In this document: positions 1-31,373 of the stretch, piece after piece
Layout: the number at the start of each line of letters is the position of its first letter
How positions within the stretch are numbered: the stretch's first letter is position 1
Source of the DNA: Chromatiales bacterium
GTDB lineage: Bacteria; Pseudomonadota; Gammaproteobacteria; UBA6429; Thiohalophilaceae
Reading direction: 5' to 3'
NCBI GenBank assembly: GCA_027001895.1
Contig: JALTLP010000374.1
Span: 1 to 31,373, forward strand
DNA: 31,373 nucleotides
Notes under the pieces: model-generated
Databases searched by the model: none
What the model was told of the DNA's origin: nothing
The model's input: the letters and a program-made list of their open reading frames with translations, nothing else
Position numbers and translations under genes: made by a program

Positions 1-60
1 CATGCAGATAAAACCGTTGCAGATTTGTATAAAACCTTTGGCATGATGGCAAAAAAATAA
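1..60 (+). CDS. 3' end of an upstream gene (partial), probably tripartite tricarboxylate transporter substrate-binding protein (TctC-like)
   Basis: Frame 1 is open from the window edge: HADKTVADLYKTFGMMAKK*, TAA at 58-60. Identity inferred only from its position ahead of tctB/tctA. Confidence 0.45.
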   Translation, partial: HADKTVADLYKTFGMMAKK

Positions 61-84
61 TCCTGTAGTTGGTTAGTTACCTGA

Positions 85-111
85 CTGTAACAGGCAATAT
101 TCCTGTTACAG
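85..111 (+). other. Intercistronic hairpin (mRNA stabiliser or attenuator after the binding-protein gene)
   Basis: Perfect 10-bp inverted repeat CTGTAACAGG-caatatt-CCTGTTACAG with no U-tract. Such hairpins are common after substrate-binding protein genes. Confidence 0.5.
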
Positions 112-158
112 GAAGGTGGCATTTTTCCTGGTGTTTGATTGTAAGAGAGTAAACGCAC

Positions 159-668
159 ATGACAAGAGATAAACGAGACAGTATTGCCTACCTGGTGGTT
201 ATTGGTTTTTGCATATTAATGCTTGCCTGGGGAATTCCCGCTTATACACCTGAGTATCCTGGCTATGGTGCATCGCCGGCACTGGTCTCGAATGTGGCTG
301 TAAGTCTGATGATGGTGATGGCTATTCTCTCGCTTATCCGTGTTGCAGCAGAACGCAGGCGTAATTCCGGACAACAAACATCCTCTACAGAGGACGGTGA
401 GGATGACAGCGGGTTTACCCAGGTTGGACGCGTTAACCTGGCGCATCTTGCCGGTATTATGATCCCCTGTGTCTTGCTGGTTATTCTTATTGATTACATT
501 GGCTATGAGTTGGCATCGTTTGCTTTTCTGATGACCTTGCAATACGTCATTGGTAATCGTAACTGGATGCAATCTATTATTTTATCCATTGTGTTAACGG
601 CGGTTCTCTACATTGTTATGCGCTATGGTTTTGGTGTGCCGGTACCTGGCCCGCAAATTTTTTCATAA
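159..668 (+). CDS. tctB: Tripartite tricarboxylate transporter small membrane subunit, TctB family
   Basis: 169 aa, about 4-5 TM segments with a hydrophilic loop, C-terminal 'YIVMRYGFGVPVPGP' typical of TctB, directly upstream of tctA. Confidence 0.8.
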   Translation: MTRDKRDSIAYLVVIGFCILMLAWGIPAYTPEYPGYGASPALVSNVAVSLMMVMAILSLIRVAAERRRNSGQQTSSTEDGEDDSGFTQVGRVNLAHLAGIMIPCVLLVILIDYIGYELASFAFLMTLQYVIGNRNWMQSIILSIVLTAVLYIVMRYGFGVPVPGPQIFS

Positions 669-709
669 CACTTAAGCATTAATAAATTAACTATTCGGGA
701 ATTTAAACG

Positions 710-2257
710 ATGGAAATGATTTTAGCGGGGTTGCTGGACGCCCTTTCTCCTGCCAGTCTGATGTTTGTTTTTGTCGGCGTTGCGGTCGGTGTACTTATTG
801 GTGCCATTCCTGGTATTAATGGGCCAATGGCCATTGCGCTTTTTATTCCTATTACATATTACATGACACCATTGACGGCAATCGGTTTTCTGGTTGGTCT
901 GAACAAGGGTGCTTTCTTTGGTGGCGCGGTATCTGCGGTGCTATTACGTACGCCCGGCACCCCGGAAGCAGCGGCTACCGCCTGGGATGGTTATCCGCTT
1001 ACTCAGCAGGGCAAAGGCGAAAAAGCCTTACGCATGGCATTGTATAGTTCGGTTGCCGGTGACTTTATATCAACGGTGGTCCTGATTGTTATTGCCGCGC
1101 CGCTGGCAGCGGTTGCATTATTTATGGGGCCGGCAGAAATCTTTGCACTGATTTCACTTGCGCTTACTGTTATTGCCGGCATTGGTACCCGCTCGATTGC
1201 ACGGGGTTTGATTGCGGCCGGTTTTGGAATTTTACTGGGGCTTATCGGTACCGAACCCGTTACTGCTTTACCGCGATTAACGTTCGATATTTATCAGCTT
1301 GGTAGCGGCCTGTCATTAATACCGGTTGCGATAGGTTTACTGGCTTTCTCAGAAATAATTTTACAACTGGAAACCATTGTTGCAAAAGGTGGTGCTAAAC
1401 AGGCGGCTATAGAGTTTTCTAAAAAAGCCGAAGACCGCTTGTTACCATTTAAAGAGTTTTATAAAAATATCAAAACCTTGTTACGTGGCAGCTTTATTGG
1501 TATTGGTGTAGGTGCAATGCCGGGGCTGGGTGCGCCGGTGGCATCGTTTATGTCTTATGACCAGGCGATGAAGCGTTCACCTCATAAGGATGAATTTGGT
1601 AAGGGGCGACTGGAAGGTATTGCTGCTTCTGAATCGGCCAATAGTTCAGTGGTTGCGGCCAGCCTGATACCGTTGTTTGTGCTGGGTATTCCTGGCAACC
1701 TTGCGGCGGCGATGTTGATGGGTGCATTTATGATCCACGGTATGCAACCGGGGCCACTGTTGTTTAAGGAAAATGCGCAGTTAATGTATGGCATTTATGG
1801 CAGCCTGTTATTGGCTAGTATTTTGTTACTTGTTATAGGTCGTTTTGGACTGCGCTATTTTTGTAAGGCGGTAAATATCCCGTCGATGATTCTTTACCCT
1901 ATCGTAATATTTACCTGTTTGATGGGGGCTTATCTTGGTAAGTCATCGATGTTCGATGTGGGCATCATGCTAACATTTGGTTTTGTTGGCTATTTTATGC
2001 GGAAGTTTGACTATTCATACGTAGCTTTCTTAATTGGTTTTATTCTGGCACCGGAATGGGAACGTGCATTACAGCAGGTCGTTATTATTTCTGAATATGA
2101 CACGTTTATGTTTTTCCAACGTCCGGTTGCGGTGATACTTATGGTGCTGACCGTGTTTGTTATTTCAAGAACCTGTTGGGGAGGCATTACGGGTAATCGC
2201 AAGAAAAAAGAACTGGATATTGCTGCAGAAGCTGCAGGTGCACATAAAGCCGATTAA
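710..2257 (+). CDS. tctA: Tripartite tricarboxylate transporter large membrane subunit, TctA family
   Basis: 515 aa polytopic membrane protein with TctA signatures GAIPGING, LLRTPGTPEAAAT, GAMPGLGA, EGIAASESANSS, PLFVLGIPG, HGMQPGP. Confidence 0.93.
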   Translation: MEMILAGLLDALSPASLMFVFVGVAVGVLIGAIPGINGPMAIALFIPITYYMTPLTAIGFLVGLNKGAFFGGAVSAVLLRTPGTPEAAATAWDGYPLTQQGKGEKALRMALYSSVAGDFISTVVLIVIAAPLAAVALFMGPAEIFALISLALTVIAGIGTRSIARGLIAAGFGILLGLIGTEPVTALPRLTFDIYQLGSGLSLIPVAIGLLAFSEIILQLETIVAKGGAKQAAIEFSKKAEDRLLPFKEFYKNIKTLLRGSFIGIGVGAMPGLGAPVASFMSYDQAMKRSPHKDEFGKGRLEGIAASESANSSVVAASLIPLFVLGIPGNLAAAMLMGAFMIHGMQPGPLLFKENAQLMYGIYGSLLLASILLLVIGRFGLRYFCKAVNIPSMILYPIVIFTCLMGAYLGKSSMFDVGIMLTFGFVGYFMRKFDYSYVAFLIGFILAPEWERALQQVVIISEYDTFMFFQRPVAVILMVLTVFVISRTCWGGITGNRKKKELDIAAEAAGAHKAD

Positions 2258-2310
2258 GTTGTTCTTAATAAAAATAAATTGTTAATAAACAAGTCTGGAG
2301 AAGTACACAA

Positions 2311-4698
2311 ATGAAAAAAATGACCGATGCAGAGTTAAAGAAAAAACTCGGTGATACCTATACCGCACCAGTCGGGTTATACGCCAAAACAAAAGACATG
2401 CCATTTCTTGGCAGTGTCAGTTGTAACATTGAAGAAATGGTGGCCGGTTCCTGGCAGGAAGTTATTATTGTTTATACCTTAGGTCAGTCGGGTATGGCCG
2501 ATGGTTCGTGGTTTAAAGCCACCTTCCGTTTTTATTCCGACTGGGAACTCTTTCAGACAACCGACCCGGCAGGCGCAAACTATATTTCTGCTGAATACCA
2601 TGCCTGTCCTACATTAGAAGGCCAGAGCCCGGCATCGGTACAAAAGCTTTCGGTGCGTTTTGACCAGAAGGGTCACGAACGTCCATTCCAGAAAGCGGTT
2701 ATCGTTGATACTTACGATGGTTATTTAAAAGCCGGTGATCAAATTGTTATTCGCCTTGGCGACAGACGGTTTGGTGGGCCAGGTACGCGGGTACAAACAT
2801 TTACAGAAGAATTTTTTAAATTCCGCTGCTATGCTGACCCTCTTGGAACTTCGCGTTTTGCTGCGGTAGAGCCTGACTTAACCATTAATATCAAACCCGG
2901 TGGGCCGGCATTATTACAATGGGCCGGTTCACGTTTAGTTAAACAGGGTGAAAAAATTCCATTACGTATTCGTGCCGAAGATGAATGGGGTAACACCTGC
3001 TGGGATCGTGCTGAGAAAGTGCATATTGTTGCAAACCTGGATGGTAAAGAATGTTATAAGAAAACGATTACCCTACCGAAAAAAGGCTGGGCCGTGCAGT
3101 TACTCGAAGACATGCCAACCGATAAACCCGGTGAACTGGAAATTGTTGCCACCATGCCGGAACACCCGGCAGTTAAACACCATACTTTCTATGTAACGGT
3201 TGATAAAGACATCGACTTCCCTCGCATATACTACACAGATTTACACGTGCATTCAGAAGATACGGTGGGGACGAACTCTACCAGTTATAACCTGACTTAT
3301 GGCCGTGATGTAACCGGGCTGGATGTACTGGCCTTTGCACATAACGACTTTAATATTACGACCGAACGCTGGAAAAAAACCGTTGAGCTTATTCGCGAGA
3401 TAACAAAAGACGGTGAGTTCGTTGCTTACCCGGGAACAGAGTGGTGTGGTAGCTCCTGTGCCGGCGGTGATCATAATGTTATTTTCCTGCACGATGATGA
3501 ACCGGAATTCCCTTACCTGAAAGATGGTACACACGTGCGCTCGGTAGACTGGAACGAAGACACCGGCTCAACCGTTGCCGATCCAGGTGCCTGGCCACTG
3601 GAAGAACTCTGGGCGGCTTATGTTGACGATCCGGAAGGGCACCTGTTAACCCCACATGTGGGTGGTCGTCGTTGTATCCTCGACTGGCATCATCCTGAAC
3701 TGGAGAAGCTGATAGAAATTGGTTCTGCCTGGGGACACTTTGGCTGGCTATATGAAGATGCCATGCAGCGCGGTTATAAAATTGGTGCAAGCATGGCCGG
3801 TGACGAACATCGTGGTCGTTGTGGTGGTGGTGTACCGGGTACGGCCGTATTTGGTACCAAGGGTGGTATCTCAGGCGTGATTTCCCCTGAGTTATCACGC
3901 AAGGCCATCGGTGTTGCTTTACGTGAACGTCATACCTTTGCATCAACCGGTGAACGCACTTTTGGCTTAACAACCTGTGGCAAGTATATGATGGGTGACG
4001 AGTTTGAACACTCCGGCGCTGCACAAATTAATTACCGTTTTCTGGGTGATGCGGGCTGGGACGAAATTATTGCCTATGATCATGAAGGTGAAATCTGGCG
4101 GCGTGATTTGCAAAAAGAACTGGGTTACTCTGACCGCAAGATACGCTTCCGTTGGGGCGGCGCACGGATTAAAGACCGTTACCGTTGGGCTGTGTGGAAA
4201 GGCAAGATAACCATAACCAATGCAGTTATTAACGAATTTGAAGGACTGGGTTTTGAACACAAGGAAGAAACCTGCTGGCGTGAAAACCCGACCACGATTG
4301 GTTTTAAGAGCGATACCTATGGGGATGTCGATGCGATAGAAATGGATGTGTCGCATCTTGCAACAGCAACAATAAAAATAGAAGGCACGATTGACGGCTA
4401 TGTAAAAGTAGGTGATCCGTTAAAAGGCAACCCATTCGTACATTGCCCAACCTTTACCTGGGAATTTACCGGCGAAGAATTACTTGAAGCAGCAAGGATG
4501 AAAAAAGATTTACCGGGCGTTGATATGTTTTTGGCAATGGAACGTATGAGTGATTCGCCTGCACCACGGGAAGTGACCGGTAACTTCGAAGTATCACCTA
4601 ACAATGGGCCGCATGGTCATCGTCCGGTATACATTGTTGCACATCAGGTAGACGATGCAAAAATATGGACTTCTGCTTTGTTTATTACCTTTAAATAA
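2311..4698 (+). CDS. Large PHP-fold metallohydrolase-like protein of unknown function (DUF3604-like)
   Basis: 795 aa, GGAG RBS upstream, no signal peptide. Metal-ligand-like motifs DLHVHSED, HND, PGTEW, DHNV, PHVGG, GDEHRG. The DUF assignment is from recall. Confidence 0.6.
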   Translation: MKKMTDAELKKKLGDTYTAPVGLYAKTKDMPFLGSVSCNIEEMVAGSWQEVIIVYTLGQSGMADGSWFKATFRFYSDWELFQTTDPAGANYISAEYHACPTLEGQSPASVQKLSVRFDQKGHERPFQKAVIVDTYDGYLKAGDQIVIRLGDRRFGGPGTRVQTFTEEFFKFRCYADPLGTSRFAAVEPDLTINIKPGGPALLQWAGSRLVKQGEKIPLRIRAEDEWGNTCWDRAEKVHIVANLDGKECYKKTITLPKKGWAVQLLEDMPTDKPGELEIVATMPEHPAVKHHTFYVTVDKDIDFPRIYYTDLHVHSEDTVGTNSTSYNLTYGRDVTGLDVLAFAHNDFNITTERWKKTVELIREITKDGEFVAYPGTEWCGSSCAGGDHNVIFLHDDEPEFPYLKDGTHVRSVDWNEDTGSTVADPGAWPLEELWAAYVDDPEGHLLTPHVGGRRCILDWHHPELEKLIEIGSAWGHFGWLYEDAMQRGYKIGASMAGDEHRGRCGGGVPGTAVFGTKGGISGVISPELSRKAIGVALRERHTFASTGERTFGLTTCGKYMMGDEFEHSGAAQINYRFLGDAGWDEIIAYDHEGEIWRRDLQKELGYSDRKIRFRWGGARIKDRYRWAVWKGKITITNAVINEFEGLGFEHKEETCWRENPTTIGFKSDTYGDVDAIEMDVSHLATATIKIEGTIDGYVKVGDPLKGNPFVHCPTFTWEFTGEELLEAARMKKDLPGVDMFLAMERMSDSPAPREVTGNFEVSPNNGPHGHRPVYIVAHQVDDAKIWTSALFITFK

Positions 4699-4724
4699 TA
4701 ATAAAAGGCTCCTCCGCCCCTCAC

Positions 4725-4763
4725 AAGGGTAAAAAGTATTTATACTTTTTACCCTTTTTTTTT
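4725..4763 (+). terminator. Probable intrinsic terminator between convergent genes (possibly bidirectional)
   Basis: 15-bp perfect inverted repeat AAGGGTAAAAAGTAT-tt-ATACTTTTTACCCTT running into a T tract (4755-4763). Confidence 0.7.
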
Positions 4764-5784
4764 AAGCTGTTTTTTCTAACTGTTTAGTCATAACAGCAAT
4801 CCCTGCAACCATACCAACGACCGCTAACAATGACTCAAGTGATAAAGTAGAAATACCACTCAGCCCCTGGCCGATATTACAGCCATAAGCCATGATGGCG
4901 CCAATGCCCATCAGCGCACCACCGAGTACAGCCATTTTTGCCATGCCTTTATTGGGTGGGGTAATTTTAAATTGTCCTTTAATTATTGCCAGTACAAGTG
5001 AAACCACGGCTGTACCAATAACAAAAGAAATCGAGAAGGAGAATGCCGGTATTCGACCGGATAAGATAATATAACCAAAGCGTGCCATGGGCCCCGATAC
5101 GGTGATTGCTGAAGGTCGGGTTGGATCAAACTCGTCCTGTGCCAGTACGCCGGTAATGTACCAACTGGTAACAACAAGCAGACCAATAATAATACCTGCG
5201 CCCAACATTGTTTTATCTGTAGATTGTTTCCAGCCCTTAAAAATAAACAGCAATAATATAACGGCAACAACAGCAAGCACCAGCCACTGCGGTAAACCCA
5301 GTATTGTTGCTATTCCTGCATCACTGACTAATTCAACCGAGGTCATCTCGGTAAGGGACAGTCGAACCGATTCAAGAAAACCAAACTGGGTAATAGACGC
5401 AACAAGTGCAAAAGAAACAAGCGCAAGCAGCGAATGCATACTGCCTTCCATACTTTTTACAATGGTTCGTGCAGCACAACCCCCGGCGAGGGTTGCACCA
5501 ATACCAAATATAAAACCACCGACACTGGCACCAAACCAGTCCAGCGTGTGATTACGGTAAGACGACTCGGCAATGGCCACCATATCAAACATTTCCAGCA
5601 GTTGCGTACCGCTAATGCCAATTAGCAAGGTCACAGCAAACGCCAGAGCCTGGCGGTAATCTTTTATTAAAAGCAGGTTACTTGTTCCGGCAACCATACA
5701 AAAACGAAATGGTTGAACTATTACTGCAAATACAGCACCAACAGCCATACCGCCACCGACTAACCAGAGATTAAGTCCGCTCAT
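4762..5784 (-). CDS. YeeE/YedE (TsuA-like) thiosulfate/sulfur-compound transporter
   Basis: 340 aa, about 9 TM segments, conserved Cys motifs FRFCM, LAGGCAAR and AYGCNIGQGLSG, RBS GGGAGGA at 5791-5797. Confidence 0.88.
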   Translation of the reverse strand: MSGLNLWLVGGGMAVGAVFAVIVQPFRFCMVAGTSNLLLIKDYRQALAFAVTLLIGISGTQLLEMFDMVAIAESSYRNHTLDWFGASVGGFIFGIGATLAGGCAARTIVKSMEGSMHSLLALVSFALVASITQFGFLESVRLSLTEMTSVELVSDAGIATILGLPQWLVLAVVAVILLLFIFKGWKQSTDKTMLGAGIIIGLLVVTSWYITGVLAQDEFDPTRPSAITVSGPMARFGYIILSGRIPAFSFSISFVIGTAVVSLVLAIIKGQFKITPPNKGMAKMAVLGGALMGIGAIMAYGCNIGQGLSGISTLSLESLLAVVGMVAGIAVMTKQLEKTA

Positions 5785-5813
5785 TATTATTCCTCCCGTT
5801 TAAAAATGCCCTG

Positions 5814-6701
5814 TTATAATTTTTGCAGGCCGTGTTCTTTATAAATATTTATTGCCGTATCACTGAGCATAAATTCAAGGAACGGCTGGCCCCACTGTCC
5901 GGCATTGTTCATTAAACCAATATGGTAATCGGTGGTCACCGGTTTTTTTGTCTGGATATCGACCAGGTCGAAACTGTCAGGAAATATACGCGTATAGCGC
6001 AGAGCAAGGTGATAATAAACAACAGCCACGTCGGCAAGTCCCTGGTAAATAGCCTGTGGGACTTCGCGGTGGTGGATAGATTCACCAAATACTGTTTTGG
6101 CAGCGTCTCTGGCAATCAAATTTGCCAGGCTTGTTTTATCAAGGCCCTGCTCATCCGCCACTGTCATCAAGGTTTGTTTGTACACATTATAACTGGCAGC
6201 CTCGGTTACCGGGTTAGATATTGTCAGGCGCACATCGGCGCGTAACAGGTCGGCAACCCCCTGGATGGCTTTGGGATTACCTTTTTTAACCAGCAACACA
6301 TTGTCGCGGCTGCGCGCAAAAGCCTTGTGTGAATCAAGTTGTTGTTCCTCAACCAGTTTGTCGAGAATATTTTTCGGGCTGATAAAAATATCCGGCCGCA
6401 GATTAAGCCGCAAATTACCCAGCATCACGCCGCCTTTCAATACCGAATCGAGGATAACCCGGGGTGGGGTGGTTGCATAAAAGATATCTTCTACTTCGGG
6501 GTGTTGTTGCAAAAAGTAGCGGCAACAGGCTTGCAGGGCCATATGATGGTTGCCATCGGAAAACACCACCAGTTTTGCCTGTACTGGATCGCCATGAAAA
6601 TCCAGGCAAATATTCGACCCGGCCTGATTCCAGCTATTGCTGTCGGCGTAATCCCCCCGGCTTGCTTCCAGTGGCCAGTGTAATTGAGTGTCCATTGCCA
6701 T
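5814..6701 (-). CDS. ModA-like substrate-binding-fold protein, no evident signal peptide
   Basis: 295 aa. Segments LLVKKGNPKAIQGVADLL, ISNP.TEAASY, IHHREVPQAIYQGLADVAVVY and FLEFMLSDTAINIYKEHG resemble molybdate/tungstate-type binding proteins. N-terminus is hydrophilic. Confidence 0.6.
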   Translation of the reverse strand: MAMDTQLHWPLEASRGDYADSNSWNQAGSNICLDFHGDPVQAKLVVFSDGNHHMALQACCRYFLQQHPEVEDIFYATTPPRVILDSVLKGGVMLGNLRLNLRPDIFISPKNILDKLVEEQQLDSHKAFARSRDNVLLVKKGNPKAIQGVADLLRADVRLTISNPVTEAASYNVYKQTLMTVADEQGLDKTSLANLIARDAAKTVFGESIHHREVPQAIYQGLADVAVVYYHLALRYTRIFPDSFDLVDIQTKKPVTTDYHIGLMNNAGQWGQPFLEFMLSDTAINIYKEHGLQKL

Positions 6702-6784
6702 AATATATGTAAGTTATTGATTGAAAGCAACTTTTCTATGCATTAAACAGCAAATTTTTGCTTAAACTGCGCCAAGTTTTAGAG

Positions 6785-6798
6785 TATACTAGCGCGCC
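6785..6798 (+). promoter_or_regulatory. Putative sigma70 -10 plus GC-rich discriminator for the tRNA gene
   Basis: TATACT (6785-6790) followed by AGCGCGCC, typical of stable-RNA promoters. The -35 is ambiguous (TTGCTT at 6758-6763 is 21 nt away). Confidence 0.45.
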
Positions 6799-6862
6799 TT
6801 GTCTGACCGCAGGCGGTCTTGCAAGCGAACCGCCAACATCTGGATTAGGCGGTTTTTTATAT

Positions 6863-6939
6863 GGCTACATAGCTCAGCTGGTTAGAGCACAACACTCATA
6901 ATGTTGGGGTCCCTAGTTCGAATCTAGGTGTAGCCACCA
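6863..6939 (+). tRNA. tRNA-Met (elongator, anticodon CAT)
   Basis: 77 nt GGCTACATAGCTCAGCTGGTTAGAGC...CTCATAA...GTTCGAATC...TGTAGCCACCA with cloverleaf stems and encoded CCA. The GGCTAC acceptor stem resembles enterobacterial elongator tRNA-Met rather than fMet or Ile2. Confidence 0.95.
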
Positions 6940-6950
6940 TATCAATCATT

Positions 6951-6988
6951 AAGCCCGGTTTTCTTTACTAAAGAAGTCGGGCTTTTTT
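6951..6988 (+). terminator. Intrinsic terminator after tRNA-Met
   Basis: AAGCCCGGTTTTCTTT...AAGAAGTCGGGCTT hairpin (with G-U pairs) followed by a T run. Confidence 0.75.
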
Positions 6989-7012
6989 GTGGGTTGCAGT
7001 TGCTGATTGCTA

Positions 7013-8347
7013 CTATGATTTCAGTGGCAGACTGATGTCCACTTTAAAACCTCCGAGTTTGTCTGAGCGGTTGAAATCAACATCACCCTTGTAGTCATTG
7101 ACAATATCGGTCGATATCGCCAGACCAAATCCATGGCCTGTCATTTTTTCATCCAAACGAACGCCTCTCTGAGATAGTGCAGAAATTTTTTCCGGGTCAG
7201 CACCTGTGCCATCATCTTCTATACAAATGTGAAGATGTATGTCACTTTGTACTGTCAATAAGACGGTTTGTTGTGCCCACTTGCAAGCGTTATCCAGCAG
7301 GTTGCCCATTAGTTCCAGCATATCCTGCCGGTCAATATGGTTAATAGTGTTTTCATTAATATTATTAATAAATTGAATTGTTTTATCGGGATACATCATC
7401 TTAAGTGTATTAATAAGGTCCGGCAGATCATGTTGAAAAGAAAATATAGCGCCACTATATGTTGAGCCGGGCGTTGAGCCGGCGACCTGCGCACGTTTAA
7501 GAATGTGATCTGAAATCTGATAAATATAGTCGGTTTGTTTTAACAATAAATTTTTATCGTATTCATTAAAATTATTATTCTCGGATACCTGTTTAATAAC
7601 AGTTAAGGGTGCTTTTATAGCATGCGCTAAATCACTTAAAGCATCCCGTGAGCGAAGCAGGCGTCGCTGCATCACATCGAGTAAATGGTTAACTTCGTTA
7701 ATTAAGGGTTGTAACTCTGAGGGTGCATTGGTATCAAGTTTTTGTAATTGCCCCTGTTGCAGTTTTATTAACTCATTCTGTGTTTTATTGAGAGGCTTTA
7801 AACTTTTATGAAGTATAAATATTTGTAAGGTAACAAGGATGAACAGCATACCGGAAGAAACAATAGCAAACCAGTATTTAAACTGGTGAATATTATCGTT
7901 AATTGGATTCAGATCTTCCGCAACAACAATTGTGAGCGGAATGCCATATTTTTTATATCCAATACTCAGAAGGAGTAATGCCTGTTCCTCGGGGCCTGTC
8001 TGTATAGTTGTTGTTTTTTGCCCGGTATTAACTGGCGTGGTGTTTAATGTTGTATCCCATAAAGACCGGGATGCAAAAGATTGTTTATCCGTTAATATGA
8101 CATAGTAATGACCGGAAAATGGCTGACTATAAATCTGGTCGATACGTATGTTATTTATTTCAAGCTGATTTTTTTTATTAAGTTTAATACTGCTTAGTAA
8201 TGTTTCGGCATCGTGTTGCAAACGGGATGTAATATAATCTTCAGCAAGGCTTTGTATGCTCAGGCTAACCAGCAGCCATAATGCTGTAAAAATAATGATC
8301 AGGCTTATTAATAACCCACCACCTAGTTTGGATTGTAAGGATTGCAT
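7013..8347 (-). CDS. Sensor histidine kinase, BqsS/CarS (PhoQ-like) family
   Basis: 444 aa: two TM helices around a periplasmic domain (PFSGHYY, SRSLWD), HAMP (PSELQPL), H-box DLAHAIKAPL, N-box GNLLDNACKW, G-boxes IEDDGTG and GHGFGLAI. Confidence 0.9.
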   Translation of the reverse strand: MQSLQSKLGGGLLISLIIIFTALWLLVSLSIQSLAEDYITSRLQHDAETLLSSIKLNKKNQLEINNIRIDQIYSQPFSGHYYVILTDKQSFASRSLWDTTLNTTPVNTGQKTTTIQTGPEEQALLLLSIGYKKYGIPLTIVVAEDLNPINDNIHQFKYWFAIVSSGMLFILVTLQIFILHKSLKPLNKTQNELIKLQQGQLQKLDTNAPSELQPLINEVNHLLDVMQRRLLRSRDALSDLAHAIKAPLTVIKQVSENNNFNEYDKNLLLKQTDYIYQISDHILKRAQVAGSTPGSTYSGAIFSFQHDLPDLINTLKMMYPDKTIQFINNINENTINHIDRQDMLELMGNLLDNACKWAQQTVLLTVQSDIHLHICIEDDGTGADPEKISALSQRGVRLDEKMTGHGFGLAISTDIVNDYKGDVDFNRSDKLGGFKVDISLPLKS

Positions 8348-9012
8348 TAGTTATGGTCCTTAAAGACATAACCCTGACCACGTCGGGTTTCAATGCGCTC
8401 TTTTCCAAGAATCTGGCGTAAGTGTCGCACATAGACTTCAATGACATTGCTGTCTTTCTCTGAATCAAAATCATAGACATGTTCGGTCAGTTTTGTTTTA
8501 GACAATACTTTGCCTGGATTCAATAAAAAATAACGTAACAATCGGTATTCTACACCGGTTAGTTTATGTTCCTGATTATCTTCGGTTGTGACGGTTTGTT
8601 TTTCCTCGTCGAGAGACAGGCCGGCAACATCAAGTTTTCCTCCGGGCTGTTGACTTGAACGATGCAGTAAGGCGGTAATTCTTGCCAGCAGTTCTTCTAC
8701 ATGGAAAGGCTTACCCAGATAATCATCGGCTCCGGCTTTAAAACCATCAACACGTTCATGCCAGGCATTGCGGGCTGTCAGAACAATGACGGGCAGGTGA
8801 TTATTTTTTTGTCGCCAGTTTTTGAGTACATCAAGTCCACTACGTTCAGGTAAACCCAGATCAAGTACGGCAATGTCATAGAGCATTTCATTACCCATAA
8901 ATTCAGCCGATACGCCATTATCTGCTGCATCGACAGCATATCCTGCATTTTTCAAATACTTTTTGAGTGTAGCGACCAGATCTTTATCATCTTCTGCGAG
9001 CAATAATCGCAT
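8347..9012 (-). CDS. OmpR/PhoB-family response regulator (BqsR/CarR-like)
   Basis: 221 aa receiver (LLAEDD, VLDLGLP, GADDYLGKPF) plus winged helix (SNVIEVYVRHLR, ETRRGQGY). Its stop overlaps the kinase start by 1 nt. Confidence 0.93.
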   Translation of the reverse strand: MRLLLAEDDKDLVATLKKYLKNAGYAVDAADNGVSAEFMGNEMLYDIAVLDLGLPERSGLDVLKNWRQKNNHLPVIVLTARNAWHERVDGFKAGADDYLGKPFHVEELLARITALLHRSSQQPGGKLDVAGLSLDEEKQTVTTEDNQEHKLTGVEYRLLRYFLLNPGKVLSKTKLTEHVYDFDSEKDSNVIEVYVRHLRQILGKERIETRRGQGYVFKDHN

Positions 9013-9014
9013 GT

Positions 9015-9329
9015 TTAGTCATCTTCTCTGCTTGAAATAACTTCACCATTGCTGGCATTAATATGCAATTCCTGCACGATACCACTTTGAGTAAGGATTT
9101 CAATTTCATATATTACAAGTCCATCTTCTTTTTCAAGCTCGACTTCAAGTATTTTTCCGGGGTATTTCCTGTAAATTTTTTTTAATATATTTTCTAATGG
9201 CAATATTTCCCCGTCATTAAGTAATCGTTTTGCCTCGATATAGTCATCATCTGCCTGGCCGGATTGCAAGGGTAGCAATATGGCCAGACAGATGAGTAAT
9301 AAGTGTATAACGTAATTTCTCTTATTCAT
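9015..9329 (-). CDS. Exported PepSY-domain protein
   Basis: 104 aa with signal peptide and PepSY pattern ILPLENIL...GKILEVELE...YEIEIL...ELHINASNGEVI, adjacent to the two-component genes. Confidence 0.85.
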   Translation of the reverse strand: MNKRNYVIHLLLICLAILLPLQSGQADDDYIEAKRLLNDGEILPLENILKKIYRKYPGKILEVELEKEDGLVIYEIEILTQSGIVQELHINASNGEVISSREDD

Positions 9330-9356
9330 ATTAAGTAAGTATACCCTAAATACAGT

Positions 9357-9911
9357 TTAATCATCCCACCTTCCATAGCCCGGGATGTTGATATTATGTT
9401 CATTAAATGATCCTTTTTCAGCCTTTAAATGGCAGCTATTGCATTGGCTAAAGCTTTGAACTTTGGGGTTTCCACTCACCATGCGTTTCGGAATTTCATT
9501 ATGCTCACGTATAAAGTAAGGTGTTTCAGTGATTCTTAGCGGAATATCATTTTGGGAAATGGATCGACTAAACTTTTGAGAACGTCGATAATTTGATTTG
9601 TCCGCACTGTTTTTCGTTAATAACTGACTTATAGTCTGGTGGGTTTGTGGATCAAGCTCGGCATTGTCATCAAAATGCTTGTCGAGATGATCCATTATTT
9701 TTTCCCATGAGCGGGAAGGTAGTAAGCCTGGCGGATAAGCCATATGGCAACTTCCACATTCTTCCTGGTACACCGGGTTAGAAACAGCTGCAACACCAGA
9801 AGATTTACGTTTATATTTATCCCAGTCAAAATCACTGTCACTCCATACCACGGGGATACTGAGTATACTTATAGTAAAAATAACTGAACCGATTGCAAGA
9901 GTACTTTTCAT
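9357..9911 (-). CDS. dhc: Diheme cytochrome c (DHC family)
   Basis: 184 aa, signal peptide, two heme motifs CGSCH and CNSCH, family motifs AYPPGLLP, HFDDNAEL, RITETPYF..EH. Confidence 0.9.
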   Translation of the reverse strand: MKSTLAIGSVIFTISILSIPVVWSDSDFDWDKYKRKSSGVAAVSNPVYQEECGSCHMAYPPGLLPSRSWEKIMDHLDKHFDDNAELDPQTHQTISQLLTKNSADKSNYRRSQKFSRSISQNDIPLRITETPYFIREHNEIPKRMVSGNPKVQSFSQCNSCHLKAEKGSFNEHNINIPGYGRWDD

Positions 9912-9924
9912 TGTATATCTCCTG

Positions 9925-10347
9925 TTACTTTTGTTTCATAACTGACTTGCTGAGGTAAGCAAGAATATCGGCTTTTTCCTGTGCGCTGCATTCTCGCCCA
10001 AAAGTCCATTTGCAGTTGCGTTTAAACCATTTGTTAACTTTTTTCATGTTAGTGAGTCGCTTAGGGTTTTCGGTGGGCGACATGGGTTTGATGACTTTAT
10101 TTGTTCTGATGTGCTTACCCGACTTATTGATATTACTCGTGTGGCAGGACGTACAACTGCGCTCACTAAATTTTCCAGTTGCAGAAAAACGTTGTTGCCA
10201 AAGCTTTTCCCCCCGTTCAGCGCTGGGCTGAGTCACTCCTTGAGAAGCGTATTGTTCAAATAGGTTTTGAACAACCCGGTTTTCAGCATGTACATGGCTT
10301 AAAGGGATAACGCTAATGGCGAGCAAAAATAAAATTAATTTTTTCAT
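9925..10347 (-). CDS. shp: Monoheme cytochrome c, SHP (sphaeroides heme protein)/DUF1924 family
   Basis: 140 aa, signal peptide, CTSCH, and C-terminal KWFKRNCKWTFGREC matching the SHP Asn ligand followed by the Cys-x7-Cys disulfide. Lies between cytochrome b and DHC genes. Confidence 0.8.
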   Translation of the reverse strand: MKKLILFLLAISVIPLSHVHAENRVVQNLFEQYASQGVTQPSAERGEKLWQQRFSATGKFSERSCTSCHTSNINKSGKHIRTNKVIKPMSPTENPKRLTNMKKVNKWFKRNCKWTFGRECSAQEKADILAYLSKSVMKQK

Positions 10348-10357
10348 GATACCTTCC

Positions 10358-10939
10358 TTATTTAGAACCGCTGTCAGATGACTTAAAGCCGCTTAACATT
10401 GCGGATATCAGATTTTCTTTATGAATAAAACTTTCAGCAAGAACACCGAGCACATGGAAGAACACCAGAATAACAGTGAAGTTAGCAAAAAACTCATGGG
10501 CTTCTTCAAGGATATCTTCCCAGTACTCTCCAGAATCTACAAAAAATTGTGCTGCAGGACCGGCTTGATCTTCAGCCCCAAGTAAAAAAATACCGGTCGT
10601 GGTTGTCAGTAATAAACTTAATATTAAGAGAATAACCATCGCGCCACCGGCCGGGTTGTGGCCAATGTATCTTTTTGCCTTAAAGCGTAAAGTATCTTTT
10701 AAAAAACTGATAATGTTAGCCGGAGAATAGACAAAATTACTAAAGCGAGCGTATCGCGTGCCAATAAAGCCCCATATAATACGGATAACAAGCAGAGACA
10801 GAATCAGGTAGCCTGCCCAGCTATGGATAGTCATGTAATCATCTTCTGTAATGTAGGCAATGGTAAAAGCACTGACTAATGACCAGTGAAAGAACCGAAC
10901 GAGAGGGTCCCAGACTTTTATTTGTGATAAATTACTCAT
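10358..10939 (-). CDS. Membrane cytochrome b (cytochrome b/b6, hydrogenase-type cytochrome b family)
   Basis: 193 aa, 4 TM segments, VWDPLVRFFHW, IHSWAGY, GHNPAGG, AHEFF and FHVLGV His ligands. Confidence 0.88.
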   Translation of the reverse strand: MSNLSQIKVWDPLVRFFHWSLVSAFTIAYITEDDYMTIHSWAGYLILSLLVIRIIWGFIGTRYARFSNFVYSPANIISFLKDTLRFKAKRYIGHNPAGGAMVILLILSLLLTTTTGIFLLGAEDQAGPAAQFFVDSGEYWEDILEEAHEFFANFTVILVFFHVLGVLAESFIHKENLISAMLSGFKSSDSGSK

Positions 10940-10969
10940 GATTTTCGCCTTCTGTGTTTGTTTAAAATA

Positions 10970-11001
10970 AAGATAGCAGCCAAAGCTGAAACCAAGCTGA
11001 A
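10970..11001 (-). promoter_or_regulatory. OmpR-family direct-repeat box (TTCAG-N6-TTCAG) plus -10 for the cytochrome b operon
   Basis: Minus strand TTCAG (11001-10997), CTTGGT, TTCAG (10990-10986), a 10-nt gap, then TATCTT (10975-10970), 31 nt upstream of the ATG at 10939. Confidence 0.55.
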
Positions 11002-11109
11002 AATGGCTACCGGTTTAACGCTGGTTGTAAAGCAGGTTATATTGCAGGTTGTAAGTCAATATAAGTTTTTGTTTTTATTGGTAATATATTGCTACATCAA
11101 GGAATACAT

Positions 11110-13236
11110 TTGTCATCTGATTCTCCATACAGTCATGTTCGTGGCTCAATCAAACCGACTGACCGGGCAGTCTGGCAATGCAGTGCTAATTTGCACCGCC
11201 ACATCTATGTGTTAGCAGGTGATAAGGCGTGGCAGAAAGCATTGTTGATAAGTATTTTGCAGGGCGTTGAAAGTGAAGTACTATGGCTAACAGATGAAGA
11301 TGTAAATAAATGCACTGCTTCAATTGAGACCCTGCCTTTTAAAAAAGCTAAAAGCTGGTTAGGTAATGAAAAAAAAGTGGTTATCTATGATGCCAATAAA
11401 AATTTTGAGCCCGATAGCTTTGCGGCAATAAGCGGTATTATCGTAGGTGGTGGTGTATTATTTTTGTTAATGCCGGAAACAAACAGGTGGAATACGGTAT
11501 ATCCATTAGCTTTTGGTCAACGGTTATTAAAACGTATTACCGAATCACCTGAAATAATCGTTATTAATGAAACGGATGGTTTTATTAACATTCCTGAACG
11601 TAAACAAATTATAAATAATCCTGTTGCTAGGCTGGGGTTATATAAATCCGTTGACCAGCAACAGGCCGTGGAAATAATAGAACGACAGCTAACCGAACAG
11701 ACGAATACACCGGTTGTGCTGGTTTCTGATCGGGGGCGGGGTAAGTCTGCCGCGCTGGGTCTGTCCGTTGTTAAGTTAATCGAACAAGGCATAAAACACA
11801 TTATTATTAGCGCCCCGCGATTAGCTGCGACCGATATTATTTTTAAACATATTAAGGATAACCTGCCACAGGCTGAGATGAGTCGCGGTAGTGTAAGATA
11901 TGCCGGATGTGTTGTGCAGTTTTACCCGCCCGATGAGTTACTCACTAAGGATATATCAGCAGATATATTATTAGTCGATGAAGCGGCGGCGATTCCGGTT
12001 CCGATGTTAACGGCTTTTCTAAATAAATATCCACAATGTGTATTTGCAACCACGGTACATGGCTACGAGGGCACAGGTCGGGGTTTTGCTGTGTGTTTTT
12101 ACAAGGTATTGGATAAACTAAAGCCACAGTGGATTAAGCTTGATTTGCATACCCCTATCCGCTGGCCAGAGAATGATCCGCTGGAAAAATGGATATTTGA
12201 ACTACTTTGTCTCGATGCAGAGTATGCAAATTTGCAACGGGATGATTTTAATCTGCAAACATTACAGCATCGCAAGCTTGGCAAAGATCGGCTTGCTGAA
12301 AATAATCAGCTTATTAAAGAAGTTTTTGCATTGCTGGTACTGGCACATTACCGTACCCGGCCCAGAGATTTAAAAAGCTTGCTGGATGACGATAATATTT
12401 CAGTGTATGCCAGTTTTTATAAAGAACACGTAGTGGCTGTATCGCTGGTGATAGCGGAAGGCAAGTTTTCAAAGGCGTTATCAACAGAAGTTTATCGCGG
12501 TAAGCGCCGTCCGACAGGGAACTTGCTGGCACAGACATTGACTTACCATTGTGGCGTTGAACATGCTGCTACCCTGAATTATGCGAGGATAATGCGTATT
12601 GCCGTTCACCCAAACCTGCAATTAAACGGTATAGGTAGTGCATTGCTTAAGTTTGTTTTAGTTAACGAAAAACAAAATGGCCGGGATATTATTGGTACAA
12701 GCTTTGGAATGAATATGGATTTACCTGGTTTCTGGGTGAAACAAAAGTTTAAGCTTATACGTATTGGTTTTACCCGTGAACAAACCAGTGGTGAACATGC
12801 TGCGGTTATGTTGTTAGCATTCACCGAAGAGGGGGAAAAAGTATATAAAGATGCGCTTGAAAGTTTTAATGGGAACCTTGCTTACTGGCTAAACGATGTT
12901 TTAAGCGATATAGATTCGCCATTAAAAGACAGGATAGAAGCCGCACATGTGATGCCTACTAACATGGCAGTAAGGGATAAAAAAGATATTGAGTCATTTA
13001 TTGAGTATTCAAGGAACTACGAATTATGTATCGGAAGTCTGAACAGACTGGTTGTTTCCAATATGGAGCTGTTATCTGCCAACAAATTTCCAGAAAAGTT
13101 CAGGGATGTTTTACTTGATAAGGTAATAAACAGGAAAAACTGGAAAGACATTTCTGAAACAATGCATTTATCGGGGAAGTCTGAAGCCAGAAAGCTTTTC
13201 CAGCAGGCAATACGGTATTTATTGAAAAGTAATTAA
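11110..13236 (+). CDS. tmcA: tRNA(Met) cytidine acetyltransferase TmcA
   Basis: Helicase-like plus GNAT motifs: RGRGKSAALG, VDEAAAIP, TTVHGYEGTGRGF, PIRWPENDPLE, AHYRTRP.DL, RIAVHP..Q..GIGS. Start placed at in-frame TTG 11110 (AAGGA 6 nt upstream); the ORF track starts at 11089. Confidence 0.93.
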   Translation: MSSDSPYSHVRGSIKPTDRAVWQCSANLHRHIYVLAGDKAWQKALLISILQGVESEVLWLTDEDVNKCTASIETLPFKKAKSWLGNEKKVVIYDANKNFEPDSFAAISGIIVGGGVLFLLMPETNRWNTVYPLAFGQRLLKRITESPEIIVINETDGFINIPERKQIINNPVARLGLYKSVDQQQAVEIIERQLTEQTNTPVVLVSDRGRGKSAALGLSVVKLIEQGIKHIIISAPRLAATDIIFKHIKDNLPQAEMSRGSVRYAGCVVQFYPPDELLTKDISADILLVDEAAAIPVPMLTAFLNKYPQCVFATTVHGYEGTGRGFAVCFYKVLDKLKPQWIKLDLHTPIRWPENDPLEKWIFELLCLDAEYANLQRDDFNLQTLQHRKLGKDRLAENNQLIKEVFALLVLAHYRTRPRDLKSLLDDDNISVYASFYKEHVVAVSLVIAEGKFSKALSTEVYRGKRRPTGNLLAQTLTYHCGVEHAATLNYARIMRIAVHPNLQLNGIGSALLKFVLVNEKQNGRDIIGTSFGMNMDLPGFWVKQKFKLIRIGFTREQTSGEHAAVMLLAFTEEGEKVYKDALESFNGNLAYWLNDVLSDIDSPLKDRIEAAHVMPTNMAVRDKKDIESFIEYSRNYELCIGSLNRLVVSNMELLSANKFPEKFRDVLLDKVINRKNWKDISETMHLSGKSEARKLFQQAIRYLLKSN

Positions 13237-13315
13237 CACAATGCCGTATTATTCACAGATACGGTTAAGATTGTATGGTATATATTAACAAGTTTGTCAC
13301 AATTAAGGAGAAAAT

Positions 13316-13777
13316 ATGAAACAGTTTAAAATAAAATACACAGGAATATTTTTTATAGCATTTAGTCTTGTTTTTAGTTCGGGCGTATACAGCAAAGAGC
13401 CTGGCAAAAAACCAGAAATTACAGTTTACAAAAGCCCAACCTGTGGTTGCTGTAAAAAATGGGTGGCACACCTGGAAAAATCCGGTTTTAACGTAAAAGC
13501 GATAAATCGTCGTGATATGCGTTCAGTTAAAGCACAATTCGGTGTTCATGGTGCTTACCGTTCATGCCATACAGCAAAAATTGGAAAATATTATATTGAA
13601 GGGCATGTTCCTGCCAGTGATATAAAAAGGTTAATAAAAGAAAAACCGGATGCGAAAGGGCTGGCAGTACCGGGCATGCCGATGGGTTCACCGGGTATGG
13701 AAGGCCATCGTAAAGATCGTTATTCAGTGTTACTGGTTGATAAAAAAGAGGGTGTAACAGAGTATAGCCGCCACTGA
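13316..13777 (+). CDS. DUF411 periplasmic metal-binding protein (copper-resistance CopG-like)
   Basis: 153 aa, signal peptide, YKSPTCGCC..W, SCHTA, EGHVPA, GLAVPGMPMGSPGME. Strong RBS AAGGAG. Confidence 0.88.
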   Translation: MKQFKIKYTGIFFIAFSLVFSSGVYSKEPGKKPEITVYKSPTCGCCKKWVAHLEKSGFNVKAINRRDMRSVKAQFGVHGAYRSCHTAKIGKYYIEGHVPASDIKRLIKEKPDAKGLAVPGMPMGSPGMEGHRKDRYSVLLVDKKEGVTEYSRH

Positions 13778-13801
13778 CCTTATTATATTTACGGTGCAGG
13801 G

Positions 13802-14464
13802 TTGCAAGTCTTGAATGGGAAAGTAACAGCAATAGTCCTTATTGTGCTGTTTAGCCTTATATACCTGTATTTATATCAGACCGGTACAATCGATTCGTTG
13901 TTTCAGATTGAGACATTGCAGTCAAAATTACACAGTATAGGTAAGTGGGGCCCATTATTTATTATTGTGCTGATGGCCGCTGCAATTGTAATGAGTCCGC
14001 TGCCCAGCGCACCTGTTGCACTGGCATCGGGTCTGGTTTATGGACATGGCTGGGGAACAATCTATATTCTTATTGGTGCCGAGGCCGGTGCTTTGATAGC
14101 GTTTACGTTATCCAGACAGCTTGGCTATACTGCAATGCAGAAGCATTTTGGTGATAAAATAAAGAGCAAGTATTTAAATTCCGGCAAGCATCTTATGCTG
14201 GTTGTTTTTATTACCCGGCTAATACCTTTTATATCGTTTGATATTATAAGCTATGCCGCTGGCTTAACCAGAATAAGTTATCTGCAGTTTGCGCTTGCTA
14301 CATTTGCCGGAATCTTACCGGCCAGTTTTTTACTCGCCCACCTTGGCACTGAGATGTCGGGAAATACAGCCGAACAGATGTTTATAACTATCCTGTTCCT
14401 GGGGGCAATTACTCTTATTCCCGGACTGATAGCTTTATATAAAAAATATAAACACAAGCATTAA
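13802..14464 (+). CDS. TVP38/TMEM64 (SNARE-associated, DedA superfamily) membrane protein
   Basis: 220 aa hydrophobic protein with PLPSAPVALASG..YG, RLIPFISFD..SYAAG and GILPAS motifs. TTG start uncertain. Confidence 0.85.
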   Translation: MQVLNGKVTAIVLIVLFSLIYLYLYQTGTIDSLFQIETLQSKLHSIGKWGPLFIIVLMAAAIVMSPLPSAPVALASGLVYGHGWGTIYILIGAEAGALIAFTLSRQLGYTAMQKHFGDKIKSKYLNSGKHLMLVVFITRLIPFISFDIISYAAGLTRISYLQFALATFAGILPASFLLAHLGTEMSGNTAEQMFITILFLGAITLIPGLIALYKKYKHKH

Positions 14465-16477
14465 TTAATTATTATCAAGCCATTCAGATAAGGGGCGGGG
14501 CTTTCCCAGATAATAACCTTGCCCATAAGTAATGCCTATTTTACGCAGTTCTTCGACGTCTTCTCTGGACTCGACATATTCGGCAACCGTTTCCTGATTA
14601 CGTAACTTGCTTATCTCATTGGTATAACGAATCATCGCATGGTCAACCGGATCGGTCAGCATGTCGCGGACGAAGCTCCCGTCAATTTTAACAACATCAA
14701 ACGGCAGGTTTTTTAAATATTCGAAGGACGACATACCGGTACCAAAGTCATCAAGCGCAAAGCCGATACCATGTTGCCTGCAAAACCGTATAAATTCTTC
14801 AGCCTGCACCAGGTTGCCAATACTCGATGTTTCAGTAACTTCCAGTTCAAGTCGTTGCCAGGGAAAAGTATAGTGTTGAATTGCGTTTTTTACACAGGCC
14901 TGGAATTCAGGATGATTCAGAGTGCCGCCGGCAAGATTAATGTGTACAGAGTGTAGCTTGTTAATATGTTCGGGCTGTTTACAAATTATCTCAAGGTAGC
15001 TGGTTAAAACATGGATATCGATATCTACCATAAGCTGGTAGCGTTCTGCGGTAGGCAGAAACTGATCCGGTGGGAGGAAGTCACCGTTACTGTCCCACAT
15101 ACGAAGTAAAATTTCATAACTTATTTTGTCTGTTGTTTTTTGTAATGGCACTATATCCTGAGCAAAAAGTTCGAAGCGGGCAGGCCCTTCTTTGAGGGCT
15201 TCTTTGATTGCGCTAGCAATATTTATTTCAGTCTTTAACTTGTTATCGCTGTGCTCACTTTGCCTGTGTATATGTAATTTATTTTGCCCGCGTTTTTTTG
15301 CATTATAAAATGCGACATCCGCTACTTTGAGTAATTCTGTCAGGGTATATTCAAAGGGTTTAAAAGCAACAAGGCCAATAGATGCAGATACGCTTAGTGT
15401 TTCGCCATCCCAGACAAAACGAAAGTCACTCAGATCTTTTAATAAAGTTTCGGTTATCGTTGTTGCCTGCTGTAAAGACGTGTTTTTTAACAGAACAATA
15501 AAATCATCACCCCCGGTTCGGGCGATATCTGCTTCTGCCGGTAACGCTGTTTTTAAATAATGCGTAACAAGCTGAAGAAGCTCATCACCTGCAACATGCC
15601 CGACTGAATCATTTATGTTTTTAAACTGGTCAATATCAAGGTTTAACAGGACATGAGATGTTTGTTGTGGGTCTTGCAGTGCCTGATTAATTTTATCCTC
15701 TATCGCATAGCGGTTATACAGGCCGGTCAGTTTGTCATGCTGGCTCTGGTGACGTAAAACATCTGTTGTTTTGATGATTTTTGAAATCATCCGGTTATAA
15801 CCATTGAATAACAGGCCGATTTCATTTTTTGCTCTGGTTTTAACGCTGATAAATTTATTTTTGTCTATATCGCTCTGATAAATGGCCGAAGCAAGTATTT
15901 CAAAAGGCTTTGTATAATACCGACTGATTCGCCATGCGATAAAAATACCAACACCGACAATAAACGGGAAGATTAGCATCAGGGTTATAAATTTTTCCTT
16001 TATTCGGGTGTTATATTGTTCTGGATTAATAACAATAATGGTATCACCGAGTTTAAAGTCATCCGCAGTAACCGGCAGTTTTATAAAAAGGCGGCCGTTA
16101 GCGTCAAAAAAAGGTTTGTTAGTGGTTATTTTCTCAAGGACATCCTGTCTGAGGTATTGTTGTTTACCGTGGGAGAAAATAGCCTGTTGCTTGTTATTAT
16201 ATAATTGCAGCGCATCGACTGATTTAAATCCTTCTATACGAAAGCTTATATCAGACAGGGTATCCGCTCTAGTATTGATAAGTGCCTTTAAAAGGTCATT
16301 GTTAATTGAACGACCAAGTGCGCTGGCTTGTTCAATAGCAAGTACACGACGTTCTTTAATATCAAACCGGCTAACCAGTAATAATGTACCGGCACCGACA
16401 GCAGACAGGAGTATAACCATTAATATAATTAACTGGGTACGTATACTGAGTTTTTGCCATGTTTTCCGTATATTCAT
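14465..16477 (-). CDS. Membrane-anchored HAMP-GGDEF-EAL c-di-GMP enzyme (probable phosphodiesterase)
   Basis: 670 aa: TM, periplasmic domain, TM, HAMP, then HDKLTGLYNR, DIDQFKNINDSVGH.AGD, GGDDF, then EAL domain YEILLR, ELEVTE, DDFGTG, KIDGSFV, AEYVE, QGYYLGKP. Confidence 0.92.
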   Translation of the reverse strand: MNIRKTWQKLSIRTQLIILMVILLSAVGAGTLLLVSRFDIKERRVLAIEQASALGRSINNDLLKALINTRADTLSDISFRIEGFKSVDALQLYNNKQQAIFSHGKQQYLRQDVLEKITTNKPFFDANGRLFIKLPVTADDFKLGDTIIVINPEQYNTRIKEKFITLMLIFPFIVGVGIFIAWRISRYYTKPFEILASAIYQSDIDKNKFISVKTRAKNEIGLLFNGYNRMISKIIKTTDVLRHQSQHDKLTGLYNRYAIEDKINQALQDPQQTSHVLLNLDIDQFKNINDSVGHVAGDELLQLVTHYLKTALPAEADIARTGGDDFIVLLKNTSLQQATTITETLLKDLSDFRFVWDGETLSVSASIGLVAFKPFEYTLTELLKVADVAFYNAKKRGQNKLHIHRQSEHSDNKLKTEINIASAIKEALKEGPARFELFAQDIVPLQKTTDKISYEILLRMWDSNGDFLPPDQFLPTAERYQLMVDIDIHVLTSYLEIICKQPEHINKLHSVHINLAGGTLNHPEFQACVKNAIQHYTFPWQRLELEVTETSSIGNLVQAEEFIRFCRQHGIGFALDDFGTGMSSFEYLKNLPFDVVKIDGSFVRDMLTDPVDHAMIRYTNEISKLRNQETVAEYVESREDVEELRKIGITYGQGYYLGKPRPLSEWLDNN

Positions 16478-16506
16478 AATGTCAGTATGAAAAGCAGTAA
16501 CGATGT

Positions 16507-17364
16507 TTACTTTTCTATAGGCAGGGAATCATCGTTACCCCATTCTCGCCATGAGGCATCATAGTTTGATACATCATGTCCAAGTTCGCGTAATGCAAAG
16601 TAATTGGTGGATGATACCCGGCCAATTTTGCAATAGATAATAATTTTTTTGCCATAAGGAATATTGGAATAAAGTTTTTTTAATTCTTTTATCGGTTTTA
16701 ATGCTGCAAACTTATTATCCTTAATCAGGTTCTGATTAAAAGGTACGTTGATTGCCGTTGGTATGTGCCCAAAGCGTTTAGCGACTGAGGTTTTTCCTTT
16801 GTAGGCATCCTCTGAGCGGGCATCAATAACAAGTTTTCTGTTGTTATAAATAGCCAGTTGGGTTGTAAATTTACTTGATAGTCGGCTGTGATCGATTGTT
16901 GCAACATACTTACCTGGTTTTATTTCTGGTTGCTGTTGTGAAACGGGCAAATTTTTTGCCAGCCAGTAGTTAAATCCATGGTCAACAATTTTGACATGTT
17001 TAATGCCATAAACTTCGAGTGTCCAGAATAAGCGTGCGGCATCAACCAGATCGCCATTGTCATAGATAATTACTTTTGAATGAATACCAATGTCTCTTTG
17101 TCGGAAGTATTGCTGTATTTTATCGGGCTTCTGGATTTGACCGTTTACTTTTTTATTAACATAGGTCAGCTCTACCGGAAAGCTTAGAGCGTTTTTTACA
17201 TGAGTGACATCATAGTCGTTCTTATTTCGTGCATCGAGAATAACGTAGTTCGGATTATCGAGCAGTTTTACAAGCTCTTCCGGTGATATTCGCAGTGATT
17301 CGGCAACGGCAAGCTCACAGAGCAACCAGAGAATCAGTGACAGGCTTATTAATAATTTACGCAT
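16507..17364 (-). CDS. Exported tandem-domain rhodanese/sulfurtransferase
   Basis: 285 aa, signal peptide MRKLLISLSLILWLLCELAVA, ILDAR..YDVTHVKNA, VIDARS...FGHIPTA, active-site loop YCKIGRVSS, NYDASWREWG. RBS AGGGA. Confidence 0.88.
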   Translation of the reverse strand: MRKLLISLSLILWLLCELAVAESLRISPEELVKLLDNPNYVILDARNKNDYDVTHVKNALSFPVELTYVNKKVNGQIQKPDKIQQYFRQRDIGIHSKVIIYDNGDLVDAARLFWTLEVYGIKHVKIVDHGFNYWLAKNLPVSQQQPEIKPGKYVATIDHSRLSSKFTTQLAIYNNRKLVIDARSEDAYKGKTSVAKRFGHIPTAINVPFNQNLIKDNKFAALKPIKELKKLYSNIPYGKKIIIYCKIGRVSSTNYFALRELGHDVSNYDASWREWGNDDSLPIEK

Positions 17365-17536
17365 GGTTTTCCCTGTAATATGTTATTGTCAGCAGGACAA
17401 TATTCTGATTACATTGCTGCATCAAGGTTCATTCCTTTTATATAGCGAGCAGCGGGAATTTTTCTTTAGATATTTCGGTGTCCGTTTTTCAAACTGGCCG
17501 GCCTGAAAAACATTGATATATCATGTAGATAGGAAG

Positions 17537-18712
17537 TTACTTGTGATTATATTTTAGCTTGCCCCAGACAATGCTGAATAACACAACAACAAGTAATGGC
17601 AGCACACCAATATTGACAAACCGCCAGCCAAAATTATGCTGTAGTGCGCCGGCAGACAGTGAAGATATTGCCACGGTCGAAAAGATTAGAAAGTCATTCA
17701 GTGCCTGGGTTTTGCTACGTTCAACGGCATGGTAGGTTTCTGTAATTAAGGTTGTTGCACCGATAAACAGGAAGTTCCAGCCTATACCCAGGAATACCAG
17801 GGCTGCCCAGTAATGGTTGACGGTCGTACCATTGAGGTTAACGAAAACACAGGCAAAACCAAACAGGGCGCCGGTAAGTAATATATTGTAAACTCCGAAG
17901 CGTTTAATCAAATGCCCGGTAAAAAATGACGGTGCAAACATACCCAGTGTATGCCACTGGATAACAAAAGAGGTATCACCAAAACTATGCTGATGGTGCA
18001 TGGCAAGCGGGGTGGCTGTCATAACAAAAGACATAATACCGTAGCCCAGCATTCCACAGATAATACCTATAATAAATTTTGGCTGGGTTGCAATAACTTT
18101 TAACGGGCGGGGTTCGATACCTTCATCTTTGATAGCGGCAACGGTATCCGGTAGTTTCAGAAAACTTAGTGTAATGGCTATGAGCAGGTATATAATGATT
18201 ATAGACGCATAGCTTCCAGCAAACATGGCAGAGGCGATGGACTCATGGGTATAGTTTGCCAGGTTTGGTCCAACAACAGCAGCAACCACACCGCCAAGCA
18301 ATACATAGGAGATTGCTTTACTCTTTTTATCTTTTTCAACGGAGTCGGCAGCAACAAACCTGAAGTAGTTACCAAAACCGTTAAAAATACCAACCATCAT
18401 TGTACCGAGCACAAACACCCAGAAAAGATTATTTATTATCGCAAATGTTGCCAGTGAGCCGCCGGTAATACCAAATAAGGTTGCCGTTAGAAAAGCCTGT
18501 TTACGACCAATTTTTTTCATCAGCATGGCAGCGGGTATGCTTGTTAACATAACCGCAATAAATAATACAGATAGAGGCAGGGTTGATAGTGATTTGTCAG
18601 GTGCAATCATTGAACCGGTTAATGCAACGGTTGTGATGATAAGGCTCATGCTGCTCATCATCAGTGCCTGACTAACTGCGAGAAGAGGAACGTTGCGTTT
18701 AAATGAATTCAT
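17537..18712 (-). CDS. MFS transporter, RfnT-like family
   Basis: 391 aa, about 12 TM segments, motifs MLMKKIGRK, YFRFVAAD, AISYVLLGGVVAAVVGP, IQWHTLGMFAPSFFTG.L, GWNFLFIGAT resembling the RfnT group. Substrate not established. Confidence 0.8.
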   Translation of the reverse strand: MNSFKRNVPLLAVSQALMMSSMSLIITTVALTGSMIAPDKSLSTLPLSVLFIAVMLTSIPAAMLMKKIGRKQAFLTATLFGITGGSLATFAIINNLFWVFVLGTMMVGIFNGFGNYFRFVAADSVEKDKKSKAISYVLLGGVVAAVVGPNLANYTHESIASAMFAGSYASIIIIYLLIAITLSFLKLPDTVAAIKDEGIEPRPLKVIATQPKFIIGIICGMLGYGIMSFVMTATPLAMHHQHSFGDTSFVIQWHTLGMFAPSFFTGHLIKRFGVYNILLTGALFGFACVFVNLNGTTVNHYWAALVFLGIGWNFLFIGATTLITETYHAVERSKTQALNDFLIFSTVAISSLSAGALQHNFGWRFVNIGVLPLLVVVLFSIVWGKLKYNHK

Positions 18713-18909
18713 TTTAGTATCACCGGATATTTTTATTATTAAGATTTAAAACATTGTAACTTAATGCGTTACTGAACTAAACAAGCCAGCATGCGCCATT
18801 TTTTAAAAATTTGCACTGGTTAAATATTAACCACTCTTGTTTAGAGTATATAAAATTCGCAAAAAACGTTTCGTCTTTATGGTTTTGGTTTCAAACTGCA
18901 AAGTTTATT

Positions 18910-18927
18910 TAAGATTAAGCAATCTTA
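18910..18927. promoter_or_regulatory. Perfect 7-4-7 inverted repeat, candidate transcription-factor site
   Basis: TAAGATT-aagc-AATCTTA in the AT-rich region between the divergent MFS and radical SAM genes. Confidence 0.35.
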
Positions 18928-19134
18928 CTTAAAACTAAAACTTATTTTTATCTGGAATTAGACTATAGTTGTAGTACAGTTCACAATTATAAGAAAAGCT
19001 GCAAAATATAATTACAAAAACCATTATTCTATTTTAAAGACCAAATGTGTTCAGAAGTAATAGATTAATTAGAGACTCTGGTGCTACTGCGTAGCACCGG
19101 TTTATAACAGTTGTTTATTAATAAGGAGTTGTTA

Positions 19135-20676
19135 ATGAGTACTGATTCCAACACGCTAGATAAAAAAAAGAAGAAACAGCAAAAGTCTGAATTTAATCCA
19201 AATCTGTCGAACCAGTATCTTGACCGGCTTAATCTGGACATTCAGCCCCGTGAAGACGACGATTCTATTGCTGACGACCTTGATGATTCTTATTCTGGCT
19301 TAAGTGAGCGTATCGAAAACTGTATGGCCATGACAATGGAAGCCTTTCCCTGTTTTGACTTTCAGTATCCATCGGCGGCACTTTCCCGTAAACCTACTTT
19401 TGAACACCAGTATGAAATTCTCTGGTCAAAATATAATGTGCATCAGGACGCGGCTGCGCTTTATGTACATATTCCTTTTTGCCGTTCAAAATGTTCATTT
19501 TGCTACTTTACTGTTGCGGCAAACCGGGGTGAAGATGAAATTGATGTTTACTTAAATGCGCTCGAAACTGAAATTCAGCGTATATCTCCGCATGTGCAGG
19601 ACCGAAAGATAGAATCTGTTTATATCGGTGGTGGTACGCCCACTTATTTAAGTGCGCGCCAGTTAGAACGATTGTTTAAAATGCTATACAAGTATTACAA
19701 CCTTGATAATGTTAAGGAATGGTCGATAGAAAGTACCCCTACACTCGCCACTGAAGATAAAATAAAAATAATGAAACAATACGGCGTTAACCGTTTCAGT
19801 TTGGGTATTCAAACAACGCACGATCATATTCTTAAAAACCTTAACCGTTCTTTTGAACGCAAAGATATTGAAAATGTAATCGAGTTGTCACGTAAAATTG
19901 GTATAGACAATATTAATCTTGACTTTATGTACGCTTTGCCGGGGCAGTCGATGGATGACTGGCACAGTACCCTGACGAATGCGATTGCTCAGGATATTCC
20001 CGGGCTGACTGTTTATTCACTGGATTTACACGAGAGTACTCAGTTTTTCAGGAAGAAAGATGAGCTGAGTTTACCTGATCTGCAAATGCAGTTAAAAATG
20101 TACGATGATGCTATCGAGATATTTGATAAAAACGGTTACAAAAAAATAAATAATAATATTTTTGCAAAAGAAAAATCCATGTACATACATCAGAACCGGC
20201 GTTGGGAAAACCTGCCATTAATTGCTGTTGGTGCAGGCGGTCAGTCGTATTCACCAGGTTATGCCTACAGAAATATTCCAACACTTAAAATATATATGGA
20301 TGCAATTAAGAATAATGAATCTATCTTGCATAAATATACGCCGGTCGTGGACGGTCAGGAATTTTATCGTGAAGGGGTTTCGATGATTCGCTTTGCGCAA
20401 CTTGATAAAGCGGCATTTGAAGGTCGCTATGGTTCACCTTTTAAGGAACGCTTTGAATTTCTGATTGATACATTGATAGAACTTGATTATATGGAAGAAA
20501 CCAAAGATGAGCTGCGCTTAACAAAACGTGGACTGCATCGCTCCAACATGATCAGTATGTTTTTCTATTGTGACGATGTTAAGAAAAAACTGGTCGACCA
20601 TCTGTACGTTGCGCATGCTCCGCAAATGCAGGCATTGCGTTCGGTTGGTTTAACTGAACAACGTAACTTACGTTAG
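19135..20676 (+). CDS. HemN-like (class C) radical SAM enzyme with N-terminal extension; function unassigned
   Basis: YVHIPFCRSKCSFCYF (CxxxCxxC), YIGGGTPT, RFSLGIQ, NLDFMYALPGQ, plus a HemN-type C-terminal region. Start moved to ATG 19135 because AAGGAG lies at 19123-19128. Confidence 0.85.
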   Translation: MSTDSNTLDKKKKKQQKSEFNPNLSNQYLDRLNLDIQPREDDDSIADDLDDSYSGLSERIENCMAMTMEAFPCFDFQYPSAALSRKPTFEHQYEILWSKYNVHQDAAALYVHIPFCRSKCSFCYFTVAANRGEDEIDVYLNALETEIQRISPHVQDRKIESVYIGGGTPTYLSARQLERLFKMLYKYYNLDNVKEWSIESTPTLATEDKIKIMKQYGVNRFSLGIQTTHDHILKNLNRSFERKDIENVIELSRKIGIDNINLDFMYALPGQSMDDWHSTLTNAIAQDIPGLTVYSLDLHESTQFFRKKDELSLPDLQMQLKMYDDAIEIFDKNGYKKINNNIFAKEKSMYIHQNRRWENLPLIAVGAGGQSYSPGYAYRNIPTLKIYMDAIKNNESILHKYTPVVDGQEFYREGVSMIRFAQLDKAAFEGRYGSPFKERFEFLIDTLIELDYMEETKDELRLTKRGLHRSNMISMFFYCDDVKKKLVDHLYVAHAPQMQALRSVGLTEQRNLR

Positions 20677-20681
20677 CGGAA

Positions 20682-21395
20682 TTAACTTTGTATAAAATTA
20701 ATAATCCAGTCTCTTTGTAGTTCATGGTCATCCGATTGCAGCAGAGATGCACGGGCACTTTTGCGTTGTTCTTTAGCAAGGTTTTTTGATTCGAGCTTTA
20801 TAATAAGCCTGACATAGTTTTTGCTGAATTCAGGGTGCCCCTGGAAAGTTAATATATGCTGGTCTACACAGAAGCCGGAATAAGGACTCAGGTTTGTCTC
20901 TGCAAAATTAACAGCATTTTCAGGCAAACGGGTAACATGATCCTGGTGGCTTACAAGGCTGAAGATAAAGTCCCGCTGTGGCTGCATCCAGCTAAATGCC
21001 TCGGTGATGTGAGTGGCAGTTATTCCGATTTCCCAACCTTTGGGATTTTTTTCAACACGGCCACCAAGTGCCTGCGCAATTAACTGATGGCCGAAACAAA
21101 TTCCGATTAGTTTCTTTCTGTGGTCATGCAACCTGACAATAAAGTGCTGCAATTGCTGTATCCATTCAATATCATCGTAGGTGCTATATTGACTGCCGGT
21201 AATAATATAACAGTCACACTCGTCGATTGTTTCAGGATATTGCATATCAAAAACGTTGTAACTGTTAAATGAAACACTGTTTTTATAACTTTGTTGCAGT
21301 GGAGACAGCAGTTCAATAAATTTGTCGGTATAACAACCATACCTGCGAATGATGGCCGGGCTTAAAGGGTCGGCATCTAATATTCCAATTTTCAT
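20682..21395 (-). CDS. Class I glutamine amidotransferase-like protein
   Basis: IITGSQYS, nucleophile elbow GICFGHQL, SHQDHV, FQGHPEF (Cys-His-Glu triad). Start set at MKIGIL (21395); the longer ORF overlaps pilZ. Confidence 0.88.
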   Translation of the reverse strand: MKIGILDADPLSPAIIRRYGCYTDKFIELLSPLQQSYKNSVSFNSYNVFDMQYPETIDECDCYIITGSQYSTYDDIEWIQQLQHFIVRLHDHRKKLIGICFGHQLIAQALGGRVEKNPKGWEIGITATHITEAFSWMQPQRDFIFSLVSHQDHVTRLPENAVNFAETNLSPYSGFCVDQHILTFQGHPEFSKNYVRLIIKLESKNLAKEQRKSARASLLQSDDHELQRDWIINFIQS

Positions 21396-21482
21396 GTTTA
21401 AGGCCGGCTTTTTATTGTGAGTAATTTTATTTATGTTAAATTTGGCTATACTATCAGGAATTATAGCGAAAAAAGTTAAATT

Positions 21483-21752
21483 ATGAGTAATAAACGCAAA
21501 CATCCTCGCTTACCTTTACCAATGCAGGTTGAGGTGAGTGTAGAAAACCAGCAGCCGGTAATTATGAAAACCCGTGACATGAGTGATGGCGGCGTTTTTC
21601 TTGAAGAAAACAAAAATATTATTCTGCAAATGGGGGTTAAGCTAACTTTAAAAGTGATTGAAAGTGTTCAGGGTGATGAGCCGCCCGAAATTTCGGCAAC
21701 CGTTGTGCGTGTTGCCGAAGACGGTGTGGCGGTGCAGTTTGACTTTGACTAG
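21483..21752 (+). CDS. Stand-alone PilZ-domain protein
   Basis: 89 aa with RKHPR (RxxxR) and DMSDGG (D/NxSxxG) c-di-GMP-binding motifs. Confidence 0.88.
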   Translation: MSNKRKHPRLPLPMQVEVSVENQQPVIMKTRDMSDGGVFLEENKNIILQMGVKLTLKVIESVQGDEPPEISATVVRVAEDGVAVQFDFD

Positions 21753-21777
21753 GCCGGTCTGAATATTAGCAGAAATT

Positions 21778-22491
21778 TTATTCCTGTATTTCCTGCTCCA
21801 TCATTTCCAGACTGGTGTGGCGTACATTTTTTCCTTTTACCAGATAAATAATATATTCACATATATTCTTTGAATGGTCGCCAATACGTTCTATTGCACG
21901 TGCAATCCACATTACATCCAGCATACGGGTTATCATCCGTGGGTCTTCCATCATAAAGGTTAACGACTGGCGCATAATACCATCGTATTCCTGATCCAGA
22001 GATAAATCCTCTTTGGCGACACGCAATGCCGCTTCAGTATCGGTTCTTGCAAAGGCATCCAGCGTGTCGTGCATCATGCGGGCAACGTGTTCACCCAGGT
22101 TTTGTATTTCGTGGTAACCATTTTTGGGGCGTTCCTGTTCCGACAAACGTAAACCCATGCGTGCAATACGCTCGGCCTGATCACCAATACGTTCAAGATC
22201 GGTAATGGTTTTAATAACTGCAACCACCAGCCGCAGATCCGACGCGGTTGGCTGACGTCGCGCCAGTATCTGGCTGCATTCTTCATCAATTTTTACTTCG
22301 GCAGCGTTTACTTTAACATCGCGCTGGACAACAGCGTGTGCAAGTTCGGTATCGTCATCGACAATCGACTTAATGGCATTATTAATCTGTTGTTCAACCA
22401 GCCCACCCATCTCAAGGACACGGTTACGAATTTCTTCCAGTTCAATATTAAATTGATGAGAAATATGTTGTCCAGCTTTTGGATTGTCCAT
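21778..22491 (-). CDS. phoU: Phosphate signalling protein PhoU
   Basis: HISHQFN.ELE, RRQPTASDLR, TDLERIGD, ERIGDHSKNICEYIIYLVKG. Confidence 0.97.
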   Translation of the reverse strand: MDNPKAGQHISHQFNIELEEIRNRVLEMGGLVEQQINNAIKSIVDDDTELAHAVVQRDVKVNAAEVKIDEECSQILARRQPTASDLRLVVAVIKTITDLERIGDQAERIARMGLRLSEQERPKNGYHEIQNLGEHVARMMHDTLDAFARTDTEAALRVAKEDLSLDQEYDGIMRQSLTFMMEDPRMITRMLDVMWIARAIERIGDHSKNICEYIIYLVKGKNVRHTSLEMMEQEIQE

Positions 22492-22515
22492 CTTTTAGTC
22501 TCCAGTTTATCTTTA

Positions 22516-23358
22516 TTAGCCGTAACGACCAGTTATATAGTCTTCGGTCTGTTTCATCGACGGGTTGGTAAATATATTATTGGTATCATCGAACTCTATC
22601 AGTTTACCCATATATAAAAACGCCGTATAGTCTGAAACACGAGCTGCCTGTTGCATATTATGAGTAACGATAACAATGGTGTAATTTTCTTTCAATTCGT
22701 GAATCAGTTCTTCTATTTTCAGGGTAGAAATCGGGTCGAGTGCAGAAGCGGGTTCATCAAGCAGTAGTACTTCCGGCTCTATTGCGATAGCGCGGGCAAT
22801 AACAAGACGCTGTTGCTGACCACCGGACAGGCCAAGTGCGCTGTCATGCAGACGATCTTTTACTTCATCCCAGAGAGCCGCCCCCTTTAAAGATTTTTCA
22901 ACGATTTCATCAGTGCGGCGGCGATTTTTTTCGCCCTGTAACCGTAGACCGTAAGCGACATTTTCATAAATAGATTTTGGAAACGGGTTGGGTTTCTGGA
23001 AAACCATACCTATTTTCTGACGCAGGTCTGCTACGTTAACACCCCTGGCATAAATATCCTCGTCATGCAGATGAATATTGCCTTCAATACGGCAGTTATC
23101 CACCAGATCATTCATCCGGTTAAAGCAACGCAGCAAGGTCGACTTGCCGCAACCACTTGGGCCGATAAATGCCGATACACGTTTTTCAGGAATACTCAGA
23201 TTAATATCGTACAGGGCCTGCTTCTGGTCGTAATACAGGCTCAGATCGTTAACTGTCAGGCATGGTTTTTCCTGCGCAAGTTTATCGCTATTATCATTAA
23301 CCGATTCAATATCTTTTTTTGCGGTGATAATGCTTTGTGTATAGTTTGTGTCTGACAT
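22516..23358 (-). CDS. pstB: Phosphate ABC transporter ATPase PstB
   Basis: [65 protein letters not shown]. Confidence 0.97.
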
Positions 23359-23385
23359 AATATTTCCAGTCGATGTGTTTAACGA

Positions 23386-25038
23386 TTAAGAATCGAGGTG
23401 ACGATATTTTTCACGCAAGTGGTTACGTATCCAGATTGCCGATAAGTTAAGGATAACAATAACAAGCACCAGCAAAAACGAAGTTGCATAAACCAGTGGA
23501 CGGGCAGCTTCTACGTTGGGGCTTTGGAAGCCAACATCGTAAATATGAAAGCCGAGGTGCATAAATTTTCTCTCCAGATGCAGGAAGGGTAGACTGCCAT
23601 CCAGCGGTAATGATGGTGCAAGCTTGACTACACCCACCAGCATTAAAGGGGCGACCTCACCAGCAGCACGTGCGATGGCCAGTATCATGCCGGTCATCAT
23701 TGCCGGCGTTGCCATTGGGATAATAATGCGCCATAACGTTTCAGCCTTGGTCGCGCCCAGTGCCAGGCTGCCTTCTCGTAATGCTTTAGGTATGCGCGAC
23801 AAACCTTCTTCGGTGGCCACAATGACAACCGGTACAGTTAATATCGCAAGCGTTAGAGACGACCACAACAAACCAGGTGTACCAAAGGTAGGGGCAGGCA
23901 GGGCTTCGGGATAAAAGATTTGATCAATCTCGCTGCCGATAAAATAAATAAAGAAGCCCAGGCCAAAAATACCATACACAATAGAAGGAACACCGGCCAG
24001 ATTATTAACGGCTATACGAATAAGCCGGGTTACAAATCCCTGCTTTGCATATTCGCGCAGGTAGATAGCTGTTATAACACCGCATGGCGTGACCAGAATC
24101 GCCATCAGGATAACCATCAGTACAGTCCCGAATATAGCCGGGAAAATACCGCCTTCGGTATTGGCTTCGCGTGGCTCGTCAAAAACAAACTCAGCTAATC
24201 GAGAAAAGTAAATACTGATTTTCTGAAAGACATTAAGCCGGTTAGGCTGGTAGGCGCGTACTATTTTGGCTAATGGGATGGTAACAGTTTGACCACTCAT
24301 TATTTTTGCAGAAACAGTATAGGTTGTTGCTTCGGCGTAGAGTTTAACCAGTGCATTTTTCTGCTGGTTATATAAGTCATTAAGGGCGCGTTTTTCACTT
24401 TCGATAAGCTTGTAAGCTGATTTGTCTGTTACACCATCCAGTTCGAGTCGGCGCTTCTTTAAACGAAGTTGTTCCAGCTCGTAGTTAATACCGCCAATTT
24501 CATGTTTTTCAATATCACGAATCTTGTCATGTAGCTGGTTTGCTTCGTCAATCAGTTGTTCAAGTTGTTGCCATAAAGGTTTGTTAGTTTTTAGTGGTTG
24601 GCCATTTTTAGAGATGCCTAGCAGGTAGCCATAAAAATTCCCCCACTCACGACGCTCAATGACGGTGAGTTCTTCAGGATAGATTATGCTTGTGTTTTCA
24701 GGAAAAATAACCCAACGGAAATCACTGCCCAATACATCGCGGTTGCCAACCTTAATTAAAGACCGCTCAATAACTTCTTTATCGGTTTTAATATCGATGC
24801 CGGAATCAATTAATCGCTGTACTGGCACCTCTGAGGTATCAACAATTTCACCAACCAGGGTTGTTCTGCCAGTCTCATTAACCAGTTCAGCCTGTATTAT
24901 CTGCGCTGGCCAGAAATGACTTAAGCCTTTAACAGCAATAACCATTAACAGGCCAACGACAACAATAATACTGATACTGACAGCAGATGCATTCAGCCAG
25001 ATAAAAGGGTCGCCACTTTTAAACCATTTTTTAATCAT
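23386..25038 (-). CDS. pstA: Phosphate ABC transporter permease PstA (long form)
   Basis: 550 aa, PREANTEGGIFPAIFGT, NNLAGVPSIVYG, EGSLALGATK.ET, RAAGEVAPL, with a long N-terminal soluble/coiled-coil region. Confidence 0.95.
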   Translation of the reverse strand: MIKKWFKSGDPFIWLNASAVSISIIVVVGLLMVIAVKGLSHFWPAQIIQAELVNETGRTTLVGEIVDTSEVPVQRLIDSGIDIKTDKEVIERSLIKVGNRDVLGSDFRWVIFPENTSIIYPEELTVIERREWGNFYGYLLGISKNGQPLKTNKPLWQQLEQLIDEANQLHDKIRDIEKHEIGGINYELEQLRLKKRRLELDGVTDKSAYKLIESEKRALNDLYNQQKNALVKLYAEATTYTVSAKIMSGQTVTIPLAKIVRAYQPNRLNVFQKISIYFSRLAEFVFDEPREANTEGGIFPAIFGTVLMVILMAILVTPCGVITAIYLREYAKQGFVTRLIRIAVNNLAGVPSIVYGIFGLGFFIYFIGSEIDQIFYPEALPAPTFGTPGLLWSSLTLAILTVPVVIVATEEGLSRIPKALREGSLALGATKAETLWRIIIPMATPAMMTGMILAIARAAGEVAPLMLVGVVKLAPSLPLDGSLPFLHLERKFMHLGFHIYDVGFQSPNVEAARPLVYATSFLLVLVIVILNLSAIWIRNHLREKYRHLDS

Positions 25039-27293
25039 AATGAACTGTACTTGCTGCGTAAGCGTTGACGAATAAGTTCCGCTGCGGTGTTAAATACGAA
25101 GGTAAATAAAAATAATACCAGTGCGGCAAGGAACAAAATACGGTAGTGTGTGCTGGCCACTTCGGCTTCGGGCATTTCTACTGCGATATTGGCGGACAAA
25201 GTTCGCATGCCCTGGAATATACTTAAATCCATTACCGGGGTGTTTCCGGTTGCCATTAACACAATCATGGTTTCACCAACAGCGCGTCCCATACCGATCA
25301 TTATAGCCGAGAAGATACCGGGGCTGGCGGTTAAAATAACAACGCGGGTCAGTGTTTGCCACGGGGTTGCGCCCAGCGCCAGTGAACCAAAAGTTAAATG
25401 CTTGGGAACACTGAAGATAGCATCTTCGGCAATCGAGAAAATAGTCGGGATTACCGCAATGCCCATAGCAACACCGACCACAAGCGAGTTACGTTGATCA
25501 AAGTTAAGCCCAAGCGTTGCTTTTAACCAGTGTTTAATATCACCACCAAAGAATACAACTTCCATTTGTGTGCTCACAGATAATGATAACCAGGCTAAAA
25601 AGACAACAACCGGGATAAGCAAAGCTGCCTGCCAGCCTTCCGGTATCAGCAGGCGATATTTTTTTGGCAACTTTTGCCAGCCGAAGGCAAAAGCCAGGAT
25701 ACCGATGGGCATTATTAATAGTAAACTGAATACACCGACCAGATGCTCTTCCATAAAGGGGGCAAGCCACAGGCCGGCAAGAAAACCAAGTATAACCGTT
25801 GGCAGTGCTTCCATAATTTCAATGGTAGGCTTTACGAAGGTGCGCATTTTAGGTGCCATAAAGTAGGCGGTGTAAATCGCACCCATTAAAGCCAGTGGTA
25901 TGGCAAACAACATGGCATAAAAAGCCGCTTTAAGAGTACCAAAGGCCAGTGGCATAAAACTGTATTTTGGTTCAAAGTCATTATCTGCCGACGAAGACTG
26001 CCAGATATATTCTGGTTCTGAATAACTTTCATACCAGACTTTTTCCCATAATATTGACCATGACATTTCTGGGTGTTCGTTTTCAATATGCCACGCGCTA
26101 ATCTGTTGGTTACTTGCGGTTAATAACAGGTCGGCACGAGGAGATAAGGCTGCGTGTTGCAGGTTTGTGTTTGCCAGCATTACGCTGGCAACATCACGTT
26201 GCGCAGTTGCATTGAATATTGTTATTTGTCCTGCATCACTTACACTGATAAAACCTTTACGGCGTTGTTCGGTTTCAATATCGTTAATCGCACCCTGTTG
26301 CGGTTTAAATTTTCGAATAAAGGTTAACTGCGGAATATTATTTTTGTTTACCGGAAACCACTGGGCTATTTCACCTTCGTTATTACCCACCAGCAGGGAT
26401 ATGCCACCGGTTAAGAATGATAAATGGGTCAGTGTTTGTTGCGCTTTAAGCAGGTTAATGCTTTGTATCACTTTTATGTTTTCCAGGTCGCTGGTATCAA
26501 TAACCGTCGTCTGACCTTTAATAGTTGCTACATAAAGTGTGCGTTGCAACGGATCCATTAATACATAACGCGCATCCTGTATTTGTGGCAGGCTTATTTC
26601 TGACTGACTATACTCAGCACTGGACTGTTCATCTTCTTCATCAAGCAGGCCGGCTTCTTCTTTTTCAAGCAGTGACATAACCAGCCGGCCATCGTCAGTT
26701 ATTGCAACAATGCTAGCCTTGTCTTCGTCCTGTTGATAGCTGATATCCAGCAGGGCTTTTTTATTTTTATCGACAATAAGGGGCTGCTTTCCGGCAGGAA
26801 AAATAATTTCTGGCTCAATATGAATTTTGTCGTCAGGGTAACTTATTTTAAACTGGTGGCGAACAATAACTGCATGGCCATTGCTTAAACCGAAAGCAAC
26901 GGTATTATTCACCTGGGTGGACAGCTTAAAACTGCTGACGCTTGCCTTTGAATTAAATAATTTAACAGTTTTAATCTGTTTGCCATTTTGAGCATCGAAA
27001 AACACGGCGTAGCCCCGGTCGGTATATTGCACGGCAATCTTGTTTTGTTCTTCAATGGCGAGGTGCAGGGTATTGCCATATTCACTGCTCAGAGAATACT
27101 GGCTTGTTTTACTAACGCTGGCATCTTTAAACAGTGGGTATACGATATACAGCAGGTAAAAGAAAATAAGCATAATGGCAACAATGACACCAATACCACC
27201 GGCCGCCATATTAAAGGCGGTGAGTTTGTCTTTTAAGCTGCGGATCCGGGTACGCGAAAAGTGGGAAGCGGCAGTATCAGTGTTATTTTTCAT
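25035..27293 (-). CDS. pstC: Phosphate ABC transporter permease PstC (long form with large periplasmic domain)
   Basis: 752 aa, PLAFGTLKAA, KPTIEIMEALPTV, SLALGATPWQT, GRAVGETMIVLMATGN. Its stop overlaps the pstA start by 4 nt. Confidence 0.95.
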   Translation of the reverse strand: MKNNTDTAASHFSRTRIRSLKDKLTAFNMAAGGIGVIVAIMLIFFYLLYIVYPLFKDASVSKTSQYSLSSEYGNTLHLAIEEQNKIAVQYTDRGYAVFFDAQNGKQIKTVKLFNSKASVSSFKLSTQVNNTVAFGLSNGHAVIVRHQFKISYPDDKIHIEPEIIFPAGKQPLIVDKNKKALLDISYQQDEDKASIVAITDDGRLVMSLLEKEEAGLLDEEDEQSSAEYSQSEISLPQIQDARYVLMDPLQRTLYVATIKGQTTVIDTSDLENIKVIQSINLLKAQQTLTHLSFLTGGISLLVGNNEGEIAQWFPVNKNNIPQLTFIRKFKPQQGAINDIETEQRRKGFISVSDAGQITIFNATAQRDVASVMLANTNLQHAALSPRADLLLTASNQQISAWHIENEHPEMSWSILWEKVWYESYSEPEYIWQSSSADNDFEPKYSFMPLAFGTLKAAFYAMLFAIPLALMGAIYTAYFMAPKMRTFVKPTIEIMEALPTVILGFLAGLWLAPFMEEHLVGVFSLLLIMPIGILAFAFGWQKLPKKYRLLIPEGWQAALLIPVVVFLAWLSLSVSTQMEVVFFGGDIKHWLKATLGLNFDQRNSLVVGVAMGIAVIPTIFSIAEDAIFSVPKHLTFGSLALGATPWQTLTRVVILTASPGIFSAIMIGMGRAVGETMIVLMATGNTPVMDLSIFQGMRTLSANIAVEMPEAEVASTHYRILFLAALVLFLFTFVFNTAAELIRQRLRSKYSSL

Positions 27294-27299
27294 GCAGGC

Positions 27300-27333
27300 A
27301 GTTTAGTTGTTTTATATGACAGTTTTATGACAG
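27300..27333 (-). promoter_or_regulatory. Consensus Pho box and -10 for pstC
   Basis: CTGTCAT-AAAA-CTGTCAT (27333-27316), a 10-nt gap, then TAAACT (27305-27300). Confidence 0.85.
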
Positions 27334-27496
27334 CATGTTGTTAACTCGTATTATTAATCTATTTAAAAACAATGGCTTACATGGTTTTGTATGGGCCTGG
27401 TTATGTAATATTACAAATTGTAATATTTGCCACTCGCTGGAGCAGGAAAGTGGCTATCTGCATTGTTTATAAGTCGTGTACCACGGAAATAAGAAC

Positions 27497-27524
27497 AAAA
27501 AAAACCCCGGTTGAACCGGGGTTT
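27497..27524 (-). terminator. Intrinsic terminator after pstS
   Basis: AAACCCCGGTT/AACCGGGGTTT inverted repeat with an 8-nt U tract on the minus strand, 17 nt after the pstS stop. Confidence 0.85.
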
Positions 27525-27541
27525 AACGGAGGGATAAATTA

Positions 27542-28519
27542 CTATTTAATTTTTTTCAGATACTTCTTAACAATCTTGCTGCTTAAAGGGATATAGCCAT
27601 CTTTAACGACAACCTTCTGGCCTGTTCTGGAAAGAATCATTTTAATAAATTCATGTTCCAGTGGAGCAAGTGGCTTGTTTGGCTGCTTGTTTACATAAAC
27701 GTAAAGGAAACGGCTTAGCGGGTATTTACCAGACGCTGCATTTTTAGTTGATGCAGCGATAAAAGGTTTGCCTGGCTTTTTGGTTAAGGGCACTGCGCGA
27801 ACCCCAGAGGTTTTATAACCGATACCGGAGTAACCGACACCGTTTAAAGACGTTGTCACTGACTGAACAACAGAAGCTGAACCGGGTTGCTCGTTTACCG
27901 TTGACTTGTAGTCACCTTTGCAAAGTGCTTTTTTCTTGAAGTAACCATAAGTACCTGATACAGAGTTGCGGCCAAAAATTTGTAAAGTACGGTTTTTCCA
28001 TGAGCCTGTCATACCAAGGTCGCCCCAGCTATTAACCTGTTTTTTCAAACCGCATTTGCGTGTGGATGAGAAAATGGCATCTACCTGTGGAATGCTTAAA
28101 CCTTTTATCGGGTTATCTTTGTGTACATAGACGGCTAAAGCATCGATAGCGACGGGAATAGCGGTTGGCTTGTAACCGAATTTCTTTTCAAATGCCTGCA
28201 ATTCCTTATCTTTCATTTTACGGCTCATCGGGCCAAAGTTTGATGTGCCTTCGGTTAAGGCCGGTGGTGCAGTAGATGAACCCGCCGCCTGAATCTGTAC
28301 GTTTACATTCGGGTATAAGCGTTTGAATTCTTCTGCCCAGAGTGTCATCAGGTTTGCCAGGGTATCTGAACCAACGCTGGAAATATTGCCAGAAACACCG
28401 CTTGCTTTGTTGTAAGCCGGGATCTTACTGTCAATTTTTGCCGCTGCCATAGCAGTTGGGGCAAACGCAAGCTGGCTCGAAAGCAGACCAACGGTTGCAA
28501 AGCTTAATAGTTTTTTCAT
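27542..28519 (-). CDS. pstS: Phosphate-binding periplasmic protein PstS
   Basis: Signal peptide, [67 protein letters not shown]. Confidence 0.96.
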
Positions 28520-28584
28520 TTTTATAACTCCTGTGAAGTCGTTTTATTACAGTATTTAAAATTTATTGCATTTATTTGAAAGTG

Positions 28585-28640
28585 ATTATGCGATGTCTTT
28601 ATGAACTAAAAGTGACATTAATATGACAGTTTTATGAATC
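28585..28640 (-). promoter_or_regulatory. Tandem Pho boxes (four half-sites) and -10 for pstS
   Basis: GATTCAT-AAAA-CTGTCAT-ATTA-ATGTCAC-TTTT-AGTTCAT at 11-nt period (28640-28601), a 10-nt gap, then CATAAT (28590-28585). Confidence 0.8.
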
Positions 28641-29948
28641 CTGTTGGGGATTGCCTTCTTTTATAAGTCGGGTTTCCGGGAAAATACAACTAAACGTACT
28701 GCCAACATTCAGCTCGCTGACGATGTTAAGCCGACCATCATGCCTTTCAAGAATATGTTTAACGATGGCCAGTCCAAGACCGGTGCCACCGGTTGCACGG
28801 GAGCGATCCACGTTAACCCGGTAAAAGCGTTCGGTTAAATGCGGGATATGTTGTTGCGGGATACCTGTTCCGGTATCTTTTACGCTAAACAGTCCCTGGC
28901 CATCGGTAACTTCCCAGCTAATAAGAATCTCACCTTTGTCAGGGGTATAACGTACCGCGTTATTCACCAGGTTTGAAAACAGGCTGTATAACTCTTCATA
29001 GTTACCACGTAAGTTGGTGTCGCTTTTTATATCCAGCGTTATTTGCTGTTGCTTATCACCACTGAGCAGTGTTGCTGACTCTTTTATTGCGGTGAGCAGT
29101 GCGGCAATCTCAACCACGTTGTCATGTTGGTCGGTAGGGCGTGTTTCAAGCTTAGATAACGACAACAAATCACTGACCAATCGTTCCATTCGTTTTGACT
29201 GGTTATACATCGTTTTTGTAATTTTAGTTAATTTTTCAGGATCAGTTGGTGGGTTATCCTTGATTGTTTCGAGATACCCGGAGATAACCGTAATAGGAGA
29301 GCGCAGTTCGTGTGAAGCGTTGGCTACAAAGTTGCTACGCATTTCTTCGAGTTTGTTTATATGGCTAATGTCCCGGCAAATAATAAGTAACTGTTTTTTT
29401 ACGTAAGGAATAATTTGCACGGAAAGCTTTTTAGCCGGGTGCTCAGGGGAAGCAATATGCAATTCCCGACTGTAATCCTTTTTATTTAAATAGCGCATAA
29501 AGGCCGGGTTTCTAAACAGATTGCTAATGGCCTGATTGGCATCCTGAGGATAGCGAATTCCGACCAGAGATTCGGCTGCTTTATTTGACCAGTCGATATG
29601 TTTGTCTTTATTAAGAATAATCATTGCATCCGGCAGCGCCGAAGTGGCTTCCTGAAAGCGGCGGATAGTTTTGTTTAATGCATCTTTGTTCTTATTAATG
29701 GTTTTTTCCATTATGTATAACTGGTGAAAAATTTCACCCCAATAACCTTTACTGTCGGGTAGTTGGGTTTGTTCACGTTTTAACAGCCATTGGTGAAGTC
29801 TGGAAATATTTTTAAAGGTAAAAATAATATAGGAAAATAGAACAACGCTTATAAACAATACTGAAAGGTCGAACAGGTAACCCGCTGCAGCCGCAAGGGC
29901 ACAGTAAAATAGTAAAAACCAGAGTTCACGTTGTAATTGTGGATGCAT
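28632..29948 (-). CDS. phoR: Phosphate regulon sensor kinase PhoR
   Basis: 438 aa, N-terminal TM, PAS-like region, FVANASHELRSP, NLVNNAVRY, ERFYRV..RSRATGGTGLGLAIVKH. Confidence 0.96.
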   Translation of the reverse strand: MHPQLQRELWFLLFYCALAAAAGYLFDLSVLFISVVLFSYIIFTFKNISRLHQWLLKREQTQLPDSKGYWGEIFHQLYIMEKTINKNKDALNKTIRRFQEATSALPDAMIILNKDKHIDWSNKAAESLVGIRYPQDANQAISNLFRNPAFMRYLNKKDYSRELHIASPEHPAKKLSVQIIPYVKKQLLIICRDISHINKLEEMRSNFVANASHELRSPITVISGYLETIKDNPPTDPEKLTKITKTMYNQSKRMERLVSDLLSLSKLETRPTDQHDNVVEIAALLTAIKESATLLSGDKQQQITLDIKSDTNLRGNYEELYSLFSNLVNNAVRYTPDKGEILISWEVTDGQGLFSVKDTGTGIPQQHIPHLTERFYRVNVDRSRATGGTGLGLAIVKHILERHDGRLNIVSELNVGSTFSCIFPETRLIKEGNPQQDS

Positions 29949-30649
29949 TATTGTGTGGACAGCCGGTAGCCAGAACCACGAACCGTCTGGATAAGGTTAT
30001 GGTTATCGGATGGCTCCAGTGCTTTTCTTAAACGTCGAATATGGACATCAACGGTGCGTTCTTCGACATAGACACTGTCACCCCAGACACCGTTGAGTAA
30101 TTGTTCACGGCTGTAAACTCGTTCAGGTGAACGCATAAAAAAAGCCAGCAGGTTGTATTCGGTTGGTCCAAGTTGAATGGTTTGTCCTTTTGATGAGACC
30201 CGGTGTGAGGCATTATCAAGTGTCAGGTTGGCGACGTTAAGGACTTCTGAAGAAGGCGTTGAACTTGTCCGGCGTAGCAAGGCGCGAATACGTGCATGCA
30301 ACTCTTTAGTTGAAAAGGGTTTACTGAGGTAATCATCGGCGCCGCTTTCGAGGCCTTCGAGCATGTTTTCTTCTTCTGTTTTTGCAGTCAGCATGATGAC
30401 AGGGATATGACGGGTTTCATCTTTTTTGCGCAGGCTCTTAACATAGTTAACGCCACTGATACCCGGCATCATCCAGTCGAGCAGGATCAAATCCGGTAGT
30501 TGTTGTTTAATCCAGGCCTCGGCTTTATGTGCATCGCTGGCCTCGATACACTGATAATCATCTTCGAGTGACATCATTATCATTTCACGAATCGCGTGTT
30601 CATCATCGACGATTAGAATCACCGGCTTTTTAAGGTTTGAACTGTTCAT
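29948..30649 (-). CDS. phoB: Phosphate regulon response regulator PhoB
   Basis: ILIVDDE, LLDWMMPG, GADDY..KPFS, GPTEY.LL, EERTVDVHIRRLRK, TVRGSGY. Start set at ATG 30649; upstream TTG 30679 and ATG 30658 fall inside the predicted promoter. Confidence 0.95.
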   Translation of the reverse strand: MNSSNLKKPVILIVDDEHAIREMIMMSLEDDYQCIEASDAHKAEAWIKQQLPDLILLDWMMPGISGVNYVKSLRKKDETRHIPVIMLTAKTEEENMLEGLESGADDYLSKPFSTKELHARIRALLRRTSSTPSSEVLNVANLTLDNASHRVSSKGQTIQLGPTEYNLLAFFMRSPERVYSREQLLNGVWGDSVYVEERTVDVHIRRLRKALEPSDNHNLIQTVRGSGYRLSTQ

Positions 30650-30656
30650 GCTGCCC

Positions 30657-30690
30657 ATTAAAACAGAGGTATATGACAATTTTATTACAA
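30657..30690 (-). promoter_or_regulatory. Pho box and -10 for phoB (autoregulation)
   Basis: TTGTAAT-AAAA-TTGTCAT (30690-30673), a 10-nt gap, then TTTAAT (30662-30657). Confidence 0.75.
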
Positions 30691-30874
30691 TTTATATTTG
30701 CCAGATATAACAAGATGATAATTCTGTAAGCTATGCAGGCACTTGTTGTCTTGATGCCTTTTACGTTCTCGGGTGTCAAATCTGCCGTTGGAAAATCCCT
30801 TGTTTTTCAAAGGCATAGTAAATTCTAATATACTAACGCCATATTTATGACTTTTTACAGAGATATCGCTGAAC

Positions 30875-30887
30875 TAAGTGTTTGATT
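30875..30887. promoter_or_regulatory. IHF-binding consensus match
   Basis: Minus strand AATCAAACACTTA matches WATCAANNNNTTR, about 40 nt upstream of the sigma54-like element. Confidence 0.5.
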
Positions 30888-30923
30888 CCCGGTCTTAAAC
30901 ACTACATATATAAGCAACGACTG

Positions 30924-30940
30924 TTGGTACAGTAACTGCA
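30924..30940 (+). promoter_or_regulatory. Sigma54 (-24/-12) promoter candidate
   Basis: TTGGTACAGTAACTGCA: GG (30926-30927), N10, GC (30938-30939), close to YTGGCACGNNNNTTGCW. Confidence 0.55.
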
Positions 30941-30950
30941 TTATTGAATA

Positions 30951-31024
30951 TGTCATATTTATTATGAATTCTCCTTAGGTTAGGTAAACTTCCGGGCACT
31001 TTCCCTCAAAGTGCCCTTTTTTTT
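30951..31024 (+). ncRNA. Candidate sRNA of about 74 nt
   Basis: Lies between the sigma54-like promoter and an orphan intrinsic terminator, has no plus-strand ORF, and contains anti-SD CTCCTT (30971-30976). Confidence 0.45.
30994..31024 (+). terminator. Intrinsic terminator with no upstream plus-strand coding gene
   Basis: GGGCACTTT-ccctc-AAAGTGCCC followed by 8 T. Confidence 0.85.
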
Positions 31025-31061
31025 AGTGCCAGAAAAATTCTCGCTTGTTACACTCAAATCC

Positions 31062-31373
31062 ATGTCTATTTTAGAATCTAAAACCATTTTTAGTGGTCGC
31101 ATTGTTACGCTTAAACTTGAAAAAGTGCGGTTGCCGGATAATTCTCTGGCCGATTACGAAATGGTTTACCATCGGGGCGGGACGGCGATTGTTGCAATCA
31201 ATGAAAATAATGAAGTTTGTTTATTAAAACATTATCGACCCGCAGTGCAGGACTGGGTATGGGAAATTCCAGCCGGTATGTTAGAAAAGGACGATGCTTC
31301 AACGCTGGCACGGGCACAAACAGAGTTGCAGGAAGAAACCGGCTTTAGAGCCGCTAAATGGCAGGCGCTGGGT
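31062..31373 (+). CDS. Nudix hydrolase, ADP-ribose pyrophosphatase (NudF-like), partial (runs off window)
   Basis: Translated by hand (not in the ORF track): MSILESKTIFSGRIVTLKLEKVRLPDNSLADYEMVYHRGGTAIVAINENNEVCLLKHYRPAVQDWVWEIPAGMLEKDDASTLARAQTELQEETGFRAAKWQALG. Confidence 0.85.
   Translation, partial: MSILESKTIFSGRIVTLKLEKVRLPDNSLADYEMVYHRGGTAIVAINENNEVCLLKHYRPAVQDWVWEIPAGMLEKDDASTLARAQTELQEETGFRAAKWQALG

What the first reader, a model, noticed from the sequence alone, without database searches (positions are those of the whole stretch)
14465..17364. Exported rhodanese encoded with a periplasm-sensing GGDEF-EAL protein: possible sulfane-sulfur to c-di-GMP signalling
Seen: a signal-peptide-bearing tandem rhodanese with an atypical loop (CKIGRV) ends 29 nt before a TM-periplasmic-TM-HAMP-GGDEF-EAL gene. 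Established: periplasmic partner proteins commonly control co-encoded membrane c-di-GMP enzymes (YfiBNR, LapDG), and rhodaneses carry persulfides from thiosulfate or polysulfide. Inference: the rhodanese acts as a sulfur-loaded receptor controlling c-di-GMP, and so motility or attachment; a stand-alone PilZ lies about 4 kb away. I do not know of a described system with this pairing.
Basis: partly seen in the sequence, partly recalled or inferred. Interest (0 to 1): 0.62.

Follow-up and report, generated by a model that had tools for sequence, protein, structure and literature searches.

The report
Periplasmic rhodanese paired with membrane sensor
An exported sulfur-transfer enzyme (rhodanese) is always encoded directly in front of one particular kind of membrane sensor in sulfur-oxidising bacteria of two phyla, whatever that sensor's output, so the two most likely form an undescribed sensing unit, which in this genome would couple a sulfur-related signal outside the cell to c-di-GMP breakdown.

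Summary
Observation confirmed. On the minus strand, a 285-aa exported tandem rhodanese (16507-17364; Cys245 in CKIGRVS) ends 29 nt before a 670-aa gene (14465-16477). That gene encodes TM, a periplasmic PAS/PDC (CHASE8-like) domain, TM, HAMP, GGDDF and EAL.

The pairing is not chance. All 24 members of this rhodanese clade found by rhodanese-first sampling have the sensor gene directly downstream. None of 83 nearest generic rhodaneses does. Sensor-first sampling added 15 pairs, giving 39 in all (12 or more gammaproteobacterial families plus Campylobacterales), with two secondary losses. Only these two genes are conserved.

The rhodanese follows the periplasmic sensor domain, not the output: eight partners are histidine kinases. 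The two trees are congruent, and one pair crossed phyla as a unit.

Best reading (0.6): the rhodanese is the periplasmic co-sensor of the sensor domain, with YfiR/YfiN- or LuxP/LuxQ-like logic, probably reporting thiosulfate or sulfane sulfur. Here the output is c-di-GMP hydrolysis.

Caveats:
- The sensor domain has no Cys, so there is no persulfide relay.
- The catalytic Cys is lost in two lineages and loop chemistry varies.
- There is no binding or expression evidence.

I found no paper on this pairing.

The parts
16507..17364 (-). Gene for an exported tandem-domain rhodanese (285 aa, stop included), a member of a distinct 'sensor-paired' rhodanese clade
   Evidence: ORF and translation. PF00581 matched twice. 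The clade has SH-aLRT support 99 against the 40 nearest generic rhodaneses. The nearest solved structures are tandem thiosulfate/3-mercaptopyruvate sulfurtransferases (3hwi, 3aax, 1urh).
17302..17364 (-). Signal peptide codons (residues 1-21, MRK + hydrophobic core + AVA, predicted cleavage before E22)
   Evidence: Read from the translation. A hydrophobic N-terminal segment is present in 27 of 28 paired-clade members against 8 of 40 generic rhodaneses. Cleavage was not tested.
16612..16632 (-). Active-site loop CKIGRVS with catalytic Cys245 (TGC at 16630-16632)
   Evidence: The Cys is kept in 23 of 26 aligned pair members. It is replaced by Gly in L159 and by Asp in L162/L163.
16478..16506 (-). 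29-nt spacer between the two genes. It has no recognisable Shine-Dalgarno sequence, and CATACT lies 6 nt before the ATG.
   Evidence: No sigma-70-like promoter and no terminator-like site was called here on the minus strand. In the other pairs the spacing runs from a 4-nt overlap to +87 nt, with one case of 175 nt.
14465..16477 (-). Gene for the membrane sensor: TM, periplasmic PDC (CHASE8-like) domain, TM, HAMP, GGDDF, EAL (670 aa, stop included)
15758..16477 (-). Sensor input module (residues 1-240): TM1, periplasmic domain, TM2 and HAMP-like helices. This is the part that co-occurs with the rhodanese.
   Evidence: Alignments A3 and A5. AlphaFold2 pLDDT 86. Foldseek matches the extracellular domains of WalK, DctB, the LapD orthologue CdgS9 and LuxQ. 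hhalign against the E. coli DgcN N-terminus gives probability 79%, E 1.6e-5.
15989..16366 (-). Periplasmic PAS/PDC-like domain (about residues 38-163), free of Cys
   Evidence: Secondary structure of the model. There are 0 Cys in this stretch in all 26 aligned sensors.
15278..15742 (-). GGDEF domain (residues 246-400) with the degenerate motif GGDDF at 15500-15514
   Evidence: PF00990. Motif table.
14498..15208 (-). EAL domain (residues 424-660) with intact signature motifs (EILLR 15101-15115; ELEVTE; DDFGTG 14735-14752; KID; EYVE; QG)
   Evidence: PF00563, E 4.9e-51. Motifs read.

Best explanation
The two genes form one extracytoplasmic sensing unit.

The rhodanese is exported to the periplasm. 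There it acts as the accessory co-sensor of the sensor's Cys-free PAS/PDC (CHASE8-like) domain. It most likely binds that domain directly, the way YfiR acts on YfiN or LuxP on LuxQ.

The state of the rhodanese would change that contact. Candidate states are free Cys245, Cys245 persulfidated by thiosulfate or polysulfide, or an anion bound in the active-site cradle. The change would be passed through TM2 and HAMP to the cytoplasmic output.

In this genome the output is the EAL phosphodiesterase, because the GGDEF domain is degenerate (GGDDF). The unit would therefore set c-di-GMP level, and with it motile versus attached behaviour, according to reduced-sulfur supply outside the cell.

Shown here:
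- Both proteins' domain make-up and the export signal.
- Strict, clade-specific co-occurrence and joint inheritance.
- Independence from the output type.

Inferred:
- Physical binding.
- The identity of the signal.
- The sign of the response.
For: 1. Clade-specific linkage.
- Rhodanese-first sampling: 6/6 among relatives, 6/6 top hits of 185,579 species genomes, 3/3 in metagenome contigs, and 11/11 in a 151-genome Campylobacterales sample.
- These give 24 distinct pairs. All have the sensor gene immediately downstream on the same strand.
- 0 of 74 + 9 nearest generic rhodaneses have it.

2. Reverse direction.
- Of the 20 best sensor-domain hits in 400 genomes of the class, 16 have the rhodanese directly upstream.
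- Two more pairs lie lower in the list.
- In the sensor tree, the 10 unpaired look-alike sensors form a separate clade (support 99).
- Two unpaired sensors nest inside paired clades. One of them has a frameshifted rhodanese remnant.

3. The output is swappable. The output is GGDEF-EAL in most pairs. It is HAMP-PAS-HisKA-HATPase (with or without REC) in 8 pairs, from both phyla. The rhodanese therefore tracks the periplasmic input.

4. Only these two genes are conserved within +/-6 kb. Gaps run from -4 to +87 nt.

5. The paired rhodaneses are one clade (SH-aLRT 99).
- Sub-clades match those of the sensor tree.
- Distance matrices correlate: r = 0.76, and 0 of 2000 permutations reached it.
- A Campylobacterales pair (L258) has both genes nearest to the window's gammaproteobacterial clade.

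6. 27 of 28 paired rhodaneses carry a signal-peptide-like N-terminus, against 8 of 40 generic ones.

7. The sensor domain has a fold of the type that binds partner proteins in WalK, LapD and LuxQ. It is distantly alignable to YfiN/DgcN's N-terminus.

8. Loss of the catalytic Cys in two lineages that keep the pairing fits a regulatory role better than a purely catalytic one.

9. SoxB is present in 15 of 18 module genomes, against 135 of 382 others in the class sample (Fisher p 6e-5, not corrected for relatedness). The window genome has SoxB and a YeeE-type sulfur transporter.
Against: - There is no direct evidence of binding. No complex prediction could be run, no natural fusion was found, and there are too few pairs for residue-level covariation.
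- No RNA data were available, and no Shine-Dalgarno sequence is visible before the sensor gene.
- The distance correlation and tree congruence are also expected for any two genes inherited together.
- Signal identity is weak:
  - Loop chemistry varies from dibasic (CKIGRVS, CNRGKES) to acidic (CDGGAEA, CQDGADA).
  - The Cys is absent in L159 and L162/L163.
  - Two Campylobacterota MAGs and three gammaproteobacterial module genomes show no SoxB.
- The PDC fold equally suits direct small-ligand binding (DctB is among the matches).
- The CHASE8 assignment is below Pfam's threshold.
Confidence: 0.6

Rival explanations
1. Enzyme-coupled sensing without contact. The rhodanese turns a periplasmic sulfur compound into, or removes, a small molecule such as sulfite, thiocyanate or a low-molecular persulfide. 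The PDC domain then binds that molecule itself. The two genes work together but never touch.
For: PDC/Cache-like domains usually bind small ligands, and DctB is among the fold matches. The catalytic Cys and the six-residue loop are kept in 23 of 26 members. The strict co-occurrence is explained equally well by this reading.
Against: Two lineages keep the pair after losing the catalytic Cys. Loop chemistry differs widely between clades while the pairing stays the same. A diffusible product would not need a dedicated, co-diversifying enzyme clade.
Confidence: 0.2
2. Co-expression only. The rhodanese is an ordinary periplasmic sulfur-carrier or detoxifying enzyme that merely shares a transcript with a sensor. 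It has no role in signal perception.
For: Periplasmic rhodaneses with carrier roles are known (Sud, SoxL, PspE, from my own knowledge). Databases name all relatives simply 'sulfurtransferase'.
Against: The linkage is specific to one rhodanese clade and one sensor-domain clade. It survives output swaps, transfer between phyla and changing neighbourhoods, and no metabolic gene travels with the pair. Cys-less members are retained.
Confidence: 0.08
3. The rhodanese is a stability, assembly or localisation factor for the sensor. It would be a constitutive subunit that carries no signal of its own, and the sensor domain would detect something else.
For: Obligate pairing and co-diversification. Cys-less variants exist.
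Against: The catalytic Cys, the loop length and the flanking rhodanese motifs are conserved in most members. That is hard to explain for a passive subunit. One complete genome keeps the sensor without any rhodanese (G185).
Confidence: 0.07

Closest known systems
YfiBNR / TpbB (Pseudomonas aeruginosa), YfiR-DgcN-YfiB (E. coli), HmsCDE (Yersinia pestis)
   Same: A small exported protein is encoded immediately upstream of, and acts on, the periplasmic domain of a TM-CHASE8-TM-HAMP sensor that controls c-di-GMP. The partner's redox state matters (PMC3375315, PMC4887326, PMC5550408). The E. coli gene order yfiR-dgcN was checked. The window's input module aligns distantly with the DgcN N-terminus.
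   Different: The partner here is a 285-aa tandem rhodanese, not YfiR (DUF4154). There is no YfiB-like lipoprotein or any third conserved gene. The output is GGDDF-EAL (a likely phosphodiesterase) or a histidine kinase rather than an active cyclase. NCBIfam's DgcN model scores 147 bits against a cut-off of 325.
LuxP-LuxQ and TorT-TorS (periplasmic binding protein plus sensor kinase)
   Same: A soluble periplasmic ligand-binding protein stays docked on a PAS/PDC-like periplasmic domain and transmits its ligand state. The LuxQ periplasmic domain is among the fold matches (2hj9, 1zhh).
   Different: Those partners are periplasmic-binding-protein folds that bind their ligand non-covalently. Here the partner is an enzyme fold whose natural 'ligand state' is a covalent Cys persulfide. 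That LuxP and TorT are binding-protein folds is from my own knowledge.
LapD-LapG (Pseudomonas fluorescens; CdgS9 in Legionella)
   Same: A TM-periplasmic PAS-like-TM-HAMP-GGDEF-EAL protein whose periplasmic domain binds a periplasmic protein. CdgS9's periplasmic domain is a fold match (4u64).
   Different: LapD signals inside-out, with c-di-GMP bound by a degenerate EAL. Its partner is a protease. The window's EAL keeps its catalytic motifs. NCBIfam's LapD model scores 167 bits against a cut-off of 1020.
H-NOX partnered with histidine kinases or GGDEF-EAL enzymes (HnoK, HaCE)
   Same: A stand-alone sensor protein gene sits next to either a kinase or a c-di-GMP enzyme, and the sensor protein's chemical state controls the partner. 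This is the same 'one input, swappable output' pattern seen.
   Different: H-NOX systems are cytoplasmic, haem-based and sense NO. This comparison is from my own knowledge and was not tested here.
Periplasmic rhodaneses of sulfur metabolism (Sud of Wolinella, SoxL, PspE, YnjE)
   Same: Exported rhodanese-fold proteins that carry sulfane sulfur on a Cys. YnjE is a sequence match at E 7e-28.
   Different: Those are carriers or enzymes that feed reductases or the Sox system, with one or three domains (from my own knowledge). None is reported as the partner of a transmembrane sensor. This clade is tandem-domain, is separate from the nearest generic rhodaneses, and has no metabolic gene travelling with it.
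Thiosulfate and tetrathionate two-component sensors (ThsSR, TtrSR)
   Same: Membrane sensors that report oxidised sulfur anions outside the cytoplasm.
   Different: Those sensors bind the anion with their own periplasmic domain and have no rhodanese partner. This is from my own knowledge and was not tested here.

Membership tests
Rhodanese-fold sulfurtransferase (Pfam PF00581), tandem-domain class | Two rhodanese domains over Pfam's gathering score | tested here: met
   110.2 bits against a cut-off of 22.2, with two stretches. The profile matches tandem thiosulfate and 3-mercaptopyruvate sulfurtransferase (TST/MST) structures at E 1e-54.
Rhodanese-fold sulfurtransferase (Pfam PF00581), tandem-domain class | Catalytic Cys at the start of a six-residue loop in the C-terminal domain | tested here: met
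   Cys245 in CKIGRV(S). It is conserved in 23 of 26 family members.
3-mercaptopyruvate sulfurtransferase SseA (NCBIfam NF008557) | Score at or above the curated cut-off of 250 bits | tested here: not met
   109.7 bits. The loop is dibasic, not CGSGVT.
YfiBNR system | Sensor is a DgcN/YfiN equivalog (NCBIfam NF007423, cut-off 325 bits) | tested here: not met
   147.3 bits, although the match covers residues 8-394.
YfiBNR system | Periplasmic domain is CHASE8 (PF17152, cut-off 27 bits) | tested here: inconclusive
   The window protein gives no hit at E <= 1. Relatives score 22-24 bits. hhalign against the E. coli DgcN N-terminus gives probability 79%, E 1.6e-5.
YfiBNR system | Periplasmic repressor YfiR (DUF4154) and outer-membrane lipoprotein YfiB encoded alongside | tested here: not met
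   The upstream partner is a rhodanese. The window's neighbours are MFS and VTT/DedA proteins. No third gene family recurs within +/-6 kb in 26 loci.
Diguanylate cyclase (GGDEF, PF00990) | Domain present | tested here: met
   136 bits.
Diguanylate cyclase (GGDEF, PF00990) | Active-site motif GG[DE]EF | tested here: not met
   GGDDF in the window, L041, L046 and L157. The motif is absent in L159 and in the four Campylobacterota-type partners whose motifs were tabulated (L049, L051, L179, L182). GGDEF is intact in the PAS-containing gammaproteobacterial partners that extend through the motif. Whether GGDDF retains activity cannot be told from the sequence.
c-di-GMP phosphodiesterase (EAL, PF00563) | Domain present, with the catalytic signature (E-x-L-x-R, N, E-x-x-E, DDFG(T/A)G, K-x-D, E-x-V-E, QG) | tested here: met
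   173.8 bits. The motifs EILLR, INL, ELEVTE, DDFGTG, KID, EYVE and GQG were read. The list of defining motifs is from my own knowledge.
LapD-type c-di-GMP receptor (NCBIfam NF045673) | Score at or above the cut-off of 1020 bits, and a LapG-type protease partner | tested here: not met
   167 bits. No protease gene is adjacent.

The most novel reading that the evidence does not exclude
A new principle of extracytoplasmic sensing. The covalent persulfide state of a dedicated periplasmic rhodanese is read by a Cys-free CHASE8-like PDC domain. This would give chemolithotrophic sulfur oxidisers, both free-living and symbiotic, a plug-in detector of external sulfane sulfur or thiosulfate. Evolution has wired this detector either to c-di-GMP turnover or to two-component phosphorelays, and has moved it between Gammaproteobacteria and Campylobacterota as a two-gene cassette.
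Probability: 0.4. Interest if true: 0.8.

Novelty: new variant of a known kind. Interest (0 to 1): 0.72.

Why it matters
How sulfur-oxidising bacteria at vents, in sediments and inside animal hosts perceive reduced sulfur outside the cell is largely unknown. So is how they use that information to decide between swimming and attachment. The known persulfide sensors are cytoplasmic transcription factors.

A conserved two-gene unit with an exported rhodanese as the input would be a concrete, testable candidate for that missing periplasmic sensor. It would also add a new partner type to the YfiR/YfiN class of partner-controlled CHASE8 sensors. It would give several hundred proteins now labelled only 'sulfurtransferase' a specific role. 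The histidine-kinase versions could be turned into reporters for sulfur compounds.

If the rhodanese turns out to be only a co-expressed enzyme, the finding shrinks to a curious but strict gene linkage.

Tried and rejected
- Persulfide relay from the rhodanese onto a sensor Cys: rejected. No Cys is present in the periplasmic domain of any of 26 sensors.
- A third partner (YfiB-like lipoprotein, YfiR, TonB-dependent receptor): rejected. Clustering of all neighbours within +/-6 kb finds only the two genes recurring.
- The PilZ gene as part of the unit: not supported. It is real in the window, but no PilZ family recurs near the pairs.
- Natural rhodanese-sensor fusion: none at E <= 1e-20 among proteins of 500-2000 aa. 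This is weak evidence only.
Only 3 new pairs came from it.
- Expression: no RNA holder was listed. The only full DNA holder is a hydrothermal vent metagenome that may be the source of the window.
- Promoter and terminator scans around the junction gave counts no different from shuffles and nothing in the spacer. Separate transcription from CATACT can be neither shown nor excluded.
Adjacency therefore could not be checked for the several hundred database relatives or for the cultured Thiomicrorhabdus strain.
A read-through pseudo-fusion was considered and dropped, because the tool returns no interface measure and the topology would be wrong.
- Downstream response regulators of the kinase-type pairs: no common pattern. 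Only L170 has REC-EAL.
- A first attempt to centre a search on locus L049 failed on syntax and was redone through a handle.
Full report
**1. What is in the window**

Two co-oriented genes lie on the minus strand.

The first gene (16507-17364) encodes a 285-aa protein.
- It has two Pfam Rhodanese stretches (PF00581, 110 bits).
- It has a Sec-type signal peptide (MRK, hydrophobic core, AVA before E22).
- Its C-terminal domain carries a catalytic Cys in the six-residue loop CKIGRV(S) (codons 16612-16632).
- It is not an SseA equivalog: NCBIfam scores 109.7 bits against a cut-off of 250.
- The closest solved structures are tandem thiosulfate/3-mercaptopyruvate sulfurtransferases (3hwi, 3aax, 1urh).

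After a 29-nt spacer (16478-16506) comes a 670-aa gene (14465-16477) with GGDEF and EAL domains.

An AlphaFold2 model of its first 240 residues, built on 26 homologues, has pLDDT 86. It shows a long TM1 helix, an alpha/beta periplasmic domain, TM2 and a two-helix HAMP-like unit.

Foldseek places the periplasmic domain among single PAS/PDC extracellular sensor domains. The matches are WalK, DctB, the LapD orthologue CdgS9 and LuxQ.

The GGDEF motif reads GGDDF, whereas the EAL motifs are intact. The likely activity is therefore c-di-GMP hydrolysis.

The flanking genes are an MFS transporter upstream and a convergent VTT/DedA gene downstream.

**2. Is the pairing conserved? Starting from the rhodanese**

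Among 40 relatives, only six genomes had a rhodanese with more than 31% identity to the window's. All six have a GGDEF-EAL gene directly downstream, and its first ~230 residues align with the window's sensor.

A scan of one genome per species (185,579 species) returned 80 rhodanese loci. I scored them with my own profiles for the sensor module, GGDEF and EAL.
- The six best loci have the sensor gene immediately downstream. They are a gammaproteobacterial MAG, Thiohalobacter, Thiohalomonadales, Sulfurimonas, a groundwater MAG and a Helicobacteraceae MAG.
- None of the other 74 does.

A metagenome scan added three pairs.

In a 151-genome sample of Campylobacterales, 11 genomes have a high-scoring member (307 bits or more). 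All 11 are followed by the sensor gene. The nine next-best rhodaneses (206 bits or less) are not.

In total this gives 24 distinct rhodanese-first cases, and all are paired.

**3. Starting from the sensor**

The profile of the sensor input module was searched in 400 genomes of the class.
- Of the 20 best hits, 16 have the rhodanese directly upstream.
- Two more pairs lie lower in the list.
- This adds 15 new pairs, for 39 in all.

In a tree of input modules, ten unpaired look-alike sensors form their own clade (support 99). Two unpaired sensors nest within paired clades.
- One (G281) still has a frameshifted C-terminal rhodanese remnant.
- The other (G185, a closed genome) has none.
- These are secondary losses.

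The denominators of the class-level tallies include four genomes flagged as unpublished (G330, G318, G063, G164). None of them carries the pair, and no positive claim rests on them.

**4. The key result: the rhodanese follows the input domain, not the output**

Most partners are HAMP-PAS-GGDEF-EAL proteins of about 800 aa. The window's clade lacks the PAS domain.

Eight partners are histidine kinases instead (HAMP-PAS-HisKA-HATPase, some with REC). They occur in at least three gammaproteobacterial lineages and in Campylobacterales. One of them is followed by a REC-EAL regulator.

Clustering of all neighbours within +/-6 kb of 26 loci finds no other recurring gene. Spacing runs from a 4-nt overlap to 87 nt, with one case of 175 nt.

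**5. One clade, inherited as a unit**

The 28 paired rhodaneses form a single clade, separated by a long branch (SH-aLRT 99) from the 40 nearest generic rhodaneses. Eight positions distinguish the clade.

Sub-clades in the rhodanese tree reappear in the sensor tree. The distance matrices of the rhodanese and the periplasmic domain correlate: r = 0.76, and 0 of 2000 permutations reached it.

Members of the window's own family fall into different sub-clades in both trees.

One Campylobacterales pair (L258, loop CTIGRVS) has both genes nearest to the window's gammaproteobacterial clade. The cassette therefore moves as a pair.

This shows joint inheritance. On its own it does not prove physical contact.

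**6. Localisation and chemistry**

A signal-peptide-like N-terminus is present in 27 of 28 paired rhodaneses, against 8 of 40 generic ones.

No periplasmic sensor domain contains a Cys. Sulfur transfer onto the sensor is therefore excluded.

The catalytic Cys is kept in 23 of 26 aligned members. It is replaced in L159 (Gly) and in L162/L163 (Asp), and these still keep the pairing.

Loops are dibasic in most Gammaproteobacteria and acidic in most Campylobacterota.

**7. Link to sulfur oxidation**

SoxB is found in 150 of 400 genomes of the class sample, and in 15 of the 18 that carry the pair. Fisher's p is 6e-5, which is not corrected for relatedness.

By family, 10 of 12 families with the pair have SoxB.

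The exceptions include the Cys-less G167/G333. Two Campylobacterota MAGs also show no SoxB.

The window genome has SoxB and a YeeE-type sulfur transporter at 4762-5784. It comes from a hydrothermal vent metagenome.

Database relatives (654 or more cluster representatives at E <= 1e-60) are all labelled just 'sulfurtransferase'. Their sources include lucinid-clam and Gigantopelta symbionts and Thiomicrorhabdus isolates.

**8. How it most likely works**

The pattern is that of a partner-controlled sensor:
- an exported protein whose clade exists only next to one clade of periplasmic sensor domain;
- any output;
- no third gene.

The nearest analogue is YfiR-YfiN.
- The gene order is the same.
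- The input module aligns distantly with DgcN's N-terminus (hhalign probability 79%).
- NCBIfam's DgcN model matches residues 8-394, though below its cut-off.
- Earlier notes of this scan describe many CHASE8 sensors with YfiR-like partners and varied outputs.

I therefore propose that the mature rhodanese docks on the PDC domain. Its active-site state (free, persulfidated or anion-bound) would switch signalling through TM2-HAMP. In this genome the output would be the EAL phosphodiesterase.

Binding, signal identity and the sign of the response are inferences.

The rivals, with their weights, are given in their own section:
- enzyme-coupled sensing without contact;
- mere co-expression;
- a passive stabilising subunit.

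**9. Novelty**

Full-text searches found no description of this pairing. The terms were rhodanese with c-di-GMP, with diguanylate cyclase and with histidine kinase, plus CHASE8 and thiosulfate with c-di-GMP.

A 2022 census of c-di-GMP sensory inputs mentions neither rhodanese nor thiosulfate. A 2026 review of reactive sulfur species links c-di-GMP only to a cytoplasmic regulator.

No NCBIfam model reaches its cut-off for either protein.

The architecture belongs to a known kind, a periplasmic partner plus a membrane sensor. The partner type and the implied signal are new.

**10. Limits**

- Nothing here shows binding, co-transcription or a response to sulfur.
- ORF starts in the related loci are the first possible start codons, so some N-termini and apparent overlaps are overestimated.

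Noticed in passing
window 21483-21752 (+): A stand-alone 89-aa PilZ-domain ORF (PF07238, E 4.5e-11). Its 5' end overlaps, on the opposite strand, the start of the glutamine amidotransferase-like gene (20682-21503). It is not conserved next to the rhodanese-sensor pairs.
   Followed up: partly
L162 9171-10109 (-), L163 6450-7388 (+), L159 6535-7458 (+): These rhodaneses of the paired clade have lost the catalytic Cys (YDDDGKKA in two species of one genus; YGAKGQDA in another family). They are still full-length and still followed by the sensor gene, and all sit on long branches. The first two genomes also lack SoxB. They are candidate pseudo-enzymes kept for a regulatory role.
   Followed up: partly
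L258 1507-3840 (G554, Campylobacterales sample): In this pair the rhodanese (loop CTIGRVS, 53% identical to the window's) and the sensor are both closest to the window's gammaproteobacterial clade. This is an apparent transfer of the two-gene cassette between phyla.
   Followed up: partly
L169 5423-5826 (-) (G281): A frameshifted remnant of the C-terminal half of the rhodanese lies upstream of an intact kinase-type sensor. The close relative G083 (L171) has the intact pair. This is either gene decay or an assembly error in a MAG.
   Followed up: partly
L165 6172-8391 (-) (G248 contig 63): A kinase-type sensor of this family is interrupted by a TAA stop and has no rhodanese upstream. The same genome has an intact pair on another contig (L166).
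   Followed up: no
L170 4912-8685 (-) (G353): A kinase-type partner (hybrid HK-REC, 860 aa) is followed by a REC-EAL regulator and a HisKA-REC protein. In this pair the kinase route may still end in c-di-GMP hydrolysis.
   Followed up: partly
window 4762-6701 (-): A YeeE/YedE-type sulfur transport protein (PF04143, E 1.7e-49) sits next to a solute-binding-protein-like gene (PF13531), 8-10 kb from the pair. This fits a thiosulfate-using lifestyle.
   Followed up: partly
window 13316-13777 (+) and 19111-20676 (+): A DUF411 protein with a weak glutaredoxin-like N-terminus, and a HemN-like radical SAM protein whose best NCBIfam match (STM4012 family) is below its cut-off. Both are neighbours of the pair but are not conserved with it.
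   Followed up: no
window 16478-16506 and other gene starts: No Shine-Dalgarno-like sequence precedes the sensor gene's ATG, while the rhodanese has AGGGA 6 nt upstream of its own ATG. Translation of the sensor may depend on coupling to the rhodanese or on SD-independent initiation.
   Followed up: no

What the first reader, a model, noticed from the sequence alone, without database searches (positions are those of the whole stretch)
30875..31024. Candidate undescribed sigma54/IHF-dependent sRNA with an anti-Shine-Dalgarno seed, divergent from phoB
Seen: four independent elements in the right order and spacing on the plus strand: an IHF consensus (30875-30887), a -24/-12 element TTGGTACAGTAACTGCA (30924-30940) predicting +1 near 30951, an AU-rich stretch with UUCUCCUUAG (30969-30978), and a 9-bp GC-rich terminator with 8 U (30994-31024). 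No plus-strand ORF explains the terminator, and about 180 nt upstream are free for an enhancer. Established: sigma54 promoters need a bEBP and often IHF; sigma54 sRNAs (Qrr, CrcZ) and anti-SD sRNAs (MmgR, AbcR) exist; AU-rich tracts and U tails bind Hfq. Inference: a roughly 74-nt trans-acting translational repressor, possibly linking nitrogen or other bEBP signals to the neighbouring phosphate locus. Its UUCUCCUUA is complementary to the DUF411 RBS TAAGGAGAA (13304-13312), but that is generic SD pairing, not target evidence. I do not recognise it as a known family.
Basis: partly seen in the sequence, partly recalled or inferred. Interest (0 to 1): 0.75.

Follow-up and report, generated by a model that had tools for sequence, protein, structure and literature searches.

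The report
Orphan small RNA with two alternative-sigma promoters

Summary
Together they form a real, conserved non-coding gene with a strong orphan terminator and an invariant core, UAUGAAUUCUCCUUAGGUUAGGUAAAC. No Rfam family reaches threshold.

A covariance model finds one copy per genome in 21 of 75 genomes of the order (5 of 23 genera). It finds none in 150 other families of the class.

The interpretation needs correcting:
- **Sigma-E-type promoter.** Every homologue carries GAACTN-N16-YCNTA upstream. The same motif lies upstream of rpoE in six genomes.
- **Sigma-54 promoter.** The -24/-12 element is 94% conserved but occurs only in the phoB/nudF-linked clade (two genera plus metagenome copies). 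It sits between the sigma-E promoter and the core.
- **IHF-like core.** TTGAT/CTGAT is conserved only in that same clade.

Best reading: an Hfq-type, anti-Shine-Dalgarno repressor RNA that was ancestrally sigma-E-driven and here gained a second, sigma-54 promoter.

No RNA data exist because the organisms are uncultured vent and sediment MAGs. Targets and the activator remain unidentified. The scan had not noted this RNA elsewhere.

The parts
30773..30781 (+). Upstream conserved block A (GTGTCAAAT); role unknown, candidate activator site
   Evidence: GTCAAA is kept in nearly all genus-level sequences and in genus g9. It is also kept in metagenome loci where phoB is not the upstream gene, so it belongs to the RNA gene rather than to phoB.
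30816..30835 (.). Upstream conserved block B, an imperfect 20-bp palindrome (TAGAATAT-N4-ATATTCTA in relatives); role unknown
   Evidence: It is conserved in all genus-level sequences and perfect in G003 and G005. It is not repeated elsewhere in these genomes at 0-1 mismatch. By eye a similar AGTATATGCTGA block precedes the sigma-E-type promoter in the sigma-54-less g19 homologues.
30871..30897 (+). Sigma-E/ECF-type promoter P1: -35 GAACTA (30871-76), 16-nt spacer, -10 TCTTA (30893-97). Predicted start is near 30903-30905, giving an RNA of about 120 nt
   Evidence: Per-column identity is 0.99 for the -35 and 0.90 for the -10. The motif is present upstream of every homologue in 5 genera. The same architecture lies about 75 nt upstream of rpoE in 6 genomes of 4 genera. 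Only 10 matches to GAACTW-N15-17-TCTNA occur in the whole genome.
30875..30887 (-). IHF consensus match (AATCAAACACTTA), embedded in the P1 -35 and spacer
   Evidence: The match is exact here and in L069-L072, and has 1-2 mismatches in the other relatives. The TTGAT/CTGAT core is conserved only in lineages that also carry the sigma-54 motif. ihfA is present.
30924..30940 (+). Sigma-54 -24/-12 promoter P2 (TTGGTACAGTAACTGCA). Predicted start is 30951-30952, giving an RNA of about 72 nt
   Evidence: Per-column identity is 0.94 in 12 sequences. Genus g9 has TTGGCATAATGTCTGCAT with GG and GC kept and the spacer changed. The motif is absent from the g19, g12 and g13 homologues, although rpoN is in 72 of 75 genomes. 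A conserved TGT lies at the predicted +1.
30963..30989 (+). Conserved, mostly unpaired core with the anti-Shine-Dalgarno stretch (UAUGAAUUCUCCUUAGGUUAGGUAAAC); CUCCUUA equals the 3' end of 16S rRNA (from general knowledge, not checked against this genome's 16S)
   Evidence: Identity is 0.89 within the genus. UAUG, UC.C and GUUAGGU are shared across 5 genera. Mean unpaired probability is 0.43-0.80 in 22 homologues.
30994..31024 (+). Rho-independent terminator: stem 30994-31002 / 31008-31016, loop CCCUC, U8 tail
   Evidence: Found by the terminator scan. In 22 homologues 96% of cells are paired, 5 of 8 pairs show changes on both sides, and 0 of 500 shuffles reach the observed covariation score.

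Best explanation
This is an independent gene for a trans-acting small RNA. It belongs to an undescribed family confined, as far as searched, to one uncultured gammaproteobacterial order. Relatives are deposited as 'Chromatiales', 'Ectothiorhodospiraceae' or 'Thioalkalispiraceae' MAGs from vents and sediments.

The working part is a conserved, largely single-stranded core (UAUGAAUUCUCCUUAGGUUAGGUAAAC). Its CUCCUUA copies the 16S anti-Shine-Dalgarno sequence. A GC-rich terminator with a U8 tail follows, which is the usual Hfq handle.

Inferred mechanism: the core pairs with ribosome-binding sites of target mRNAs, and the flanking GGUUAGGUAAAC gives specificity. Pairing blocks translation initiation.

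Transcription is inferred to come from two tandem alternative-sigma promoters.
- P1 is an ancestral RpoE/ECF-type promoter giving an RNA of about 120 nt. It is shared by all homologues and ties the RNA to envelope stress, like MicA, RybB and MicL.
- P2 is a sigma-54 promoter giving an RNA of about 72 nt. It was gained in the phoB/nudF-linked clade and would be activated by an unidentified enhancer-binding protein.
- An IHF-like site lies inside the P1 spacer. IHF bending for P2 could therefore also occlude P1.

Shown: the sequence elements, their conservation, covariation in the terminator, and the presence of rpoE, rpoN, ihfA, hfq and enhancer-binding proteins. Inferred: expression, both start sites, sigma dependence, Hfq binding and targets.
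For: - Orphan + strand terminator with no conserved ORF.
- Conservation matches the gene's boundaries in 5 of 6 congeners.
- One copy per genome in 21 of 75 genomes and 5 of 23 genera; 0 of 150 other families of the class.
- Terminator covariation and an accessible core.
- A sigma-E-type motif upstream of every homologue, matching the rpoE upstream motif in 6 genomes.
- Conservation islands with per-column identity of 0.99 (sigma-E -35), 0.90 (sigma-E -10) and 0.94 (sigma-54 motif), against 0.64-0.74 for the sequence between them.
- GG and GC of the sigma-54 motif are retained with a changed spacer in genus g9.
- No RNA structure explains the conservation of the sigma-54 motif.
- rpoN, at least 8 enhancer-binding proteins, rpoE, hfq and ihfA are present.
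- Homologues sit at unrelated loci in g12 and g13 and next to phoU in g19, so the RNA is a self-contained unit.
Against: - No transcript data: public runs holding the sequence are DNA, or unlabelled runs that matched only nudF.
- The sigma-54 motif alone is barely above chance genome-wide (13 found, 7.4 expected).
- The cognate activator and enhancer were not identified.
- The IHF reading and the sigma-E reading explain overlapping nucleotides and cannot be separated by sequence.
- The g19 -10 (CCATA) differs from the TCTA of that genus's own rpoE promoter.
- No conserved mRNA target was found. The best hit in this genome (-31.5 kcal/mol) is not conserved in congeners.
- In this clade the RNA always precedes nudF, so a cis role is not excluded.
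Confidence: 0.55

Rival explanations
1. One reading: a purely sigma-54/IHF-dependent RNA of about 74 nt. On this view GAACTA...TCTTA is only the IHF site with its A/T-rich flank, and the resemblance to sigma-E promoters is coincidental in this clade.
For: - Textbook geometry: the IHF centre is near -70, and conserved blocks lie near -125 and -175 relative to the predicted start.
- The IHF core TTGAT/CTGAT, which a sigma-E spacer does not need, is conserved, and only in sigma-54-bearing lineages.
- ihfA, rpoN and enhancer-binding proteins are present.
Against: - The invariant GAAC and the GTC of the -10 lie outside the IHF consensus, yet they are the best conserved positions (0.99 and 0.90).
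- The same -35/N16/-10 stands directly upstream of homologues that have no sigma-54 motif and no IHF core.
- The same motif stands upstream of rpoE.
Confidence: 0.17
2. Sigma-E only. The RNA is the 120-nt P1 transcript, and the sigma-54-like motif is not a working promoter. It would be a conserved 5' RNA segment, or a site where unactivated sigma-54 holoenzyme sits as a roadblock or repressor of P1.
For: - The sigma-E-type promoter is universal in the family.
- The sigma-54 motif is near chance level genome-wide.
- No enhancer was identified.
- Sigma-54 binding is reported to repress an overlapping sigma-70 promoter at glmY (PMC3045617).
Against: - Conservation follows the sigma-54 consensus positions rather than a helix. 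Pairing between the 5' and 3' flanks is weak and inconsistent (z from +1.5 to -3.5, and 0.2 in this window).
- An IHF-like core co-occurs with the motif.
Confidence: 0.15
3. A cis-acting leader or attenuator of nudF. Transcription from P1 or P2 mostly stops at the terminator, and regulated read-through expresses nudF.
For: - nudF follows in the same orientation in all 14 loci of this clade where the flank is known, even where phoB is not upstream.
- nudF lies only 37 nt after the terminator in this window.
- The sigma-54 motif occurs only in the lineages with nudF downstream.
Against: - The gap to nudF varies from 37 to about 500 nt, with inserted repeats.
- Homologues in g19, g12 and g13 have no nudF nearby.
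- The terminator is strong and no alternative anti-terminator fold was seen.
- The most conserved part is an unpaired anti-SD core, which is typical of trans-acting RNAs.
Confidence: 0.08

Closest known systems
MicA / RybB / MicL (E. coli) and VrrA / MicV (Vibrio): sigma-E-dependent envelope-stress sRNAs (PMC4102768, PMC6694218)
   Same: A short orphan RNA behind an RpoE-type promoter (-35 GAACT, 16-nt spacer, -10 TCNTA), ending in a Rho-independent terminator with a U tail. hfq is present. The presumed role is translational repression in trans.
   Different: - No sequence homology: the Rfam MicA model scores 19.4 bits against a threshold of 41.
- The seed is a generic anti-SD stretch, not a 5'-end seed aimed at porin mRNAs.
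- No outer-membrane-protein target was identified.
- Sigma-E dependence is inferred from motifs only.
GlmY / GlmZ of Enterobacteriaceae (PMC3045617, PMC6075780)
   Same: sRNA genes with a sigma-54 promoter, IHF sites and a distant activator site. A second promoter for another sigma factor sits at the same gene. Homologous sRNAs differ between lineages in which promoter type they carry.
   Different: - There the second promoter is sigma-70 and overlaps sigma-54 so that both start at the same nucleotide. Here it is sigma-E-type and lies about 47 nt upstream, predicting two RNA isoforms.
- No GlrR motif TGTC-N10-GACA is present.
- There is no sequence or structural similarity. GlmY and GlmZ act on glmS and RapZ, not through an anti-SD seed.
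MmgR / AbcR-type anti-Shine-Dalgarno sRNAs of Alphaproteobacteria (Rfam RF00519, listed there as suhB/mmgR)
   Same: An unpaired CU-rich anti-SD motif upstream of the terminator. This is the best sub-threshold Rfam hit.
   Different: The score is 25.3 bits against a threshold of 41. The match rests on the terminator and the CU stretch. The organisms belong to a different class and the promoter type differs.
Qrr1-5, CrcZ, NrsZ: sigma-54-dependent sRNAs (from general knowledge)
   Same: Orphan sRNA genes driven by a -24/-12 promoter and an enhancer-binding response regulator.
   Different: No homology, as none of them appears in either Rfam search of the region. No LuxO, CbrB or NtrC site was recognised. 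CrcZ is a protein sponge rather than a base-pairing RNA.
RocR of Legionella (PMC6744872, PMC9674577)
   Same: An RNA of about 66-70 nt that pairs with 5' UTRs. It is highly conserved within one lineage, and its terminator is the chaperone handle.
   Different: The published RocR terminator 3' end (GGCCCUUUCU) differs from this one. RocR needs the ProQ/FinO protein RocC, and no ProQ domain was found in this 84%-complete genome. RocR is near-invariant across Legionella, whereas this RNA varies.

Membership tests
Sigma-54-dependent promoter | GG at -24 and GC at -12 with exact spacing, matching TGGCAC-N5-TTGCW | tested here: met
   TGGTAC-AGTAA-CTGCA at 30925-30940. The motif is kept in all 12 genus-level sequences and in genus g9.
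Sigma-54-dependent promoter | rpoN and enhancer-binding proteins encoded | tested here: met
   rpoN at C176 scores 233.6 bits. Eight strong Sigma54_activat hits represent at least seven proteins, since NtrC is split over two contigs.
Sigma-54-dependent promoter | Identifiable upstream activator site for a cognate enhancer-binding protein | tested here: inconclusive
   Conserved blocks lie near -125 and -175. The palindrome recurs nowhere else. No GlrR site is present. By eye, block B resembles sequence upstream of the sigma-54-less homologues.
Sigma-54-dependent promoter | Transcript depends on rpoN and an activator | not testable with these tools
   No RNA runs hold the locus.
RpoE (sigma-E/ECF) regulon promoter | -35 GAACTT-like and -10 TCNNA-like elements with a 16-nt spacer | tested here: met
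   GAACTA-N16-TCTTA at 30871-30897. Equivalent motifs lie upstream of all 21 homologues.
RpoE (sigma-E/ECF) regulon promoter | Same motif at the organism's own autoregulated rpoE | tested here: met
   GAACT[ATC]-N16-TCATA or TCTA lies about 75 nt upstream of rpoE in G000, G001, G003, G014, G018 and G061.
RpoE (sigma-E/ECF) regulon promoter | Induction by RpoE | not testable with these tools
   No expression data. Four other ECF-like sigma genes exist in the genome, so the sigma factor is not assigned with certainty.
IHF binding site | WATCAANNNNTTR with conservation of ATCAA and TTR but not of the four N positions | tested here: inconclusive
   The match is exact in G000 and L069-L072 and reads ATCAG in half of the relatives, with the N4 positions variable. 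It overlaps the sigma-E -35 and spacer. ihfA is present.
Hfq-dependent base-pairing sRNA | Rho-independent terminator with a U tail of 6 or more, an unpaired seed, and hfq in the genome | tested here: met
   Binding itself is not testable.
Hfq-dependent base-pairing sRNA | Conserved complementary mRNA target | tested here: not met
   The top predictions are a DUF1451-like gene, rpsF, a lipoprotein and hfq. They are either not conserved or are generic SD pairing.
Rfam RF00519 (mmgR) and RF00078 (MicA) | Covariance-model score at or above the gathering threshold (41 bits) | tested here: not met
   25.3 bits and 19.4 bits. Nothing reached threshold anywhere in the window except a tRNA.

The most novel reading that the evidence does not exclude
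The gene is a two-input switch built from two alternative sigma factors. An envelope-stress (RpoE-type) promoter and a sigma-54 promoter stand in tandem, and an IHF site is embedded in the sigma-E spacer. IHF bending that enables the sigma-54 start would then shut the sigma-E start. The result would be two isoforms, about 120 nt and about 72 nt, of one anti-SD repressor RNA. The RNA is also tied to the phosphate regulon. It sits beside the Pho/Pst cluster in two lineages but at opposite ends: divergent from phoB here, and convergent with phoU in genus g19.
Probability: 0.2. Interest if true: 0.6.

Novelty: new member of a known kind. Interest (0 to 1): 0.45.

Why it matters
- It adds a well-delimited sRNA family, absent from Rfam, for an uncultured vent and sediment order in which no regulatory RNA is known.
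- It illustrates promoter turnover at a conserved sRNA. The core and terminator stay the same, a sigma-E-type promoter is present everywhere, and a sigma-54 promoter was added in one clade.
- If both promoters work, it would be an unusual case of two stress or alternative sigma factors feeding one anti-SD repressor.
- The repeated adjacency to the Pho/Pst cluster gives a concrete place to look for function.
- It is also a caution: an exact IHF consensus match can be an ECF -35/spacer.

Tried and rejected
- **Known RNA families.** Rfam gave nothing for this region at gathering or permissive thresholds; mmgR scored 25 bits and MicA 19 bits.
- **Legionella RocR.** Recalled as a possible identity. 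Rejected because the published terminator end differs, no ProQ domain was found, and the lineage is different.
- **Coding readings.**
  - The + strand has only MNSP-stop, and its frame is not kept in G004.
  - The minus-strand 33-aa ORF at 30855-30956, behind the AAGGAG complement, changes frame and length in G003.
- **Expression data.** Two run searches and one read-laying found only DNA contigs of relatives. X7 holds an identical RNA gene with TGGTACAGGAACTGCA upstream. X4 and X5 matched only nudF.
- **A long-range helix in the 120-nt isoform enclosing the sigma-54 motif.** It looked attractive in MFE folds. However, duplex energies against shuffles are inconsistent: z = 0.2 here and +1.5 in g9.
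- **A regulon for the block B palindrome.** No other site at 0-1 mismatch was found in seven genomes. Weaker hits are AT-rich chance matches, for example upstream of what looks like ccoN from its N-terminus (not family-checked).
- **Naming the enhancer-binding protein.** NtrC, an NtrX-like protein and five generic regulators were seen, and none is assignable.
- **Other sites in the control region.** GlrR (TGTC-N10-GACA), CpxR and extra Pho boxes were not found. The only Pho box is phoB's own, at 30673-30690.
- **Target prediction.**
  - The best hit (C388, -31.5 kcal/mol) is not conserved.
  - The lipoprotein C127 was not found in any of five relatives searched.
  - rpsF-leader pairing is significant only within the genus.
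  - No enrichment of ACCUAAC was seen near start codons.
- **The order-level search** repeated the family search, because the order holds a single family.

Full report
**Observation**

The window is a contig of an 84%-complete MAG (2.49 Mb, 42.7% GC) from a hydrothermal-vent metagenome. phoB ends its reading frame at 29948 and starts at 30649 or 30658 on the minus strand. nudF starts at 31062 on the plus strand.

- The IHF consensus is at 30875-30887. Read on the minus strand it is AATCAAACACTTA.
- TTGGTACAGTAACTGCA is at 30924-30940, with GG and GC at the canonical spacing.
- UUCUCCUUAG is at 30969-30978.
- A 9-bp, 5-GC terminator with T8 is at 30994-31024. The scan finds it on the plus strand only.

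The 74-nt RNA folds at -18.3 kcal/mol, z = -3.2. No ORF on either strand is conserved across relatives.

The sigma-54 match alone is weak evidence. TGGYAC-N5-YTGCW occurs 13 times in the genome against 7.4 expected.

**It is a conserved gene**

A BLAST of the 411-nt spacer against 40 relatives matched five of six congeners. phoB and nudF flank it in all five.

A metagenome pattern scan that did not require any promoter added eight more genus-type copies.

In a 12-sequence alignment, conservation falls into islands:

| Segment | Per-column identity |
|---|---|
| GAACTAA | 0.99 |
| Next 14 nt (spacer) | 0.72 |
| GTCTTA | 0.90 |
| Next 24 nt | 0.64 |
| Sigma-54 motif | 0.94 |
| Start region | 0.74 |
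| Core | 0.89 |
| Terminator arms | 0.94 and 0.97 |

Rfam has no family for this region. The best sub-threshold hits are mmgR at 25.3 bits and MicA at 19.4 bits, both against a threshold of 41.

**Family and range**

A first covariance model picked up weak hits in other genera. A scan of all GTDB species genomes with a core pattern returned 14 true copies, each followed by a terminator, and 11 chance hits without one. The true copies are all in MAGs labelled Chromatiales, Ectothiorhodospiraceae, Thioalkalispiraceae, Woeseiaceae or Gammaproteobacteria.

A second model was built from 22 sequences. It finds exactly one copy per genome in 21 of the order's 75 genomes:
- g1: 5 of 6
- g9: 1 of 1
- g19: 11 of 11
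- g12: 2 of 3
- g13: 1 of 1

It finds none in 150 genomes from other families of the class.

The terminator helix is 96% paired across the 22 sequences. Five of its 8 pairs show changes on both sides, and no shuffle reaches the observed covariation score. The core has a mean unpaired probability of 0.43-0.80.

Upstream of every homologue stands GAAC[TC]N, 16 nt, then [TC]C[ATC]TA:
- This window and congeners: GAACTA-N16-TCTTA (30871-30897)
- g13: GGAACTT-N16-TCATA
- g12: GAACTT-N16-TCTTA or TCTCA
- g19: GGAACTA-N16-CCATA

The organism's own rpoE has GAACTA-N16-TCATA about 75 nt upstream. The equivalent motif stands upstream of rpoE in five further genomes of four genera. This is the classic autoregulated RpoE architecture.

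Only ten matches to a relaxed version of the motif exist in the whole genome.

The homologues in g19, g12 and g13 have this promoter directly in front of the RNA and have no sigma-54 motif. The family is therefore ancestrally sigma-E/ECF-type.

**The sigma-54 promoter is probably real too, but clade-specific**

It occurs in all genus-type sequences and in genus g9. There it reads TTGGCAT-AATGT-CTGCAT, against TTGGCAC-AGGAA-CTGCAT in most congeners. The positions sigma-54 contacts are kept, while 4 of the 5 spacer bases and both flanks differ.

rpoN is present in 72 of 75 genomes and in all 23 genera. Absence of the motif elsewhere is therefore not due to absence of sigma-54.

A conserved TGT lies at the predicted start, 30951-53.

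I tested whether the motif could instead be held by RNA structure in the longer sigma-E transcript. Pairing of its flanks is weak and inconsistent, with z from +1.5 to -3.5 and 0.2 in this window.

The IHF-like core TTGAT/CTGAT lies in a spacer that a sigma-E promoter does not need to conserve. It is conserved only in the lineages that have the sigma-54 motif, and ihfA is present. An IHF site embedded in P1 is therefore plausible. The two readings overlap and sequence alone cannot separate them.

**Upstream region**

Two further blocks are conserved: GTGTCAAAT at 30773-81 and an imperfect 20-bp palindrome at 30816-35. They are retained in metagenome loci where phoB is not the neighbour, so they belong to the RNA gene.

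They sit near -175 and -125 from the sigma-54 start, where an enhancer would be. Three observations keep this open:
- By eye, the palindrome block resembles sequence upstream of the sigma-54-less g19 genes.
- The palindrome recurs nowhere else in seven genomes.
- No GlrR, CpxR or extra Pho box is present.

The eight Sigma54_activat hits in the genome are NtrC (split over two contigs), an NtrX-like protein and five generic regulators. They could not be assigned.

**Function**

The core carries CUCCUUA, identical to the 3' end of 16S rRNA (from general knowledge, not checked against this genome's 16S). GGUUAGGUAAAC follows. With the U8 tail and hfq present, the expected mechanism is Hfq-assisted masking of ribosome-binding sites.

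A genome-wide duplex scan of 3,535 candidate starts had mean -11.4 and sd 3.2 kcal/mol. Its results do not give a confident target:
- A DUF1451-like gene scored -31.5 kcal/mol. Its nearest homologues in congeners (about 40% identical, possibly paralogues) keep only generic SD pairing.
- rpsF scored -27.9. The pairing is above shuffled-seed controls only within the genus.
- A lipoprotein scored -24.5, and no orthologue was found in five relatives.
- hfq itself scored -23.7, which is generic SD pairing.

**Synteny**

In this clade the RNA always precedes nudF: 14 of 14 loci, with a gap of 37 to about 500 nt. It is usually divergent from phoBR-pstSCAB-phoU.

In g19 it lies at the other end of the same cluster. 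It is convergent with phoU in all 11 g19 genomes of the set, and in every g19-type locus whose flank was available, 20 loci in all.

Adjacency to the Pho/Pst cluster at both ends in two lineages is suggestive of a functional tie, but it is only synteny. phoB's own Pho box is separate, at 30673-30690.

**Comparison and verdict**

By promoter and form, the nearest analogues are the sigma-E sRNAs MicA, RybB, MicL and MicV (PMC4102768, PMC6694218).

By sigma-54/IHF control, a second promoter at the same gene and lineage-specific promoter swaps, the nearest analogues are GlmY and GlmZ (PMC3045617).

By seed type, the nearest analogues are MmgR and AbcR.

It is a member of none of these families. 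I rate it a new member of a known kind. The tandem sigma-E plus sigma-54 arrangement is a possible new variant.

Everything about expression is inferred. The public runs holding the sequence are DNA or unlabelled, and none showed a transcript. The scan's earlier notes contain no record of this RNA elsewhere.

Noticed in passing
L088:1501-2296 and the other g19-type loci: In genus g19 the homologous RNA gene is convergent with phoU at the end of pstSCAB-phoU, with 10-80 nt between the 3' ends. This holds in all 11 g19 genomes of the set and in every g19-type locus whose flank was available (20 loci in all). In this window the RNA sits at the opposite, phoB end of the same cluster.
   Followed up: partly
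L052, L049, L055, L064 and other g19-type loci, about 8-25 nt upstream of the GGAACTA -35: The minus strand reads GTAAA-N5-GTAAA, a CpxR-box-like direct repeat. It is perfect in L049 and L052 and has one mismatch in most others. This hints at a second envelope-stress input in that lineage. It was not found in this window.
   Followed up: partly
window 31025-31036; A1 columns about 320-447 for G001 (L006): AGTGCCAG(TTTC) directly after the terminator is conserved in many relatives. In G001 it pairs with a downstream ACTGGCACT to give a 9-bp hairpin, and the whole unit is present twice before nudF. This may be a REP-like insert, and it explains the variable gap to nudF.
   Followed up: no
L021 (G078:C13:15169-15246, genus g6): A weaker look-alike: TGGCATAGTGTATGCA (a sigma-54 motif) directly upstream of a CU-rich stretch (GUUCUCCUCCUG) and a GC-rich terminator. 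It is not near phoB or nudF and has no GAAC motif. The broader model does not match it. It may be a separate sigma-54-driven anti-SD RNA.
   Followed up: no
G000:C33:1755-1781 and L078-L082: A conserved RpoE-type autoregulatory motif (GAACT[ATC]-N16-TCATA or TCTA) lies about 75 nt upstream of rpoE in six genomes of four genera. It is usable as the order's sigma-E promoter reference.
   Followed up: yes
G000:C58:17403-17450 (L103) and L117, L118: The rpsF 5' leader (GGGAAGCU..UUAACCAUGAGGAGCAUUUAUG) is conserved within the genus and is complementary to the RNA core. Energies are -27.9, -22.5 and -18.7 kcal/mol against about -13 +/- 2.8 for shuffled seeds. The pairing is not seen in g9 or g19.
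   Followed up: partly
window 30673-30690 (minus strand): A Pho-box-like direct repeat (TTGTAATAAAATTGTCAT, 3 mismatches to the consensus) lies just upstream of phoB.
   Followed up: partly
G000:C388:117-623 (L102): A DUF1451/YbeL-like zinc-ribbon gene lies downstream of what looks like a cbpM-like gene end; both names come from reading the sequence, not from a family search. Its 5' UTR has unusually long complementarity to the RNA, GUUACCUGACCUGA...GGAGAAU, at -31.5 kcal/mol. This is specific to this genome.
   Followed up: partly
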